From Candidatus Bathyarchaeota archaeon (GTDB lineage Archaea; Thermoproteota; Bathyarchaeia; Bathyarchaeales; Bathycorpusculaceae), in NCBI GenBank assembly GCA_963780185.1, contig CAWABA010000009.1, positions 64,001 to 128,000 of the forward strand: a stretch of 64,000 nucleotides of DNA, read 5' to 3'. The notes under the pieces were generated by a model. That model did no database searches and was not told the origin of the DNA. It worked only from the letters and a program-made list of their open reading frames with translations. The position numbers were made by a program, and so were the translations under genes. Positions 1-64,000 of the stretch are shown piece by piece (the first letter of the stretch is position 1; each line of letters opens with the position of its first letter).

Positions 1-762
1 GGTTTCGAAGGCTTTTTGATGCGCCGCCTTGACTGCTTCATAGATTTTCTGCTGCTTCTCACTGGGCTTTCCCGCAGTAAATGTTCGGGTCATGTCTGAG
101 CGGTAAAAGCCGACGGTTGCGCCTAAATCTACCACCACCAATTCTCCTTTGCGGATTGTTCGGCTTGAGCAGGAACCGTGCGGGTAGGCTGAGCTAGAAC
201 CTGACGCGGTGATTGTGTCGAAGCTTGTTCCATCTGACCCTTTTTTCCGCATGACGTATTCAACTTCAGCCGCCACTTCCTTCTCTTTCACTCCAGGGCG
301 AATGAGCTCAGAAGCCACTTGCATGCCGTCAGACGCCAATTTGCATGCATCCCGAATCAATTTGATTTCCGTTTCGTCCTTGATGCTTCTTAGTTTAAGA
401 ACCAAGCTGCCTATGGACTCCAACTTTTGTTCTCCGCCGACTGCCTTGGCAAGGGCACGCCAACTCTCAATCGGCAACGCATCCACGGCGTATTTTTTGG
501 CGGGTGCCTGCTTGGCGAATTTTTCCATCAGGTTCTCGCCTCGCTTCAGGAGTTCCACGGTTAAGCCTTTTGCTTCTGCCTTGGCTTGCTCGTAGTTGAC
601 TCCTCCCACGAAAAGCACGTTTTCCCCTTGTTCGGGAACTAGGAGCGCGGTTGCACCTGAAAAACCCGTGAAGTAGGTTAGGTTGGATGGGTTGAAGATT
701 AAGAAGTTGCAGGTTAAGCCTTGCTTCGTTGCCGTTTGCCTTAAGGCTTCGGTTCGGTTCAT
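1..762 (-). CDS. Xaa-Pro aminopeptidase (M24 family), 3' end outside window
   Basis: Manual translation from ATG at 762: MNRTEALRQ...NPSNLTYFTGFSG...SFDTITASGSSSAYPHG...VVVDLGATVGFYRSDMTRT (creatinase-type N-domain plus M24 metal-binding Asp residues). Missing from the ORF track because it has no stop in the window. Confidence 0.9.
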   Translation of the reverse strand, partial: MNRTEALRQTATKQGLTCNFLIFNPSNLTYFTGFSGATALLVPEQGENVLFVGGVNYEQAKAEAKGLTVELLKRGENLMEKFAKQAPAKKYAVDALPIESWRALAKAVGGEQKLESIGSLVLKLRSIKDETEIKLIRDACKLASDGMQVASELIRPGVKEKEVAAEVEYVMRKKGSDGTSFDTITASGSSSAYPHGSCSSRTIRKGELVVVDLGATVGFYRSDMTRTFTAGKPSEKQQKIYEAVKAAHQKAFET

Positions 763-877
763 CGTTTCGCCCTGCTTCAAGGAAGAGGCTGCTGGGTTGC
801 TTTAAGTTTTCGCTCCCCCGTTGTTTCCAAATTGGCTTGTTGCAACATGTTGATTGCGGTTCGGGAGAAAAAATCTG

Positions 878-1077
878 TCGACCCAGCAGAAATCTGCCCA
901 TACCCGACAATGCTGCCTATGTGGCTTCATCATGGAAAGTCGCAACCCGCCCATTCCCGCCCATCCCGCAACATAGAACACGACCAGACCTGCAAGCGAT
1001 TCAAGCTTAGAACCAAAAAAGCAACTTGAAACGCAAAAAGAAAAAGTCTCAACTTATTCCTACGGCAAAGTCGCAAA
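878..1077 (+). repeat. Dispersed non-coding element A, copy 1 (AAAGTCGCAA-rich)
   Basis: Colinear with the reverse complement of 32434-32650: exact 19-mer AAAGTCGCAACCCGCCCAT (936-954), exact 15-mer AACCAAAAAAGCAAC (1011-1025), 15/16 GCCCATACCCGACAAT (896-911). Confidence 0.85.
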
Positions 1078-1251
1078 AAAAAAACAAGACAAAAACCAGC
1101 CTCGAAACAAAAAACAGGAAATGCCACCTTTTTTTGCGTTATGCATGCCAAAATAGGTCGTTTTAAGTCGTGAATTTTTAAACGGATTAGCCATTAACTT
1201 AATATACTTTTCAAATGCCTACCCTAATTAATTATCGAGGGGTAAAAGAGC

Positions 1252-3147
1252 ATGTTTGCTTACGCAGGAAAAATTTTACATGTTAACCTCACAACAGGCG
1301 AGATAAGAAACGAGCCATTGTCAGAGCAGATGGCGAAGGATTACATCGGCGGCATAGGTTTAGGTATCCGATTGCTTTTTGACAACTCAAAGCCAGGAAC
1401 CGATGCTTATGACCCTGAAAACCCAATAATCTATTTGACAGGTCCACTCAGCGGCACCATGGGACCAACAGGCGGAAACAGCTACGCCGTCGTGTCCAAA
1501 TCACCAGCCACTGGCGGAATCGGCAACGCCGAAGCCCACGGCTTCTTTGGTCCAGACCTGAAACGTGCAGGATACGACGCCGTTGTTATCACAGGGAAAG
1601 CTCCAAAACTTTCTTACCTGTGGCTTGACGACGACAAAGTTGAAATCCGCAATGCTGAACACCTACAATACGCAACAGTAAACGAAACAGACCATAAAAT
1701 CCGCGAAGAACTAGGCGACTTTTACATCAGAGTTTCAGCCATCGGCGAAGCAGGCGAGAAACTTTGCAGATTTGCCGCAATCATAAATGACGAGTTCCGC
1801 GCCATCGGAAGAAGCGGCATGGGCGGAGTCATGGGCTCAAAAAACCTCAAAGCAGTTGCCGTACGAGGAACACATGACGTTAACGTTGCAAACCTTGACG
1901 GCTTCAGAGAATTCGTTAAAATGATTTATGAACGCATGAAAGGTCCGTCAACCAAGAAATACAAAACCTTAGGCACACCCGAAAACGTTCTTGTCCTCAA
2001 TTCACTCTCAGCCTTGGCAACGAGGAACTGGACCAACGCGACTTTTGAAGGAGCTGACAAAGTCAGCGGCGAATACTTCAACGAGCATTATGTCAAGAAA
2101 ATCGTTGGCTGCGCAACTTGCGGCATGCGTTGCGACCACATCGGGGTTGTTCCAGAAGGACCATACAAAGGCTCAACTTCAAGGCTTGAGTTCGAGTGCC
2201 TCTGGAGCATGGGACCACTCTGCGGAGTCGACAGGTTAGACGCAATCATTGAGGCAATGCGCATCGTAAACGAGTACGGCATGGACGGCATATCCATCGG
2301 TGTCGTAGTCGCATTCGCAATGGACCTCTATGAACACGGCATAATCACAAAGGAACAAACTGACGGAATCGACCTCAAATTCGGCAACGCAGAAGCAATG
2401 ATCGCCATGATACACAAAATTGGCAAACGCGAAGGCTGGCTGGGCAATATACTTGCTGAAGGTGTTGCAAAAGCCGCTGAATTAATCGGCGGAGACGCAT
2501 ACCAATACGCTTGCCACATCAAAGGCTTAGAGCTGCCAGGCTACGACCTGAGAACCCTAAAGACAGCGGCACTAGGATTCAGTGTCTCGTTCCGCGGAGC
2601 ATGCCACCTCAGAAACGGCGCTTACTCACCTGACGTTAAAGGCAAAGTAAACCGCTTCAAGATTGAGAAAGGCAGAGGCAAAATGATCACTGAAGAAAGC
2701 TACATGTACAACATCATTGACTCACTCATCGTCTGCAAATTCAGCAGAGGCACATACTACGACGGATGGAAAGACCTAACCAACTACTACACGCTTGCAA
2801 CAGGCATCCCCATCACACCTGAAGAAATGATTAAAGACGGCGACAGAATCGAAAACCTCGCAAGACTCTTCAACATACGCGAAGGCAAAGGCACACGAAA
2901 ATACGACGATGTACCATACAAAATAAAGCATTTCCCAGTCCCAGACGAAGGACCAGCCAAAGGAGTCTGCGTAAACGACGAAGAAATGGCAGTCGGCTTA
3001 GACGATTATTACGCTTCAAGAGGATGGACAGTTGACGGCATCCCAACCGTCGAACGCCTACAACAAGTAGGGCTCGGCGACTTAGCGTACATTGCCGAAG
3101 ACGCGATGAAAGCAGCTCAGGAAGCAAAGCCTCAGGGAGGCAACTAA
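1252..3147 (+). CDS. aor: Tungsten-containing aldehyde:ferredoxin oxidoreductase family protein
   Basis: 631 aa; KSPATG, GRSGMGGVMGSKNLKA, CATCGMRC, EYGMDGIS, DSLIVCKF, YYASRGW motifs of the AOR family. Confidence 0.95.
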   Translation: MFAYAGKILHVNLTTGEIRNEPLSEQMAKDYIGGIGLGIRLLFDNSKPGTDAYDPENPIIYLTGPLSGTMGPTGGNSYAVVSKSPATGGIGNAEAHGFFGPDLKRAGYDAVVITGKAPKLSYLWLDDDKVEIRNAEHLQYATVNETDHKIREELGDFYIRVSAIGEAGEKLCRFAAIINDEFRAIGRSGMGGVMGSKNLKAVAVRGTHDVNVANLDGFREFVKMIYERMKGPSTKKYKTLGTPENVLVLNSLSALATRNWTNATFEGADKVSGEYFNEHYVKKIVGCATCGMRCDHIGVVPEGPYKGSTSRLEFECLWSMGPLCGVDRLDAIIEAMRIVNEYGMDGISIGVVVAFAMDLYEHGIITKEQTDGIDLKFGNAEAMIAMIHKIGKREGWLGNILAEGVAKAAELIGGDAYQYACHIKGLELPGYDLRTLKTAALGFSVSFRGACHLRNGAYSPDVKGKVNRFKIEKGRGKMITEESYMYNIIDSLIVCKFSRGTYYDGWKDLTNYYTLATGIPITPEEMIKDGDRIENLARLFNIREGKGTRKYDDVPYKIKHFPVPDEGPAKGVCVNDEEMAVGLDDYYASRGWTVDGIPTVERLQQVGLGDLAYIAEDAMKAAQEAKPQGGN

Positions 3148-3148
3148 A

Positions 3149-3661
3149 ATGGTGCGACCACAAGACAGAAAATTCGTAACCGCTGACCCAGAGAAATGCA
3201 TAGGCTGCTGTGTCTGCGAGTACGCTTGCAGCATGGTAAACGAGAAAACCTTCAACCCCACTAAATCACGAATACGCGCCATGAGAATGGGACCACTCAT
3301 GAACATGGCAATAACATGCAGACACTGCGAAGATCCCGCGTGCGTAGCCGCTTGCCCAAGAGACGCGTTGAGCCAAGAAGACAACTCGGGAATAATCCGC
3401 GTTGACGAAAACGCATGCAACGGCTGCGGATGGTGCATCAGCGCATGCCAATTCGGCGCCATGAACATGCATCCCGAAAAGAAAATCGTCTTCACCTGCA
3501 ACAGCTGCACGGACAACGACACAAAAGAGCCGCAGTGCGTCAAATGGTGCCCCGAAGAAGCATTAACCTACGTAACAGCCGAAACACTGGCACAGAAATA
3601 CAGGCAGAAAGCAGTCAAGAACCTGTTCCAAGCGGCAGAAGCAGAAGCCAAATCAAAGTAA
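3149..3661 (+). CDS. 4Fe-4S dicluster electron-transfer subunit (AOR partner)
   Basis: CIGCCVCEYAC, CRHCEDPACVAACP, CNGCGWCISAC, CNSC...CVKWCP; 1 nt after the aor stop. Confidence 0.93.
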   Translation: MVRPQDRKFVTADPEKCIGCCVCEYACSMVNEKTFNPTKSRIRAMRMGPLMNMAITCRHCEDPACVAACPRDALSQEDNSGIIRVDENACNGCGWCISACQFGAMNMHPEKKIVFTCNSCTDNDTKEPQCVKWCPEEALTYVTAETLAQKYRQKAVKNLFQAAEAEAKSK

Positions 3662-3844
3662 AAACGATTTAGAACCTTCATCACTTTCTTCTATATTTTA
3701 AGTTCTGCTTATTTTCAAGTTAACGTTTCTTTGTGACTTTTTTAGAAATATCTCTTGCAAAACGTTTTTTTCTTTGTTTCTCCAATATATTGGTGAGTGA
3801 AACGTTGCGTTTTCACTTCTGTTTTTAGGACAAAATGCGTAGAA

Positions 3845-3952
3845 GGGCTGAGAAGGCTCTGGTTCAATTCGCGATTTTAGTTGCAGAAATCGTGAAGGAA
3901 AGCTTTTGAATTTTTTTCTTTCTCCTTTACGGTCCAGAGCCTCAGCAAACCC
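3845..3952 (+). repeat. Dispersed hairpin element B, copy 1 (BHB-like or MITE-like)
   Basis: Left arm GGGCTGAGAAGGCTCTGGT (3845-3863) and right arm CCAGAGCCTCAGCAAACCC (3934-3952) both recur exactly, inverted, at 35388-35482. Confidence 0.88.
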
Positions 3953-3954
3953 AA

Positions 3955-6012
3955 CTAAACCGCTTTTTCAGCAATAGTTCCCTTAGTGTAGGGTACGAAT
4001 TCCCGGATTTGCTCAATCGACGTCTTGCCCGTTTTTTCCCGTTGTTCCTTTGGCAACTTCACCATTAGCGACCTAAGTATCTTCTGAAGAAGCTCCTTGC
4101 CCACGTAATCACCCGGCAACAAAACAACGTAGGCTTTGGTTTTTGCTTTCACCGCCTCCAACGGTCCGCCGATGAAGCTTGCTTCCTCATTAATGATTAT
4201 GCCTACAGCAACTTTGAGTGGTACTCCTCTTATCCAGTTGCGTTTGCCCACGACTGCGAAGGCGCCGTGGGGGACAGATTCGCCTGAAGGGCCGCTTTTG
4301 CTAAGTTGATCAACTTTTACCCAGTAGACGTCGGCTGAACCCGCGTTTTCTCGCCAGGCACGGGAAAAAGACGCTGCGAACTCGGCGGCTTCACGGAGCG
4401 CTTGTTCACTTATGGTTTTTCCTTCGGCTTTAACAACTACGAAGGGGGCTCCTGAAACCTCAGCATGGAAAACCGCATCTTCCTGCGCAGCATACTTTTT
4501 CACGAGAACCTCGTTGCTGACTGTATCTTTGCCTGCAACCACCAAAAAGCCGTCGGAAGAAGTGAACCAGCGGAATTTCTCGTACCACTCCCTATTCTCC
4601 GTCTCCACTTTACGTTTAGCAAGCGCCTCCATAAGCGCCGCGGGCTTGAGACTTTTCAGCTCTTCAGCCGCCTTCAGTTCCCTCTCAATCTTAACTAGCT
4701 TCCTCTTGGAATCCTCTAGTGCCGATAGGGCACCTTGGGCTTTCTGCTTGGCTTTCTTTCCCCGTTCATAGTAGCCGTTGGCGTTCTCGAAAAGTGAATC
4801 CCGAAGGCTAAAACTGAACTGGAAGCTGTCCATGCAGAGGTTAAGCGCGAGGTTGCGTCCGTCAAACGATTGAATGTAGGCTTCAGGTACGCAGCCTGCT
4901 TTTTTAGCCGCTAATGCCTCCTCAATTACTACTTCCCAATCTTTGCCTGCTCGGTTTGCATTCACAAGCTTATCCTGAAACATTTGGAGTTCGTTAAAGT
5001 GTGCGTATATGGCGTCTCCGACTAATTTGTCCCGCTCCGCCTTTGCTTCGTCTTCACGGATGGATTTTTCTTGTTCCGCAACCATCCTTCTTAGCCGTTC
5101 CGCTTCCAGCTTCAACTTGTCAGCTTCAACGCTGGAAAACGCGTTCTCAGCCGTGGTTACACGAAGATAAAACTCGTCTAAGGCTTGATTAAAAGCGCCG
5201 TAGTCTTGAGTTTTGAAGCCCTCGTAACGTTTAAGCCTAAGCGGCACCACATCCAAAAAGTTCTCTTCTGCGTCAAGAATTATGCTTGGCTCCAAGGTGG
5301 CTGCCGCAATCTTTGAAAGCAAACCCTGAAGGGCATCAAAAACCGCCTTAACCTCGTCGTCCGACAGGTTTTTGCATAGCTTGGCTTTTTTGACGCCGAC
5401 TCTAAGCAGCACTTCTTCCGCGTAAACTCCGCCGATGCCAAACATCCGCGCCATCGCCCTAACGACCTCGGTTTCTCCAGCGTTTTTCAGCGCATCCGCC
5501 ATTTCGGGCAGAGAAACTTTGAAGGGGTTCTTGCCGCTTGGAGGAGGAACCACCAAAACTTCGTTACGCAAGATGTTGCGGTCACGCATACGCTTAAGGA
5601 TCAGGGCTTGCCAAATCATGTTTGTGTCGTTTACCAAGATGAAGTTGCCTTCGCCGAAAAGCTCCACAACAAGCTTAAGCTCCCCCTCCTTGGTCCTGAA
5701 AGTCACCGAAACAATCCTTTCAAACTCATACTGGTCAATGCCCACTACCCATGCTCCACGCAAATACTTCCTCAAAGACATGCAGAAAGCAGGTGGAGCA
5801 GCTGGGCTTTCCTGAGCGTAAACCGTTGAATGTAACCTTCGTCCAGCTTCCATGACCAGGCGGATCGGCGGCAAGTTGGCTTTGTGAAGTTTGAAAACTA
5901 ATGTTTTTTCGTCAAGCTGGTAGATGTTGTTCACTCTGGAATCGCCTATCAAGCGCTTCAATTCGCTGGTGACGGCAGCAAGGTCGAAGCTTGAGAATTC
6001 TTTTTTGCGCAT
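3955..6012 (-). CDS. rqcH: Ribosome quality-control protein RqcH (NFACT/NEMF family)
   Basis: SSFDLAAV N-terminus, FCMSLRKYL, ELFGEGN, HhH GIGGVYAEE, WYEKFRWFTSSDG, FHAEVSGAP, SKSGPSGE. Start moved to MRKKEF (6012). Confidence 0.93.
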   Translation of the reverse strand: MRKKEFSSFDLAAVTSELKRLIGDSRVNNIYQLDEKTLVFKLHKANLPPIRLVMEAGRRLHSTVYAQESPAAPPAFCMSLRKYLRGAWVVGIDQYEFERIVSVTFRTKEGELKLVVELFGEGNFILVNDTNMIWQALILKRMRDRNILRNEVLVVPPPSGKNPFKVSLPEMADALKNAGETEVVRAMARMFGIGGVYAEEVLLRVGVKKAKLCKNLSDDEVKAVFDALQGLLSKIAAATLEPSIILDAEENFLDVVPLRLKRYEGFKTQDYGAFNQALDEFYLRVTTAENAFSSVEADKLKLEAERLRRMVAEQEKSIREDEAKAERDKLVGDAIYAHFNELQMFQDKLVNANRAGKDWEVVIEEALAAKKAGCVPEAYIQSFDGRNLALNLCMDSFQFSFSLRDSLFENANGYYERGKKAKQKAQGALSALEDSKRKLVKIERELKAAEELKSLKPAALMEALAKRKVETENREWYEKFRWFTSSDGFLVVAGKDTVSNEVLVKKYAAQEDAVFHAEVSGAPFVVVKAEGKTISEQALREAAEFAASFSRAWRENAGSADVYWVKVDQLSKSGPSGESVPHGAFAVVGKRNWIRGVPLKVAVGIIINEEASFIGGPLEAVKAKTKAYVVLLPGDYVGKELLQKILRSLMVKLPKEQREKTGKTSIEQIREFVPYTKGTIAEKAV

Positions 6013-6177
6013 GCCTGCATCATCATGTTGTTTTTCAGTAATTAACTTGTTTATGAAAAAAGCCTTTTTGCCTATGGGAATTGTTTGTGTCCTGCTTTTT
6101 CGAGGCAGAAACGATTTATACCTAGGCATGTTTTTTAAGTAAGAGTAAAATATACTTTGCGAAGGGTTACGTAAGAC

Positions 6178-6474
6178 ATGACGCCTATTGTGCAGCTTTA
6201 CTGGATTCGAGTCGGGTTGGGGGTAGTTGCGGCGGTCATAAGTGCGGCGTTAGTTTTGTACCTGAATCTGCCTTTAAATGACCTGAGCAGCCTAATTGAC
6301 GCCTTCACGATTGCCCTTCTAATTTACTTAGGATCTTTCTACCCGCTCAAAGCAATATACTCAAAGAAAATAGAGAAACAATCAAAAATCCTAAGCACAG
6401 CCGTAATAATGTACTTCTTCGCTTGGCTGCCGTTCTTCGTGCTGTTCTTCACACTATTCAAAATTTACTTTTAG
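6178..6474 (+). CDS. Small 3-TM membrane protein, EMC6/Rab5ip(OPTI)-like
   Basis: 98 aa, three hydrophobic segments; LYWIR at the start of TM1 and YFFAW...Y at the C-terminus; TATA-like element upstream. Confidence 0.6.
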   Translation: MTPIVQLYWIRVGLGVVAAVISAALVLYLNLPLNDLSSLIDAFTIALLIYLGSFYPLKAIYSKKIEKQSKILSTAVIMYFFAWLPFFVLFFTLFKIYF

Positions 6475-6496
6475 TTTTCTTTTTTTAAAAAAAGAG

Positions 6497-6955
6497 TTAT
6501 TCTTCTTTTTTCTGCAGGAAATTGGCGATTGTAGCTTGGCTTTTGTCGCTTCGAAGTGTTTCTATTTTTTCTTCTGCGTTTGCTTTTGCGTTTCCGTTCT
6601 GCGGAGCCGGGATGTCCATGCGTGTTAGGATGCGCATGCAGTCTGCCCATGCTGAGAAGTATCCGCGGTCGAAGTCTCCGTGTAAGCCGTTGCCCATGTG
6701 TTCAAGGAACTCTTTTCTGTAGTTGTGCAGGGCTACTTTGTCGCTGAGGTCGATTTTTGAGAGAAAAGCGTAGTCGTCGGTTGCGCTGTTTTTGCGTGCA
6801 AGGTAGATGCCGTAGAGTGCTCGGAAGTATCCTCTGTTCCAGTCGGTTTTCTGCATTTTCTGCTTTACCCTTTCCAACTCGCGTTCTGCTTCGCTGAATT
6901 GCCTGGCTACTATGAGTTGGAAGTACCGTGTTACTAAGGCTTGTGAAATCGGCAT
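6497..6955 (-). CDS. Hypothetical helical protein with C-terminal PIP-box-like motif
   Basis: Starts 2 nt after the radA stop; internal RGYFxA repeat; ends QATIANFLQKKEE. Confidence 0.8.
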   Translation of the reverse strand: MPISQALVTRYFQLIVARQFSEAERELERVKQKMQKTDWNRGYFRALYGIYLARKNSATDDYAFLSKIDLSDKVALHNYRKEFLEHMGNGLHGDFDRGYFSAWADCMRILTRMDIPAPQNGNAKANAEEKIETLRSDKSQATIANFLQKKEE

Positions 6956-6957
6956 GT

Positions 6958-8019
6958 TTACCGTCCGCGGCTTTTAGTTGCTTTCTCCTCTTCAGAGACA
7001 TCCTCTATTCCGTTCTCGGTTACTTTAAGTATTTCCTCTCCTTCAGGCAAATACGGACTTGAAACTAGCCTTGCAATCCGTATGGGTCCATGCGGGGCTT
7101 TTCGAAGGTAAATGCGTGTGTGGCTCGTGTGGCCCACGATGTTTCCGCCGATGGGGTGGATTGCGTCGCCGAAGAATTGGTCGGGTTTAGCCATCACTTG
7201 GTTAGTTACGACTGCGACGGCGTTGAATGCTCGGGCCAGCGCGATTAGTTTGTGCATGTGTTTGTTGAGTTTCTGCTGTCTTGAAGCCAGCATTTCTCTT
7301 CCGAGGTATTCGCTTCGGAAATGGGCTGTTAGGGAGTCAACTATGATTAGTTTAATGTTGTTTGCCTTGATTATTTCGTCGGCGTTTTCCAGAAGAAACA
7401 TTTGATGGTCTGAAGTGTAGGCTTCAGCGTAAATGATGTTTTTGACCACTGTGTCAGGGTCTAAACCTAAAAACTTCGCCATCTGCACGATGCGTTCAAG
7501 CCTGAAGGTGTTTTCTGTGTCAACATAGAGGGCTGCGCCGTTGAGTCCGCCTCTCTCAGGAGGCAACTGAACGTTCACGCAGAGTTGATGGCACATCTGG
7601 CTTTTTCCGCTTCCATATTCGCCGTAAAACTCCGTTATCGTCTGAGTTTCTAATCCGCCGTCAACAACTTTGTCTAAGGCTTTGCTGCCTGTGGTTAGGC
7701 GGAGGACGTTTTTTCGCATTTTGGCAAGTTCGTCTGCACGGATAAATGAGACGCCGATGGCTGAGCGTGCGGCTTGTATGATTTGGAAGGCTTTTTTCTC
7801 GCTTACTCCAACTGGCTCCAGCTCTCGCGAAGTAGCCATAGCTAAGGATTCCACTTGGTGGTATCCGAGTTCTCGGAGTTTTTGCGCGGTTGCTGGTCCG
7901 ACTCCTGGCAGGTCTTCTATGAACTCGTATTTCGGTTTGGTTTCTTCAGCCTGTTTCTCTTTGGTTTCTTCTTGTTCTTCGGCTTCTTGGTTTTGGTCGT
8001 CTTCATTTTCTTCAGACAT
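6958..8019 (-). CDS. radA: DNA repair and recombination protein RadA
   Basis: HhH LPGVGPATA, Walker A GEYGSGKS, YVDTENTFR, IIVDSLTAHFRSEYLGR, VTNQV, RLVSSPYLPE. Confidence 0.98.
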   Translation of the reverse strand: MSEENEDDQNQEAEEQEETKEKQAEETKPKYEFIEDLPGVGPATAQKLRELGYHQVESLAMATSRELEPVGVSEKKAFQIIQAARSAIGVSFIRADELAKMRKNVLRLTTGSKALDKVVDGGLETQTITEFYGEYGSGKSQMCHQLCVNVQLPPERGGLNGAALYVDTENTFRLERIVQMAKFLGLDPDTVVKNIIYAEAYTSDHQMFLLENADEIIKANNIKLIIVDSLTAHFRSEYLGREMLASRQQKLNKHMHKLIALARAFNAVAVVTNQVMAKPDQFFGDAIHPIGGNIVGHTSHTRIYLRKAPHGPIRIARLVSSPYLPEGEEILKVTENGIEDVSEEEKATKSRGR

Positions 8020-8131
8020 TGCGTTTCACACTTTGCATCATGATATCCTTTGGGTATTTAAAACAACCGAAGAACAGGACAGGTTGCAGAGTGGAGAGGT
8101 GACTGAAAGTGAAGTTTCTTTTTTTTGCGAG

Positions 8132-8186
8132 TTAGTCAAGAAACCTTGACTAAAAAATACCCGTTTAGTCAAGAAACGTTGACTAC
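8132..8186 (+). promoter_or_regulatory. Tandem palindromic operator pair TTAGTCAAG-N4-CTTGACTAA
   Basis: Perfect 9-bp arms at 8132-8153; second copy 33 bp later (8165-8186), directly followed by AAAGCTTTTAA (BRE/TATA-like). Confidence 0.75.
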
Positions 8187-8229
8187 AAAGCTTTTAACGG
8201 CAAAAAAAGGATTAGAGAACGGTGGAAAA

Positions 8230-8535
8230 ATGAAGAAGCCTCTCATTGCGCTGCTGCTCTTCCTCTTGGCTACGGCATTAAGCGAAATGGTGGTTGCTAA
8301 TGCCCTCCAAACATCCCACATCCCTGTCCTGCCGCAGCCAGCCTCCGTCACGAAACCTGTCTCTGTTGCAAAGGCTTCTTCTTTGCCGTCGCCGTTTATA
8401 GTTGCAGCCTGGATAGTTGGGTTAGTGGCTATTTTCGGTGCTCTCCTTTCTCTTTTCTTCCGGCGGCGACGTGCAAATCCACCTGACGGCAAAAGGGTGG
8501 GTGAGCGTTTTTGGGCTATCGACAGTTATGGCTGA
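8230..8535 (+). CDS. Small secreted, membrane-anchored protein
   Basis: Signal peptide MKKPLIALLLF, Pro/Ser linker, PSPF plus TM plus RRRR; GGTGG before ATG 8230. Confidence 0.6.
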   Translation: MKKPLIALLLFLLATALSEMVVANALQTSHIPVLPQPASVTKPVSVAKASSLPSPFIVAAWIVGLVAIFGALLSLFFRRRRANPPDGKRVGERFWAIDSYG

Positions 8536-8575
8536 CGCTGGTTTGTATTTGTTTGCTTTAGGTTTTAGCTGGGTT

Positions 8576-8857
8576 TTATTCTTTGCATTGTTTGAGGTCG
8601 CGTAGTTCAGCTATTGACTTGTTTAGGATTGCTGTGTCTTGGAATGTTTTGACGGTGGATACTGGCAGGCAGACGACTACTTTGCCGAGAAATGGCCTTT
8701 TGAAGCCCAGCGACCGGGTTGCTTCATCAGTTAAAGCCACGTAGAAACTCGTTATCTGCCAACTGATTATGTCCACTTCAGCACTTTCTATTTCGCCTAG
8801 CAGAAAGGCGTCGGAGGTGAAAGCTTTTTTCCAGAAGAATCTTGTAATTTCAACCAT
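8576..8857 (-). CDS. PRC-barrel-like hypothetical protein
   Basis: WKKAFTSDAFLLGEI...V...W.I...LPVSTVKTFQDTAIL pattern typical of PRC barrels. Confidence 0.65.
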   Translation of the reverse strand: MVEITRFFWKKAFTSDAFLLGEIESAEVDIISWQITSFYVALTDEATRSLGFKRPFLGKVVVCLPVSTVKTFQDTAILNKSIAELRDLKQCKE

Positions 8858-8965
8858 AATAAAACCACTATGCTAATTTACGTACACCTATATTTGTTTG
8901 TCGGCAACGATTGCTTGCAGAAGCCTTTTTTACCTGCCAAAAACATAATCTTAAGTGGCGATTTT

Positions 8966-9349
8966 TTGTCTGATTCTCAGAACCAAGCTGTCAAGCTAAC
9001 TCAACAGGAAGAACGGGTTATTGTGAATAAAGGCACCGAAGCGCCCTTCACAGGTAAATACTTCGCTTTTTGGGATAAAGGCACCTACGTCTGCAAACGC
9101 TGCCGCACGCCGCTTTACCGTTCAGAGCGCAAGTTTGAGGCGAACTGCGGGTGGCCAAGCTTCGATGAGGAAATCCCAGGCGCTGTCAAACGGAAGCCTG
9201 ACCCTGACGGGGTTCGCACCGAGATTGAATGCGCTAACTGCGGAGCACACCTTGGACATGTGTTCACAGGCGAGCACTTCACTGAGAAAGACACTAGGCA
9301 TTGCGTTAACAGCATCAGCATGGACTTTATCCCTGACAAGAAAGAGTAG
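8966..9349 (+). CDS. msrB: Methionine-R-sulfoxide reductase
   Basis: GTEAPFTG, CxxC twice, CGWPSF, HLGHVF, RHCVNS; TTG start inferred. Confidence 0.95.
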   Translation: MSDSQNQAVKLTQQEERVIVNKGTEAPFTGKYFAFWDKGTYVCKRCRTPLYRSERKFEANCGWPSFDEEIPGAVKRKPDPDGVRTEIECANCGAHLGHVFTGEHFTEKDTRHCVNSISMDFIPDKKE

Positions 9350-9403
9350 CTGCCACTAAGAAAAAGCAGTGTGGATCCCATTTTTACTTTTGGTTTTTGT
9401 TGT

Positions 9404-9426
9404 AAATAGTAGACCCTCTCCCGTCG
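9404..9426 (+). repeat. Short dispersed repeat C, copy 1
   Basis: AAATAGTAGACCCTCTCCCGTCG matches the reverse complement of 49823-49845 at 22/23. Confidence 0.75.
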
Positions 9427-9660
9427 TCGGTCGGTTTTTGTCTAGGCTTGATTTGGGTTGATTTTTGGTTTTAGGCTGGGATTATTTGAGATGTTGACGT
9501 GTCGGGGCGGTGGGAAAAGAGGGTTTTCCGTTTAGGTTTTTGTAATATTACAAAAGTTTCGCCGCAGCCCATTTGGTGTTGTATCGGGGTTTTTGGGCGG
9601 TGCAATTTTTTAGAAGAGCTTAAAAGCAAACTCCGATAACATGCTGATAGAGACAAAAAA

Positions 9661-10584
9661 ATGTTTACCTGCTTTAAGTTTCTCCAAACCGAGAGCCCGA
9701 ACTTGCCTGAGCAGCCAGCCCCAAATACAAAACGCTCTCGACGCTTCAGAAAGAGATTCTATGTGCCATTAGCCGCCGTAATCGTGATCGTGGCAATCGT
9801 TGGTGCCTTGATGATTCCTCAAGGAGCCGCATCAATACCGCTAACCGTGAGCTACAACGTCGGCGAAAAAATGGTTTACAACACTAAGGACTCCATCGGC
9901 TATTCATTTGCAAACTCGTCTTTATCTAATTTTGGTCTTAATAATTCAACGATGGTTGGACAAGAAACCATGGATGTGTTAAGTTTCGACGGGCAATTCT
10001 ATACTATAAACAACACCGTATCAATGACTGTAATGAACAGACCCCTCAGTGTTTCGATGCTTGAAAAAATGAACAATACAGGCTACTCCGCATTTATTTA
10101 CACATTAGGAAACACCACCGAAGACATCCCTAACGGCTTATTCGATAAAACACAATTTACCCAACTCTTAAATCAGCCCGTCGTTAAAGTTGGCGATTCC
10201 GTCACCATTCCAGTATCCTCCTTAGGAAATTTCTCGACATCAAATATGCACGCCACAGGAGGTTTAACGCTGACGTTCAAGGGAATCCAAAGCCTCACCG
10301 TACCCGCTGGAACGTACAAAGTGTTCAGAGTAGACTTAACCAGCAACATGGCGACGACAATCAAGTTGGCAACATTTTCACAAAATGGGTTTAACTCTTA
10401 TCCTCTGAAATACACAACTGAAACCACCTCATCCAGCATAACGGAACAGATGTACTTTGAATACGGCGCTATGAGGCAAATAGAAACGACAACTCATGGA
10501 ACCTCTATTTTTGAATCCTCAACACAAAACTACACATCCACAATTACAGGCAGCTCCATCCTCAGCCAAGACATCAACCCATAA
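9661..10584 (+). CDS. Membrane-anchored exported Ser/Thr/Asn-rich protein
   Basis: Basic stretch plus TM at the N-terminus, many NxS/T sequons, TVPAGTYKVF beta motif. Confidence 0.75.
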   Translation: MFTCFKFLQTESPNLPEQPAPNTKRSRRFRKRFYVPLAAVIVIVAIVGALMIPQGAASIPLTVSYNVGEKMVYNTKDSIGYSFANSSLSNFGLNNSTMVGQETMDVLSFDGQFYTINNTVSMTVMNRPLSVSMLEKMNNTGYSAFIYTLGNTTEDIPNGLFDKTQFTQLLNQPVVKVGDSVTIPVSSLGNFSTSNMHATGGLTLTFKGIQSLTVPAGTYKVFRVDLTSNMATTIKLATFSQNGFNSYPLKYTTETTSSSITEQMYFEYGAMRQIETTTHGTSIFESSTQNYTSTITGSSILSQDINP

Positions 10585-10696
10585 AAGCCATCATTCTCTT
10601 TTTTCTTGGCATATTCTTGAGAAGAGCAGCTTTTGGTAGAGGGAAACCTAACTACTAAATATTGCAGCCTCCAAGTTAATTGTGGACGCTTAAATT

Positions 10697-11031
10697 ATGA
10701 GCAAAAAAGATTCATCTAATTTCATTGCCAAGGTCTCAAGCCTTGTGGATATGATTAGTTATCAGGAAGGCTCAGTTGTTAGCCGCACTTTAATCGACAA
10801 AAAAGCGGGGACAGTTACCCTTTTCGCGTTCGACCAAAACCAAGGCTTAAGCGAGCACACCGCACCCTACGACGCGTTAGTTTATGTCCTCGACGGCGAA
10901 GTCGAAGTCACAATATCAGGCAAGCCTCTGACGCTCAGGCAGGGAGAAATAACCCTGTTGCCCGCCAACCAACCCCACGCACTCGCAGCCAAAAACGATT
11001 CAAAATGCTCCTCACCATGATAAAATCCTAA
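10697..11031 (+). CDS. Cupin domain protein (frameshift near 3' end)
   Basis: LFAFDQNQGLSEHTAP...PANQPHAL; the family-typical tail FKMLLTMIKS* is restored by +1 in the A-run near 10991. Confidence 0.9.
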
Positions 11032-11645
11032 CCAAAACTGCCGCCCCACCTATCCCTAAAACAGTAATCACCAACCCGCTTCCTTTGCGGTGCCGTTGGC
11101 TCTTCAGCAGGGTACCCCAAAGCAATCAAAGCCTCAGGTTCAACATCTCTAGGAATCCCAAGCGTTTCTCGAATGGTTTCTTTGCAGAAACTCGGTGCAC
11201 AGAACCAGCATGCCCCTAAACCCAAAGAATGAGCCGCCAACAACACGTTCTGCAACGCAGCCGCTAAGCTCTGTAACGCCAAATCCCTCTCCAGCATTTG
11301 CCTTTCAGCATCGGGAAGCATCGCCATGCCCTCCATAGAGAAACACGCAAGAACCAACGCAGGCGCCTCAGCGAACCGTTCAACCCGAAGCCTAACTGTC
11401 TCAGGCTCAACTTTAGCGTCGTCTTTAGCCATGTCTGTAGCCCAAGCCTTCGCCATAGCCTCCGCCAGCCGCCTCTTAACTAGCGGGTCAGATAAAACGA
11501 TGAACCGCCACGGTTGAGCGTTATGCGCCGACGGAGCCCACCCAGCAGCCTCCAAAACCTCCCTGATTAGCTCATCTGAAACGGAGCGGGCTTGATACTT
11601 CCTGACACTGCGCCTCTCCCTAAGATCATCCAACAAAGGTGACAT
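11028..11645 (-). CDS. Nitroreductase family protein (FbiB C-domain-like)
   Basis: RRSVRKY, APSAHNAQPWRF, AHSLGLGACW, LGYP. Confidence 0.9.
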   Translation of the reverse strand: MSPLLDDLRERRSVRKYQARSVSDELIREVLEAAGWAPSAHNAQPWRFIVLSDPLVKRRLAEAMAKAWATDMAKDDAKVEPETVRLRVERFAEAPALVLACFSMEGMAMLPDAERQMLERDLALQSLAAALQNVLLAAHSLGLGACWFCAPSFCKETIRETLGIPRDVEPEALIALGYPAEEPTAPQRKRVGDYCFRDRWGGSFG

Positions 11646-11702
11646 GAAAGATTGTATGTCGGCAACTCTTTTTATCTCTTAAGCAAAAAACATACAGCTT
11701 TG

Positions 11703-12993
11703 TTATTGATGCCTATGTTTCTTAACGTAGATGAGCAAAGTAGCCGCCGCTACGACGACTATTGCGGCTCCCGAAATAACAGCAACGGTTACGGTTGGAA
11801 AGGGTTCGGGCAGTGCAACAATGAAATTGATAGTTTGTGAGGAGCCGACGTTTCCGAATGTGTCGTTGGCGTAGACTATTATGTTATGCGAACCGTTAGA
11901 TAGCCCAGTTATGGTTGTGTTTCCAGATAAGGTTATGTTTTGCTCTCCATCAAGGCTATAGCTTGTCCAATTAAAGGGCTTATTTACTGTGAAGAGTACG
12001 AGAACGCTGGACTCGTGATACGTTTGATTCATCGGTGACAAGAGCGTTATTTTGGGTGAAGTATGCTCTATTGCATAAGCAGGGTTGGGCGTTCCGTAAC
12101 CGATTGGGGTGTATTGTTCGTTTACGTTTGTTGGGCCAAAACCACCAATCGCGTATAAGATATCGTTTGAAACTGCTAGCCCAAAATCAGTTCGCGGTGT
12201 GGGCATGGCTGCGGCTTTTGTCCAACTGTCATTCGCAGGGTTGTATACTTCGTTGACCTTGGAACCCATCACATAAACGTTTATTGGAGCATTAATGCCT
12301 GAAGTTTCCGCAGCAGCACCATCCTGTACATCGGTTTTCAAAGTTTTGTTGTTGACGTTAATCTGCAACAGGGTTGTAGGGTTACCGTTCTGATACCATG
12401 AATATAGGGGAAGTGCTGTTGTGTTGCTCCATGAATCAGTGGTTATATCATAAACCCAGCCAAAACCAATTCCCTTTACGAGAATCAGACCACCAACCGC
12501 TTCTGCCCCAAGGTACATATCTCCTATGGGCATAGGCGCAAGAGTTTGCCAAGAATTCGTAGCTATATCGTAGACCTCGTTGATTGAAGAGATGGCTGGT
12601 CCCCATAAATAATCAGCCGCCGGTTCTTGTTCCCAGCCAATTTGGGCCTCCAATGCAATAAATCTTGCCTTGGTAGGCAGCTATCGCAAAATAACTTCTT
12701 GCAACTGGCATAGGTGCCTTGTAAGTCCAGACACCTGTTGTAATATTGTATTCCTCATTGGTTCCCAAGAAGCCACCTGAGCCCGTACTTGAGGGGTACT
12801 CAGATGTTGCGCCGCCGATAGCATAAACTGCACCATTTACTGCTACAACGCCTAAACCGCCTCTTGCTTGATTCATCGGTGACAGTTTGGTCCATGAATT
12901 CCCTGCCGCAGAGTTCGCAGAAGCAGGGGTAGCCACAAGTATGCATGACGCTATGAATAGGATAGCGAGGGTTAGGGCGAGGGCTTTGCTCAT
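11703..12993 (-). CDS. Secreted Kelch-repeat protein with Ig-like domain and C-terminal anchor (frameshift ~12640)
   Basis: Signal peptide; Kelch repeats (W...PM..AR....A.....IY.IGG); YSLDG...GSHNIIVYANDTFGN; EPFP plus TM plus KKHR. Split over two ORFs. Confidence 0.88.
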
Positions 12994-13039
12994 GCTTTTC
13001 CCGTGAAGTACGATGCTGCCTATTGTGGATTAAAGGGTT

Positions 13040-13095
13040 TTTGTATAGGTTTCTGAACTAAGCGCGGAGAGGGTTAGTCAAGGTTTCTGGACAAA
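13040..13095 (-). promoter_or_regulatory. Tandem operator pair homologous to 8132-8186
   Basis: 13074-13095 is 20/22 and 13040-13061 is 17/22 identical to the 8132 palindrome; 34-bp spacing; directly upstream of CTTTAAT on the minus strand. Confidence 0.7.
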
Positions 13096-13621
13096 CAACG
13101 CGCAGAGCACCGTTTGAGCGCGTTGGGTTCTGTTGGGGTCCAAATTGGCTTTTGGCGGTTGTCCCAGCCAGTTTTCTTATCGGTAAGTCGCCATTAACCT
13201 TAAAGTCGCGTGTGTGACTCGTAATGGGACGAGGGGAGTTGTGTGAGTAGTAATCGGGAAAATAGTTATCGAATAGACATAGGCGCGTTTGGCGCGATTT
13301 CTGTTGAGGCTCCAAGCAAAGAGGAATGTCTTGAACTCTTCAAAGAAGTTACAAGAACCAGAAAAGAATCAAAGATCGAGCAAGCAATCGTTTAGGGTTT
13401 GTTGGGCTCTAAAATAACTTTTAGGGATTGCCCTGCTTCAGCCATCAAACGGAAACCTTCCTGCGCCTCACTCAGCGGAAGCCTATTGCGTAATAATATC
13501 TTTTACGTCAAGCATTTTCGTGGTCAAACCGAAGCGTCTTCAAAAAAGCCGACGTTCTAAAACTTAGAGCTAAATAGGAATATTGGGTAAGTTCAGGCGG
13601 CTGCGGCGGTGATATGTATAA

Positions 13622-14122
13622 ATGAAGAAAGCCCGGGTAGCTTTAGTCTGTGTTGCGGTGATGGTTTTGGCTATTGCAGTTTATTTTCTTGAGCCCCAGG
13701 TTTGGTATCGGCAAGCGACAATTTACCGTTACGAACAGCAGAATGGAAACTGGGCTACCTTCGATTATCTGACCAACTCGACGTCAAACGGAGTCTTCAC
13801 CGACGTCTACTGCCAAAACAGGGGCGCATTCAACTGCAAATTCGATTTGGTGGTTCAGTTGACAGGCGCAACCTTCATCCAAAACAGCTCAAATCCTCAA
13901 ATAAGCCTGCAAAAAGCTGTGCTGCCAGTTAATCTCCGCAGCGGGCAAACACACGACACTCGCCTGTACTTTTCAATCGACCAAAACGTCACAATCTTCA
14001 ATATATCAATCGATGTGAAGCCAAATCAACTGTTCATGCGTTCAACCAACAGCATGTGGGATGGCCAGAACCCTCTGCCCTACTTTGAATCACCCTACGG
14101 GTTTGAAGCAGACCCTTACTAA
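13622..14122 (+). CDS. Exported hypothetical protein
   Basis: N-terminal signal or anchor, 166-aa ORF with NxS/T sequons. Confidence 0.7.
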   Translation: MKKARVALVCVAVMVLAIAVYFLEPQVWYRQATIYRYEQQNGNWATFDYLTNSTSNGVFTDVYCQNRGAFNCKFDLVVQLTGATFIQNSSNPQISLQKAVLPVNLRSGQTHDTRLYFSIDQNVTIFNISIDVKPNQLFMRSTNSMWDGQNPLPYFESPYGFEADPY

Positions 14123-14152
14123 TTACAGAGGTAAAAAAGCCATTTGGCAATC

Positions 14153-15190
14153 TTATGGCTTGTTGGGTTGCAGTATGACTTTTAGTGAATTGCCTGCCTC
14201 AGCCATTAGTCGGAAGCCTTCTTGTGCTTCGGTGAGTGGCAGCTTGTGGGTTATCATGTCTTTGATGTTGAGCTGTTTTGTCGCCAAAACTTTGAGTGAG
14301 TCTTCGAGGTCGTTGGGTGCGGCGCCGTAGCTGGTCTGCATCTTGATTTCGTTTCTCCAGAACTGGTTAATCGGCACGGGCAGCTTCACGGAGGGGTCGG
14401 GTACGGCAAAGAAGAGGATGGTGCCGCCGTTGTCCACGCATTCCATGGCTGACAGCGCCGCGGAGGTGGCGCCTGTGCAGACGATTACTTGGTCGGCTAA
14501 TCTTCCGTCGTTGGCTTCTTTGAGTTGGGCTGGCAAGTTGTCTTTGGCGTTTAGGGCGTGGGTTGCGCCGAATTTTTTGGCAAGCTCCAGCCGATAAGGG
14601 TTAATGTCGGCGACGACGATGTTTTTTAAGCCTTTGAACTTGGCAAGCTGCGCATGCAGGATTCCTGCGATGCCGCTGCCGATAATCAGCACCGTATCGT
14701 CTTTTTTCAAGTCAGCCAAGCGTTGGCCTCGTGAAACACAAGCCAGAGGCTCGATGAAGGTGCCTTCTTCATAGGACATGTCGTCGGGCAGCTTGTAGAT
14801 GCCGAAGTCAATGTTGATTTTTGGAACGCGGATGTACTGGGAGAAGCCGCCGGGGTAATAGTTGGTTGTGTGTAGGGTGTGGCAAGCCGTGTTGAAGCCT
14901 CTTTTGCAGTAACGGCACTTGTTGCATGGTACGTGATGTGAAACGAAAACTCGGTCGCCCACCTTGAGGCTTCGGACTTTGCCGCCGACTTTGTCGATGA
15001 CGCCTGTTGCCTCATGACCCAAAACAAGCGGAGCCTTAGGCACACGGTACCACTCGATTACGTCGCTGCCGCAGATGCCGCTTGCCATAACTTTAAGCAA
15101 CGCCTCATCCTCGCCGATTTGGGGAATCGGCACGTCTTGGATGCGGACATCATGGTTATTGTAGTAGACGGCGGTCAGCACGGTTTTCAC
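14153..15190 (-). CDS. Zinc-dependent medium-chain dehydrogenase (sorbitol/threonine DH-like)
   Basis: GICGSD, GHE, CNKCRYC...C structural Zn site, GSGIAG. Confidence 0.93.
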   Translation of the reverse strand: MKTVLTAVYYNNHDVRIQDVPIPQIGEDEALLKVMASGICGSDVIEWYRVPKAPLVLGHEATGVIDKVGGKVRSLKVGDRVFVSHHVPCNKCRYCKRGFNTACHTLHTTNYYPGGFSQYIRVPKINIDFGIYKLPDDMSYEEGTFIEPLACVSRGQRLADLKKDDTVLIIGSGIAGILHAQLAKFKGLKNIVVADINPYRLELAKKFGATHALNAKDNLPAQLKEANDGRLADQVIVCTGATSAALSAMECVDNGGTILFFAVPDPSVKLPVPINQFWRNEIKMQTSYGAAPNDLEDSLKVLATKQLNIKDMITHKLPLTEAQEGFRLMAEAGNSLKVILQPNKP

Positions 15191-15209
15191 CGAAAAAGAG
15201 TTGTGCTGG

Positions 15210-16004
15210 TTAGGCTTTGCCAGCTTTTACTTGGTTGTAGAGGTCCATTGCTTCCTGCGGAGTGTAGCCGTCGTGGACAACTGCCCTCAACCCCCGTATG
15301 GCTGCGACTGGACACTCGGTTTGCCAAACGTTCCTGCCTAGGTTGACGCCGATTGCGCCTGCCTGCATGCCCGCGTAAACGAAGTCGAAAGTTTCCTTCT
15401 GGGTTTCAGTTTTGGGTCCGCCTGCCATAACCACTGGCACTGGGCATCCCTCGACAACCTTGTGGAAATTCTCGCAGTAGTAGGTTTTGACGACGCGTGC
15501 GCCGATTTCCGCGGAAATTCTGGCTGCAAGCGCTAAGTAGCGTGCTTCGCGTTTTTCAAGTTCTTTCCCAACTGCGGAAACTGCCATAACTGGGATTCCG
15601 TAGTCTTCGCATTCGTCGACGAGTTTTGCCAGGTTGCTTAGGCTTTTGTTTTCGTATTTGCTGCCGACGAACACTGACATCGAGACGGCGGAAGCGTTCA
15701 GCCGAAGGATTTCCTGCATGGATGTGACGATGCTTTCATTAGCTAAATCTTCGCCGACAACGGAGACCGCGCCTGAAACACGCATGATGATGGGTTTCTC
15801 GATTGCGGGGTCAACGCAGTTGCGCAGGATGCCGCGGGTTAACATTAGGGCGTCTGCGTACTGGTAAATCGGTTTGATTGTTTCGCCTGGCTTCTCAAGG
15901 CAATGGGTTGGTCCTTGGAAGTAGCCGTGGTCAACGGGTAAAAAGAGTGCTTTTCCGTCTTTCTGGATAAGTCGGCTTAACCTGTTTTTCATACCCCACT
16001 CCAT
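15210..16004 (-). CDS. lsrF: LsrF-type thiolase / class I aldolase
   Basis: WGMKNRLSR, DHGYFQGPT, AEIGARVVKTYY, CPVPVVMAGGPK, GRNVWQ closely follow LsrF. Confidence 0.85.
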   Translation of the reverse strand: MEWGMKNRLSRLIQKDGKALFLPVDHGYFQGPTHCLEKPGETIKPIYQYADALMLTRGILRNCVDPAIEKPIIMRVSGAVSVVGEDLANESIVTSMQEILRLNASAVSMSVFVGSKYENKSLSNLAKLVDECEDYGIPVMAVSAVGKELEKREARYLALAARISAEIGARVVKTYYCENFHKVVEGCPVPVVMAGGPKTETQKETFDFVYAGMQAGAIGVNLGRNVWQTECPVAAIRGLRAVVHDGYTPQEAMDLYNQVKAGKA

Positions 16005-16428
16005 AATGATTTCTCCGAATGGACTTCTTTACTCTAAGGAATAAATAACCTTTTCCCGCAAGAACCCTACTGCTCTCGGTCGCTTGCCCCTTTAGAATCA
16101 CGTAGATTTTCAGTTGAATTAAATTTTGTCTTTATGGCGACTTAATCTTTCTTGAAGGATTCTTTCCCTCTCTCTTTTTTCAAGCCCAGACAGCAGAGCC
16201 ATCGCCGCAACGGCAGGCAACCGCCCAACTTTTCTCAGCAATTTCATAATGAAGCCTTCCCCTTTGCTCCAAACAAACCTGATGTTACGCGGTATTAAGC
16301 AGTATTTCGATACCTGAAATATTCCAGTTTCAACTAAGAGTTGCTTTTTAGAAGATAGTAATCTGGGTTTTCATTTCGAAATAACCTATAAAAAACCTAA
16401 AAGCGGTCATCGCTGCCCGTCGGTTTCT

Positions 16429-17253
16429 TCATGCACTTATATTGACTCGAGCTGCGGTTTTCTTTCGTTTTATCACGATTGTTGCTGCGGCTGCCGCTGA
16501 AGCTGCAATGACGGATGCCGTGACGGCAAAGAAGAGCGCATTCGATGCGGGTCGAGGCTGAGGGTTTGATGCGGCGGCTGGCGTCGTTTGGTTGGCTGTG
16601 GCTATTGGTGTCGGAGGGGCGGATGTCGGGGCCGATGTAGGGTTTTCATTGGGCTGCGGTAGCGGAACGTAGGTTGGCAGGGTGTCTGGTGGCATGTAAG
16701 CGTTTGCTGTGGATGCGTCGTCTGGGTACCCTTGGTTTTCTGTTGTGCCCAGGAAGTTGTAGTTTACGAGTTGGATTTGGGTGAGGTCACTTATCCATTT
16801 GTAGCCCCAGTTGAGCGGCACAACAAGTTGCAGTCCGCTTATTGGGTTGCTGTTGAATTGGTAAGCGACTATGATGTCGCTGTCTTGCGTCACCAACTGG
16901 ACGGTTAAGTCTGTGCTGTAGCCGTCGGTTGCGAAGAACGCTATTTTGAGGGCGTCTGAGGAAACGTTTGCTTGCTGTAGCAGGTAATTGAGTGGGACGC
17001 CTGTCCAGTTACCTTTTTGTATGGGGCTGGTGGCTGAAGCTACGCAGAATAGTTGGGCGTATTCGGTGGTTTTGGGCATGGCTTGGATGTCGGTGAGGGT
17101 TAGGGTGAGGGGGTTTGCGACGAGTCCTGTGATCGTTAGTTGTCCTGTTTGGTTGGAGGTTTGGGCGTTTGCTGTGGGTAGTTTTGCTCCGTAGGTTATG
17201 AGGGCTAAAGTGGTGAGAATCATTATTGTGATGGTGAAGGTTTTTTTGTTCAT
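16429..17253 (-). CDS. Exported sulfite-oxidase-family molybdopterin-binding protein with C-terminal anchor
   Basis: LTITGLV..P, LFCV (Mo-ligand Cys), WTGVPL, DGYST, VVPLNWGYKWI; Pro/Thr linker plus TM. Confidence 0.85.
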   Translation of the reverse strand: MNKKTFTITIMILTTLALITYGAKLPTANAQTSNQTGQLTITGLVANPLTLTLTDIQAMPKTTEYAQLFCVASATSPIQKGNWTGVPLNYLLQQANVSSDALKIAFFATDGYSTDLTVQLVTQDSDIIVAYQFNSNPISGLQLVVPLNWGYKWISDLTQIQLVNYNFLGTTENQGYPDDASTANAYMPPDTLPTYVPLPQPNENPTSAPTSAPPTPIATANQTTPAAASNPQPRPASNALFFAVTASVIAASAAAAATIVIKRKKTAARVNISA

Positions 17254-17371
17254 TAAATAACCGCGTGGTGCATTCAGTATATGACACGTGGAATATTTAA
17301 GCAGCTAGCAAAAAACAGTTGAGTCACCATCAACCAACTCAGCAATTGACTCACACTGGACCTGCCACTCT

Positions 17372-17587
17372 TCATTTTGAACACGGCTTCAAAATCAAAT
17401 AGCCATGCTCAATGAGCCAGTGATGAAACTGCCAAGTCGTATACAAGCAGCCACTACTGCACCTATGCCTTGTCTGCTCGTAAGCAGGCGAACCCTCTGA
17501 AAGCGCGTTAAGCTCCATCTGAACAGGGCACTTCACGTCCTTGCAGAATTCCCTCCGCTTATACTCTGCGAACCCTTCAACAGTCAT
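17372..17587 (-). CDS. Small Cys/His-rich protein
   Basis: 71 aa: CKDVKCP...CSSGC...FHHWL. Confidence 0.7.
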   Translation of the reverse strand: MTVEGFAEYKRREFCKDVKCPVQMELNALSEGSPAYEQTRHRCSSGCLYTTWQFHHWLIEHGYLILKPCSK

Positions 17588-17672
17588 TTTCCATCGAAGC
17601 CTAACTCGGCTTTAAGCCTAATAAGCCTTGTTTTGAGCATGCTTTTAAGGTGGGTTTTCGATTTGTTGCTGT

Positions 17673-18311
17673 ATGCCTAAGCTTTACCTTTTAGGCGGAG
17701 AAAACATCGTTAAGCGAAGTGCGGTGGAAGTGAATGAGAGGGCTTTCCAGGAGGCAAAAGAGCCTCGGTTCGTGGTTGTTTTCTCTTGGGCGAAAGCGTC
17801 GTTTGACAGGAAATATGAGAAAAGAAAGATGCTCACGGATTACTTCATCAGCCTCGGCGCAGGCTCCGTGGATTTTGTCGAATATTCCGACCCCAGCGAA
17901 GTGATTGCCCAAAAAATAGCTTCGTCAAACCTGATTTACCTAACAGGCGGTTACGTTAACGCGTTGGTTGAGCGCCTCGTAAAGAGGCATGTTGACTCGC
18001 TGCTTCGACATTATCCCGGAGTCATAGTCGGCAGAAGCGCTGGCGCCTTGGCTCTCTGCAAAAAATGCCTAATAACCTGCCACAGCAGCCAAAAAGTCAA
18101 GTTAGTCGAAGGCCTCGGCTTAGCCAACCTCACCTTGAAAGCTCACTACAAACCCCAAAAAGACCCCGCGCTGCTGCGTCTGTCGAAGGGAGAAAAAATC
18201 TATGCGGTTCCCTCACGGTCAGCAATCATTTACTCCGAGGGAGTCTGCTCCGTAATCGGGGAAGCTTACCTTTTTGAGGACGGCCAAAAAACACGGGTTG
18301 TAACTTTCTGA
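17673..18311 (+). CDS. Peptidase S51 / dipeptidase E-like protein
   Basis: IYLTGG, GRSAGA nucleophile elbow, GLGL...AHY. Confidence 0.88.
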   Translation: MPKLYLLGGENIVKRSAVEVNERAFQEAKEPRFVVVFSWAKASFDRKYEKRKMLTDYFISLGAGSVDFVEYSDPSEVIAQKIASSNLIYLTGGYVNALVERLVKRHVDSLLRHYPGVIVGRSAGALALCKKCLITCHSSQKVKLVEGLGLANLTLKAHYKPQKDPALLRLSKGEKIYAVPSRSAIIYSEGVCSVIGEAYLFEDGQKTRVVTF

Positions 18312-18382
18312 GTTCCCGTCATGAGTTGGGTTAAAACTTAAAAGTGAACCCGACTAACGTTTGTCAGGAAGCGTTGGCCTCA

Positions 18383-19272
18383 ATGTCGGTTCCCTCATAC
18401 AATTTGGCTGATGGTTTTGAAGCGTCATACAGTGTTTCTCAGGATGGAAACACAACGGTTGCCGTGAGATGCCGCAAACCCCTCAAATTCCGAGAAATCT
18501 ACGTTGGAACAGGCAGCTTGGCGTTCCGCTGGGTTTCCAGTGGCAAAAGCAGGTCATGGGAGTTTACTCCTTCGCTTGTGGATCCAACGCCTGCTCCGCA
18601 CTCAGAAACCTTAGCGGACGACGGAGTAACCCAGATAGTCACCGTGAACTTAGGCGGCAAGATGTTTCCCGCTTCGGGGCTAGTCGACGTGAACGTGGAC
18701 GGCGAAATCGTTGCGCCCGCAATCCACTTCGACATGCCGCATGCGTATGACCTCTGGGTTTTTCTTCTGCGTTCCCCGTGGTTTCCCCTCAAGATAGCTG
18801 TTGAAAAATCGTCGCTTAACATAGCACATAATATGGCTCAAGCTGCGGCCCAAGTTGACAGCGTCAGCGTGGACGTGGGCGACGAGCAGATGCTCCGCGG
18901 GGAACTGTCAGTTCACGGCGAAGGCTTCACCCGAGTCAGGCTTACAATGCATAGAAGCACAGCAAACGCGTCTCTCGAAGAGCAACTCTGCGAAGTCGCC
19001 GACGGCATGCAGCAGTTCACGTGGAAGCCAGTTACAAGCCGCTTTGACCTCATGCTGGTAACGACTTCGCAGGGAATGTATACGCGTTTGTGGATTTCTT
19101 GAAGTACATGGGGGCGGCGATTGTGCCAGGCAGCTTTTTTGATCGTCCCTCGCTTCAAAGCCCTTTTTTGCTTTCTGACGGCTTAAACATGACTTACCGT
19201 CTGCGGCTAATTGGGGATAAGCATATTTTGGGGCATGAAAAAGACGAAACAGCGGTTACGCTTAAGCCTTAA
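18383..19272 (+). CDS. Hypothetical beta-rich protein (frameshift ~19080)
   Basis: ORFs 18344-19102 and 19090-19272 read as one protein. Confidence 0.55.
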
Positions 19273-19510
19273 GCGGCGGCGCCGTTTTGTTTGCGGTACT
19301 TTGCTGCTAAAATTATTCCTACCAAAACAAGAATCAGGAGTAATGCGCCGAAGAAAGCGAGGGGAATCCCTGAAGGCAGGTTGGTTCTGCAGAACGTTGG
19401 TGGTGGGTATGCCTGCCTAGGTAAGCTGCTAGGAAGATGATTACGAAGACCGCGCCTACTCCCTCGATGGAGAACAATAATGTGGTTAATTTCTTGTCGG
19501 CTAAAGTCAT
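19269..19510 (-). CDS. Small 2-TM membrane protein (several frameshifts; not in ORF track)
   Basis: Manual reading: MTLADKKLTTLLFSI / GVGAVFVIIFLAAYLG / GIPTTNVLQNQPAFR / IPLAFFGALLLILVLVGIILAAKYRKQNGAAA*. Confidence 0.55.
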
Positions 19511-19671
19511 TTTAGAGCCTTCTTTGAAGTGCTAAATAATTAATGTTGGTTTGTATTTAACGTTAACCTTTGCCGCGTCAAGTTGGCAAGCCATAGCATT
19601 CCCGACGCAGCGGTCTAGCCGCAAATGTAATATAGTTTGGGAACCGAGTTTTCTTGCGTTGCGGGTTAAGT

Positions 19672-20597
19672 ATGGCTTCACAAAAATTCTACACTCCACT
19701 GAAAGCAGGTTTGTTCATAGTTGTGTTATCTTATTTTCTGTTTGCGCTGCATGACACCTTCACGCTTCAGTGGTTCGGCGAATGGAACCGCATATACCCC
19801 GGGCACTTCCTATTCGAAGTCTTCGCTGAAGACCTCATCGGATTCGTCGGAACCGTTTCCAGATTCGCCGCCGGAATCGTAGCCATTTGCCGTAATCATC
19901 TATTACTTCGCCAAAAAAGGCATCTCCAAACCCGCTGCCTTCAACGCGGCGAGGTTAGTTCTTGATCTTTGAAGCAATCTATTGGCTGCTGGCGTTTATT
20001 CCAACAGCGTACTTTTCAGTTAAAGACATGTTCTTCACCAAAATGTACAGCCATTTTTCCACAATGGCTTTCTTGCATTCCTTCGCAATTGGTACTTTAC
20101 CCGTTTTGGTTGAATCTATAGTCACCCCCATCGTCCTGTTTATTTTCGCTTACAAACTGAACCCGAACAAACCTCTAAAGAGCCCGATAAGGTGGGGGCT
20201 GATTACGGGGACGTTTTATGTTTTCTTGTTTTGGCTACTTAACACAACCATTTGGGTCTCGGTTATAGACGAGCGTTTAAAAGGAATACCTTACCTGACC
20301 GCCAACCCCCAATACCTCGTTAGTTTCGTCTTAAGCGCAATTGGGCTGCTGCTTCTGGGAATTTACGCTGCAGGCTTCACTTGGAAATCGAGACGGGCGG
20401 AAACTCTGCAGCAGCTAAGCCTCAAAACAGTCGGCGTCATTATCCTGGCTCTTGGTATCTATTTCCTCTGGAACTACTTGACATGGATTTTCTTCGGGGG
20501 GCTGGAACGATTGGTACGCATGGTTCCTCGGGCACAACGAAGACCTTTGGGCGCTGTCGCTTCCGCTGCTTGGGTTGCCTCTGCTGTTCGCCGCTAG
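19672..20597 (+). CDS. Polytopic membrane protein (frameshifts ~19890 and ~20500)
   Basis: Hydrophobic segments continue across ORFs 19654-19965 and 19962-20597. Confidence 0.7.
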
Positions 20598-20675
20598 ACC
20601 TCAGAAAAAAGAAGCCGCCGCTTAGGTCCGTTTTGGGCAACTTTTTTTAAACAGTTAAGCAGCATACAGTCTGAT

Positions 20676-21371
20676 TTGCCATGCGTAGATGTGCTTTCCT
20701 TGCAGTTGCTCTTGTCCTGTTGGCGGTCAGCCCGCTGCTGGCGTTCAGCGTTTGCCCAGAGCAATGTAGTCGGCGTCAAAGCGGGTGACTGGATAAAATA
20801 TGACGTGCGTGAAGTGGGCAGCTTCATCGACCCTGAATACAACATCACCTGGGCGAGAATGGACATTGTAGCAGTGCAGAACGACGTTATAACAGTCAAC
20901 GTTTTAACCCAATACGGCAACGGAACCCTGCTTCCCGAAAACGACATACACCTCAACGTGACAGCTGGCAAAATCGGCGACGGCTTCTTCGTGCCTATTA
21001 ACCTTAAACCCGGCGACCGATACTCCACCCAGTACGAGGGCATCATAAACATGACCAGCCTTGCTCATACCCAAGCAGGAGGAGCAAGCCGCATGGTTCT
21101 GGTCGGTGTGGCAAGCGTGAACGTCTATCAGAACGTTTACAACTGGGACAAGCAGACAGGCATCATGGTTTCGGCGACGTCAAATTTGCCTGGCTGCATA
21201 ATGTACACCACCACAAAATCAACCAACCTTTGGGCACCCCAGATTCTGGGCTTAAACCAAACCGTGTTCATCGCAGTTTTGCTTTCGATAGTCGGGGTCG
21301 TGGCAGTTTTGGCGGGTGTTGCGTTGCTTTTTGTTCTGCGCAGGAAAAAGGTTTCCGCTGCTAAAAGTTGA
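20676..21371 (+). CDS. Exported protein with C-terminal TM anchor
   Basis: VGVKAGDWIKY N-terminal motif, WDKQTGIMV, TM plus RRKK; 5' end probably frameshifted. Confidence 0.75.
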   Translation: MPCVDVLSLQLLLSCWRSARCWRSAFAQSNVVGVKAGDWIKYDVREVGSFIDPEYNITWARMDIVAVQNDVITVNVLTQYGNGTLLPENDIHLNVTAGKIGDGFFVPINLKPGDRYSTQYEGIINMTSLAHTQAGGASRMVLVGVASVNVYQNVYNWDKQTGIMVSATSNLPGCIMYTTTKSTNLWAPQILGLNQTVFIAVLLSIVGVVAVLAGVALLFVLRRKKVSAAKS

Positions 21372-21453
21372 ACAGTTTCCGTTCGTTATCATTCTTGGGC
21401 AAGACGAATTGAAATACATCACAAAGTTACGTAATTGCCTTCACAACGTAAGC

Positions 21454-21873
21454 CTATTCTTCATCAGTGAACTTTGTTAGAAGTTGTATGAGCTCTTCTT
21501 GTTCGTTGGGGGTTAGTTGTGTCATGTGTTTTTCGATGTAGCTGTATAATTGTTTTTCTTGTGATTGCAGCCATTTTTCTCCTTTTGCGGTGGGAACAAC
21601 GTAGGTGTTTCTTCGGTTTTCTGGCTCCTTAACCCGTTTAACGTATTCTTTCTTCTCTAAAGTGTCCACGTAGCCGGAGGCTGTGCTTTTTTTTATGCCG
21701 TAGAGGCGGGAGATGTCGGTTACCTGCAGTTTTTTTAGGTGGGCGTTGTAGAGGATTGAGGTGGCGACTGGTGATAGTTCGCTTTTTCTCCCTTTTTGGA
21801 GGCCGAGGATGTTGCTTATTGTTTGGTGGATTAGTGTTAGCATGCGTTGCAGGTCGTTTTCTTTTTGCTGCAT
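21454..21873 (-). CDS. MarR family transcriptional regulator
   Basis: wHTH: IKKSTASGYVDTLEKKEYVKR...NRR..YVVPTAKG. Confidence 0.9.
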   Translation of the reverse strand: MQQKENDLQRMLTLIHQTISNILGLQKGRKSELSPVATSILYNAHLKKLQVTDISRLYGIKKSTASGYVDTLEKKEYVKRVKEPENRRNTYVVPTAKGEKWLQSQEKQLYSYIEKHMTQLTPNEQEELIQLLTKFTDEE

Positions 21874-21911
21874 GGTGGCTAGTTTGTTTTTGGGTTATAA
21901 AAGGTGTGTGG

Positions 21912-21963
21912 ATGGTTAGGGTATGCTAAATATTTATTAATATAGTTAGCATATGCTAACTAT
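21912..21963. promoter_or_regulatory. Putative MarR operators flanking the TATA box
   Basis: Perfect 22-bp palindrome ATAGTTAGCATATGCTAACTAT (21942-21963) and an 18/22 copy (21912-21933) around TATTTATTAA. Confidence 0.85.
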
Positions 21964-21975
21964 CGGCGAATCTGA

Positions 21976-22380
21976 ATGAAAAATCAACTACTCTTACTAA
22001 GAATAAGCTATTGGTTAGGCGCTATAATCGATGGCTTGGTGGCAGTACAACTACTCCTGCCTAAGTTCTGGGCATCCTTCGACGGATTAACAGGTTACAC
22101 AGCATCGACAACGGTTGACTTTGGCCTTGGCATTGCGAGTGCATTAATGTTTGGCTGGACATTCTTGCTGATATGGGCAGACAGAAAACCCCTCGAAAGA
22201 AAAGGCGTCCTGCTGTTAACCGTGGTCCCAGTAATTGTAGGTCTCGCGTTGAATAACGTGTTAGCTGTTACGTCAGGGTTAAGACCGCTCCAATCCGTGG
22301 TCCCTGAGCTTGGTCTCCAAACAGGACTTGCCGTTTTGTTTATCTTCAGCTACCTTAACGCTCGACATGCAGCTGAGTAA
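21976..22380 (+). CDS. 4-TM membrane protein divergent from marR
   Basis: GWTFLLIWADRKPLERKGVLLLT motif; four hydrophobic segments. Confidence 0.85.
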   Translation: MKNQLLLLRISYWLGAIIDGLVAVQLLLPKFWASFDGLTGYTASTTVDFGLGIASALMFGWTFLLIWADRKPLERKGVLLLTVVPVIVGLALNNVLAVTSGLRPLQSVVPELGLQTGLAVLFIFSYLNARHAAE

Positions 22381-22429
22381 TGCCAAAGCTTATAGGTAGC
22401 TTGCTTAATAGCCAACAATAGAAGGAAAC

Positions 22430-23786
22430 TTGTTGAAACATAAAGGAAAGATTCTTCGAGTCTCCATCTTAGGCTTCATTTGTTTACTGCTTTTCTTGCT
22501 TGCTGCAGGCTGCTTCCAAGGCGCCACGGCTGCCGCGTCATCTCAGCCCACGGCTTCAGCAAGCGGACCCGTCATCATAGCTAACTTTAACGTGCCAGTT
22601 GACCCAGGCGCATCCACTTTTATGGCGCGTGTCGTCTCAACCGCGCAGGGTCAGCATGCAGCCGCCATAGTTATCGAGATGAATACGCCTGGCGGGCTTG
22701 TCAGCGATATGCAATCGATTGTTGACTCCATAAAGGCGGCGAATTCAAGTGGCATTCCAACTTACACTTTCATTGTGCCTGACGGTTTTGGCGCCTCCGC
22801 TGGCAGCTACATAGCTATGGCTTGTAACAGGATTCTTATGGCTCCGGGTTCGGCTATTGGTCCCAGCACACCTATCGTCGTGGGCGGCACAGCTTTAGAG
22901 CAAAATCACACCCAAGCTTTTTTCCTCAGTTACATGCAAGCCCTGGCGTCGGAGTGGGGACGCAACACCACCGCCGTTTATTACATGGTTCAATCTGACG
23001 AGGCGTTTTCAGCGACTCAAGCAGTCGAATACCACGTAGCTGACGGAACAGCAAATTCATTGGCTGACGCAATCAATCAGCTTGGCTTGTCTGGGAACCC
23101 TCAGACCACACTTGGTGAAAACTTTTACGAGCAGCTACTCAGCGCGTTGAGCAACACCCTTTTGGACGGCATCCTCTTCCTTATCGGAATCGTCGCAATC
23201 GTGATTGACTTCTTCCACCCCACCATCATCCTCACAGTGCTGGGCGTCATCGCTATAGTTGCGGGTTTAGTTGGGGCAGAAGTGGTCGGCGCCTCACTGC
23301 TGGGAATTATCATATTAATTGTGGCTGCGGCGCTTATTGTTTTGGAGTTGAAGCTTGGGCATGGCTTTGCACTTATGGCAGGCGTCGTTCTTGGCGCCAT
23401 CGGAATCTACTTCCTCTCGTTCAACCTTCAGTATTCGCCTTCGCCCATAGGTAACTTGGCGATTCTTGAGCTTAGCTTGCTCGTTGTGTTCGGGGTGCTC
23501 GCGGGCTTATACGTCAGATGGGTTATCGGTCCGATAAGGCGACAAAGCAAACTCACAGGCGCCGAAGCTTTGATAGGCAAAACAGGCGTCGCCATCAAGC
23601 GACCTCAAACCCAAAGGCGAAGTCAGGGTCGCAGGGGAAATCTGGCGTGCAGAATCGTTGTCAGGGGACATCGTGAAGGGCGAGCGGGTCACCGTTAAGG
23701 CAATGAAGGGACTCACCGTAACCGTTGAGAAAGCTCAAGAAGCCGCAAGCCAAACGCCGCCAAACACGGAAACAGCAGCAAAATAG
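22430..23786 (+). CDS. nfeD: NfeD-family membrane serine protease (ClpP class; frameshift ~23598)
   Basis: NTPGG, GASAGSYI, MAPGSAIG, GRN, TM bundle; the OB fold LKPKGEVRVAGEIWRA is in the shifted frame. Confidence 0.9.
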
Positions 23787-23857
23787 CCCAGAGTTGCGCT
23801 CGTTCCTCAAAGTTCGGATAGCCTAATATATCCTGCCCTCAGGTATAATTTTCTTTA

Positions 23858-26269
23858 TTGATGCCGATGAAAAAGCACGTTTGGATGCTGCTTGTTCTCG
23901 TTTCCGCCGTTCTTGTCCTATCATGCTTCACGTCGGCAAACTCAAATGCAGCCATCCAGCTCCAGGCAGCGACTCTTGGCCGATGTTTCTTCATGACACA
24001 AGCCACAGCGGCACGGCAACGGCAGAAGGCTCAGCGAACTCCGCCAAGCTCCTTTGGAACGCCACTGTGATGGATGCTGTTGTGTCTTCCCCCGCGGTGG
24101 CGGACGGCAACGTCTTCGTAGGCTGCAACGACGGCGCCATCTACTGCCTCAACGCCTCCAGCGGCAAACTGAATTGGTTCTTCTACCAAAACAAAACTCA
24201 AATCCAATCTTCCCCCGCCGTCTAGCGATGGGCGCGTCTACGTGGGCTGCAACAACGGAAACCTGTACGCCTTAAACGAAAGCAACGGCGATGAACTTTG
24301 GAATTTCACCACCGGCGGCTGGGTTGGCTCATCTCCCGCGGTTGCCGACGGCGCAGTCTACTTTGGCTCGCGAGACGGGAACCTCTACGCTTTGAACGCT
24401 GTGAACGGCGCAAAGATTTGGAGTTACCAAACTGGCAACGAGGTTGAATCGTCTCCAGCGGTTTCAGACGGCGTAGTTTATGTTTCATCTGACAACTTTT
24501 ACGTCTTCGCAGTCAACGCGTCCACGGGAAAAATGCTGTGGCAAACCCCACTGGAAGCACCATTTCTTCGCCCAGCCAATGCAACGGCTACCTCTACGTT
24601 GGTTCATACGACGGCAACGTTTGCTGTTTGAATGTTTCACGGGAGACCCAAATCTGGACATACCAGACTCCGGACACCGTCGTTTCTTCGCCCGCCGTCG
24701 GCTTACGGCTGCGTCTACTTTGGCTCGGAAGACAACAACGTCTACTGCCTTAATGCCTCGACTGGCGCAAGAGTTTGGCAGAGCCCAACTGGGTACTGGG
24801 TTACTTCTTCCCCAGCGGTGGCAGACGGCAACGTGTACGTGGGCTCCGAAGACGACAGCATCTACTGCCTCAACGCTGCCACAGGAGCCAAAGAATGGAT
24901 TTACCAAACAGGAAGCTACGTGGAATCTTCCCCAGCCATAGTAAACAACATGCTTTACGTAGGCTCCGACGACGACCACATCTACGCCCTAACCCTAACC
25001 AACACAACCATCAAACGCTGCCCACGCAATCCACAACCTCTTTGAAATCGGCAACAATTATCCTTGATGCAGGCGCGTGCTTCAGTCGGCGCGTTGATTG
25101 TTTTCGGTGGCTTCCTTTTTGTCCGCTCAACAAGACGCGAAAAACAAGACGCAAAAGCCACAAGATACTTCAGGCAAAAACACGTCTTGGCTGTCAAGGC
25201 ACGTTGATGCGGTCTGCGTTTTGGTGATTCTGGCTTTTTCAACGATGTTTTTCGTTAATTTGGGAAGTGGGCATCTTGTAGCGGCTGATGAGCAAACGTA
25301 TTCCCAATGGACTTTTCACATGATTAAAACGGGGGACTACTTTACGCCTTGGGCTTACGGCAGCCTGTTCTGGCTTGGCAAGCCGCCGCTTACCATGTGG
25401 CTAATGTCTCTGTCCTACCAAATCTTCGGAGTCACCAATTTCGCCGCAAGAATCTGGAGCGCAATATTCGGCGCCTTATCCCTTGGTAGTCATCTACTAT
25501 TTGGGAAAGAAACTCTACAACCCCTACGTCGGCTTGCTCTCAGCTCTCATCTTAGGCTCATTCGCAACCTTTTACGTTTATGCGCGGCTCGCCATGACGG
25601 ATGTCCCGCTGGTCTTCTTCATCTTGGGCAGCATCTACTTCTTTGTCTTAAGCGAAAAAACAGAAAACCACGTATCCGATACGCCGCTCTAAGCGGCTTG
25701 TTCTTCGGGTTGGCGTTGATGACAAAGCAGATTGAGGCTCTGCTGGTTCTGATAATCATGTTTTTGTACCTTGTTGGCGACAAGGAAAAGCCTCCGGTTT
25801 CTGGTCACAAAAAGCTTCACCCTTTTCTGGGGAGTTGGGCTTCTGATTTTTTCTCCGTGGCTCATCTACATGGCTGCCCGTTTCGGGTCGCAGTTCTGGC
25901 AGTGGTACTTCGGTTACGACATCGTTTCGCGTTCTGTCGGCGTCGGTTGAGAATCACGTTGGAAGCTACCTCTACTACTTCAACTACCTCGCCCACAACG
26001 AAAACCATATTACCTGATTCATGCTGCCTTTCGCGGCTGCCCTGTGCCTTTTCAACGCGGTTTGAAACGCGTCAAAGGAGGACACGTTGATTTTGCTGTG
26101 GATGGCGATTGTGCTGTTGGTTTTCACGCTTGCGCAGACAAAGCTTGACTGGTACATTATGCCTGTTTTTCCCAGCCTTCGCCATCGCCATAAGCAGCCT
26201 AATATATCAAGTCGGCAAAAAAACCTACCAGCTTGTAAAGAAAGCGGTTCCGCAATTATCGTAAGCTAG
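23858..26269 (+). CDS. PQQ-like beta-propeller fused to ArnT/PMT-like (GT-C) glycosyltransferase (many frameshifts)
   Basis: Signal peptide, WPMFLHD..HSG, about 8 SSPAV.DG.VYVGS repeats, then DEQTY...M...GD...P...KPPL..W...G...AAR and ARLAMTD. Confidence 0.75.
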
Positions 26270-27217
26270 CACGAAGTGGCTAAAGGCTTCAGGGTTTCCG
26301 ATTGTACAGCACGTCGCCAATTCAAGCATGGATAGGGCTGCAATCGAATAAAGCGGGATCCAATCGTACAGGTACATATGCGACACCGTTGCGCGTTAAG
26401 CTCCGTCGACAAAAACGAGAAGCCCACTCCATTGTAGAAGAAGAACGGCAGATTTGTGGCAGCTAGAAAAACAGCGGACCCGCCGACGAATTTCCACAGC
26501 GAACCCCTATTATACCACAGCAACAGCGGCAACGCAACCAGCGCCACCCGCGGGTCAAACACGCCGAAAGCGAAAAGCAAAGCTGACAGCCATGGCTTTT
26601 TGGCGAACCCAAAGTAAATGGCGCCGACCAGAAGGACCGTTTGGAGTATGTGAGCGTTGGCTAGGAGGTATCCGCAGTAGTAGCTTGGCGAGAAGGTTTG
26701 GACATGGAGGCTTAGCATGCGGTAATGGAAGAAACCCGGTGATGGAGTAGCTTGCTGAGGGCGCTATGAGAATGGGGTCAACGAGCACTATTACGGCGGC
26801 TGCGACGCCTGCAAAGAGGTTTTTGTCTTTAATTAGCTTGTAGACGAAGAAAGCCAAGGGCAAAATCAAGAGGAATTGCACTATGTCAAAGGCGTTAAGC
26901 GCGTTCTGATAGCCCAAAGCGAGGAAAGGCGATAAAAGAATCAAGAAAGACGGCGCATACTTGAAGGGTTGCGGTTGCCCCTGAATCTGGTAGTCGCCGG
27001 GCTGCACGTTGGCGGAGTAGATTTGGGTTGGGTTATGAACTAGGCGCCATTCTCCCATGTAGTAGGCTGAAAAGTCCCGCGCCAAATTGGCTGATTCCGG
27101 CTTGAAAGTTTGGGGGTAAGCGTAGGCGAAGATGCTGAAGTTCAGAAAAACCAGTAAAGCAATAACCAAAATAATAGCCGTCTTTTTGGATAACACGAGC
27201 TTCATTGGCTTCCCCAT
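26266..27217 (-). CDS. Membrane protein, GT87/DUF2029-like glycosyltransferase (frameshifted)
   Basis: DFSAYY...Y...PFKYAPSF motif after TM1, then multiple TMs; split at ~26720. Confidence 0.65.
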
Positions 27218-27388
27218 GGGTAGGAGCGACGACTTTGTTTAACTTGTGATTTATTCTTTGCGGTAAATTCCCCAAACCCCAATAAACCCCCAAAAAAGGC
27301 AGCGCGGCGGCTTTTGGTCGCTTGACAGAAAACCTTTAATTTCAGAAAATTTCTGTTCCCTCTAAACATTCAAGGAGAAAAATCTGAA

Positions 27389-27550
27389 ATGTCAACTTCA
27401 CAAGAATCAACCACTCTGCCAAAAGGTCCCAGCGAAGAGCAGACTGCGCGATTGAAAAGGGCGGTGAGGCGAGCTGAAATTCTCGGCTACGCAGCAGCGG
27501 GGCTCGGATTAACGCTTCTCGCTGTCATAATATTGATTTCGCTACTGTAA
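27389..27550 (+). CDS. Tail-anchored microprotein (53 aa)
   Basis: AAGGAG upstream; MSTSQEST...RLKRAVRRAEILGYAAAGLGLTLLAVIILISLL*. Confidence 0.6.
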   Translation: MSTSQESTTLPKGPSEEQTARLKRAVRRAEILGYAAAGLGLTLLAVIILISLL

Positions 27551-27586
27551 ACCCGAAGCAAAAAATCTTTGAGGAGGGCAGAAAAA

Positions 27587-27691
27587 ATGGATGATGCCAT
27601 TGAACAAACAATCAAAAGAGTTGAGCGGTTAACTAGAATCCTTGCAGGTGTCGTTGTCGTGGAGATTGTAGTATTGATACTTTTCATTTAG
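27587..27691 (+). CDS. Tail-anchored microprotein (34 aa)
   Basis: GAGGAGG upstream; MDDAIEQTIKRVERLTRILAGVVVVEIVVLILFI*. Confidence 0.55.
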   Translation: MDDAIEQTIKRVERLTRILAGVVVVEIVVLILFI

Positions 27692-27791
27692 GTTCAAAAC
27701 TTTCTTCAGTTCTTTTTTGGGAGCGTCGTTGACTTCAAGCAGGCAAGCAAAAGATATAGGCGACAACCAATAATACGCTATGTGATGAAAA

Positions 27792-28121
27792 ATGGTTTTT
27801 GAAAAAGTTGCTGAAACAGGGGAAATATCTCCTGGACAAACTAAACTTGTCAAACTTGGCGCTGAAGACGTTTTGCTCGCAAACGTAAACGGCGTATTCT
27901 ACGCTGTCGGAAATGTCTGCACCCACGAAGGCGGAAAACTTTCACAGGGAACCCTGCAGGGAACCACAATTACCTGCCCCAGACACAAGGCACAGTTTGA
28001 CGTAACAACGGGCAAAGTGGTTTCTGCCCCAAAAATACTTTTCATGCACCCCAAAATCAACAACGAACCCGCTTACGCAGTCAAAGTTGAAGGCACAGCC
28101 ATCCTGCTCGAACACAAATAA
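27792..28121 (+). CDS. Rieske-type [2Fe-2S] ferredoxin
   Basis: CTH...CPRH motifs, FDVTTG. Confidence 0.93.
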   Translation: MVFEKVAETGEISPGQTKLVKLGAEDVLLANVNGVFYAVGNVCTHEGGKLSQGTLQGTTITCPRHKAQFDVTTGKVVSAPKILFMHPKINNEPAYAVKVEGTAILLEHK

Positions 28122-28185
28122 CGCCACCCAAAAAATAACCGTGTGGCTTTTAGCTAAAACGCGGTCGATCTGGTTAAGTTCAGAG

Positions 28186-28258
28186 TAGCCCGGGAGAGAT
28201 TCGAACTCTCGTCAGGGGGTCCAAAGCCCTCTATGCTTGACCACTACACCACCGGGCT
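28186..28258 (-). tRNA. tRNA-Gln(TTG), intronless, CCA not encoded
   Basis: AGCCCGGTGGTGTAGTGGTCAAGCATAGAGGGCTTTGGACCCCCTGACGAGAGTTCGAATCTCTCCCGGGCTA; acceptor stem with A1:U72, GTTCGAA T-loop, one A-C mismatch in the anticodon stem. Confidence 0.95.
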
Positions 28259-28610
28259 GCCGATGCATTTTTGTTTGATGCTAACGTGTAAGGACAGTTT
28301 TTTCCTAATAAGCGTTCTTGCAATTCCCCCAAATACCTGCATCGAACCAGCCAAATAGATTGCTGTTAAATCTATAATATACCGCTAAATCTTGAAGCCC
28401 ATGTAAACTTTAGGGTCAAACCGAAAGGACCTGAAGTTTTGGCCCAACTTTTTTCTCGTCTGTACCGTCAAAGTGTATCGTCTTTCCGTAGATGCTTCAC
28501 CCTCCTATCCGGTACCTTTGCACAAAAACACAAAACACCCAAGACAAAAAAGGGGCATAAACCCTTTCCATCTTTACAGAAATCTTAACGGTAGCGCCAC
28601 AGCTAGGCAT

Positions 28611-29738
28611 TTAGCCGATAAGCTTCTTGAGGTAGGGCACCTTTTTCAACCCGACGATTATGCCAAGGCTCACGAAGAGGACGATAACGGTGTTGAGTGG
28701 GACGCCGATGACGGAGTTGATTGTGTTGCCGTTGATGGAGAAGCCCAAGTAACCCTTCTGTATGGTTTCAAGCACCATCACATGGAACAAGTAAAGCGGC
28801 AAAGTGTTCACGCTAATCAACCGAAGCAGCTTTCTGGCTTTTGATTTGCAAGGCGGCTCAACACATATTTCTTTGAGTTTCAAATCGTTTCCTGATTCAG
28901 AGGGCACCGCGAAGGCTTGCGGCGGCGACTTAACCGCAACCAGCAACAGGAACAGGGAGGAGGCTGCCAAAATCAATGTTGGGCTGAGGTAGCCTTGGAA
29001 GAAATACATTTCTGTTCCGCCTACGGTTGCGGCTATCACGTAGGTGCCTATTGCCGTCAAAGTGATTCCCACTGCCGTGTAAAGTGCAAGTTTGGAGCGG
29101 CTAATCTGGAAAGTCAGCAAAAAAGCACCCAATATGAAATATCCCACGTACCCAGTGATCGTCAACACATTAGTGTCCAAATGGAGCGGAGTCACAAGAG
29201 CGATAGTCGGCACGACCGCTGCGCCTAAGAACCATAGAATCAAAATGTACTTTACCAGATTGCGGCTTGCATGCGCCATGATTACACGCAGGATTGGCGT
29301 GACAAGATAAAGCCCCAGCAGCAGGTAGAGGTACCAGAACTGGTAGTAAGGCCCAGTGAGGAAGCCTTGAATTATGCTGTTTTGAGTTATGGGTTCGGTG
29401 CCGATTTTATGGATTACGAGAAAATCCCAAGCGAAAAAGATGGCGCCCCAAAAAATGAAGGGCAAACCGATTCGAGCCACTCTTTTCTTGAAAAATACTC
29501 CGATGGGTTCGGTGAGTTTGCTCGGTTGAAGAAGAAGGGCGCCTGTCAGAAGCAGGAACAATGGTACGCCGAGCCGTCCGATGCTTTGGTAGACGGTAAC
29601 GGTGTTCCAGCGCACGATTTCAAACCAGTTCATTTGTTGGCTGGTTAAGTCGTTTGCGGAGTGGAGAAGTATGACTCCTACGATTGCTACGGTTCGAATT
29701 AGATCCACTGGAACGGAGAAGCCTCTCTCTTTCGACAA
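28611..29738 (-). CDS. Acyltransferase family 3 membrane O-acyltransferase
   Basis: DLIRTVAIVGVILLH, VPLFLLLTG, KKRVARI, YQFWYL, LYLFH; TTG start inferred. Confidence 0.92.
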   Translation of the reverse strand: MSKERGFSVPVDLIRTVAIVGVILLHSANDLTSQQMNWFEIVRWNTVTVYQSIGRLGVPLFLLLTGALLLQPSKLTEPIGVFFKKRVARIGLPFIFWGAIFFAWDFLVIHKIGTEPITQNSIIQGFLTGPYYQFWYLYLLLGLYLVTPILRVIMAHASRNLVKYILILWFLGAAVVPTIALVTPLHLDTNVLTITGYVGYFILGAFLLTFQISRSKLALYTAVGITLTAIGTYVIAATVGGTEMYFFQGYLSPTLILAASSLFLLLVAVKSPPQAFAVPSESGNDLKLKEICVEPPCKSKARKLLRLISVNTLPLYLFHVMVLETIQKGYLGFSINGNTINSVIGVPLNTVIVLFVSLGIIVGLKKVPYLKKLIG

Positions 29739-29898
29739 GTTTTCCCCTTTTTGCCCTAAATGCACCCGTTTTAAGAGGGTCTTAACCTAAATAAGGGTTA
29801 AGCTGGGGGGCTTGGTTTTGTTGAGGAGTCGGCCGCGAGGAGTTTTTTGCCGTAAAGCAGTTATACATGGAAAGCGATAGCATGGTCAAAGGCAAAGT

Positions 29899-30561
29899 AT
29901 GAATCGCAAAATTAAGCTGTTGACGCTTTTAATTGCTGTTTTAGTGGTTTTGTTAAGTGTGGAAACGTACGCTTGGCAAACCGCTGGAAACAGCCAAAAA
30001 AACTACATCCGTGTGGCATGCGTTGGCGACAGCATAACCTGCGGAACCTCTTACCCAGATGACCTGTGGCTGATGCTTGGCTCAAAATACGTCATCGGCA
30101 ACTTCGGCAATAACGGAGCCACGGTTTTCCTTAATTCAACCAACCCATACATGGAAACGCCCGCCCTCAAAGCTGCCAAGCAGTTTCAACCCCAAATCGT
30201 AATCATCATGCTGGGAACCAACGACGCCGACCCCACACTTAACGAGACCAACGCAGTTTTTGTGGCTGATTACGTGCGGCTGGTGTCGCAGTTTGAGGGG
30301 CTTGCCAGCAAACCGAAAGTTTGGATTATGAATCCGCCGCCGATTTTCAACAACACCGTGGGCTTAAGCGGGCAGTTCCTTGTGCAGAATATCCTTCCAG
30401 GTATAGTGCAAGTGTCGATGGCGACTGGTGTGTCGATGATTGATGCTTATACTCCGTTGGTTAATCATTCAGCGTATTTTCTTGATGGGGTTCATCCTGA
30501 TATCAACGGGTCGATGACTGTCGCGGTGACCGTGTATGACGCGTTGACCTCGCAACGATAG
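29899..30561 (+). CDS. Exported SGNH/GDSL hydrolase
   Basis: GDSIT, GTND, DGVHP; N-terminal signal. Confidence 0.92.
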   Translation: MNRKIKLLTLLIAVLVVLLSVETYAWQTAGNSQKNYIRVACVGDSITCGTSYPDDLWLMLGSKYVIGNFGNNGATVFLNSTNPYMETPALKAAKQFQPQIVIIMLGTNDADPTLNETNAVFVADYVRLVSQFEGLASKPKVWIMNPPPIFNNTVGLSGQFLVQNILPGIVQVSMATGVSMIDAYTPLVNHSAYFLDGVHPDINGSMTVAVTVYDALTSQR

Positions 30562-30842
30562 CTTTTGAGGCTGGTTTGAAGCCGTATTGTTTGTGTATAA
30601 TTGCGGGAGACAAGCTCTTGGATTAAACAGTTTTTTACACTATTTCCCATGTTGGATTTTCTGTATCGCATGACAATTCTAAATCATTATGTGCAATAGA
30701 TTTATTAAGACCACAAAGCTTAAATAGTAAAACATCGAATCTGCTTGTTTGCGCGGGCCGAGTTTACTATTTCTACCCCAAAAAAAGGAGAAAACTGGAT
30801 TTAGTGACGGCTCTACGCGTATTGAAAGTGAGGTAGAGAAGA

Positions 30843-31781
30843 TTGAGCAAAAAAGAAGTCCGAACACAACAGCGCTTAGCTGATAAGTGTCCAGAATGCG
30901 GAAGCGAAAACTTAGTTCACGATTATGACACGGGTGAAACCGTATGTGGCGATTGTGGATTGGTTCTTTACGAACAAATGATGGACAAAGGACCAGAATG
31001 GCGCGCGTTTACACAAGAAGAAAAGGCCTCAAGGAGCCGCGTTGGAGTACCAACATCCTATTCGGTTCACGACAAAGGATTATCCACTGCAATCAGCCAA
31101 GTTGACAGAGATGCATTTGGAAGAAAACTGCCGCTTTCCACAAGGCTACAAATGTGGCGCCTACGAAAATGGCAAATACGAAGCCGCGTCCACTCATCTA
31201 TTGACCGAAACCTTGCACAAGCCATGGCTGAACTCGACAGGCTATCCGACAAAGTATACATTCCCCCTCCAATCAAAGAAAAAGCCGCTGTGGTTTACCG
31301 TAAGGCGTTAGACAAAGGTTTGGTTCGAGGTAGATCAATCGCTGCTATCGCTGCTGCTTCGCTTTATGCTGCTTGCCGTGGAAGCGGAACACCTCGTACA
31401 CTGCGGGAAATTGCTGAAGCGAGCCTTGTTGACAAAAAAGACGTTGCAAGATGCTATCGGTTGCTGCTTCGCGAGCTTGAAGTTCACATGCCTATCGCTG
31501 ACCCATTAACTTACGTGTCGAAAATCGCTGAGAAAACTGGGATTTCAGGTAAAACTCAGGGTGCAGCTATCCAAATTCTCAGGGAAGCTAGGCGTAAGCG
31601 TGCTGCGGCTGGAAAAGACCCGATGGGTTTAGCTGCTGCTGCTTTGTACATTGCTTGTCTGCAGAATAACGAAAAGAAGACTCAGAAAGACATTGCTGAA
31701 GCCGCTGGCGTCACAGAAGTAACTGTTCGAAACCGGTACAAGACCCTTAAGAAACAACTAAATCTTGAGTTGCCCGACTAA
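30843..31781 (+). CDS. tfb: Transcription initiation factor IIB
   Basis: Zn ribbon CPECG...CGDCG, GPEWRAF, GRS, GKDP, TEVTVRNRY. Confidence 0.98.
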   Translation: MSKKEVRTQQRLADKCPECGSENLVHDYDTGETVCGDCGLVLYEQMMDKGPEWRAFTQEEKASRSRVGVPTSYSVHDKGLSTAISQVDRDAFGRKLPLSTRLQMWRLRKWQIRSRVHSSIDRNLAQAMAELDRLSDKVYIPPPIKEKAAVVYRKALDKGLVRGRSIAAIAAASLYAACRGSGTPRTLREIAEASLVDKKDVARCYRLLLRELEVHMPIADPLTYVSKIAEKTGISGKTQGAAIQILREARRKRAAAGKDPMGLAAAALYIACLQNNEKKTQKDIAEAAGVTEVTVRNRYKTLKKQLNLELPD

Positions 31782-31796
31782 AACCCTTGACTTTTG

Positions 31797-32039
31797 TCAA
31801 GCATCAGTTTCTTCTTTTTCTTTTTCGTCTGATGATTTTTTGTCTTCTTCAAGTTCCATGACTACGGTTCCAACGTAACCGCATTCTTCGCAGTAATATT
31901 GTTTCGGTGCTAAGCCGCCTATTGTTAAGCCTGTTGCAAGTTTTATTTTGGGGCTGCCGCAGCATGGGCAAAAAATCATTGTGGGTCTTCGATGTTTTAT
32001 TGATTTGAATACTTCGCGAACGTCATCTAACTTTTTCAT
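31797..32039 (-). CDS. Small Zn-ribbon protein with acidic tail
   Basis: FCPCCGS...YYCEECGY; follows aIF1 on the same strand. Confidence 0.7.
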   Translation of the reverse strand: MKKLDDVREVFKSIKHRRPTMIFCPCCGSPKIKLATGLTIGGLAPKQYYCEECGYVGTVVMELEEDKKSSDEKEKEETDA

Positions 32040-32068
32040 TAATTGCGCCTTTCGTCTTGACCTTGCGT

Positions 32069-32377
32069 TTACTGTACTTCTATGTTTTCCTGTGGATAAC
32101 CCAGCTTCAACAAGAAGTCGCGTATTCTGTCTCGATGATCGCCCTGCAACATAATTTGGCCGTTTTTGCTGGTTCCTCCGCACGCACAATAAGTTTTGAG
32201 TTTTTGAGCGATACTTGCCAAATCAATGTTTTTGTCTTCCATGCCGTCGATTACGGTAGTGGGTCTGCCGAATTTCCGTGTTTCGAGTCTAACGCGTATT
32301 CTCTGTTGCTCTTTCTCTATTTCTCCACAAACGCATAAGTCTTTAGGAAGCCCGCATGTTGTACAAACTTCAGCCAT
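32069..32377 (-). CDS. Translation initiation factor aIF1 (SUI1)
   Basis: CTTCGLPKDLCVC, RKFGRPTTVI, LKTYCACGGT, LQGDHR. Confidence 0.96.
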   Translation of the reverse strand: MAEVCTTCGLPKDLCVCGEIEKEQQRIRVRLETRKFGRPTTVIDGMEDKNIDLASIAQKLKTYCACGGTSKNGQIMLQGDHRDRIRDFLLKLGYPQENIEVQ

Positions 32378-32433
32378 GAATCTCAAAAAAGAATTACAGC
32401 CTTGAAATATATAAGAGTTTCAAGAAAAAAATT

Positions 32434-32650
32434 TAAGTTGCGACTTTTGGTTTGGTGAAAGTTGCGACTTTCCGCCTTGGGTCTTTGTGTTTTGGGTTGC
32501 TTTTTTGGTTTAGGCTTGGCTTCTGCTTGAACATTGCGACTTTGGGATGGGCGGGTTGCGACTTTGTATGTTGACGCTATGTTGGACTTATTGTCGCGTA
32601 TGGGCGCTGCGACTTTCTAGGCGGCAGGTTCGGGTTGCTGGGTTTTGGTC
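32434..32650 (-). repeat. Dispersed non-coding element A, copy 2
   Basis: Five (T)TGCGACTTT motifs at 32438, 32462, 32534, 32556 and 32608; colinear with 878-1077. Confidence 0.85.
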
Positions 32651-32848
32651 TTCCAATCGGGAAGCTCGAAGGTTTCTGTGGGTTGCATCTTTTCGGAGAG
32701 ACTCAGTTGCGATTTGTGTTTGGCTTCTGCTTTGTTCCCATTTGAAGTTGCGGGCCCCGATGAAGGCGAAGAAAAATGAGTAAGCAGCCATCACAACCAG
32801 CGGCGTGGGCGAGGGAAGGTTCATTTTGCCGATGCTTAACCTACTCAG

Positions 32849-33040
32849 TCACCTTAGGGTGCTATCTGCTTTCTTGCGCGGCTTATACAGAACTCCCGCA
32901 ATGAACAAAACAACCCCAACGATGGGTAACACGATCACTGCTACTTGGTGTCTTGCAAAATAAAGGACAAGGCCTACAAGAATTAATATTCCGCCAATTC
33001 CAAGGAGTCGCCCCTTGTTTGTTTGATAATAATCTTTCAT
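32849..33040 (-). CDS. Small 2-TM membrane protein
   Basis: GTGGTGG before ATG; two hydrophobic helices and a basic tail. Confidence 0.7.
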   Translation of the reverse strand: MKDYYQTNKGRLLGIGGILILVGLVLYFARHQVAVIVLPIVGVVLFIAGVLYKPRKKADSTLR

Positions 33041-33186
33041 GTCCACCACTTTTCCCACCTCCCCCTCTTCGCTTCCAACTTAGTTGCTTCCATTTTAGCA
33101 CGCGCTGCCTTGCTCCGATATTTACACCGGAAAAGATTACCGGTTAGTTTGGCTAAATTTCAACCTTTTGCGATAGCGACGCACTT

Positions 33187-33450
33187 TCAGGTTTTTTGAG
33201 CTTCTTTTCCGTCCACGAATAATGTGATAGGCGAGAACGGTCCAGCGCTGATTTCCAAATGATGCTTTTCGGAATTTCCCACGTTCAACTGGAACTTCTT
33301 TGGCAGTGGCTGAAAGTTTGCTTCATTAACGACTTTTTCGCCATCCACTTCTATCTTGATGTATTTTAGAAGCGCGCTCGCATTAACAATAATGGTGTGT
33401 TTTTCAGTCTCTCCTATTTCAAACTTGGCTTTTGTCATTTTTTCAAACAT
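33187..33450 (-). CDS. Small beta-rich protein with internal duplication
   Basis: KF.xG..EKH...I...VDG.K repeated twice; follows the ABC permease. Confidence 0.75.
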   Translation of the reverse strand: MFEKMTKAKFEIGETEKHTIIVNASALLKYIKIEVDGEKVVNEANFQPLPKKFQLNVGNSEKHHLEISAGPFSPITLFVDGKEAQKT

Positions 33451-33466
33451 CCCTCTTCTAACTTTG

Positions 33467-34210
33467 CTACTTCCATTTTGTTAGTATTTCTTCCCTTCGG
33501 AAAGTGGTTGTGCTAACGTAGAACAGCGCCACATCAACCGCTAAAAGTATACCTGAGATGATAAGCAGGCCGTTTATGTCAAGGGTTATTATGCCTATCT
33601 CGCTGGTAAAATATATGCCCAGGAGTGGAAAGAACATAAAAATTCCAAAACTGTTGGCGCTGCGTACATCATTAACTCGCGATGAAACAATGACGCTGAA
33701 CAAAACACTCATAACAATGGCGACCGGCATCAAAACTATGAGCAAAGTGGCGATGTTCCAGTTTGGAAAATAATAGTAGCCAAGCGTATTGAAAGTAACC
33801 TCATCAATGCCCACCATGAAAACTACTGCAGCCGCATACATTGCTACTAAAGTTGGAATAATTGCGGAAATGGCTTTTCCAAGCAATATTTCTCCATCCG
33901 TAAGGGGCGTGGCTAGAAGCGGTTCTAGACTCTTCTCCACTTTCTCCCCCACTATACTGTAGGAGGCAATCCCCAAGGGAACGTACGCTGCTCCTATAAC
34001 TAAAAAGAAAGAAAAGGAGTTAAGCAAATTTGGAAGCACACCCGGCGCTGCGAGTCCGTGGCTCCCCCTTGCCGCTGCATACTCCAGTATCACAGGAAAC
34101 AGGACCGAGATAATAACGGGGAAAATAATAATTGAGGTCCAGACGTTTTTTACCCGCCTAAATATCTTAAAGTCCCTGGCTGCTATTAGCCATGCTTTCG
34201 ATAATCTCAT
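33467..34210 (-). CDS. ABC-2 type permease
   Basis: SIVGEKVEKSLEPLLATP; six TMs. Confidence 0.92.
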   Translation of the reverse strand: MRLSKAWLIAARDFKIFRRVKNVWTSIIIFPVIISVLFPVILEYAAARGSHGLAAPGVLPNLLNSFSFFLVIGAAYVPLGIASYSIVGEKVEKSLEPLLATPLTDGEILLGKAISAIIPTLVAMYAAAVVFMVGIDEVTFNTLGYYYFPNWNIATLLIVLMPVAIVMSVLFSVIVSSRVNDVRSANSFGIFMFFPLLGIYFTSEIGIITLDINGLLIISGILLAVDVALFYVSTTTFRREEILTKWK

Positions 34211-35130
34211 GCTTCTTTCCTCACAAGTTTTAGATAGGTATCTTCCAAAGTTGAGCCAACCACATTGATTGATCGGACATGACCGCCCGCCAACACTATG
34301 GCCTCTACAACTGACGAATTTTCTTTGTCTGGGTCTTCCACGGCAAATGTTATTGTGTCGCCGCCGGTGGACAGGTTTTTGAGCTCCAGTTTTTTCAGTG
34401 CCCCCAAAACCGCATCGTTCACTTGCTGTTCCAACCCGATAACTGTCTTCTTTCCGCCAACGGACTTTTCAAGTTCCTGCGGAGTACCAATTGCCCTAAG
34501 ACCCGTATTCATTATTGCTACCTTGTCGCAGATTCTCTGTGCCTCGTCGAGGTTGTGAGTGTTCAGGAAGATTGTCTTCTTCTCTTTTTTTAGTTGAAGA
34601 ATGAAATCTCGGACTGTTTTCGCAGCCTCAGGATCTAAATTTGCAGTAGGCTCGTCCATGAAAAGGACCTGTGGATCATGGATGAGGGCGCGGGCTATGG
34701 CGAGTTTTTGCTTCATTCCCTTGGAAAAGGTCCCAGCTAAAACGTTTCTCTTATCCCAAAGCCCTAACATCTCAAGAAAACGCTTATTGTTCTCTTTCCT
34801 TTGAGCATCGGAGCAGTCGTATATTTTTCCGTAAAAGTCCAAGTTGTCGTAAGCGGTCAGGTGTTCAGATAGCCCAACATTGTCAGGAACTAAACCGATG
34901 ATTTTGCGGATTTTAATTGAGTCTTCCTTTTTTCCTATGTCATAGCCGCCTATGTTTGCGTTCCCACTAGTTTTTGATATTAGGCAGCAAAGCATTCTGA
35001 TAGTTGTTGTTTTCCCTGCGCCATTCGGGCCGAGGAAACCGAAAACTTCGCCGTCGTTAACATGAAGGGTGAGTTTATCTACAGCAGTTAAATCTCCAAA
35101 TTTTTTGGTGAGGCTCTCAGTATCTATCAA
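34207..35130 (-). CDS. ABC transporter ATP-binding protein
   Basis: GPNGAGKTT, FSKGMKQK, MDEPT. Confidence 0.95.
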   Translation of the reverse strand: MIDTESLTKKFGDLTAVDKLTLHVNDGEVFGFLGPNGAGKTTTIRMLCCLISKTSGNANIGGYDIGKKEDSIKIRKIIGLVPDNVGLSEHLTAYDNLDFYGKIYDCSDAQRKENNKRFLEMLGLWDKRNVLAGTFSKGMKQKLAIARALIHDPQVLFMDEPTANLDPEAAKTVRDFILQLKKEKKTIFLNTHNLDEAQRICDKVAIMNTGLRAIGTPQELEKSVGGKKTVIGLEQQVNDAVLGALKKLELKNLSTGGDTITFAVEDPDKENSSVVEAIVLAGGHVRSINVVGSTLEDTYLKLVRKEA

Positions 35131-35387
35131 TGTGATTACCTTTCAGATGTAATGTTGCCGATTGCCTGCTATTAGAGTTGATGTTTCATAAATAATGTTG
35201 CATAGGTAACCAAATTTGTAATAGAACTTGTTAAGATGGCTGGAGCTGTTTTGTAACTGGCAGTGTTACATTAATTAATTATTTTCTAAGGGCTTAATGG
35301 CAGATGCAGCTAAAACCTTAGTTTGAAACTTGGCGTTGCCGCTGCGAGCGGAATTAGGTCGTGGTAGAAGTTCACATTTTTGCGGAA

Positions 35388-35482
35388 GGGTTTGCTGAGG
35401 CTCTGGCGAATTTCATTTTTTAAGGAAGAAAAAAGAAATCGCTTCTACACATGACTATTAGTGACCAGAGCCTTCTCAGCCC
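35388..35482 (-). repeat. Dispersed hairpin element B, copy 2
   Basis: On the minus strand it reads GGGCTGAGAAGGCTCTGGT...CCAGAGCCTCAGCAAACCC; arms identical to 3845-3952. Confidence 0.88.
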
Positions 35483-35554
35483 GCATTCTTTTTTCTCCGT
35501 TGTTTTTTTGGGGACTAAAAAAGGGGAAAGGGTATTTGTTTTCCCTTTCTGTTT

Positions 35555-38245
35555 TTATGGGTGTTTTCTCGTGACGAGCATTGCTAGAACTGCGCCGATT
35601 ATCACTATCACGACGATGATGGCGACGATGCCGTATTCAAGGGTGGCGTTGGATGCTAAACCTGTGGCTGGTGTTGCGGTTGGTACTGCTGTTGCATGTG
35701 GTGCGCCTGCGTAGAGGTATGTTGAGGCCGTTGAGCCGTAGTATGCATTTGTGCCTGCGAAGACTGCGTAGACGGTGTAGTTGCCGGAAATGTCTGGTGT
35801 CCATGTTAGACCCCAGTCGCCTAATGCGTTGGATGTTGTTGTGCCGATTGATCGGTAGTTGTTGTTGCTGTCTAAGACGTAGACGTTGATTGGTACGCCT
35901 GTCAGGTTGCTTGGCAGTGGCTGCTGCTCATAAGCTGCTTCCATAAGTCCAGTCATGCTGTCGTCGGAGACGCATGGCAGACCATTCGGGAAGTTCGCTG
36001 CAACTACAGGTTGCGAAGCGCCTGCAGAGATGTCTGTGATGCGTCCTGTCAGGGTTATTGGTGCATCTGTGGTTAGGCCTGTTTGGGGTGCGCTGATTGT
36101 TACTTTGGTGGGTCCTTGTGCGTATGCGTAGATTTGTCCGTCGTAACTGTTGAATGTGGTCATGACTCCGTATGCGACTGCGGTTGCTGTGTCGTCAAAG
36201 GCTAAGTTGTGCCAGAGCAGTTTGCCGGTGTTTGCGTCGAAGGCGTCCACTTGTGCTCCGTGGAACAACGGCGGGTCGTATTCATGTCCTTCACTTAGGT
36301 ATAGAACTGTGTCTGAGCCTGTTCCTGCGAGGGCTTCATCGTTGAAGACCCAGAGTGGATAGATTCCGTATGGAGATTCTGTGCCTGCTGGACCGTGAAG
36401 TTGGACGGTGCTCCAAGACCAAATGATTGCGCCGTTGGTCATGTTTACTGCCCACACGTCGCCGCCCAAGCCCCATACATACAGAACACCTGTGTTTGCA
36501 TCTGGTACTGTTGTGAGACCGAATGAGTCGTAGGGGTTCGGCATGTTGCCGTCAGCCATCGGAACATTCAAAGTGCTTTCCCATGCTTTCTTGCCAGTGT
36601 CAGCGTAGAAGCCATTCATATTGTACGAGTTGTAGTTGAGTTCGACGTAGATTCCGTCGCAGCATGTTGGAGTGTTGCTAACTCTTGTGTATGCCGGATA
36701 TAAGAAGGCGGCGTAATTCGAGTCACCAGTAACGTCTGTGCGGTTATAGATCCATTCCATGTGTCCGTCTGCCGTACTGAAGCCTGCTTCAACCTGCCAG
36801 CCTCTTTGTTCGCCTACTGAGACTGTTCCGGTTGTCATAATGATCGTGTTTGCTGACCACCAACTGCTGCTGAATCCGCCGGCTCCGAGTCCACTGACTA
36901 GTGCACCACCAAGAAGTGGATCCATTGGTTTTATCCACATGATTCCGTTCTTCCAGACGTATGCAGTGTTTAACGCGAAGCCATAGTTGAACGCGTTCTG
37001 GTAACCTAACGCTTGACTCATGTTCCAGAGTTCCAAATAAGATCCGTGTGTGGTGGCGTTTAATTGGTAGAGTGTGCTTCCGACGTACATGTTTCCGGTT
37101 GTGCTGTTTGTGAGGTAGCCGATGATGTTTCCATGTGAATCTTCACCAAACCATGTTGGAGCTGAGCCGTTAACGATGGCTACAAGGAATTGCCCTGTTA
37201 GACCGTCGAATATGTTGTATTCGGTGCCTGTGCTGTGCCAGCTAGGTGACATTCCGCCTGTTTGCGAAGCGGGCATCGTACCAGTGGTTACGATGAATGG
37301 ACCGACAACACCGTATTGGTTGATGTTTTCGAAGTCAGTAACCATTCCGCACCTTAGTACGGTGGTTGTGTTGATTACCCAATCTGTGGCTCCTGTGTAC
37401 AGGTTGATGCACATGATTCCTTGTTCGCTGCTTGTGGTTGAAGTGTACCACGTTGTGTATTCTCTTCCGTCGATTATGACTGGGGCATATTTAGGCTCGT
37501 ACTGTGAAGTTGTCCAGTAGCTGCTGAATTGCTCGCTTCCACCAAGTTCTCCGCCTGCAACTCCTCCAGCTAAGTATTCTTTGGTCCAGAGGATGTGCGA
37601 AGTTTTTGGTGCAGTCGTGTATGGGTTGTAGCTGCCTGTGGCGTTGTATTCACCTGTCGCAGCGAATGTGTTTGCTGCGTAGCCCAGCCATGCCCCCGTC
37701 AATTGGGACCATAGTTGGACGTTTTCTGCGTTGACTGGTGTTTGCCAGTAGGTTGTTGGAAACGGTGTGTCTGGTAATCCGCCTCTCGGCTCGGTTGTGA
37801 CAAGAAGTGTCATTTTTTCGCTTGTGCTTGGACCGTTGTAGTATGATGTGTAGCCAGTTTTCAAGTATGGTTGTCCTGCGTAGTCCATCCAGAAGGTGTA
37901 GTTGCCAGTGGCTGCGGGTGTGTATGTGGTCCAGGTTCCGCCAGTTAAGTCAGCCGTGAAGTTGCCCAGTTTCGTTGTTACTCCAGCGGGGGTCGTGACG
38001 TAGACACTCATGTTTGTGGCGTATTCGCTGTCATACATTGGGTTGGCTAGCCAGAAGTTGACTGTGACTTGTTGTCCGACTCCGCATGGGTTCGGGGCAA
38101 CGTTGCAGTAAGAGATGGTGGGGATGACGACTTGTCCTGCGGTCTGTGCGTGTGCGTTCGGTGCTATCATTGTTGATGCGCCCATAATGAAAATCATAAC
38201 GACAGATAGAACTATCGCTAAAAGTTTATTCTTTGTTCTCTTCAT
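35555..38245 (-). CDS. Large cell-surface PQQ-like beta-propeller protein with C-terminal TM anchor
   Basis: 896 aa; signal peptide, Ig-like ends, TG...W propeller repeats, many sequons, PTATP linker plus TM plus RK. Confidence 0.88.
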   Translation of the reverse strand: MKRTKNKLLAIVLSVVMIFIMGASTMIAPNAHAQTAGQVVIPTISYCNVAPNPCGVGQQVTVNFWLANPMYDSEYATNMSVYVTTPAGVTTKLGNFTADLTGGTWTTYTPAATGNYTFWMDYAGQPYLKTGYTSYYNGPSTSEKMTLLVTTEPRGGLPDTPFPTTYWQTPVNAENVQLWSQLTGAWLGYAANTFAATGEYNATGSYNPYTTAPKTSHILWTKEYLAGGVAGGELGGSEQFSSYWTTSQYEPKYAPVIIDGREYTTWYTSTTSSEQGIMCINLYTGATDWVINTTTVLRCGMVTDFENINQYGVVGPFIVTTGTMPASQTGGMSPSWHSTGTEYNIFDGLTGQFLVAIVNGSAPTWFGEDSHGNIIGYLTNSTTGNMYVGSTLYQLNATTHGSYLELWNMSQALGYQNAFNYGFALNTAYVWKNGIMWIKPMDPLLGGALVSGLGAGGFSSSWWSANTIIMTTGTVSVGEQRGWQVEAGFSTADGHMEWIYNRTDVTGDSNYAAFLYPAYTRVSNTPTCCDGIYVELNYNSYNMNGFYADTGKKAWESTLNVPMADGNMPNPYDSFGLTTVPDANTGVLYVWGLGGDVWAVNMTNGAIIWSWSTVQLHGPAGTESPYGIYPLWVFNDEALAGTGSDTVLYLSEGHEYDPPLFHGAQVDAFDANTGKLLWHNLAFDDTATAVAYGVMTTFNSYDGQIYAYAQGPTKVTISAPQTGLTTDAPITLTGRITDISAGASQPVVAANFPNGLPCVSDDSMTGLMEAAYEQQPLPSNLTGVPINVYVLDSNNNYRSIGTTTSNALGDWGLTWTPDISGNYTVYAVFAGTNAYYGSTASTYLYAGAPHATAVPTATPATGLASNATLEYGIVAIIVVIVIIGAVLAMLVTRKHP

Positions 38246-38341
38246 CTTACGTTCTTCCTTAATTTTCTGAGATTGAACTTCAAGCCTGAAACTCTTTGTT
38301 CAATCAGAACTCAGTTTTCAACAGTGTGCATTAATAAGCCT

Positions 38342-38360
38342 CACTCACTTATCGTGAGTG
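38342..38360. promoter_or_regulatory. Palindrome CACTCAC-N5-GTGAGTG upstream of the surface-protein TATA box
   Basis: 7-bp arms; CTTATTAA on the minus strand at 38331-38338. Confidence 0.6.
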
Positions 38361-38531
38361 CAAAGAAATGTTAATCTTTCTTTTGCGTTGCGTTTAAGCT
38401 ACTACTTAATTTTGGACTATTTTTAAAGAATAAATAAGGATTGATATTTTTTTAAAAAACCTTCGCCAAAGCGGAAGTAACTGGGTTGGGTTACAGTAAT
38501 TATTTATTTTCAGTTGGCTTATTGGCTGTTG

Positions 38532-38792
38532 ATGCGTATGGAAAGCGCCGTTGAAAAACTCCAGCATGTAGGCTTAACCGAGTACGAGGCAAAAGCTTAT
38601 TTGCCATTGTTAAACACGCATCTATGCACTGCCACGCAGACCTCAGAGAAATCAGGTGTACCGCGGACAAAGATTTACTCGGTTTTGGAATCGCTTAGCA
38701 ACAAAGGTTGGGTGCGCATTTACTCTGGCGTGCCGCTGCCGTTCAAGGGCTCATTACAGGGAACATTTATTTTGAACTGGAGTTTTAAGTAA
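38532..38792 (+). pseudogene. TrmB-family regulator, N-terminal HTH only (truncated)
   Basis: GLTEYEAKAY...SGVPRTKIYSVLESLSNKGWV...P; similarity ends ~38748 where AT-rich sequence begins. Confidence 0.75.
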
Positions 38793-38795
38793 ATC

Positions 38796-39095
38796 ATGCA
38801 AAAAAGCGAGAAATTAATAAAAGCCTCAATCCTAAGCGTATTTGTTTTTGTTGAATTATTTATTTTGTTGCTCGCTAGTTATAAAATTATCGACTATTTT
38901 AGGAATCTCTTCTTGAGTCTTGCAACGGTTGTTATCGCGCTGGTAATTTTTTTTGCCGTAAGTCGTTACTTTGATGTTCGCAGAAATTCATCCAAAACAA
39001 GGTCCTTAAAATTCAACTCGTGCCAGAGGTTTGGAAAATTCAAGAATATTCTGGAGGCTTTCGAGGGCGGCTGGCGTTACGCGGAAAAATGGTGA
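38796..39095 (+). CDS. AT-rich 2-TM hypothetical ORF
   Basis: 99-aa ORF with two hydrophobic segments and atypical composition. Confidence 0.4.
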   Translation: MQKSEKLIKASILSVFVFVELFILLLASYKIIDYFRNLFLSLATVVIALVIFFAVSRYFDVRRNSSKTRSLKFNSCQRFGKFKNILEAFEGGWRYAEKW

Positions 39096-39100
39096 GGCTT

Positions 39101-39706
39101 ATGGATAAAGTTGACTTGAAGAAGGAACTCAAGGAACTCTACAATCCATCCGCTAAAGAAGTAAGCGTCGTCGATGTTCCAGACATGAATTTCCTCATGA
39201 TTGACGGCGAAGGCGCACCCACTTCACCGCCGTACATAGCGTCGATTCAAACCTTGTACCCGATAGCTTATGCACTCAAATTTATGGTCAAAAAAGGCAA
39301 AGGCGTCGATTACGGCGTGTTGCCGCTTGAGGGGCTATGGTGGGTTGATGACATGACCCAGTTCAGCGCCCAACGTAAGGACACGTGGAAGTGGATAAGC
39401 ATGATTATGCAACCCAAATACGTTACCGCAGCCGACTTTAAAGAGGCAATTGAGCAGGTACGCAAGAAAAAGAGTTTGCCCGCGCTGGATAAGGTGCGGT
39501 TTGAATGTTTCCATGAGGGCAAAGCCGCCCAAATAATGCATATCGGACCTTTCTCGGCAGAGACAGCCAACATTCAAAAAATTCATGCAGCCATCAAAGC
39601 CAGCGGGCACCAGCTAAGCGGCAAACACCAGGAAATCTACTTGAGCAACCCAGCCGCGACAGCGCCAGAAAAACTCAAAACAGTCATACGGCAACCCATG
39701 AAGTAA
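39101..39706 (+). CDS. GyrI-like small-molecule-binding domain protein
   Basis: DLKKELKELY, FLMIDGEG.P, PLEGLWW, HIGPF, HQEIYLS...KLKTVIRQP. Confidence 0.9.
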   Translation: MDKVDLKKELKELYNPSAKEVSVVDVPDMNFLMIDGEGAPTSPPYIASIQTLYPIAYALKFMVKKGKGVDYGVLPLEGLWWVDDMTQFSAQRKDTWKWISMIMQPKYVTAADFKEAIEQVRKKKSLPALDKVRFECFHEGKAAQIMHIGPFSAETANIQKIHAAIKASGHQLSGKHQEIYLSNPAATAPEKLKTVIRQPMK

Positions 39707-39720
39707 CCATTTTCGTGGCT

Positions 39721-40227
39721 CTATTTCATTGTCGATGTTTTCTTTGCCAGCTCAGCAACTTGCAGCCTAAACTTTTCCCTCATCTTAGTGAAGCGCATTG
39801 CTGCGGACGGATGGATAATTTCGATGTATTCTATGCCTTCAACCCGTGGAGTTTCCTTTGCCGATGCGCCTAAAAGCACGATGATCTTTGGTTTTATGAT
39901 GTTGATTTGTGCCGTTAAATATGGTAGGCATGCGGCGACTTCATCAGGGTAGGGTTTGCGGTTTTCTGGGGAAACATGCTTAACGATGTTGGTTATGAAG
40001 ACGTCTTCTCGTTTTAGGCCGTTTTCGGCGAGGGTTTTGGTTAAAAATTTTCCTGCTCTCCCAATGAAAGGTCTGCCTGTTTCGTCTTCGTCGGCTCCGG
40101 GGTTCTGTCCTATCAGCATTATCTTGGCGTTTAAAGGTCCTTCACCTGGGACACCATGCTTTGCTCCCTGCCAAAGCCTGCATTTTTTGCAAGCGTAAAT
40201 TTGATAACTTAACTCTTCTAACGCCAA
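39721..40227 (-). CDS. Uracil-DNA glycosylase, family-4-like
   Basis: CKKCRL, GQNPG..ED.TGRPF.GRAG, TNIVKH, AC, HPSA. Confidence 0.9.
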   Translation of the reverse strand: MALEELSYQIYACKKCRLWQGAKHGVPGEGPLNAKIMLIGQNPGADEDETGRPFIGRAGKFLTKTLAENGLKREDVFITNIVKHVSPENRKPYPDEVAACLPYLTAQINIIKPKIIVLLGASAKETPRVEGIEYIEIIHPSAAMRFTKMREKFRLQVAELAKKTSTMK

Positions 40228-40376
40228 ATGGGTCGCCTTGTTGTCGGCTATTCACAGTCACGCAGGCTTAAAAAATTGCTTTTTGCCTTTAGTTGAGTCC
40301 CTGTTTCTGCTATATAGGAACGAATATAAGGAGTTGTAAGACTAAGATTCCAGACGAATATTTTGAAGGACCCCAA

Positions 40377-40679
40377 ATGACCAACGAAACGTCTGTAACT
40401 GGTTCGCTTATCGGAAGCGCGACGCGTGTGCTTTTACGAGTTGCTTTCGCTTTTGAACCTTTAGCGCCAACGGGTATTACGATTTTGATTAATCAGCAGT
40501 TGCATAAGTTCAAGGAGTCAGGCGCAATCGGCGACTACAAAACCAAAACTAAACGGCTGGGGAAATTCCATTACCGAATTGAAGTCGATTTGGACGTGAC
40601 TGGGATGCAGGCGGTTCATCTTATGAGTAACCTATTTCCAAAGCAATTAAACAGGTTTAGGAGGTGGTTCCATGACTGA
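40377..40679 (+). CDS. Hypothetical protein
   Basis: 100-aa ORF with TATA-like element upstream; overlaps the next start. Confidence 0.65.
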   Translation: MTNETSVTGSLIGSATRVLLRVAFAFEPLAPTGITILINQQLHKFKESGAIGDYKTKTKRLGKFHYRIEVDLDVTGMQAVHLMSNLFPKQLNRFRRWFHD

Positions 40680-40824
40680 AATGAACGAAAAGAAAGGTAA
40701 ACTGAAAATAACGATTGAGGTTGAGGTAAACGAGGAACTGTTGGGTTTAGCTAAGGATGCGATGGAGAAGATGCCGATGAGGATGCAGGAAATGTGGAAG
40801 ATGCACGGCGAAAAGAAAGAGTAA
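40672..40824 (+). CDS. Small Met-rich hypothetical protein (50 aa; not in ORF track)
   Basis: GGAGGTGG SD; MTEMNEKKGKLKITIEVEVNEELLGLAKDAMEKMPMRMQEMWKMHGEKKE*; T-tract follows. Confidence 0.65.
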   Translation: MTEMNEKKGKLKITIEVEVNEELLGLAKDAMEKMPMRMQEMWKMHGEKKE

Positions 40825-40928
40825 ACGTCGCAAGCCTCAGGATGAGTCAGGTTTCTTTTTTTCCTTATTTTTGAAAATAAAAAATTCAGCCTGTTTTTAA
40901 GGCTTGGTAACAATTAGCGAACCAAAAA

Positions 40929-41231
40929 TTACTGTTCACTTGCTGTGTCAAAGACCTGAGATATCAAATCATCCCGTATATGGTTCGTTTCAGCCTCAGC
41001 TTTCGCGGAGTTTCTTGCCTTTGATCTGTGCATGTCAACATGGGTTTCAATGGCTTCGCTCATAAGCTTGACATTTGGAATCACCACAATTTCAGCGCCA
41101 CAACTGCAGCATTTTATTACGGGCAGTTTTTCGTTAACTGATATTTTTTTGCTGACGGTGCGGATTGGCAATTTCTCTACCTCGTTTTTCTGTTCGATTA
41201 CCCTCTCCACCGTATAAAGGTTTATTTCCAA
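40929..41231 (-). CDS. Hypothetical C2H2-like Zn-binding protein
   Basis: CCSCGAEI...AIETHVDMH. Confidence 0.65.
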   Translation of the reverse strand: MEINLYTVERVIEQKNEVEKLPIRTVSKKISVNEKLPVIKCCSCGAEIVVIPNVKLMSEAIETHVDMHRSKARNSAKAEAETNHIRDDLISQVFDTASEQ

Positions 41232-41420
41232 ATCGCATTATTCCCAAAGCAATACTTTTGGCGACTGAAAAATTGAATATTCACGATTTTCGCCCTCATT
41301 TTAAAATAATTTAATGGTTTTAGACTCTAAAATTTTTTAAGTATATTTTTTGCATGGGCGTTTTTTCTAGTTGAAGAAAACATTTTTTTACCTTAGACGC
41401 CAATTTTTATTGGGATTAAA

Positions 41421-41717
41421 ATGAAGTTTTTGGTTATTCAGAAGGTTAAACACCAGGTTCCTATCGAGAAATGGGCGAAGCTGCTTCCGTTACAGTTCAA
41501 ATACTTTGATAAGTTGGAAAAAGAAAAGACGCTTGAAGTGTACTATCACCTTATCGGCCAACAGGGCAGCATGTGCGTGATCAACGTTGACTCGGATGAG
41601 AAGCTTTCAAAAATCATAGGTCAAGACCCAATGTTTTTTGAAAGCGAACGCGAAATCTACCCGCTTACAACAAGGCAAACGCATGAGAAACAAATAAGAG
41701 AGCTTCTGCAGCCATAA
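41421..41717 (+). CDS. Muconolactone-isomerase-like dimeric alpha/beta barrel protein
   Basis: MKFLV...G..G...INVDSDEKL......P......EIYPL pattern. Confidence 0.65.
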   Translation: MKFLVIQKVKHQVPIEKWAKLLPLQFKYFDKLEKEKTLEVYYHLIGQQGSMCVINVDSDEKLSKIIGQDPMFFESEREIYPLTTRQTHEKQIRELLQP

Positions 41718-41735
41718 CAAGTAAGGTATCGAGTT

Positions 41736-42296
41736 ATGTCTTGTCACGGAGGTTTCAGCCTAGATGAAGCAACGAGGCGCACATGGTACAACCCAGAGGC
41801 TATACTGCAAGATTTAGGTCCAGGCATGGTTTTTGTGGATGTGGGCTGCGGCGACGGCTTCTTCAGCATTTTGGCAGCCAAGAAGGTAGGTCCAAAAGGC
41901 AAAGTTTACGCCGTAGACTCAGACGCTTCAGCCATTGCAAAACTCAACCGCAAAGCCCAAGCAGAAGGGCTAAAAAACATTAGCAGCAGAGTCGGCTCGG
42001 CTGAGGAAACATTTTTCTGCGTCGGCTGCGCTGATTTTGTTTTCTTCAGCATGGTGCTTCATGACTTCGCTGACCCAGCTAGGGTGCTGCAGAACGCCCG
42101 AAAAATGATTAAACCAAATGGGACACTGTTTGATTTAGACTGGAAAAAACAGGAGACGCCTTTTGGTCCGCCCTTCCAAATCAGGTTCAGCGAAACATAC
42201 GCTTCAAGCCTAATCCATGCTGCAGGCTTCCGAGTTAACGGCGTCAGAGCAGTTGGAAACTACCATTACGTTCTAACAGCTGAGCCCGTGCTTTAA
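41736..42296 (+). CDS. Class I SAM-dependent methyltransferase
   Basis: VDVGCGDG, VYAVD, VLHD, KPNG...DWKK...GPP. Confidence 0.92.
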   Translation: MSCHGGFSLDEATRRTWYNPEAILQDLGPGMVFVDVGCGDGFFSILAAKKVGPKGKVYAVDSDASAIAKLNRKAQAEGLKNISSRVGSAEETFFCVGCADFVFFSMVLHDFADPARVLQNARKMIKPNGTLFDLDWKKQETPFGPPFQIRFSETYASSLIHAAGFRVNGVRAVGNYHYVLTAEPVL

Positions 42297-42299
42297 GAA

Positions 42300-42905
42300 T
42301 CAACTTTTTTCTGCGGCGGCGTAAAGCTCGAGGAGGTCCTGTTTGAAGAGTTCAGGCTGGTTTAGGTATGCTGAATGCGACGCATCCTTGTAAACTAAGA
42401 GTTTACCTTTAGGCAGTTTGCCAGCTAAGGTTCTCATCTCTTCCCCTGAAACAACATTGTCCTGTGAACCCCAAATTATCCTGACGGGAAACCTGAATTT
42501 TGGGTAAGATGCAACCAAATCTTCTATGAGTGCGTGTGCGGGTGAAACCAGAAGTAGCCCTTTTACGGGAAACTTTGAGGCGTACATCAAAGCTATGTAG
42601 CCGCCTAAGCTGGCGCCAACCAACACAGGCACAGCGGAGCCGAAAACGCCCTGAATTGCCTCCGACAAAACCTGGACGTTTGTCTCTGGGTTTCTGTTTT
42701 TCGGTTGGCAACTGCTTTTTAACCCGTAAGGCATGTCCAAAGCCAAAAAAGGCATATGTTTTTCAGCCAGCAGGTTCGTTGCGCCGATGCGTTGCCAAAC
42801 GTTGGCTGTGTAGGATAAGCCGTGTAGGAAAACAACTGGGACGCCGGGTACGTTATGAATTATTGCTTGGCAGTTGTGTCCAGCCAGGGTTAATGTTTTT
42901 TCCAT
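42300..42905 (-). CDS. Alpha/beta hydrolase (ABHD14-like)
   Basis: FLHG, GASLGG, WGSQD, H.AY. Confidence 0.9.
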   Translation of the reverse strand: MEKTLTLAGHNCQAIIHNVPGVPVVFLHGLSYTANVWQRIGATNLLAEKHMPFLALDMPYGLKSSCQPKNRNPETNVQVLSEAIQGVFGSAVPVLVGASLGGYIALMYASKFPVKGLLLVSPAHALIEDLVASYPKFRFPVRIIWGSQDNVVSGEEMRTLAGKLPKGKLLVYKDASHSAYLNQPELFKQDLLELYAAAEKS

Positions 42906-43001
42906 AAACGAAAGTATGTTTGGTTTCTTATACGTTTGACTCCCCCGTTTGGGTCGCGAAAAGAATAATAGTCTTCAGAGTATCTTTTTGTCGGTGACAT
43001 T

Positions 43002-43478
43002 TTGACGGTTAAAGTTGGCGATAAAGCGCCTGATTTCACTTTGCCTTCACAGATAGGTGATAACGTGACGCTTTCAGAGTACATAGGCAAAAAGAACATT
43101 GTGTTGTATTTTTACCCGAAAGACGAAACCGCTGGTTGCACCGCAGAGGCTTGCAGTTTTCGGGACAGTTATGATGAGTTGGCAAGCTTGGGCGCTGAGG
43201 TTTTGGGGGTAAGCGGGCAAAGTGTTGCGTCGCACAAATCCTTTGCAACACATTACGGTTTGCCTTTTATCTTGCTCAGCGACGAGGATAACAAGGTACG
43301 CAAGCTTTACGATGTCCCATCCACCATGGGTCTCATCCCGGGAAGGGTCACCTACATAATTGACAAGAAAGGCGTGGTTAGGCACATTTTTAATTCCCAG
43401 ACTCAAACCCGACAGCACGTCGAGGAAGCCAAGGCGACGCTGAAAGAACTCGAAAAAGAACAGCAAGCCACTGGCTAG
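43002..43478 (+). CDS. bcp: Peroxiredoxin, BCP/PrxQ type
   Basis: YFYPKDETAGCTAEACSFRD, RVTYIID. Confidence 0.93.
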   Translation: MTVKVGDKAPDFTLPSQIGDNVTLSEYIGKKNIVLYFYPKDETAGCTAEACSFRDSYDELASLGAEVLGVSGQSVASHKSFATHYGLPFILLSDEDNKVRKLYDVPSTMGLIPGRVTYIIDKKGVVRHIFNSQTQTRQHVEEAKATLKELEKEQQATG

Positions 43479-43486
43479 CGTAGGAC

Positions 43487-44728
43487 GTGCGCATGCTCAA
43501 TTTATATAATTCTCTTACGCGGAAAATTGAGGCTTTTCAGCCTGCAGAGGACATGCAGGTTAAGATGTACACTTGCGGTCCATCGACCTACCAGAGGGCT
43601 CACATCGGGAACTACCGCACCTTCCTCTTCGAAGACATACTGCAGCGTTACCTCGAGTACCTCGGCTACAAAGTCAAGCGGCTCATGACCTTAACCGATT
43701 TGGAAGACAAAGCCATCGCTCAAGCAAAAAAAGAAAACCTCACAGTCGAGGAAGTAACCGCAAAAAACGAAGCCGTCTTCTTCCAAGACTTCAAACTCCT
43801 AAAAATCAAAACACCCGACTACCCCGTGAGAGCTTCATCAGCCGTCGACCAAGCAGCAAAACTAATCGCCGAACTCACCGAAAAAAACTGCGTGTACTGG
43901 CACACGTATAAGGGCGCAGAAAACGCTTATTTTGACCCCCTCAAATTCGAGGGCTTCGGAAAACTAGCCCATTTGGATATGCGTAAATGGCCGAAGAAGA
44001 GGCGCCATTTCCACAAGGACACTTATCCGGGCACGCCTTGGAACATGGGTGACTTCATCGTTTGGGACGGCTGCAAAACGGGCGGTGTCTGTTATAGGAC
44101 GTCGATTGGCAGCGGCAGACCAGCATGGAACATTCAAGACGCCGCCATCGTAACCAAACATTTAGGTTTCACGGTGGACGTTGCCTGCGGAGGAATCGAC
44201 AACTTGGTACGCCACCACGACTACACCCTTGCCATCGCCGAAGCCGTCAGCGGCAAACAGTTTAGCCGATACTGGCTTCATGGAGCCCACCTGTTTGTCA
44301 ACGGCAAAAAAATGTCCAAAAGCGTCGGCAACGTCATCTACACAGACGACGTCACAAAAAAGGGCTTCACAGGAGAGCAACTCAGATTCTTCCTCATCTA
44401 TGCCCCATACAGGGAAAAACTAAACTTCACCTATGAAAAACTGGCTGAAACCAGTCGGAAACTTGGCTCCTTCAGAGACATGGTTGGGGCGGTGCAGAGG
44501 CGGCGGGAGAGCGATTCAAGTCGGGAAACAGCAGCGCTTATCGACAGTATAGTTCCCAGTTTCGAAAACGCTGTGAACAACGATTTAGGAGTAAAAGCTG
44601 CCTTCGATAGCATCTACGAAACACTCCGCAAGCTGTATGACAGCAAGGAGCAGCTAAGCGGAAAAGACTCCGAGAAACTTTTGGGTGCGCTGCGCCGGGT
44701 TGACTCTGTGTTTCAATGCCTGCTCTAA
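43487..44728 (+). CDS. Cysteinyl-tRNA synthetase paralogue lacking anticodon domain
   Basis: YTCGP, HIGN and KMSKS present; GRPAWNIQD and DNLVRHHDYT replace GRPGWHIEC and DLxFPHHENE; ends after the helical bundle. Confidence 0.88.
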   Translation: MRMLNLYNSLTRKIEAFQPAEDMQVKMYTCGPSTYQRAHIGNYRTFLFEDILQRYLEYLGYKVKRLMTLTDLEDKAIAQAKKENLTVEEVTAKNEAVFFQDFKLLKIKTPDYPVRASSAVDQAAKLIAELTEKNCVYWHTYKGAENAYFDPLKFEGFGKLAHLDMRKWPKKRRHFHKDTYPGTPWNMGDFIVWDGCKTGGVCYRTSIGSGRPAWNIQDAAIVTKHLGFTVDVACGGIDNLVRHHDYTLAIAEAVSGKQFSRYWLHGAHLFVNGKKMSKSVGNVIYTDDVTKKGFTGEQLRFFLIYAPYREKLNFTYEKLAETSRKLGSFRDMVGAVQRRRESDSSRETAALIDSIVPSFENAVNNDLGVKAAFDSIYETLRKLYDSKEQLSGKDSEKLLGALRRVDSVFQCLL

Positions 44729-44735
44729 CTTTGGT

Positions 44736-44984
44736 TTAAACTAAGTCGCCGACAAGTTTGACTCTTGCCAAGTTTTCTTCCCTGTGCGGAGCCGCTTCTA
44801 GTTCCCCGGTCAAATCCTTCCCAGCCTGATGCATTCCCAAGTGGTCTCCGTCGCTCCAAAGGCCGCTCTGCGAAACATCGTAAACTTTTCCTTTGTACGC
44901 AAGGTAGGCTGGTTTGCCGTTTTTCCCGTTGCTCTCTTCTAGTTCTTGTTTGGTTACTTTTCTTGTTTCAGCCACAAAAATCAC
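44736..44984 (-). CDS. Cytochrome b5-like heme/steroid-binding protein
   Basis: GKVYDVS.S.LW..G.H...H.AGKDLT......PH. Confidence 0.9.
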   Translation of the reverse strand: MIFVAETRKVTKQELEESNGKNGKPAYLAYKGKVYDVSQSGLWSDGDHLGMHQAGKDLTGELEAAPHREENLARVKLVGDLV

Positions 44985-45039
44985 TTCTTACGACTTGAAA
45001 TTGAAAACAACCATTTTAATAATGTTTACGGACTAGCCC

Positions 45040-45471
45040 TCAAAATGGTGACGGCGGCAAACGGTTACTTGGCTGCACCAAAGACATCAAAGCCGCGGAG
45101 AAACCCGCTTTGCCAAAAAGGTCGGTGGCTGGAACTTTGATTTGCCCTTTTCCCTCTAAAACCCCAAAACTGAAGGTGTTAAACTGTGAGTTGTTCGAAC
45201 CGTTTGCATGGTTCGTGTTAATTAGGTTAAAGGCTCCGAAAACCAAGATGCTGACAATCACAATCAATACGACAACTGCAATTGCGATTAAGACGATTTC
45301 GAGGTTTGAAAGCAGCTTTTTCGAGGCGGGTTTCACTGAAGGCAACAAAGGAACATATGTACCCACTGGAGCAAACGTCGCTGTTTGAGCTCCGCATCTG
45401 TGGCAGAAACGTGCGTTTTCCCAAAGTTGAGCGCCGCATCTTCGACAATAAGGCACTATTTGAAACCTCAA
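45040..45471 (-). CDS. Zinc-ribbon membrane protein
   Basis: YCRRCG...ARFCHRCG plus one TM; start uncertain. Confidence 0.7.
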   Translation of the reverse strand: MRFQIVPYCRRCGAQLWENARFCHRCGAQTATFAPVGTYVPLLPSVKPASKKLLSNLEIVLIAIAVVVLIVIVSILVFGAFNLINTNHANGSNNSQFNTFSFGVLEGKGQIKVPATDLFGKAGFSAALMSLVQPSNRLPPSPF

Positions 45472-45615
45472 CCATTGGTAGGGCTTGAAAAATTTAAGTC
45501 TTGTTCAGTTCGGCGGAAAATCGGATGTTGCAAAATTATAAATACAACTTTAGGCGAAGCGGGAAGCAGTCAAGAACCCTAAATGCTGTGAATGTTTGCA
45601 TGCTTGATTCACCTT

Positions 45616-46161
45616 TTAGGTTTTATCCTTTTTAGAGCCTTCATCTATACTTTTCTTGAAGAGGGCTTTATCGATGGTTCTTGCGTCCAAATTGTGTTTT
45701 GCCGCGGTTTTTCTGAGCGCAGCAAGGAATTTGATGTAGTTTTGAGGTGTGAAAAGACCCGGGGGCGGATTGCCAAGCAGACCTTTCCAGACTCTTAACT
45801 CAAAAACGCCGTATTGGCGGGGGTCAAAAAAAGTTAAAATTATGCTTGCAATAACGGGGCTGACGCCTTCTAAGGTTGTTAGGCAGCTAATTTTGTAGTT
45901 GTCGTCGCCTTGCGGCAGGTTGAAGGCTTGGCTGGATATGCGGCTGACTTTTTCTTCGGTGTTCCTAGCGACCAGTTCTTTGAGGTGGTCCAGCTTTTCG
46001 GGCTCTTCTTTGAACCTCCACTCGACAACTTGAGTCAGGTCGGCGACTGTTAGAACTTTTTGTTTTCGAAATTTGGCGCCTAACTCTCGTTCCCGCTGGG
46101 CTAGCCACCCATAAGATTTGTCGTATTTTCGGCTCCAAGTAAGGTATTCAGGCTTATCCAT
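45616..46161 (-). CDS. Hypothetical HhH-like protein
   Basis: VVEWR...LTTLEGVSPVIASIILTFFDP...R.IDKALF. Confidence 0.7.
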   Translation of the reverse strand: MDKPEYLTWSRKYDKSYGWLAQRERELGAKFRKQKVLTVADLTQVVEWRFKEEPEKLDHLKELVARNTEEKVSRISSQAFNLPQGDDNYKISCLTTLEGVSPVIASIILTFFDPRQYGVFELRVWKGLLGNPPPGLFTPQNYIKFLAALRKTAAKHNLDARTIDKALFKKSIDEGSKKDKT

Positions 46162-46248
46162 AAAGTTCAGCTTTCATACCTAAGGTAACCGACACATTTC
46201 TGTATTTCCTAACTAAAACTAAAAAATATAATGTAAAATAAAGAAGGG

Positions 46249-46374
46249 TTAGTTTTGGTCTACCAGATGCGCTGTTCCATCTGGGCAGTATACTTTCTCG
46301 TCTTTGTTTACGCGCCTGTAGCGTTCACTGCACATATGCAGCATCTCGCAACCGTCGCAATCTCTACTCAGCAT
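46249..46374 (-). CDS. Cys-rich microprotein (41 aa; not in ORF track)
   Basis: GGAGG SD; MLSRDCDGCEMLHMCSERYRRVNKDEKVYCPDGTAHLVDQN*; T-rich tract downstream, CTTATAAG upstream. Confidence 0.65.
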   Translation of the reverse strand: MLSRDCDGCEMLHMCSERYRRVNKDEKVYCPDGTAHLVDQN

Positions 46375-46434
46375 TTTTTCGCCTCCGTTGGGACTTTTCA
46401 ACATGTTGCCGTTCGCTTATAAGACTATGTAACA

Positions 46435-46452
46435 TGTATGTATATACATACA
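46435..46452. promoter_or_regulatory. Perfect 18-bp palindrome TGTATGTATATACATACA
   Basis: About 12 bp upstream of the TATA-like CTTATAAG of the microprotein gene. Confidence 0.55.
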
Positions 46453-46958
46453 AGAGCCTAGTCGCGGCGTTTATTTCGCAGGGAACATGTTTTGTAAGCA
46501 ATGCAATCCTCCGAGCAGGAGAAGGCTTTGTTGGTTTGGCAATCCAAAATAATCGTTTTGTACAAGCTTAAGCCCCCTCGCCTGAGATAGCTCTTGTTTG
46601 GGGTTGCACGCGCGAGCTTTCAGGTGCCGTTAACTTGAATTGCAAGGTGGACACGCTTGAACTTGACGATTTTAGGCTTGCTAAATCCAACATGCCGTTT
46701 CATCCCGTTTTTGGTTTTGCTCTGAAACCAGATAGACTGCCTGCGGATATAAACCGATTTGAGAAACGTTCATAATAATTGTGAAAACTTGCGCAAACGT
46801 CTAACACTATCTCCATAATACGTGCAGACAGGTTATTTTTATAGAAATAACTGCAATTTTGAATAGAACTTGGCGCCTGTGGGGGTATCCGTATTTATTG
46901 GCAATCATGATTGCCGCTTAACAAGGCTTATAGTTACTTTTGTAGAGAAATCCGAGGC

Positions 46959-49640
46959 ATGGCAAAAGCGCAGGCGAAGCAGGAAGAGGTTTTGCCCCAA
47001 GTTACTGTTCTGCCTCAAATAGACGTCGATTTAGTTTGCGGCGGCAAGGAAAAAGAGGAAAAAACATTACGCATCCTCCACGTCGACGATGACGTTTCCT
47101 TCTCAGGAGTTTCCAAAAACATTCTATCACTGCTGAGCAATTTTCAAGTTGACACCGCCGAATCAGTTGAAGAAGCACTGAGAAAAATGGGTTCCAATTC
47201 ATACGACGCCGTTGTGTCTGACTACGAAATGCCCAACAAAAACGGGTTAGAGTTTCTGACCGAGCTCAGAGCCCAAAAAATAGATGTTCCCTTCTTACTT
47301 TTAACTGGAAAAGGGAGAGAAGAAATCGCCATTGAAGCATTAAACCTCGGCGCCGACGGCTACGTGAGCAAACACGGAAACCCTGAGACAGTTTACGGCG
47401 AACTCGCCCACTACGTTCGACAGGCCGTTGAGAGAAAACAGGCGAAAACCGCTCTAAACCACAGCGAAAAACAATTAGAAGCTATAATCATGTATGCTCC
47501 GATGGGAATTTCCGTGTCATATCCACCCAACGGATTTCTTGACAATGCAAATGAGGCATTTTGCAAAATACTCGGCTATAGCAGAGATGAGTTGCGAAAA
47601 TTAACTTTCAAGGACGTCACTTATCCTGAAGACCTACCTGAAAGTTTGGCGAAAATGGCCGAGCTTCGAACTGGAAAAATTCCAGCGTTCAGATTAGAAA
47701 AAAGATACCTGAGAAAAGACGGCGGCATAATTTATGGAAGAGTCAACGTAAGCACTGTTCGAGATGCGCACAGCGCGAAACCTCTTTTCATGGTTCAACT
47801 TGAGGACATCACCGAACGCAAGAAAGCTGAGTTTGCCCTCAAAGAAAGCGAGGAAAAATACAAGACACTGTTTGAACAAGCTGGCGATTACATCTTAATC
47901 TTTGAAGTTCAACCAACAGGCGTTCCCACAATCTACGACGCTAACGAAGCCGCATTGCAAACCCATGGCTACTCCAGACAAGAAGTCATTGGCAAACCTA
48001 TCACTTTTATAGATAAAGAGGACAACGGCAAACGAGTGATGAAAGAACTAAATAGGCTTCATAATGGTGAAAAATTTGCATTCTCAACAAAACATCAATG
48101 CAAAGATGGCTCAAAAATTGATGTTGATGTTTCAATCAAGAAAATAAAAATTGGCTCGAAGTATTTTTTTGTGTCAGTTGAACGTGACATTACCGAACGC
48201 AAGAAAATGGAAGATACCTTCAGGCAGGACCGGGAAATGCTTGAGGCAATTACGGAGAACCTTGGCGTAGGCTTTGGTATTATCAGCAAAGACTATCGTG
48301 TGATGTGGGTCAACAGGTTCATAAAAAATAACGTGGGCAACGTAGAGGGAAAGCAGTGCTATTCGTCGCTTAACACCTTAGACCACATTTGCCCAGATTG
48401 TGGAGTAAGAAAAGTCTTCGAAGAGGGCGTAGAGAAGGACTCTCATGAATATACCCAAATTGGCATTGATGGCAAACCATATTATGTCGAACTTATTGCC
48501 ACCCCGCTTAAGGATAAAGATGGAAACGTAACGGCGGCGTTGGAATTTGTCGTAGACATAGCAGAGAAAAAACAACGAGAAAAAGACCTTCGCGAAAACA
48601 GAGAAGAATTCAAAGCCCTATTCAATTCCATCCCTCAAGCCGTAGCCTATTCTGACGAAAACTACTGCATCATTAGCATTAATCCAAAATTTACCGAAAC
48701 TTTCGGGTTTACGCCAGACGAAGTCTACGGCAAGAACTTAACAGACCTTCTTGTTCCTGAAAACCTAAAACAGGAAATGAACGCCTACCTCGAAAAAAGC
48801 AGCACCCACGAAATAAGTTTCCAAACAAAAAGAAAACGTAAAGACGGTTCCACGCTGCAAGTTTTCATCTCTTTAGCGTCAGTCACCGTCGGCGAGAAAC
48901 GGATAGGAACCGTGACAGTTTACACGGATATGACGGACCATGTTGCTTCAGAAGCAAAGATCGAAGCGGCATTAAAACAATCAGAAATTTTAAACGAAAA
49001 ACTCAGCGTAATCGGAAGCTTCACTCGGCACGACGTCCGAAACAAACTCATGACCATAGAGGGAAACGCTTACTTAGCCAAGAAACAGGCATGCAACAAC
49101 GAGCAAACAAATCATTACCTTGACCAGATACGCTTAGCGACTACTAGCATAAGCCGAATCCTAGATTTCGCCAAAAACTACGAATCACTAGGAAGCGAAC
49201 GACGCACCCAGATAGATGTTGGAAAAGCAATAACCCAAGCGGCATCACTTTTCAGCGGGCTCAAAGGCGCCCAACTTATTAACGAATGCGAAGGCTTCAG
49301 TATTTTAGCTGACTCGATGCTGACAACCGTGTTCCATAACTTAATCGACAACTCGCTCAAATACGGCAAAAACCTGACAAAAATAAGAATCTACCATGAG
49401 CAAGAAGAAGACGGCTCCAAAAGCATCATCTACGAAGATGACGGAGGCGGCATAAGTGAAGAAGACAAGACGCATTTGTTTAAGAAAGGTTTCGGGCAGG
49501 GCACGGGTGTTGGTCTTTACCTGATTAAAAGAACCTGCGACATTTACGGGTGGACAGTTAAAGAAACAGGTGACTTCGGCAAAGGCGTAAAATTACTATT
49601 CAGCATACCCCCAAACAATAACTCCAAAGAGAGGAAGTAA
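46959..49640 (+). CDS. Hybrid sensor histidine kinase: REC, 4 PAS domains, HisKA-HATPase
   Basis: HVDDD, SDYEMP, repeated DITERKK PAC ends, RHDVRN, NLIDNS, DDGGG, GTGVGL; start uncertain (46911 or 46959). Confidence 0.95.
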   Translation: MAKAQAKQEEVLPQVTVLPQIDVDLVCGGKEKEEKTLRILHVDDDVSFSGVSKNILSLLSNFQVDTAESVEEALRKMGSNSYDAVVSDYEMPNKNGLEFLTELRAQKIDVPFLLLTGKGREEIAIEALNLGADGYVSKHGNPETVYGELAHYVRQAVERKQAKTALNHSEKQLEAIIMYAPMGISVSYPPNGFLDNANEAFCKILGYSRDELRKLTFKDVTYPEDLPESLAKMAELRTGKIPAFRLEKRYLRKDGGIIYGRVNVSTVRDAHSAKPLFMVQLEDITERKKAEFALKESEEKYKTLFEQAGDYILIFEVQPTGVPTIYDANEAALQTHGYSRQEVIGKPITFIDKEDNGKRVMKELNRLHNGEKFAFSTKHQCKDGSKIDVDVSIKKIKIGSKYFFVSVERDITERKKMEDTFRQDREMLEAITENLGVGFGIISKDYRVMWVNRFIKNNVGNVEGKQCYSSLNTLDHICPDCGVRKVFEEGVEKDSHEYTQIGIDGKPYYVELIATPLKDKDGNVTAALEFVVDIAEKKQREKDLRENREEFKALFNSIPQAVAYSDENYCIISINPKFTETFGFTPDEVYGKNLTDLLVPENLKQEMNAYLEKSSTHEISFQTKRKRKDGSTLQVFISLASVTVGEKRIGTVTVYTDMTDHVASEAKIEAALKQSEILNEKLSVIGSFTRHDVRNKLMTIEGNAYLAKKQACNNEQTNHYLDQIRLATTSISRILDFAKNYESLGSERRTQIDVGKAITQAASLFSGLKGAQLINECEGFSILADSMLTTVFHNLIDNSLKYGKNLTKIRIYHEQEEDGSKSIIYEDDGGGISEEDKTHLFKKGFGQGTGVGLYLIKRTCDIYGWTVKETGDFGKGVKLLFSIPPNNNSKERK

Positions 49641-49822
49641 GCGCCTAAATCCTGAAATGATGATCTGGCACACGTGAAAAAGTAAGTCTTTTTTTAGACG
49701 TGGCTGACAACGCGGATGATTCTAAGAAAACCCAGTTTTTCGACTCTATTTGGCTCATCTAGCTGCGCCTATTTGGCTCCTATAGAAAACCGTAGGGGTA
49801 GCCGGTACGAAAAAAGAAAACC

Positions 49823-49845
49823 CGACGGGAGAGGGTCTAGTATTT
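49823..49845 (-). repeat. Short dispersed repeat C, copy 2
   Basis: CGACGGGAGAGGGTCTAGTATTT is the reverse complement of 9404-9426 (22/23). Confidence 0.75.
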
Positions 49846-50021
49846 GTGACCAGAAGCCATCACAAAAATGACGTATTTCGGCTCACAAAAACCCCAGTCC
49901 GCATATCAGTCCATATATCGATATGAAAAGTGGGTAATCAGGGGTGGGCTGGGTGAAAAGCCAAGAGCTAAATACATACAGGCCCCTAATTTGGGAACCA
50001 TAGTGAGGGAGCAGTTGCGCT

Positions 50022-51228
50022 GTGAAGCCGTTTAGTTTTGTTCATGCTTCAGACCTGCATTTGGGTTATGCACAGTACGGGTTAGAGGCGAGAAGGCAAG
50101 ACTTCGACAACGCATTCAGGGAGCTGGTGGATAAAACCATCGAGTTAAAAGTCGATTTCATGATCATCGCAGGCGACCTTTTCCATCAAGCAAGACCCTC
50201 AAACGTCACCTTGGAAAATACGATTCGCAGCTTCAAACGCCTCAAAGACGCAGCAATCCCGGTTTTAACAGTCGACGGCTCCCATGACTCAGCACCCAAC
50301 ACCGTCACAGGCACAATCCTCTACCCGCTGGACAGCGCCGGCTTAATCCATCATCTCCCAAGACACAGCGGCGCATGCTGGCGAAAAAAAGACTGCTGCT
50401 ACGTGTACGGCATCCCCAACTTTCACAACAAACACAAGACTGAAGAGGCGCTTCCGAAATTCATGGCGGAAAACCCAATTGCACCCGAAGGAGGCGTCTG
50501 CAACATCTTTGTTTTCCATGGCGCCCTAGACCTCCCCGCCGTCAAGCCGCCATACATCGAAGCGGAGCTTTCGCCTGACCAATTGCCCAGTGACTTCAAC
50601 TACTACGCAGCGGGACATGTCCATGAGCAATTCATCCAGAAATTCAAAGGCGGTATCCTGGCTTACAGCGGCTGCACAGAAACCGCTGATTACCGCGAAG
50701 CCAAATACCCCAAAGGCTTCATACATGTTAAAGTAAACGAGAAATGCGAAGTAGACCCTCAGCCCATCGAGCTCACGTCAAGCCGCAGATTCATCATTTT
50801 AGAGCAAGAGTACAATGGTTGGGCATCCTCCAAAATCACGGAGTCAATGGCTCAGCAGGTAAAGGAAAACGACGCTGAAGGAGCCATCATAATCCCTGTT
50901 TTGAAAGGAACACTCCCAGTTGAAGCAAGCCGATCAGAAATCGACACAGGCAAAATCCGAAACGCAGGCGAAAAAGCCCTGCTTGTCCACCCGCTCGTGC
51001 TGCTGAAGGAAACCGCGATTTCAGACGAGGTGGCACGGTCAATTTTTGAAAGCGAATTCAAAGATTTGAGAACCAAAGCGTACGATTATTTTCTTGGAGA
51101 TTTTCTCGCAGCGTTACAGCCGCGAAGAAGCTGAAAAAATCGCTCATTCCGCCCTCAACCTTATCGAGCCGCTGAGCCGAAAACAGGAAGACAAAGTTAA
51201 ACAGGCAATTGAGGAGCTGGTAAAATGA
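50022..51228 (+). CDS. mre11: DNA double-strand break repair nuclease Mre11 (frameshift ~51093)
   Basis: SDLHLG, AGDLF, GSHD, FHG, GHVH; the tail EIFSQRYSREEAEK...IEELVK* ends in an ATGA overlap with rad50. Confidence 0.92.
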
Positions 51229-53313
51229 AGATTGAAGTTGTCCAGCTTGAAAACATCCGTAGCCACATCAAATCAACCGTGCCCTTCACAGGCGGCTTCA
51301 ACTGCCTAGTCGGCGGTTTAGGCTGCGGAAAATCCAGTGTCCTCTACGCGGTTGACTTTGCCCTGTTCGGCGACGCAATCGGAAGAAGCTTCGAGTATCT
51401 GCTTCGTGAAGGCGCAGACTGGGGGCGCGTCACAGTTCAGTTTAGCCAGAACGGCAGCACCTACAAGCTTACCCGCGGAATAAGACGAAAAGGAAAAAGC
51501 ATCACCCAAAACATCGAGGAACTAAAGCTCTTTGAAGATGACAAACTTGTCGCCAGCATGAAAACCGACGCGATTGCCGAGCAATTCAAATCCATAACAG
51601 GGTTAGATAAGGAGCTTTATCGAGAGATTGTTTGGTTCAGGCAGGAGCATCTTAAGGAACTGCTGGATTCAGCGCCGCGTGACAGGCAGAGGCGTCTGGA
51701 TGAACTGTTCGGCTTATCTGACTATGAGATTGCATGGAGCAGCATCGCGCAGTACCAGCGGGATTACGAAACCGAAAGGCGGGTTTACGAGAAAGACCCC
51801 GACGTCAACGGATTAGAAAAACTCAGCGGCGAATACAACAAGACAAGCGAAGAATACACGATGCTGGAAATGGAGCTTGAAACCTCAACGCAGAAGCTGG
51901 CGATTGCTAAAAAAACGTTGGACGAAGCGGATTCTAAACTTAAGCGGCTGGAGGAGAAACGGCAAGCCATCGAAGAGCTGAAACGGAAAGAGGCGAGGCT
52001 GCACTCCGACGCCGTCAACACGGGCAGCGCCTTGGCTTCACTAACCGAACGGATACAGGGCAAAAAAACAATCCTGGACAATCTGCATCAACGCCAAGTT
52101 TCCATCGACACCCAAGCTAAACTGTGTTTGGGCAAACTTGAGCAGGCAGGCTTGCCGACAGACCAACCAGCGCAGTCGCTTCATATTGTGCCTGGCGTCG
52201 TTTGATGACAAAATCAGCAGCTTACGAGCTGACCAAGAAGCAACTTCCAGAGACCTGCAAACAGACAAAAGACGAGCAGTCTCGCTGGCGCAGGAAAACA
52301 AATGTCCCCTCTGCATACAGCCTCTGGACGGCGAATACAAAACCAACCTGCTTTCGCGAATTGAAAAAGATAACATTGACCGAGAAAAAACCCTCACTCA
52401 GCTAAGAATACAAATCGATTCCATGCAGAAAACAAAAGCCTCAGCCTCAGAAGCTTACTCTACCCTTCAAACTTGCCTGACAAGAGCTGAAGAGTTAAAG
52501 AACCGTATAAGCGAGGAAGAAATTAACCTCAAAAACTTGTCCTGCGAGTTTGAGGAAAAACAGGGGCTTGAAGCGGACCTGAAGATGCAGCTTGAGCAGG
52601 TGCAGTTTGAAATCGGCAGGTTCGACTCATCCGAATTGGATACTGCACGAATGCAGCGTGAAGCGGCTTTCAGGCAATATTACCTTGTGGACTCTGAATT
52701 GCGTACCAAAGAGAGCCGCAAAAGTGACCTTTTCAGGCGCTTAGACGAAATCAAGGAGCGAATTGACGTTGCTCAGGGAAAGCTGGAGCGCATGGAGAAA
52801 AACCGAAAAACAGTGGAGGTTTTAGGCGCTATCCGCGATGCTTACCGCAGCATTCAGCCTAAGCTTCGCAGCGAATTCGTGAAGGTTCTGCGCAACTACA
52901 TCCAGCAAGTGCTCGACAGCTTAGTCGGCGCAGAAGCATCCATGCTAAACGTAGTAATCGACGACACCTACACGCCTTACGTGAAAAGCGAAGCAGGGGT
53001 TGACCGCGAAGTTTCCAACCTTTCAGGCGGCGAACGCACGCTTCTGGCTTTCGCTTACCGTTTAGGTTTGGGGCAGCTTATCATGCAGTCGCGGACGGGT
53101 CACGGCTTAAGTATGCTTGTGCTTGATGAACCGACAGAAAACTTGGGCAGCGAAGACGGAAGCATAGAGCGGCTCGCAGAAGCCATAAGCCGATTCAAGG
53201 CGATAGAGCAAATCATCGCGGTTACCCACAGTGAAGCTTTCGCAGGGAAAGCTGACCATGTGATTACTCTTGAAAAAGAAGCTGGCGTAAGCAAAATATC
53301 AATTGAACGATAA
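51225..53313 (+). CDS. rad50: DNA double-strand break repair ATPase Rad50 (frameshift ~52190)
   Basis: ENIRSH, Walker A GCGKSS, Q-loop, coiled coil, Zn hook CPLC, LSGGE, LDEPT, VTH. Confidence 0.92.
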
Positions 53314-53569
53314 CAGATTCTTCCAGAAAATGTCTATGCCATCTATTTTCATGAAAATACTTTCAATAGTCTATTAAAAAGGCTCTTTACTACTGTTGTT
53401 CTAAAGATAAGAACACAGAGGAAGTTTTCAAAGCTTCCGACCGAGCGCTCTGATAGTTGGTAAAGGCTTATATCGAACCCATTCCATATGTTGAAAAGCG
53501 TAAAAAATAGTGTTTGAACGAGTTGGAAAAACTTCAAGCATTATCGCATAATATTAGGAGTTTAAGAAA

Positions 53570-54361
53570 ATGTCTAAAACAAAAAACTTTAAAGTTATTG
53601 CCATGATTCTGCTAACAACAACACTCTTAGTACTAGCATCAAGCGCAAGCATCTCAAACGTTAAAGCAGCAACAACGCAGACCTTGGTTCTTTACACTAC
53701 ATTAGGCGGCGCATGAGTTCAGTCGATGCAAACGGCACAGCCATGACGCCAGGGAGTCAACAGGTAATAGTCTCACCAGCGGCGACACATATACGTTCAC
53801 CGCGACGGCTGCTTCTGGCTACAAATTCATAGGCTGGGCATATGCTGACGAAACGGTCCGGTTGGGTCAACCAGTGCCTCATTCTCAAAAGTCATTTCAA
53901 ACCCTGCTCTTTAGAGGCAATCTTCATCCCGACCACTAACACAACGGCAACGACCATCAGGAAGCGGAGCAGCTAGCACTAAGCTATCTTCGCGACAGCC
54001 GGCGGTACAACTAGTCCTGCTGGATCCCTCACTGGAGCATCAGTCAGCGGCACGATAGGTCACACCACAACTATAACTGAGACAGCGGAAGCGGCTACAC
54101 ATTCCTGTGCTGGGTCGTACAATGCTCATCAAACAACTACTACACTTCAACAACACTTAATTACATGCCAACATACAAGCGGAGCAGCCGTCGAAGCAAT
54201 CTGGGTTCCAACCAGCAGCGGAATAACACTGCCATCAGCATCACCGACACCAACACCGAAAGTAGCTGAATTCTCATCTGCAATAGTCGCCATCGTAGCC
54301 GTAGCATTAGTCGCAGGCGCATTCGGAACATACGCATACACCAAGAAAAACACGAAAGTAA
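53570..54361 (+). CDS. Exported Thr/Ser-rich surface protein with PEF-like sorting tail (heavily frameshifted)
   Basis: AGGAG SD; MSKTKNFKVIAMILLTTTLLVLA; repeats TA.SGY.F..W; tail TPTPKVAEFSSAIVAIVAVALVAGAFGTYAYTKK. Confidence 0.65.
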
Positions 54362-54598
54362 AACCCCACTTTCTTTTTTTATTTTTTTAAAATACTTTTT
54401 TAATTTTAAATTACTGAGAACCATTGGATTTATGCTCAACAGCTTTAGACACTTGCGAAGAGCTTTCTTGCTTCAACCCCCGCAAGATAATTTATGCGTC
54501 TATCGTCGTCAAAGTCCGTTAACGGTAATTTCCCAAGCCTTATATAACGCACTCAAGCACCCTTAAACCACCAAAAATGGTTTGGCGGCGAACACAAA

Positions 54599-55675
54599 AT
54601 GAAGTTTAACGTGGGAATCGAATCAATCAAAGCCGAAGTAAAAGACAACATTCTTGTAATTTCGTCCAAAGAACCTTTGAGAGTCCTCAGCTCCGCCGTT
54701 TTAAACGGAGGACTAATGGAAGCACAGGGAATAATTAACGTTCAAGTTCCCGAAGGCAGCGGCGAAGACAAAAATGATGTACACTGGAACGCCGAAGAAT
54801 TCTTGAAAACGCAAGTCCAAAAGCTCAAGCTTCCAAACGGCAAAGTAGTTGCGTTAATGACCGCCGCCAAAATGAAGAATGTAGCGTCAGCCACCAGAAA
54901 AACTGGCAAAACAACCCTGACCCTTTTCGTAACCGCTGGAACAACCGTCGCCGTCACAGCAGGGGAACCGGCAGCCTCAAAAAACCCGCCGAAACCCGGC
55001 ACAATAAACATTATCTTGCTGGTGGATGGAAACATGACAGACGGCTGCATGGTTGAGGCACACAAAACAATTACTGAAGCAAAAACAGTCGCGTTGCGGG
55101 AGCTGGATGTTAGAAGCCAGTTTTCAGGCGACCTTGCCACAGGAACCTTAACCGACACCGTAGCGGTGGCTTGCACCAAAAGAGGGGAACGTCATAAGTT
55201 TTGCTGGAACTTTCACTTTGATAGGGGAACTCATCGCGCAATGCGTTCGAGAATGCGTAAAGACAGCTATTTACAAACAAGAGGGGTCGTGTCAAGCAGA
55301 CCTTTGACGGAAAGACTGGCTGAAAGAGGATTGCAAATCGAAAAGCTCATGTCTCTTTTCAGCGAAAACAGGTTCCTGTTGAAAGCGCCAAACATCAGCG
55401 GTTCAAAAAGGAGTTAGAGCAAGACTTTAGCTGACAAAAAAATTGCGTCGTTGGTTTTGGCAAGCCTCAGGTTTGACGACGATTTAAAAAAAGGCTTAAT
55501 CCCTGAGCAAATGAAAATACTGTTGACCAAGCTGCTTTTGAAGAAATTGTCGTATGCGGCAATCAGGAGTTACTTGTCGGACAAATGCAAATCAGACGAA
55601 GAATCCCCAGGAAAAGAGACGAAAGAAGAGAATTTGGGTCCTTTGACCAGCTTGCGTTTTGAAGGCTATTCTTGA
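54599..55675 (+). CDS. cbiZ: Adenosylcobinamide amidohydrolase CbiZ with C-terminal extension (frameshifted)
   Basis: LSSAVLNGG, LMTAA, VTAG, GTINI, TEAKT, ATGTLTD. Confidence 0.88.
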
Positions 55676-55821
55676 AAAACGCCTACTCCAAAACTGATAA
55701 GCCAAACTAACCTGAAGACTTGGAGCGTTCAACTGTTCGCCTACAGCTATCCAGATTGCGCCCAAGTACAGTTAACTTTAATAATGCTGTAACTGGCTTT
55801 TTTAGCAAGGTGCAAATTTAC

Positions 55822-57085
55822 GTGGTCTCAATAAACCCCAAAGAGCTGCCATATGACACGCTCAAGCATTGGCCTCCAATGACCTACAGAGACAACAAAG
55901 CACCAACCCAGGAGGCAATCAGGGATTTTGCAGATTTCCTTAAGACAGAAAACCATTCCAAGGGACCGAAAGAACTGCAGCCGTGGATTCCATTCTGCGA
56001 TGGAAGATGCTCGTTTTGCTATTTCCCAGTTAACTGCGAAAAACAGCGACATTTCCGCCTACATTGAAGCATTGAAGATTGCGCTGCATCGCTACGCCGA
56101 AACCAGATACGTCAAATCAACAGTTTTCGAAGAGATCTACATCGGCGGCGGCAGCCCATCCATTCTTTCGGAGACCCAAATCGCGGATGTTATGAATTTT
56201 GCCGAGCGCAACTTCAAATTTACCGACAAATGCACAACCAAATTTACAGCGTGCACCTTCGGGTTGACTGACAAAAAAATTCGTCTCTTAGCTTCCCACG
56301 AAGTTGACCAATTAGACATCGGGGTTCAAACCTTTGAAGATGCCTTTAGAAAAAACCTTACACTTCGAGATGGAACCAAAGACGCTAAAGAAAAGCTGAA
56401 AGCAGTCAAGAAAAATGGTTTGCACCTCAGCATCGACTTGCTCTATAACCTCCCTGGGCAGACGATGGAGCAGTGGCGAGGGGACTTAAAGCAGGCTTTG
56501 GAGCTTGAAGTTGAAAGCGTAGACTGCTACCCGCTGGATTTGTACGCAGATACCCCGCTTGCCCGAAGAATCGCTGGTGGTGAGCTGCCTTCGCCAGGGG
56601 ACTACCAGAAAGAGCTTGAAATGTACATGGAAGCCTACGATATCTTCAAAGAAAACGGGTATTTCCCAACCTGCCATAACAGGTTCTCACGGCTAAAAGA
56701 AGACCAGGGCAAAGTGTCTTCGGAAGTGGTGGGAACTGGCGCAGGCTTCTTCATGGGGCACTTAGGCAACTACCAATACTCAGACATCGACAACGTAAAA
56801 GACTACATAGCCTCAGTTCAGCAGGGATCTTTCCCGTTGGCTTCTCTTGCAACGCTTTCAAAAGAAGACAAGATGCGCAAGGCAATGATGCTCATTTACG
56901 TTCGTGTTCGACTGGACCGCAAAGACTTCAGGGACGAGTTCGGAAAGTTCCCCGAAGAAGCATTCCCCGATGCGATAGAACGGCTCAAGCAAAAAGGCTT
57001 AATCGAGGTAACCGACGAAGAGATAAGGCTATCAGAAAAAGGCGACCCATGGCGATTCAACATAGCTTGGGAATTCTTCAAGTAA
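55822..57085 (+). CDS. HemN-like radical SAM protein (frameshift ~56040)
   Basis: WIPFCDGRCSFCYF (CxxxCxxC), IYIGGGSPS, GVQTF, DLLYNLPGQT, C-terminal HemN_C domain. Confidence 0.9.
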
Positions 57086-57169
57086 GGTTTTGGCCAATCG
57101 TTGTTTTGAATTTTCAATTTATAGGAGTTGCATAGAAGAGTGCCGTACCCATTTTTAGCCAGTTTCTCC

Positions 57170-58009
57170 TCAAAATTCTTTTGTGGTTTCAAAGGCTCTC
57201 ATTGCTGCGAAGAACATGATTGCGGCGAATCCGGCGAGAAACGCAAAAGAGATAAGAATCGTCTGAGGCGCAGTAGAGTAGTGAACTCCAAAAGAGTAGA
57301 AATCTGAGCCTATTCCAAAATAACGCATACCATTAATGAAGTGTGTGAGAGGATTAAGGTTGCTTACAATTTTTATCGCCGACGGCATCGAATCGATTGG
57401 ATAAAGTGCGTTGCTCGCAAAAAATAGTGGTAATGTTAAAAGAGTTATTATGGCTTGACTAACATTATGGTCCCTTACCTTCATCGCGATAGCAGTTGAA
57501 AGAAACATCAAGCCCAAAGAAAAAAGTGCGGCAAACATTAACACGCCCGCTATTGCAGTTAGGGTACCTGCAATTGTTAACCCGAAGAAAAAATAGACTC
57601 CAAGAACATACCCAAACGCGATTACAATGGCTGTTTGAATCAAAGCTTTTGTAATTCCTCCTAAAGTCACCCCTAAAAGTATCTGCGAACGAGGCATCGG
57701 CGAAACCACAATCAACTTCATCAACCCATATTGCTTGTCGAACTGCACGTTCTGCCCCGCATATAGGCAAGTGAAAAGAATAGTCATGCCTACCACTCCA
57801 GCCGCCATGAACGTCATATAGTTGGCAGAAACCACACCAGGCGGGTTAGAGCCGCTGGGAAAGAAAAGGGTGATGTTGCTTGACATCGAGATCCCGTAAA
57901 GAACTAGCCAAAGCACTGGCTGGATAAGAGCGGAAAAAAGAAGCGCCTTTGAACGGAAGAATTTCACCATGTCCCGCCAATAAATTGCAACAAATCCATT
58001 TTCCATCAA
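57170..58009 (-). CDS. ABC-2 type permease (DrrB-like)
   Basis: QPVLWL, DKQYG....VSP..R, PLFFASNALYP, NPLT. Confidence 0.92.
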   Translation of the reverse strand: MMENGFVAIYWRDMVKFFRSKALLFSALIQPVLWLVLYGISMSSNITLFFPSGSNPPGVVSANYMTFMAAGVVGMTILFTCLYAGQNVQFDKQYGLMKLIVVSPMPRSQILLGVTLGGITKALIQTAIVIAFGYVLGVYFFFGLTIAGTLTAIAGVLMFAALFSLGLMFLSTAIAMKVRDHNVSQAIITLLTLPLFFASNALYPIDSMPSAIKIVSNLNPLTHFINGMRYFGIGSDFYSFGVHYSTAPQTILISFAFLAGFAAIMFFAAMRAFETTKEF

Positions 58010-58012
58010 GCA

Positions 58013-59005
58013 TCAACTCCCGTGTGCAACTGAGGTTTTTGATCCAAAGCCTTCTTGGCCCTCTTCGCCCAATCCCTTTCCAGTAAAATGGACAAAGACA
58101 TCATCCAAGGTGGGCTTCATTAGATTGACGCTGCATATTTCAATCCCTTCAGTTCTCAGGATGTCAATTAGTCTCGGTGTTAAATGCGCGTTCTCTTTGA
58201 AATGAATAATCAATCCTTCAGACGAACTCGAAATTTGATTTATGCCTGGTACATCTTTAATGAGTCGGGCTGCTTTCTCGTCATTATCAGTTTGCAGATG
58301 GATTCGGTCTTGTCCCAGAGAGTTTTTCAGGCTCTCGGATGAACCGTTCGCTATTATTTTTCCTTTATCAATTATGCAGACGGCGTCGCTGTTTTGGTCC
58401 GCTTCATCCATATAATGGGTGGTTAGGAAAATCGTGACTCCCTCCGAATTGACCTTTTTTATGTATGACCAAATCCGCCTTCTTGTTTGAGTGTCTAAAC
58501 CTATTGTGGGTTCGTCAAGAAACAGAATTTGCGGTCTTGTTAGAAGCCCTCTCGCGATTTCGAGGCGACGCTTCATGCCGCCGCTGAGGTTCTTGGCAAA
58601 TTCATTCTTCTTATCAGTCAATTCGACCAATTCAATGAGTTCATCTATTCGGGGTCGTCGGACATCTTTTGGAAGCGAATATATTCTTCCATGAAAATCC
58701 ATCGTTTCCCACACTGTGAGGTCCCTATCGAGCCTTTGGTCCTGAAAAACAACTCCTATGGATTTACGAACCTTGTCCCGTTCATTTGTTACGTCAAACC
58801 CTGAGATTGTTACCCTGCCTTTCTGTATCGGCAGCAGGGTTATTAGCAAATTGATTGTAGTTGTTTTTCCCGCACCGTTTGGTCCTAAAAACGAGAATAT
58901 CTGCCCCTTTTCAACGCAGAAGCTGATGTCGTTAACAGCAACGAGTTTCCCGTAATTGTAGCAGAGTCCTTCAACCGATATTATTGGGTCTCCCATAACT
59001 ATCAC
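58013..59005 (-). CDS. ABC transporter ATP-binding protein (DrrA-like)
   Basis: GPNGAGKTT, LSGGMKRRLEIAR, LDEPT, TTHYMDEA, PTLDDVF. Confidence 0.95.
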   Translation of the reverse strand: MIVMGDPIISVEGLCYNYGKLVAVNDISFCVEKGQIFSFLGPNGAGKTTTINLLITLLPIQKGRVTISGFDVTNERDKVRKSIGVVFQDQRLDRDLTVWETMDFHGRIYSLPKDVRRPRIDELIELVELTDKKNEFAKNLSGGMKRRLEIARGLLTRPQILFLDEPTIGLDTQTRRRIWSYIKKVNSEGVTIFLTTHYMDEADQNSDAVCIIDKGKIIANGSSESLKNSLGQDRIHLQTDNDEKAARLIKDVPGINQISSSSEGLIIHFKENAHLTPRLIDILRTEGIEICSVNLMKPTLDDVFVHFTGKGLGEEGQEGFGSKTSVAHGS

Positions 59006-59006
59006 G

Positions 59007-60359
59007 CTATTCTATTTTTCCAACTGAATCATTGCATTGCCAAGTTTGCCTTTTGGCTTTTTTAGTTCTAAGTCCAACTACTAAACCTGCGATTATGACC
59101 ACAATCATGATTATGCCTAGAATAATCAAAAGGGAGCCACCACTGATTGTTGAAGTTGAGGGTTTGGAAGAAGCAGAGGAACTGGACAAAGGAGACTGAG
59201 AAGGCATTTGTGGCGAGGGTTGCGGAACGACAATTGAGCCAAAGGCATAGACGTTGTTGTCGTCGGAGCCCACGTAGACTACACCGTTGACAACCGAAGG
59301 AGAAGACTCCACGGCACTTTCGGTCGTGAAACTCCAAATCTTAACTCCCGTGGTAGCGTTTAAAGCATAAACATTGCCGTCCTCGGAGCCAAAGCAAACC
59401 ACGCCGTCGGCCACGAACGGAGCAGAATCTATGATGTTGCCAGTCGAGAAGTTCCACATTTTGGTCCCGCTTGCAGCGTTCAAGGCATAAAGGTTGTTGT
59501 CGTCTGAGCCGATGTAAACTACGCCGCCTGCGACGGCTGGGGAAGACTCGATTTCGGCGCCCGTCGTGTAATTCCACACTTTGCTCCCTGTAGCCGCGTC
59601 TATTGCGTAGACGTTGCCGTTGGTGGAGCCAAAATAGACCTTGCCGTCGGCAACCGCTGGCGTCGAGTAGGTGAAGCCGAAGCCACCTATCGTGTAGCTC
59701 CAAATTTTGCTGCCGGTTGAAGCGTTCAGAGCGTAGGCGTCAGCGTACGAGTTGACGTAGACTACGCCGTCGACGATTGCGGGGGCTGAGTAGACGTAGT
59801 TGCCTGTGCTGTAGTTCCAGATTTTGGCGCCGGTCGCGGCGTTTAACGCGTAAACGTTGAAATCGTTGGAGCCCACGTAGACCACACCGTTAGCAACCGA
59901 GGGAGAAGAATACACCTCAGCTCCAGTCCTGTAGCTCCAAATTTTGCTGCCGGTTGAAGCGTTCAGAGCGTAAACATAATTGTCGTCGGAGCCTATGTAA
60001 ACGACGCTGTCGGCGACCGCGGGAGAATCCTCCACTGCGTTGCCTGTCTTGTAGTTCCAGATTTTGGCGCCTGTGGCTGCGTTCAAGGCATAAATGTAGT
60101 CGTCATCCGAACCGACGTAGACCACACCATTGACAACGGCGGGAGAAAGATACTCAAGGGAATTCTCGGTTGGGAAGATCCAAAGGGTCTTATTTGTCAG
60201 CGGCACAGTCGAAGTGGAGTACCCCGCGTGAGATAGGTCATGATGGAATTGGGTGGACCAGTCCACGGGAGACTGTTGGGCATTCACTTTTGGCGCAAAG
60301 GCTGAAAACATAGTTAAACACAAGATCCCCAGAAGGATTATTGTTTTTTTGTGGTTGAT
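59007..60359 (-). CDS. Exported PQQ-like 8-blade beta-propeller with C-terminal anchor
   Basis: Eight SSP.V..GVVY.GS.D..VYALNA.TG.K.W repeats; the signal peptide starts at ATC (60359) after GGAGAGGG, so either a non-canonical start or a base error. Confidence 0.9.
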   Translation of the reverse strand: MNHKKTIILLGILCLTMFSAFAPKVNAQQSPVDWSTQFHHDLSHAGYSTSTVPLTNKTLWIFPTENSLEYLSPAVVNGVVYVGSDDDYIYALNAATGAKIWNYKTGNAVEDSPAVADSVVYIGSDDNYVYALNASTGSKIWSYRTGAEVYSSPSVANGVVYVGSNDFNVYALNAATGAKIWNYSTGNYVYSAPAIVDGVVYVNSYADAYALNASTGSKIWSYTIGGFGFTYSTPAVADGKVYFGSTNGNVYAIDAATGSKVWNYTTGAEIESSPAVAGGVVYIGSDDNNLYALNAASGTKMWNFSTGNIIDSAPFVADGVVCFGSEDGNVYALNATTGVKIWSFTTESAVESSPSVVNGVVYVGSDDNNVYAFGSIVVPQPSPQMPSQSPLSSSSASSKPSTSTISGGSLLIILGIIMIVVIIAGLVVGLRTKKAKRQTWQCNDSVGKIE

Positions 60360-60378
60360 TCTTCCCTCTCCTTTCGCT

Positions 60379-60395
60379 GGTTGGATTATCCAGCC
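60379..60395 (-). promoter_or_regulatory. Palindromic operator GGYTGGAT-N-ATCCAACC, leftward promoter
   Basis: GGCTGGATAATCCAACC just downstream of CTTATATT on the minus strand. Confidence 0.75.
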
Positions 60396-60639
60396 GTGAA
60401 TATAAGTTTTCTCCAAAAAACTCCAATGCACCCTTAACCACCCACCCCATTTTTGTGGTGCGCGCTGTTTTTCTGACCTTTCAATGCCAGCGGGTGGTGA
60501 GCTGTGGAATACTTGTTTGTGCTGTGTTGCACGTGACTAGTTGTTTTCTCGTTTTGTATGTTAATTTCCGTGGGAAATTGGGGTTAGGTTTGGGTTGGCA
60601 AGTTGGGGTGTGCCTTTTTTTCCGTAAGTTTCTTATAGC

Positions 60640-60658
60640 AGGTTGGATAATCCAACCT
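60640..60658 (+). promoter_or_regulatory. Palindromic operator AGGTTGGAT-A-ATCCAACCT, btu promoter
   Basis: Perfect 9-bp arms directly after CTTATA. Confidence 0.8.
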
Positions 60659-60679
60659 AACACAATGGGGATTAGAAGG

Positions 60680-61657
60680 ATGGTAAACAAAAATATCATT
60701 TACATCGCAACCGTGATAATAATCATCACGATAGTTTCAGGCGCCTTTCTTTACGTAAACACAAAAACGTCAAACCAAACAAACACAAAAAATAACATCT
60801 CAGTTACAGATGACGAAGGCTACACTACCAATTTAACTGCGCTTCCAGAGAGAATCATTTCGTTGGCACCTGCCTGCACGCAAATTCTTTTCGCTCTCGG
60901 CGACGGCAACAAAGTCGTGGGCGTAACCGACTATGACAACTACCCATACAATTTCTCGGCGTGGATCGCGGCTGGCAACATGACAAGCATCGGCGGCTAC
61001 TCGACCCCGAACATGGAAGCTATCGCCTCGCTTCGCCCAGACCTGATAGTGTCAGACAACATTAACGATGCGATACTGCCGAACCTTAGAAGCTTAAATT
61101 ACAAAGTAATCGTCATTAACCCAACCAGCATCGACGGCGTCTACCAAGACTTGACCATGGTGGGCAAAGCAACCGGTGCCCAAACAAAAGCCGCCAGCGT
61201 GATTGCCAACATGACTAGCACAATCAGCAACATACAAGCGAAAATAGCGGCTGCAAATATTGCTACTGAGCCGAAAGTTTACTATGAAGTCTGGTCAGAC
61301 CCGCTTATGAGTGCGGGTTCAACTACCTGGATAAATGACGTTATCAGCAAGGCTGGCGGAGTCAACATATTCGCTAACGAAACACAGCAGTACCCAACCG
61401 TTGCCTCAGAAACAATAGTTTCGCTTAACCCCGACGTAATTCTGCTGCCGACCAACATGGGAACTGGAACCCCGTTCTACGGAACTGTGCAAGACGTGAA
61501 ATCGACGCCGGGCTGGAACACAATCAACGCAGTCAAAAACGACAAAATATACGTAATCGACCAAGACCTATTCGCTGAACCAGGACCAAGAGTCGCTGAC
61601 CAAGTATATGCAGTCGCACAGTGCCTTTACCCACAACTTTTTAACTCAACAACCTAA
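60680..61657 (+). CDS. btuF: Cobalamin/Fe-chelate ABC substrate-binding protein
   Basis: PERIISLAP, VVGVTDYDNYP, PNMEAI, AGGVNIF, AVKNDKIY, PGPR. Confidence 0.88.
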   Translation: MVNKNIIYIATVIIIITIVSGAFLYVNTKTSNQTNTKNNISVTDDEGYTTNLTALPERIISLAPACTQILFALGDGNKVVGVTDYDNYPYNFSAWIAAGNMTSIGGYSTPNMEAIASLRPDLIVSDNINDAILPNLRSLNYKVIVINPTSIDGVYQDLTMVGKATGAQTKAASVIANMTSTISNIQAKIAAANIATEPKVYYEVWSDPLMSAGSTTWINDVISKAGGVNIFANETQQYPTVASETIVSLNPDVILLPTNMGTGTPFYGTVQDVKSTPGWNTINAVKNDKIYVIDQDLFAEPGPRVADQVYAVAQCLYPQLFNSTT

Positions 61658-61677
61658 TTTTTTTTGTTGTGTAACTC

Positions 61678-62752
61678 ATGGATAAGCCGCAAACTGAAGG
61701 ATCGTTGGTTAAGCGTTCGTCAAGATGGAAGCTTATCTTAGCGGCGCTAATCGTGGCTTTCATCCTAACCGTAATCGTCGCGCTCAACGTCGGCTACGCA
61801 CCTATTTCTTTTTCACAAATTCTGCTGATACTGGGAAAACAAATCCCGTTTGCTCCCATCAGACTCAGCATCCATTTCACCTAAAAACAGCGCGATAATT
61901 CTGCAACTCCGTCTCCCTCGAGTGCTTGCTGGAGCCTTGGTTGGCGCTGGATTGGCGGCGGCTGGAGTGATTTATCAGGGAATCTTCAGGAACCCTATGG
62001 CTGACTCATACCTGCTTGGCGCCTCCGCGGGAGCATCAGTCGGCTACACCATTGCCGTCCTTTATGTTACATCTTCATTGTCGTTTATCGGCTTGGGGAT
62101 GACACAGGTTTTCGCGTTCATATTCGCGTTATTAACAGTCTTCGTCGTGCTAACTATTTCGCGGGTAGGTGGAAAAATCCCGACGACCACTTTGCTGCTT
62201 TCAGGTATAGTTGCAAACATTTTCCTTTTAGCGATTGAAACAGTCATGCAGCTTCGATCGGGCAAAGTGCTCAGCGGCATAGTGGCGTGGCTTGCAGGCG
62301 GATTCTCCGACACCGTTTGGACCCAATTCTACGCGGTTATGCCGATAATTCTCATAGGCATTGTGCTTACATATTTTTTCACTCGCGACCTAAACGTGCT
62401 CTCCATGGGCGAGGACACAGCGCAGCATTTGGGCGTAAACACAGAAAGAACCCGCCAAATCTTGCTTGCTATTGCCTCTTTGATAACTGCGGCTTGCGTC
62501 GCAATAAGCGGGGTAATAGGCTTCGTAGGCTTAATAATTCCTCACATGACGCGACTTGTAATTGGACCTGACCACCGCATCCTATTGCCTGCCTCCACAA
62601 TCGTCGGAGCCATTTTCCTGGTAATTTGCGATTCCGTGGCGCGGGTTGCTACAGGTGCGTCTGAGCTGCCGGTAGGCGTCATAACTGCCCTTGTAGGTAC
62701 CCCATTCTTTATTTATCTGCTTAGAAGGAGAAAAACAAGTTATTCGCTTTGA
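61678..62752 (+). CDS. btuC: FecCD/BtuC-type permease (frameshift ~61850)
   Basis: LRLPRV, QGIFRNPMA, GEDTAQHLGV, GVIGFVGLIIPH, ELPVG. Confidence 0.9.
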
Positions 62753-62761
62753 GGATGAAGT

Positions 62762-64000
62762 ATGATGTTGTTGAATGTGAATGGTGTGGAATGCCGTTAC
62801 GGCTCAAGGAAAATCTTGGAAAACGTTAGTCTCTGCGTGAAGGAAGGCGACTTCGTGGGAATCCTCGGTCCGAACGGCTCAGGAAAAACTACACTTCTAA
62901 AAAGCATAGGGCGAACCCTCAAACCCTCCAAGGGAGCCATCTTGCTTAACGACAAGGACATTTACTCGCTCAAAAGCCTAGATGTTGCAAAGCAAATGGC
63001 AGTTGTTCCGCAGGAAAACGCCATCAGCTTTAACTTTACTGCTTTGGAAGTGGTCATGATGGGACGAAGCCCTCACCTGGCAAGGTTTGAGATGGAAACT
63101 GAAAAGGACATGGATGTCACCCGAAAAGTTATGAATTTAACGAACACTTGGCATCTGGCGAATCGACCTGTAACCGAATTAAGCGGCGGCGAACGGCAAC
63201 GCGTCATCATTGCCCGCGCCTTAGCGCAAGAGCCCAAAGTTCTGCTGCTTGATGAACCCCTGACCTACCTGGACATTATTAATCAGCTGGAAGTCATGGA
63301 TTTGATAAAGTCGCTCTGCGTTTCCCAAGGTCTTATCGTTATGGCTGTTGTCCATGACCTTAATTTGGCTGCGCGATACTGTAATTGTGCGTTGCTTCTG
63401 AAAAAGGGATGCGTGTTTGCGGCAGGTTCTTTGGATGAGGTTATGACAAGTGAAAACATAAAAAACGTCTTCCAAGTAGACGCAATAGTCAAGAAAAACC
63501 CAGTCACAAATTCTCTATACATCATTCCGCTGTCACCTCCAAAATCTTCTCCACCTCGGAACTGCGCAATCCACATTGTCAGTGGCGCCGGAACAGGAAC
63601 TGTGCTGATGAAGGTTCTCCAAGAAGAGGGGTACCGTCTCACTGCAGGCGTCCTTAACGTTTTGGACACTGATTTTGAAACAACAGAGTTTCTCAACATA
63701 CCCGTCATCAGCGAAACGCCGTTTTCACCCATAACCGAAAAAACCCGAAGCGCCAACTTTGACTTAATGACCAAAGCCAGCATGATAGTAATTACCTCGG
63801 TTCCGTTTGGCTACGGCAACCTTTCAAACCTGGAGTCGGCGTTTGAAGCTGTCAAGCTGGGTATCCAAACATACATCATCGAAGAAGAACCCATTGAAGG
63901 ACGGGACTTCACAGGCGGCAAAGCAGCCGCGCTGATGCAGCAGATGAAGAAACACGGCGCCGTTTTCATCAAGCACGCGTCGGAACTGCCTGCTCTGGTC
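62762..64000 (+). CDS. btuD: BtuD-type ABC ATPase with C-terminal extension, 3' end outside window
   Basis: Manual translation: GPNGSGKTT, VVPQ, LSGGERQR, LLDEP, HDLN, then IHIVSGAGTG...AGVLNVLDTD. Confidence 0.9.
   Translation, partial: MMLLNVNGVECRYGSRKILENVSLCVKEGDFVGILGPNGSGKTTLLKSIGRTLKPSKGAILLNDKDIYSLKSLDVAKQMAVVPQENAISFNFTALEVVMMGRSPHLARFEMETEKDMDVTRKVMNLTNTWHLANRPVTELSGGERQRVIIARALAQEPKVLLLDEPLTYLDIINQLEVMDLIKSLCVSQGLIVMAVVHDLNLAARYCNCALLLKKGCVFAAGSLDEVMTSENIKNVFQVDAIVKKNPVTNSLYIIPLSPPKSSPPRNCAIHIVSGAGTGTVLMKVLQEEGYRLTAGVLNVLDTDFETTEFLNIPVISETPFSPITEKTRSANFDLMTKASMIVITSVPFGYGNLSNLESAFEAVKLGIQTYIIEEEPIEGRDFTGGKAAALMQQMKKHGAVFIKHASELPALV

Follow-up and report, generated by a model that had tools for sequence, protein, structure and literature searches.

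The window analysed here, a stretch of 64,000 nucleotides, contains two copies of an imperfect hairpin element. Copy 1 lies on the plus strand (3845-3952) and reads GGGCTGAGAAGGCTCTGG ... CCAGAGCCTCAGCAAACCC. Both of its 19-bp arms recur exactly, as the reverse complement, at 35388-35482, which places copy 2 on the minus strand; the first-pass annotation had reported the identical imperfect arms and was silent on this orientation. Shuffled sequences predict 0.05 and 0.04 chance matches per arm, and no shuffle reached the observed count. The interiors measure 71 nt in copy 1 and 58 nt in copy 2, close to the lengths of about 70 and 57 nt given initially, and they align poorly except over a pyrimidine tract. 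The initial view that a T-rich tract is all they share gave way to a conserved architecture that is common to the interiors and is described below. Each copy lies, as proposed, on the sense strand of the gene upstream of it. The 896-aa surface protein encoded in front of copy 2 has only a weak domain match, to a PQQ_2/BamB-like beta-propeller. Coordinates of the individual features are collected in Table 1.

Table 1. Features of the two element copies and their surroundings in the window (BHB, bulge-helix-bulge)
Feature	Positions	Strand	Basis or remark
Element copy 1, whole (closing stem P1 and interior)	3845..3952	+	Exact arms; covariance-model match of 89.7 bits at 3842-3955
Copy 1 outer helix, 5' strand GG; partner C3950-C3951 in the BHB register	3845..3846	+	Columns 4-5 with 182-183 of alignment A4
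Copy 1 central 4-bp helix, 5' strand GCUG; partner CAGC 3943-3946	3847..3850	+	Pairs 7-175, 8-174, 9-173; G6-C176
Copy 1 5'-strand bulge AGA, 3 nt; predicted EndA cut after 3852	3851..3853	+	Bulge conservation; analogy with tRNA introns
Copy 1 inner helix, 5' strand AGGCUCUGG; partner 3934-3942	3854..3862	+	Covarying pair 14-171; 7 of 8 further pairs changed on both sides
Copy 1 anti-start segment, reading as the reverse complement of the Shine-Dalgarno/AUG region of paralogue C1:110272	3905..3929	+	Local alignment
Copy 1 inner helix, 3' strand CCAGAGCCU	3934..3942	+	Covariation
Copy 1 central helix, 3' strand CAGC	3943..3946	+	Covariation and conservation counts
Copy 1 3'-strand bulge AAA; predicted EndA cut after 3948	3947..3949	+	C-AAA in 66 of 71 copies
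Copy 1 outer helix, 3' strand CCC; sharp end of conserved sequence	3950..3952	+	Downstream flanks unrelated among copies
Copy 1 T-run TGTTTTTAG, with hairpin 3797-3816 before it	3820..3828	+	Counterpart of the terminator-like CCCTTTTTTAG behind surface-protein genes at other copies
Element copy 2, whole	35388..35482	-	Exact reverse-complement arms; model match of 70.5 bits
Copy 2 5' arm: outer GG 35482-35481, central GCUG 35480-35477, bulge AGA 35476-35474 with predicted EndA cut after 35475, inner helix 35473-35465	35465..35482	-	Covariation register
Copy 2 3' arm: inner helix 35406-35398, central CAGC 35397-35394, bulge AAA 35393-35391 with predicted EndA cut after 35392, outer CCC 35390-35388	35388..35406	-	Covariation register
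Copy 2 anti-start segment, reading antisense to family Shine-Dalgarno regions	35420..35438	-	Alignment; ribosome-binding region of its own gene read directly
Copy 2 purine-rich leader (35483-35514) and conserved T-run CCCCTTTTTTAG (35515-35526), behind the surface-protein stop codon	35483..35526	-	Sequence reading
896-aa surface-protein gene; signal-peptide-like N-terminus and C-terminal membrane anchor (...IIVVIVIIGAVLAMLVTRKHP)	35555..38245	-	Copy 2 lies 73 nt behind the stop codon

The dispersed, conserved nature proposed for the hairpin is borne out well beyond the window. Searching the genome with both arms, a check suggested at the outset, recovered six full copies at no more than three mismatches per arm; a covariance model added two more diverged ones, which makes eight loci, and bulge geometry and orientation proved to be conserved. 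Of 101 genomes sampled from the genus, 87 have matches. A class-wide sample of 141 genomes gave matches in 9, among them genomes from other genera of the family and two of four genomes from a second family of the order. Copy number ranges from several to 28 per genome, and some copies form tandem arrays, as in one relative with seven copies spaced 4-5 kb apart. In searches against Rfam 15, a tRNA was the sole match in the window, and four other copies returned just two far-sub-threshold chance matches at E values up to 1. Downstream flanks differ between copies except at one syntenic locus adjoining a tRNA gene. A conserved 3' tail with a T8 run, considered for some copies, reflects only synteny at this orthologous locus.

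Both window loci are lineage-specific when compared with the orthologous loci of relatives. Genomes differ in how many gene-plus-element units they have at the Fe-S/NFACT locus: eight have none and one has two. Eight relatives have a short intergenic region of different sequence at this locus, and at the ABC locus the element is absent from 15 relatives; neither comparison revealed precise insertion boundaries.

In relating the copies to neighboring genes, we noticed a feature that the first-pass annotation had missed. The element is strictly linked to one family of membrane-anchored surface-protein genes. Fifty-one of 71 distinct copies lie 48-316 nt behind a same-strand open reading frame for a surface protein with a C-terminal membrane anchor, compared with 10 of 71 in a converging-strand control, and no anchored gene precedes the remaining 20 of the 71 copies. 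The gap behind the stop codon is confined to 48-93 nt in 48 copies, and the linkage is kept in a distant family, at 42-53 nt. The upstream genes belong to one family with a common type of C-terminal anchor, and 6 of the 11 family paralogues in this genome carry the element. A conserved T-run separates gene and element and may terminate most transcripts. A TATA-like box, present in one subtype, hints at a possible separate promoter.

The fold of the element was examined in an alignment of 72 distinct rows, or 71 after removal of one opposite-strand match of the same locus. Across the 72 rows, 98.0% of cells pair and 10 of 15 pairs are changed on both sides, values that none of 500 shuffles reached. 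Wobbles are biased toward the strand of the gene, on which G.U exceeds A.C by 34 to 10 (71 rows). The first-pass annotation had placed a CUGA/UCAG helix between GAA and CAAA bulges, and this exact register was not upheld. In its pair A10-U171, 57 rows have A-U and 15 rows are unpaired, whereas the alternative pair 14-171 covaries (A-U in 49 rows, G-C in 13, G-U in 7, and another combination in 1). Covariation thus shifts the register by one pair, giving a 9-bp inner helix, a 4-bp GCUG/CAGC central helix, and bulges AGW and AAA. The inner helix spans 9-12 bp across copies, and 7 of 8 further pairs within it show changes on both sides. Pairs 7-175, 8-174, and 9-173 of the central helix form in every cell (100%); a single compensated replacement of U-A by C-G generates GCCG/CGGC. 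The fourth pair of the central helix requires G6 to pair with C176, which is possible in 70 of 71 copies and cannot be separated from pairing with C182 by covariation. Where column 171 is U, alternative registers have about the same stability, and RNAfold favors the register proposed initially. The conserved fold, its strand bias, and its gene linkage indicate that the element is probably a structured RNA module of ~100 nt, attached 3' of anchored surface-protein genes and read from the strand of the gene.

The closing stem has canonical bulge-helix-bulge (BHB) geometry, but its outer helix is only 2-3 bp long. A 3-nt bulge on the 5' strand occurs in 70 of 71 copies (AGA in 46, AGU in 17), the 3' strand has an unpaired C-AAA in 66 of 71, and both bulges sit 3' of the central helix on opposite strands. 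The asymmetry of the arms, noted originally from two copies, is therefore kept far more widely, and the BHB-like geometry comes closer to the canonical form in the corrected register, in which a 3-nt bulge, 4 bp of GCUG/CAGC, and a 3-nt bulge follow one another. Most copies read in distant genera have the form GGGGCUG-AAA-...-CAGC-AAA-CCC, a symmetric 3-4-3 motif. Of the 71 copies, 32 form an outer helix of 3 bp and 57 form one of at least 2 bp. Its flanks had been taken as remnants of a longer ancestral stem, an idea that found no backing: the flanks do not lengthen the helix, and the two flanks of one copy pair over a mean of 2.7 bp, no better than the 2.6 bp for flanks taken from different copies; in the other register the values are 3.0 and 2.7 bp. 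Pairing between the purine-rich leader and the pyrimidine tract of the interior, as a pseudoknot, was also considered and found no support; own pairs averaged -12.1, compared with -11.3 (sd 3.5) for shuffled leaders, and were no better than other flanks. Comparison by eye with consensus features revealed no fit of the arms to a K-turn, H/ACA or C/D box, hammerhead, or SECIS element, and Rfam gave no match.

The element resembles known substrates of the splicing endonuclease EndA, the tRNA introns and pre-rRNA stems (hBHBh' substrates), in geometry and handedness, the latter being the same as in the BHB of the genome's own intron-bearing tRNA-Met. The genome's 16S processing stem bears no resemblance to the element arms, and the predicted exons of the element, unlike those of tRNA introns and pre-rRNA stems, have no tRNA or rRNA context. 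EndA is structure-specific and does not require a particular sequence in the bulges or the central helix. In the element, both are nearly invariant in sequence over hundreds of copies, whereas BHBs of tRNAs vary. This near-invariance, which EndA would not need, may point to another binding protein that is sequence-specific.

Analysis of the interiors revealed a second feature that had escaped the initial reading. Behind a variable hairpin lies a segment that reads as the reverse complement of the Shine-Dalgarno/AUG region of the linked gene family, with a putative anti-AUG within UUUGCAUUU and a putative anti-Shine-Dalgarno sequence, CUCCU. This antisense character changed our view of what the element is probably for. 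Stretches matching family start regions run to 21 of 21, 18 of 18, 19 of 20, and 17 of 17 bases. For copy 1, the alignment with paralogue C1:110272 spans positions -17 to +6 relative to the AUG and comprises 23 matches, 2 mismatches, and 1 gap; the predicted duplex energy of this start region averages -20.5 with six element interiors and is -23.2 with copy 1. The anti-start segment of copy 2 is antisense to the Shine-Dalgarno region of C6:929189 at 18 of 19 bases and that of C6:217995 at 13 of 13, and the same 13 bases are found in the start region of its own upstream gene. The anti-Shine-Dalgarno and anti-AUG sequences are often displayed in hairpin loops; in minimum-free-energy folds, the anti-AUG is mostly unpaired in just 25 of 51 copies and the anti-Shine-Dalgarno in 47 of 67.

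As judged from these comparisons, the complementarity to Shine-Dalgarno/AUG regions of specific family mRNAs exceeds background. An unbiased blastn-short search of the genome with eight interiors placed four of eight non-element matches on family start regions, and all four were antisense to the mRNA. Start regions paired with their own interiors at a duplex energy of -17.5, compared with -11.8 (sd 3.7) for shuffled start regions (n = 22). When the 994 Shine-Dalgarno-bearing starts of the genome were ranked (mean -13.5, sd 2.5), family paralogues took ranks 2, 6, 10, and 25, and the best-matching start regions belonged to paralogues other than the element's own carrier; the preferred predicted targets in this genome are paralogues that lack the element. 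Part of this antisense signal reflects composition, because purines are abundant in the start regions and pyrimidines in the interior. The two partners have changed in concert in a distant clade, with energies of -19.9 within the clade and -10.9 to -12.4 across clades, although this covariation amounts to one deep contrast. Covariation of start region and own element within the genus was considered as well and set aside: own and cross-copy complementarity differ little there (-17.5 versus -15.8), and only the contrast with the deep clade is clear.

Taken together, a stem that resembles a splice motif and an interior antisense to family starts suggest that the element is probably a new regulatory RNA. 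We favor a model, to which we assign a probability of roughly one half, in which the element is a sense-strand RNA that is cut by EndA at the BHB and masks the start sites of paralogous mRNAs. The model draws on the covarying fold and its wobble bias, the BHB geometry, the gene linkage, the complementarity to start regions, and homologues of the enzymes it calls for. Two PF01974 (EndA) matches, with scores of 98.6 and 81.6 bits, lie in open frames of 206 and 123 aa in the regions C6:75058-75297 and C6:673031-673285, and a homologue of RtcB is represented by PF01139 matches in three adjacent frame pieces of the assembly. According to one report, the (alpha-beta)2 type of EndA found in TACK archaea tolerates a wider variety of BHB motifs (PMC7714728). 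Transcription, cleavage, circularization, and repression are predicted steps of the model. Transcripts of the element would arise from read-through of the T-run that follows the gene or from the TATA-like box in the leader. EndA would then cut both bulges and free an interior of 83-96 nt, which would probably be circularized by RtcB. The freed RNA would pair with the Shine-Dalgarno/AUG region of mRNAs from sister paralogues or its own gene and block initiation of translation, so that members of the family would control one another. It is tempting to go further and speculate that these are "spliceable" antisense cassettes, in which a circle of ~90 nt, excised by EndA at a canonical BHB and closed by RtcB, silences the starts of sister paralogues through exposed anti-Shine-Dalgarno and anti-AUG loops. 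The expressed member would then shut down the others, as a switch for mutual exclusion or surface variation built on the tRNA-splicing machinery. We consider this extended version rather unlikely.

The RNA data that we surveyed came from one run of peat metatranscriptome contigs (5% of sampled words). At 85% likeness, only positions 33400-35236 were covered, by ABC-transporter genes of relatives. Depth was no greater than 1.2 over 35237-35904 and zero beyond, with no joints, and this run is thus neutral as to expression of the element.

If the model is correct, this conserved, multi-copy, BHB-closed element would add a new class to the candidate substrates of EndA. The element is carried by most genomes of a widespread genus of uncultured archaea and is also found in a neighboring family. 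Its antisense payload would give BHB excision a testable role outside the maturation of tRNA and rRNA, namely the production of regulatory RNAs that may be circular. It also hints at a way in which expression across a large surface-protein family might be coordinated or alternated in an archaeon. To our knowledge, almost nothing is known about the control of archaeal surface-protein families outside cultured models. The covariance model (R1) can be used at once for annotation of the element family in metagenomes.

Some of the same observations would be expected of an element that acts in cis within the 3' untranslated region and is not processed by EndA. Such an element would be made by read-through only and would stay on the mRNA, where its stem would guard the 3' end and its anti-start segment would pair with the mRNA's own 5' start, resulting in autoregulation or in coupling of read-through and translation; the BHB-like shape would be the site of another protein or incidental. 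The constant same-strand gap of 48-93 nt in 48 copies suits this arrangement, three gene-element pairs exhibit strong own-gene complementarity (-26.9, -21.8, and -20.6), and near-invariance of the bulge and central-helix sequence suggests a sequence-specific partner rather than structure-specific EndA. A protective stem, however, has no need for the exact 3-4-3 geometry and canonical handedness that were kept over order-level divergence while the inner helix was wholly rewritten. Nor does a cis-acting role sit well with the 20 of 71 copies that lack an anchored gene in front, with best-matching starts that belong to paralogues other than the carrier, or with a terminator-like, conserved T-run between gene and element, and we view it as possible yet unlikely. 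The opposite strand could instead be the functional one, with the interior serving as an inverted family start region (Shine-Dalgarno and AUG) that drives a tiny open reading frame or an antisense transcript into the 3' end of the surface gene. Although a good Shine-Dalgarno sequence and AUG are conserved on that strand in 54 of 70 units, and their likeness to strong family start regions is apparent, the frames encode 1-44 aa and enter the arm in all three phases (21, 20, and 13 where scorable). No peptide is conserved past the first residues, which are themselves fixed by nucleotide conservation, and we rejected protein coding on this strand. The excess of G.U over A.C on the gene-sense strand (34 to 10) and the unrelated downstream flanks also argue against it, and no TATA-like box was noted in that direction on reading the flanks; this reading is very unlikely. 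Protein coding on the sense strand was likewise rejected, as the ATG codons near the 5' arm lie in differing frames and the stop codons differ.

The remaining explanations treat the element as DNA. The first-pass annotation had offered as its alternative a MITE with imperfect terminal inverted repeats. More broadly, the element could be non-autonomous mobile DNA of this kind, which would have spread through the genome and would have to favor sites behind terminators by chance. Mobility would fit an element that is multi-copy, present in 6 of 11 paralogues, lineage-specific at both window loci, and without a gene in 20 of 71 copies. Like this element, MITEs and REP-like palindromes are short intergenic sequences found at scattered sites, with a variable center between imperfect inverted arms. 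The element differs from them in that target-site duplications are absent (with boundaries allowed to slide, direct repeats of 3-8 nt in a copy's own flanks equal the cross-copy control) and in that orientation and distance to one upstream gene family are fixed (51 of 71 versus 10 of 71 in the control), which together argue that the element is not a MITE. The genome contains no longer element, and no transposase-bearing insertion sequence, with the same ends; at three or fewer mismatches, the arms are found only in short copies or in chance partial matches within genes. Moreover, the helix covaries with a wobble bias toward the sense strand, the conserved interior matches family start regions, and the orthologous "empty" sites differ over the whole intergenic region rather than by a clean insertion. 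The alternative thus fails on several counts, and we hold it to be very doubtful. In form, the element also resembles a site for DNA recombination, comparable to an integron attC or a shufflon repeat, that would move or reshuffle cassettes of surface-protein genes: its inverted arms are imperfect, its unpaired bases are conserved around a center that varies, it sits at 3' gene ends in one orientation, and it forms tandem arrays such as the seven copies 4-5 kb apart. The differing number of units (none in eight genomes, two in one) at the Fe-S/NFACT locus would fit such a role. Unlike integron cassettes, however, all candidate cassettes come from one gene family rather than from diverse genes. 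No integron-type tyrosine recombinase (PF00589) adjoins the arrays in three genomes, in which the nearest strong match is ~20 kb away and two sub-threshold matches are 2-4 kb distant from copies. The arms show no sign of the attC core consensus, none of 70 copies read has an inverted interior, and the antisense complementarity to starts plays no part in such a model, all of which makes recombination most improbable.

Beyond tRNAs and rRNAs, only two BHB-processed RNAs are named in PMC7714728. One is the cbf5 mRNA intron of Crenarchaeota; the other, in a haloarchaeal 5' UTR, is the 46-nt intron of Haloferax HVO_1309, which EndA excises and which has been detected in circular form. Both introns have, like the element, a helix in which 4 bp lie between 3-nt bulges on opposite strands, as well as a location in or beside an mRNA, and the predicted product of the element would likewise be a circularizable piece of tens of nucleotides. 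The introns are single-copy and lie in a coding region or 5' UTR, whereas the element is present in several to 28 copies per genome, follows a stop codon and T-run, and is tied to one paralogous family. Its interior, unlike theirs, reads antisense to family starts, and its outer helix is just 2-3 bp; cleavage, demonstrated for the introns, is predicted from geometry for the element. An archaeal precedent for a trans-acting sRNA that masks ribosome-binding sites is sRNA162 of Methanosarcina mazei (PMC3510493). The element is distinguished from sRNA162 by being multi-copy, attached to genes of its target family, and enclosed in a BHB stem, with its expression and regulatory action being predictions. 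It resembles sRNA162 in its complementarity to the Shine-Dalgarno and start-codon region, with putative anti-Shine-Dalgarno and anti-AUG sequences that are partly exposed in loops.

The two copies of the element in the window share the arms GGGCTGAGAAGGCTCTGG and CCAGAGCCTCAGCAAACCC without mismatch, copy 2 being the reverse complement of copy 1 and hence on the minus strand. Shuffled sequences predict 0.05 and 0.04 such arm matches, which bears out the claim of the first-pass annotation that both copies carry the same imperfect arms. The interiors between the arms (71 and 58 nt in copies 1 and 2) align poorly outside a pyrimidine tract, as that annotation had noted; its view that they are otherwise unrelated gives way to an architecture that the interiors have in common. 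Folding of each copy beats most shuffles on either strand (z of -2.0 to -3.0). Across the 2.75-Mb genome (13 contigs, with the window in C9), a search for both arms allowing up to three mismatches per arm recovered six full copies, and R1, a covariance model built from arms and interior, added two diverged copies; the element thus belongs to a dispersed family. The diverged copy on C4 has more symmetric arms, gives a score on either strand (39.2 bits, minus; 29.7 bits, plus) and has no anchored-protein gene in front. Rfam contains nothing resembling the element. An additional match to the 5' arm in the window, with three mismatches, was taken as chance because it lacks a partner arm and lies ~50 nt upstream of an ORF's stop among other coding-region features.

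The exact arm pattern was found in 15 of 61 related genomes, every one of the same genus. R1 matched 87 of 101 sampled genomes of that genus at E<=0.01, with ~766 matches in all, up to 28 per genome and some in tandem arrays with a spacing of 4-5 kb. In a class-wide sample, 9 of 141 genomes were matched, among them three other genera of the same taxonomic family and two of the four genomes from a second family of the order; one weak match lies further off.

Alignment of the copies revealed that the pairing register needed revision. The structure first proposed pairs 96.7% of cells in 72 distinct rows, but its pair between alignment columns 10 and 171 (A10-U171) fails in 15 of them. Columns 14 and 171 covary instead (A-U in 49 rows, G-C in 13, G-U in 7, failure in 1), which makes the inner helix 9 bp long (RGGCUCUGG/CCAGAGCCY). 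This register pairs 98.0% of cells, both sides have changed in 10 of its 15 pairs, and none of 500 shuffles was as good. Diverged copies have an inner helix that is fully rewritten, for example to CCUAGCAC/GUGCUAGG, or that contains compensated insertions. RNAfold prefers the earlier register where column 171 is U and predicts GCUG/CAGC where it is C. The flanks contribute nothing to the stem, and the longer ancestral stem suggested from flank remnants is not upheld. G.U pairs and A.C mismatches both arise by transitions, yet G.U outnumber A.C by 34 to 10 (27 to 7 if the terminal pair is excluded) in 71 rows, counted after removal of one opposite-strand hit to the same locus. Such an excess points to folding of the gene-sense strand, and RNA fits best.

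In the corrected register, the 5' arm reads (G)GG-GCUG-[A G A/U]-inner and the 3' arm inner-CAGC-[AAA]-CC(C). The 4-bp central helix GCUG/CAGC contains pair G6-C176 in 70 of 71 copies and its other three pairs in all, with a single compensated change (GCCG/CGGC); covariation does not separate C176 from C182 as the partner of G6. The 5' bulge has 3 nt in 70/71 copies, and AAA follows C176 in 66/71. Weak points of the motif are the two possible partners of G6, the RNAfold preference noted above and the outer helix, which within the genus has 3 bp in only 32/71 and at least 2 bp in 57/71. Among the copies read from other genera and the second family, most have the symmetric 3-4-3 form GGGGCUG-AAA...CAGC-AAA-CCC with a 3-bp outer helix. 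The motif known as bulge-helix-bulge (BHB) is described as a 4-bp helix with two flanking 3-nt bulges (PMC7714728). We took the canonical layout from this genome's intron-bearing tRNA-Met, with intron borders assigned by ARAGORN. One strand runs through anticodon stem, 4-bp helix, 3-nt bulge and inner helix, and the other is its mirror image; each bulge therefore lies 3' of the central helix, with the splice site after the second bulge base. The handedness of the element is exactly the same. The BHB-like closing stem of the first-pass annotation thus stands in geometry and handedness, although not in the register given for it.

The genome encodes two EndA-family open frames; among control genomes, this Pfam family matches only archaeal ones, which supports an archaeal origin of the genome. 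An RtcB homologue is present but split over three adjacent frames in the assembly, its longest match containing one TGA and one TAA, and could reflect a frameshift, faulty assembly or an inserted sequence, for instance an intein. In TACK archaea, the (alpha-beta)2 enzyme tolerates a wider range of BHB motifs, and as known substrates outside tRNA and rRNA the same source names two introns only, that of the cbf5 mRNA and that of the HVO_1309 5' UTR (PMC7714728).

Copies of the element are tied to one type of gene. In 51 of 71 distinct copies, a same-strand ORF ends 48-316 nt upstream (48 of them at 48-93 nt), and its product has a hydrophobic membrane anchor at the C-terminus with basic residues after it (type ...IIVVIVIIGAVLAMLVTRKHP). 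A mirrored control, in which such an ORF converges from downstream, gave 10 of 71; one further linked gene was missed by the count owing to a short flank. The proteins (840-1000 aa) have signal-peptide-like N-termini and only faint beta-propeller similarity. Behind the gene follow the stop codon, a conserved CCCTTTTTTAG run, a purine-rich leader of 28-39 nt and the element, and conservation breaks off abruptly with the final C of the 3' arm. The linkage persists in the second, distant family, where 42-53 nt separate ...KRK from the element and both anchor and arms have diverged. Of the 11 paralogues in this genome, 6 are followed by an element; in the one preceding the C7 copy, the reading frame is broken into two that overlap (723 and 252 aa), by a frameshift or what may be a sequencing error.

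Copy 1 has no surface gene; it is flanked by a ferredoxin-like gene on one side and a converging NFACT gene on the other. The orthologous intergenic region is short and different in eight relatives, and in one complete relative two surface genes, each with an element, are inserted there. Copy 1 is therefore probably the remnant of such a unit. The region is a hot spot. The spacer is 67-122 nt in the eight relatives, with an AGCGC...GCGCT hairpin common to the seven read; two relatives have ~2.1 kb inserted, with no element detected in the parts of the insert examined, a further two have 0.5 kb of different sequence, and this genome has kept the element alone.

Features of the window and genome, with antisense matches between element interiors and start regions of surface-protein paralogues (named by contig:position)
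Feature	Position	Strand	Start region (relative to start)	Detail
Copy 1	3845-3952	+
Copy 2	35388-35482	-
Surface-protein gene	35555-38245	-		copy 2 lies 73 nt behind it
tRNA-Gln (UUG)	28185-28258	-		sole Rfam or ARAGORN match in window
Lone 5' arm match	58044-58061	-		rejected
Hot-spot region	3662-3954			compared with loci L100, L102, L105, L107, L108, L109, L111, L159
Purine-rich leader, copy 1	3829-3844	+
Purine-rich leader, copy 2	35483-35514	-
Diverged copy	C3:33507-33599
Diverged copy	C4:92925-93023
RtcB homologue	C7:221374-222687
Split paralogue	C7:115723-118480
C3 element vs C6:929189			-18 to +2	21/21 bases
C7 element vs C1:110272				18/18 bases, or 28/32 identical columns with a 1-nt and a 3-nt gap
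C6 element vs C9:198244				19/20
C11 element vs C6:929189				17/17
Copy 1 vs C1:110272	3905-3929		-17 to +6	23/25 identical, one gap
Copy 2 vs C6:929189	35420-35438			18/19
Copy 2 vs C6:217995	35420-35438			13/13; same 13 bases in start region of copy 2's own upstream gene

The common plan of the interior comprises a variable hairpin, a second hairpin whose stem covaries and whose loop is UUUGCAUUU, and then CUUUUCUCCU(A/U)AA, a segment that can otherwise form the loop in a U-rich/A-rich hairpin. Reverse-complemented, the second half resembles a ribosome-binding site followed by AUG and matches start regions of the surface-protein family. When the eight interiors were compared with the whole genome by blastn-short, the 12 non-self matches comprised four other elements, four unrelated 16-mers (E ~0.03) and four family start regions, all four antisense to the mRNA (best E 2.5e-5). 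Predicted duplexes between start regions and their own interiors averaged -17.5 kcal/mol (22 gene-element pairs, five genomes), compared with -11.6 for reversed and -11.8 (sd 3.7) for shuffled start regions. Among 994 SD-bearing candidate starts of the genome (mean -13.5, sd 2.5), family paralogues ranked 2, 6, 10 and 25. The five element-less paralogues with a start found (C1:110272, C5:128054, C6:926023, C6:929189 and C9:198244) gave -16.2 to -24.3, and three element-bearing ones with a callable start were near background at -11.5 to -15.0, a difference that comes from a small sample in this genome and is absent from a second genome. In the second family, start regions and interiors have both changed and still fit (-19.9 within the clade); its starts with other clades' interiors gave -10.9 to -12.4, a single deep contrast. 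In minimum-free-energy folds, the anti-SD is mostly unpaired in 47/67 copies and the anti-AUG in 25/51.

The most economical reading is that the element is transcribed in the sense direction of the gene and folds. Beyond folding, we infer that EndA would cut both bulges and free an RNA of 83-96 nt, probably circularised, whose anti-SD and anti-AUG would pair with family mRNA starts and block initiation. The element may instead be an unprocessed, cis-acting 3'-UTR element, in which case the near-invariant bulge sequence would be a protein-binding site. The MITE offered as an alternative by the first-pass annotation is largely excluded, since no target-site duplications were found at the copies and most lie at a set distance and strand behind an anchored-protein gene. 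An attC-like recombination site would call for a recombinase, and none lies beside the element in the three genomes checked; it would also leave the antisense payload unexplained. A gene on the opposite strand, to which the SD and AUG might belong, is not supported: they head no conserved ORF, and the wobble excess favours the gene-sense strand.

BHB-flanked excised RNAs and RBS-masking sRNAs are already known kinds. We have not seen described their combination, the multi-copy attachment 3' of one surface-protein gene family, or conservation across an archaeal order. Full-text literature on BHB, circular RNA and archaeal splicing endonuclease and on RBS/UTR masking by archaeal sRNAs yielded nothing of this sort, and that on Bathyarchaeia non-coding RNA nothing relevant, which does not prove absence.

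Transcription of the element might arise by read-through of the T-run; the one RNA run found has no coverage over it. In the main subtype, a TCTTAAAAAG box similar to the TATA-like boxes that precede tRNA genes in this genome ends ~20 nt ahead of the stem; both window copies lack it. The purine-rich leader itself resembles a start region, with GGAG, then an A-rich spacer and in many cases an ATG, in no constant frame, 1-5 nt ahead of the stem. Its pairing with the interior is no better than chance, and it may serve as a promoter spacer or a decoy, or be a relic.

Follow-up and report, generated by a model that had tools for sequence, protein, structure and literature searches.

The small gene that lies directly behind the recombinase gene radA in the window (the whole stretch of 64,000 nucleotides of Candidatus Bathyarchaeota DNA that was analysed) belongs to an apparently undescribed protein family, here called X. 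The family has no name and stands behind radA in about nine out of ten sampled loci from several classes of the phylum, which marks it as an obvious candidate for RadA's missing partner. With a probability of roughly 0.4, we propose that X is an accessory protein of the radA operon, in which a helical domain would do the work and a C-terminal tail would tether the protein to the sliding clamp PCNA in some lineages. The coordinates of the gene, its neighbours and its segments are listed in Table 1.

Table 1. Positions of the X gene, its segments and the neighbouring features in the window
Feature	Positions	Strand	Remarks
NFACT-family protein, 724 aa	3955..6129	-	PF05833 E 3.5e-68, PF05670 E 2.6e-32
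EMC6-like membrane protein, 98 aa	6178..6474	+	convergent neighbour of X; conserved block
A/T-rich spacer between convergent 3' ends	6470..6496	.	T-runs on both strands, oligo-T terminator-like
X gene	6497..6955	-	ORF, 152 aa plus stop; undescribed family
PIP-like box QATIANFL, residues 140-147	6515..6538	-	fits canonical pattern; in 30/30 loci of the window's taxonomic family (f1)
Conserved segment EKIETLRSDKS, residues 129-139	6539..6571	-	directly before PIP-like box; nearly invariant in 120 closest homologues and f1 loci
Variable linker, residues 116-128	6572..6610	-	low pLDDT; varies among close relatives, flanks conserved
Repeat 2, residues 59-115, predicted helix hairpin with FDRGYFSAW (family hallmark)	6611..6781	-	helices 73-88, 94-112
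Repeat 1, residues 1-58, predicted helix hairpin with EAERELE and WNRGYFRALYG	6782..6955	-	helices 5-16, 20-33, 38-55
radA, full-length recombinase, 353 aa	6958..8019	-	upstream partner of X in putative bicistron
TATA-like TTTTAAATA	8055..8064	-	about 35-45 nt upstream of radA ATG, read by eye

The first-pass annotation had described an uncharacterised gene 2 nt after radA, and the coordinates bear this out: the ATG of X occupies positions 6955-6953 and the TAA stop codon of radA positions 6960-6958, with a spacer of 2 nt (6956-6957) between them. The protein encoded upstream matched NF003301 (E 3.3e-138) and TIGR02236 (442 bits, for a cut-off of 361) in the NCBIfam search and PF08423 (E 6e-87) in the Pfam search, which also detected an N-terminal HHH_5 domain at residues 34-85; judged by these matches, it is a genuine full-length RadA. 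Ahead of the HhH domain, the window RadA carries an acidic low-complexity N-terminal extension of about 30 residues (MSEENEDDQNQEAEEQEETKEKQAEETKPK; 7930-8019, minus strand). On the coding strand of X, a run of seven T comes straight after the stop codon, and a 22-nt spacer precedes the convergent gene. The T-runs after the X stop may represent an archaeal oligo-T terminator, and TTTTAAATA upstream of radA is a putative TATA-like element. As the spacer between the two genes is 2 nt long and an oligo-T stretch is found only after X, X would be translated from the RadA transcript, and the two genes are presumably co-transcribed.

Metatranscriptome contigs from three runs of one study bridged the radA/X junction at about 90% identity, and a 209-base contig from an RNA run of a second study matched X with one mismatch. 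These RNA runs were available as assembled contigs with small word shares, so that radA stretches without cover (7939-8100) are meaningless. The contigs are a weak hint of expression; they do not establish that the region is transcribed, let alone as one transcript.

A word-indexed search returned 2134 homologues of X at E<=1e-3, which mark it as a real gene; all are unnamed or annotated as 'hypothetical', and the named ones come from Bathyarchaeia. An exhaustive phmmer search of 1.84 billion cluster representatives yielded 192 homologues. A search with the single protein as query picked up X in 271 of the 301 genomes sampled from the class Bathyarchaeia; among the high-quality ones, 148 of 152 were positive. 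Across the phylum, 401 genomes were sampled, and the X profile gave hits in 188 of them (65/65 genomes of the class and 123/336 others). These hits are concentrated in certain families (27/27, 15/16 and 13/14 genomes, for example), and five other families of the phylum, each represented by 13 or more genomes, gave none (0/61, 0/17, 0/23, 0/13 and 0/16). For one of the groups outside the class, f47, a protein 100% identical to the query carries the source label Nitrososphaerota / 'Aiga...'. The earlier view of X as a lineage-specific protein therefore had to be abandoned, since the family reaches beyond the class into several others of the phylum.

Gene order was compared at 180 loci. The taxonomic family of the window and the largest family of the class contributed 30 each, another 21 families of the class 80, and 16 families belonging to other classes the remaining 40. 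X was located directly 3' of radA, on the same strand and with a gap of about 0-35 nt, at 159 of the 180 loci (134/140 in the class and 25/40 in other classes), and the synteny with radA that the first-pass annotation had suggested checking was thus found to be both tight and wide. Five additional families of the class supplied six further primary X loci, all of them linked to radA. The radA partners of X are full-length, divergent ones included. An in-frame RadA-X fusion was detected among three long X homologues, but it is weak evidence, as it represents a single cluster. Complex prediction with RadA residues 31-353 and X gave a score of 0.07 against a mark of 0.32, which is evidence for neither side. 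At four loci (L079, L094, L109 and L175) the radA frames are 840-1270 codons long, which suggests inteins inside RadA.

The structure of X was modelled with AlphaFold2 from an alignment of 63 sequences. The model has a mean pLDDT of 85.2, a pTM of 0.71 and six helices, with block pLDDT values of 80-98 for residues 1-120 and of 55-62 for residues 121-152. WNRGYFRAL (residues 39-47) and FDRGYFSAW (residues 95-103) each start the second helix of their predicted hairpin. When residues 1-58 were compared with residues 59-118 by hhalign, using the family alignment columns, a probability of 85% and an E-value of 6e-6 were obtained over 46 columns, with WNRGYF and FDRGYF in register. Taking alignment and model together, the two halves of X are homologous helix hairpins that form a compact domain, all-helical and about 115 residues long; the two RGYFxA helical repeats noticed in the first reading of the sequence were both recovered, in helices and homologous to each other. 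In the family alignment, G42 and G49 of repeat 1 are invariant and A23, L27, Y43, A46 and L47 nearly so, while in repeat 2 G98 is invariant and F83, D96, F100 and A102 are nearly invariant. The pattern G-[YF]-[FY]-x-A marks the predicted start of the second helix in each hairpin and is probably structural. RGYFRA and RGYFSA were also considered as BRC-like mimics of the F-x-x-A polymerisation motif of RadA. This was set aside, as they align as a structural repeat and lie inside the helices of a confident fold, where a structural role is more likely for the G[YF]Fx-A motifs than exposure as RadA-binding peptides.

No Pfam family, RecX included, matched X at E<=1, and no relevant NCBIfam family was found. 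The X profile gave no match to PDB sequences at E up to 10, and a Foldseek comparison of the model with the PDB returned nothing at E<=1e-3. A wide, exhaustive structural comparison using VIA-align reached a best Z of 5.8 with partial TPR-like hairpins (Z 5.0-5.8), a range that is common for helical models, and one distant X orthologue gave sub-threshold matches to TPR_14/TPR_19 (E 0.011-0.012). In a protein atlas, the clusters retrieved for X were all Bathyarchaeota entries annotated as 'hypothetical protein'. In a subfamily of 227-252 aa (P0138, P0151, P0194, P0254 and P0264), the X domain is preceded by a conserved N-terminal stretch of some 110 residues, which appears winged-helix-like by eye and has no Pfam match.

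The helical domain is followed by a tail of low pLDDT, in agreement with the flexible linker and the QATIANFL motif near the C-terminus that had been pointed out in the first pass, and the motif matches the canonical PIP pattern Q-x2-[LIVM]-x2-[FYW]-[FYWLIVM], as given in excerpts of PMC6009593. It is followed by QKKEE and thus ends about five residues before the C-terminus, within the low-pLDDT region. Among the 120 closest homologues, the linker is variable and EKIETLRSDKSQATIANF[LFI] is almost invariant; such a conserved segment next to a freely varying linker is typical of a short linear motif. The canonical pattern was present in X tails at 30/30 loci of the window family and at the single f6 locus (1/1). 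The 7-residue core was also found at 6/6 f4 loci and at the single f31 locus (1/1), with differing sequences (QTSLTQY, QTRIIQY and similar in f4, QTTLDKF in f31, and also QTDIFQF), and metagenomic relatives end in QSTLFDF, QRTLTDF or QSTLTDF after long unrelated linkers. The core occurred in the last 25 residues of X at 33 of the 180 loci, whereas 500 shuffles of these tails yielded 0.41 occurrences on average and at most 4; in the window genome, 19 of 5758 ORFs of at least 80 aa have the PIP pattern within their last 20 residues. By these counts, the PIP-like motif of the X tail is more than a chance occurrence, and the PIP reading of the tail is good as a sequence feature.

Conservation of the tail was strict in the window family, but the motif is missing in most orthologues: the 7-residue core was found in X at 38 of the 140 loci of the class, was absent from the other 102 and was present at 0/40 loci outside the class. 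At 30/30 loci of the largest family sampled (f19), the last helix motif of X is followed by 20-35 residues. The first-pass annotation had proposed an adaptor that links RadA recombination to the sliding clamp. Of this proposal, the linkage to radA and the tail conserved in the window family stand, whereas the loss of the motif in most orthologues counts against a general role. As most orthologues have no PIP-like tail, PCNA tethering cannot be the core function of the family. From the distribution of the sequences, the tail is a lineage-restricted add-on on a conserved helical core, and, as the PIP tail is narrow and other lineages have other tails, the conserved function would sit in the helical domain. 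These other tails comprise F[ED]V[AV]PRKK at 6 of 7 f40 loci (L158-L164), where X is not beside radA, LPxPH[KR] in f42, f47, f57 and f59, and [KR]PW in several families of the class, so the tails look like interchangeable connectors. The f40 motif F[ED]V[AV]PRKK holds an F-x-x-A like the polymerisation motif SFIRAD of the window RadA itself, and may be a RadA-docking peptide.

The window genome contains one PCNA gene. C-terminal PIP motifs were found in the same genome in PolD DP2 (QSKLFDF), a Hel308-type helicase (QRALSEF), a Y-family polymerase (QKQLTSFY) and NreA (QKKISDFF). The C-terminal PIP of NreA is documented, and nucS, the gene of a PIP-bearing nuclease, overlaps radA in T. kodakarensis (excerpts of PMC4929162); in Mre11 of Thermococcales, a recombination protein has a lineage-restricted PIP-like tail (excerpts of PMC6009593). 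Another candidate PCNA client is a protein of 301 aa with no Pfam family (L034; G000:C7:209280-210185, minus strand), which ends in the canonical PIP-like KQLNMNDFW, and a DUF488 protein of 192 aa (L199; G000:C1:174447-175025) ends in PQRTLGDFGSG, with a PIP-like core near the C-terminus. In the RNase HII of the window genome (L197), the C-terminal TTQSTLA starts like a PIP motif but lacks the aromatic pair. X orthologues of one f5 genus (L036-L038) have a similar ending, RIVQTKL[VT], and some f30 orthologues carry QATLDQ[SP]. These RNase HII, f5 and f30 endings may be a shortened clamp-binding variant in the class.

radA and X are part of a larger block with the order radA > X > < EMC6-like, NFACT >, which several classes of the phylum have retained. 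The EMC6-like gene is convergent directly after X at 160 of the 180 loci, and NFACT was found downstream of X at 104 (60 of the 180 had only 1.5 kb of flank). The window copy of the EMC6-like gene has no Pfam match; of 12 homologues, 8 gave hits to PF07019/PF19094 at E<=0.02, with two exceeding the cut-off, and the protein atlas gives the same EMC6 lead for this small convergent gene. The members of the block belong to recombination (radA), membrane insertion (EMC6-like) and ribosome quality control (NFACT). As it is part of an old block with functionally unrelated genes, the neighbourhood of X and radA is weaker evidence than the figure of 159/180 suggests.

As a somewhat less likely alternative, X may be a passenger of this ancient block with a housekeeping role apart from RadA, such as a small TPR-like adaptor for NFACT or for the EMC6-like protein; its position at radA would then be merely inherited order, and the tail would serve some other lineage-specific purpose. 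The conservation of the block across classes agrees with this, as do the weak TPR-like signals (Z up to 5.8; TPR_14/19 at E 0.011 in one orthologue). At the 120 loci with 4.5-kb flanks, RadA was a neighbour of X at 99 loci in 28 taxonomic families, and the EMC6-like gene (98 loci, 34 families) and NFACT (87 loci, 33 families) accompany it in more families. Of the 21 X loci without radA, NFACT is kept directly downstream in 18, with a gap to X of about 2 nt in L195, and the EMC6-like gene in 16; at all of those scanned with Pfam (14/14), NFACT lies downstream on the same strand with an opposite-strand gene of about 100 aa between. Such an opposite-strand gene usually separates X and NFACT, which are thus not co-transcribed, whereas radA and X are the only members of the block that are both co-directional and nearly overlapping. 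NFACT is moreover absent from the flank at many loci that keep radA (14/16 f30 loci with 4.5 kb downstream, 6/10 f5 loci and 30/30 f19 loci with 1.5 kb). The PIP box present at all 30 loci of the window family is common to DNA enzymes of the same genome, which argues for DNA metabolism rather than the ribosome, and the PIP tails together with a zinc-finger fusion of X point to nucleic-acid transactions.

The tail itself allows two more readings. X might be a PCNA client or regulator without RadA contact, competing with or organising other clients, for which the radA neighbourhood would matter for co-expression only. A canonical C-terminal PIP after a disordered linker, conserved in the window family, is what such a protein would show, and a small, non-enzymatic PCNA binder of this kind, TIP, is known from Thermococcales (excerpts of PMC4929162). 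We nevertheless regard this as unlikely: most X orthologues have no PIP, so the conserved domain must act without PCNA, and this reading would offer no explanation for the close, operon-like association with radA that is seen across classes. Less probable still is that the tail is not a PCNA motif but one of several lineage-specific C-terminal motifs for other partners, possibly RadA itself. In other lineages this position is indeed occupied by other conserved motifs (F[ED]V[AV]PRKK, LPxPH[KR] and [KR]PW), but QATIANFL and the f4, f6, f31 and metagenomic variants match the PIP core and not each other's flanks, and the same motif ends four established types of PCNA client in the window genome.

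As an accessory protein of the radA operon, X would be made together with RadA from one transcript, and its two-hairpin domain would act as an accessory or regulatory partner, its most likely contact being RadA or the DNA to which RadA is bound. In the window lineage, the C-terminal PIP box after the disordered linker would dock X on the single PCNA of the organism and so place it at clamp-loaded DNA, i.e. at replication forks or at sites of repair or D-loop synthesis, where it would either recruit or restrain RadA. The binding of PCNA by X, any contact with RadA and the direction of the effect are all inferred. In a wider and tentative form, X might serve the archaeal recombinase as an accessory factor in much of the phylum, a functional counterpart of RecX or of Srs2/PARI whose lineage-specific C-terminal peptides plug into different hubs. 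If so, these hubs would be reached by the PIP box in the window family and by the F-x-x-A/PRKK and PxPH[KR] tails elsewhere, and the window lineage would couple RadA directly to the sliding clamp.

Bacterial RecX is a small all-helical tandem-repeat protein whose gene lies directly 3' of the recombinase gene and is co-transcribed with it, and the recA-recX arrangement resembles that of radA and X. RecX consists of three three-helix repeats, whereas X has two hairpin repeats. A RecX structure was not among the fold matches listed for X, although weak or missing matches leave such a fold possible.

Srs2 and PARI bind the clamp by a C-terminal PIP box and act on the recombinase Rad51 at forks (excerpts of PMC6551702), which is by analogy the functional idea proposed here for X. 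They are, however, large UvrD-type helicase-like proteins, whereas X has 152 aa, a helical domain of about 115 residues and no UvrD-like Pfam match. NreA, NucS and Mre11 of Thermococcales share with X a C-terminal Q-x-x-[LIVM]-x-x-[FYW] after a flexible segment, restricted to some lineages, in what excerpts of the sources describe. They have no sequence or domain relation to X, which is without a recognisable catalytic or DNA-binding domain and most orthologues of which are without the motif.

The nearest published case among the literature excerpts considered is PPB2 (arCOG07300) of the PolB2-iRadA-PPB2 operon, a small three-helix protein, some complexes of which have clamp-binding motifs (PMC11791011). 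Like X, it is small, helical and encoded beside a gene of the RadA family; its partner, in contrast, is an inactive RadA paralogue without the N-terminal domain, located beside polB2, whereas X has six predicted helices and a full-length RadA as neighbour. A PPB2-type operon with an inactive RadA paralogue was ruled out for the window, as the RadA there has the HHH_5 domain and a score above the equivalog cut-off, and no polymerase ORF flanks the genes.

Nothing on family X was found in the literature on archaeal radA operons, on genes 3' of radA and on Bathyarchaeota radA or PCNA, the broader part of which was covered by titles and the starts of abstracts. The type of the PIP motif is known; the family itself appears not to have been described before, nor its breadth or its position after radA. 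To our knowledge, very few regulators of archaeal RadA have been reported, and the only documented archaeal couplings of recombination to the clamp that we know of, Mre11 and NucS in Thermococcales, are lineage-restricted. The PIP-bearing versions of X make a link between RadA and PCNA directly testable. If X instead belongs with NFACT or the EMC6-like gene, then radA, X, EMC6-like and NFACT represent an unexplained deep archaeal gene order.

Two further variants of X were observed. Second copies of X in one f5 genus (L202-L205) have an N-terminal zinc finger of the C2H2 type (C-x2-C-x12-H-x4-H) and stand alone, with no radA, EMC6-like gene or NFACT nearby. In two proteins of about 300 aa (P0364 and P0365), the first helix unit, RQFxEAExELE, is present in about eight tandem copies, and the remainder of X is kept, including a QATM.NF[FL] tail.
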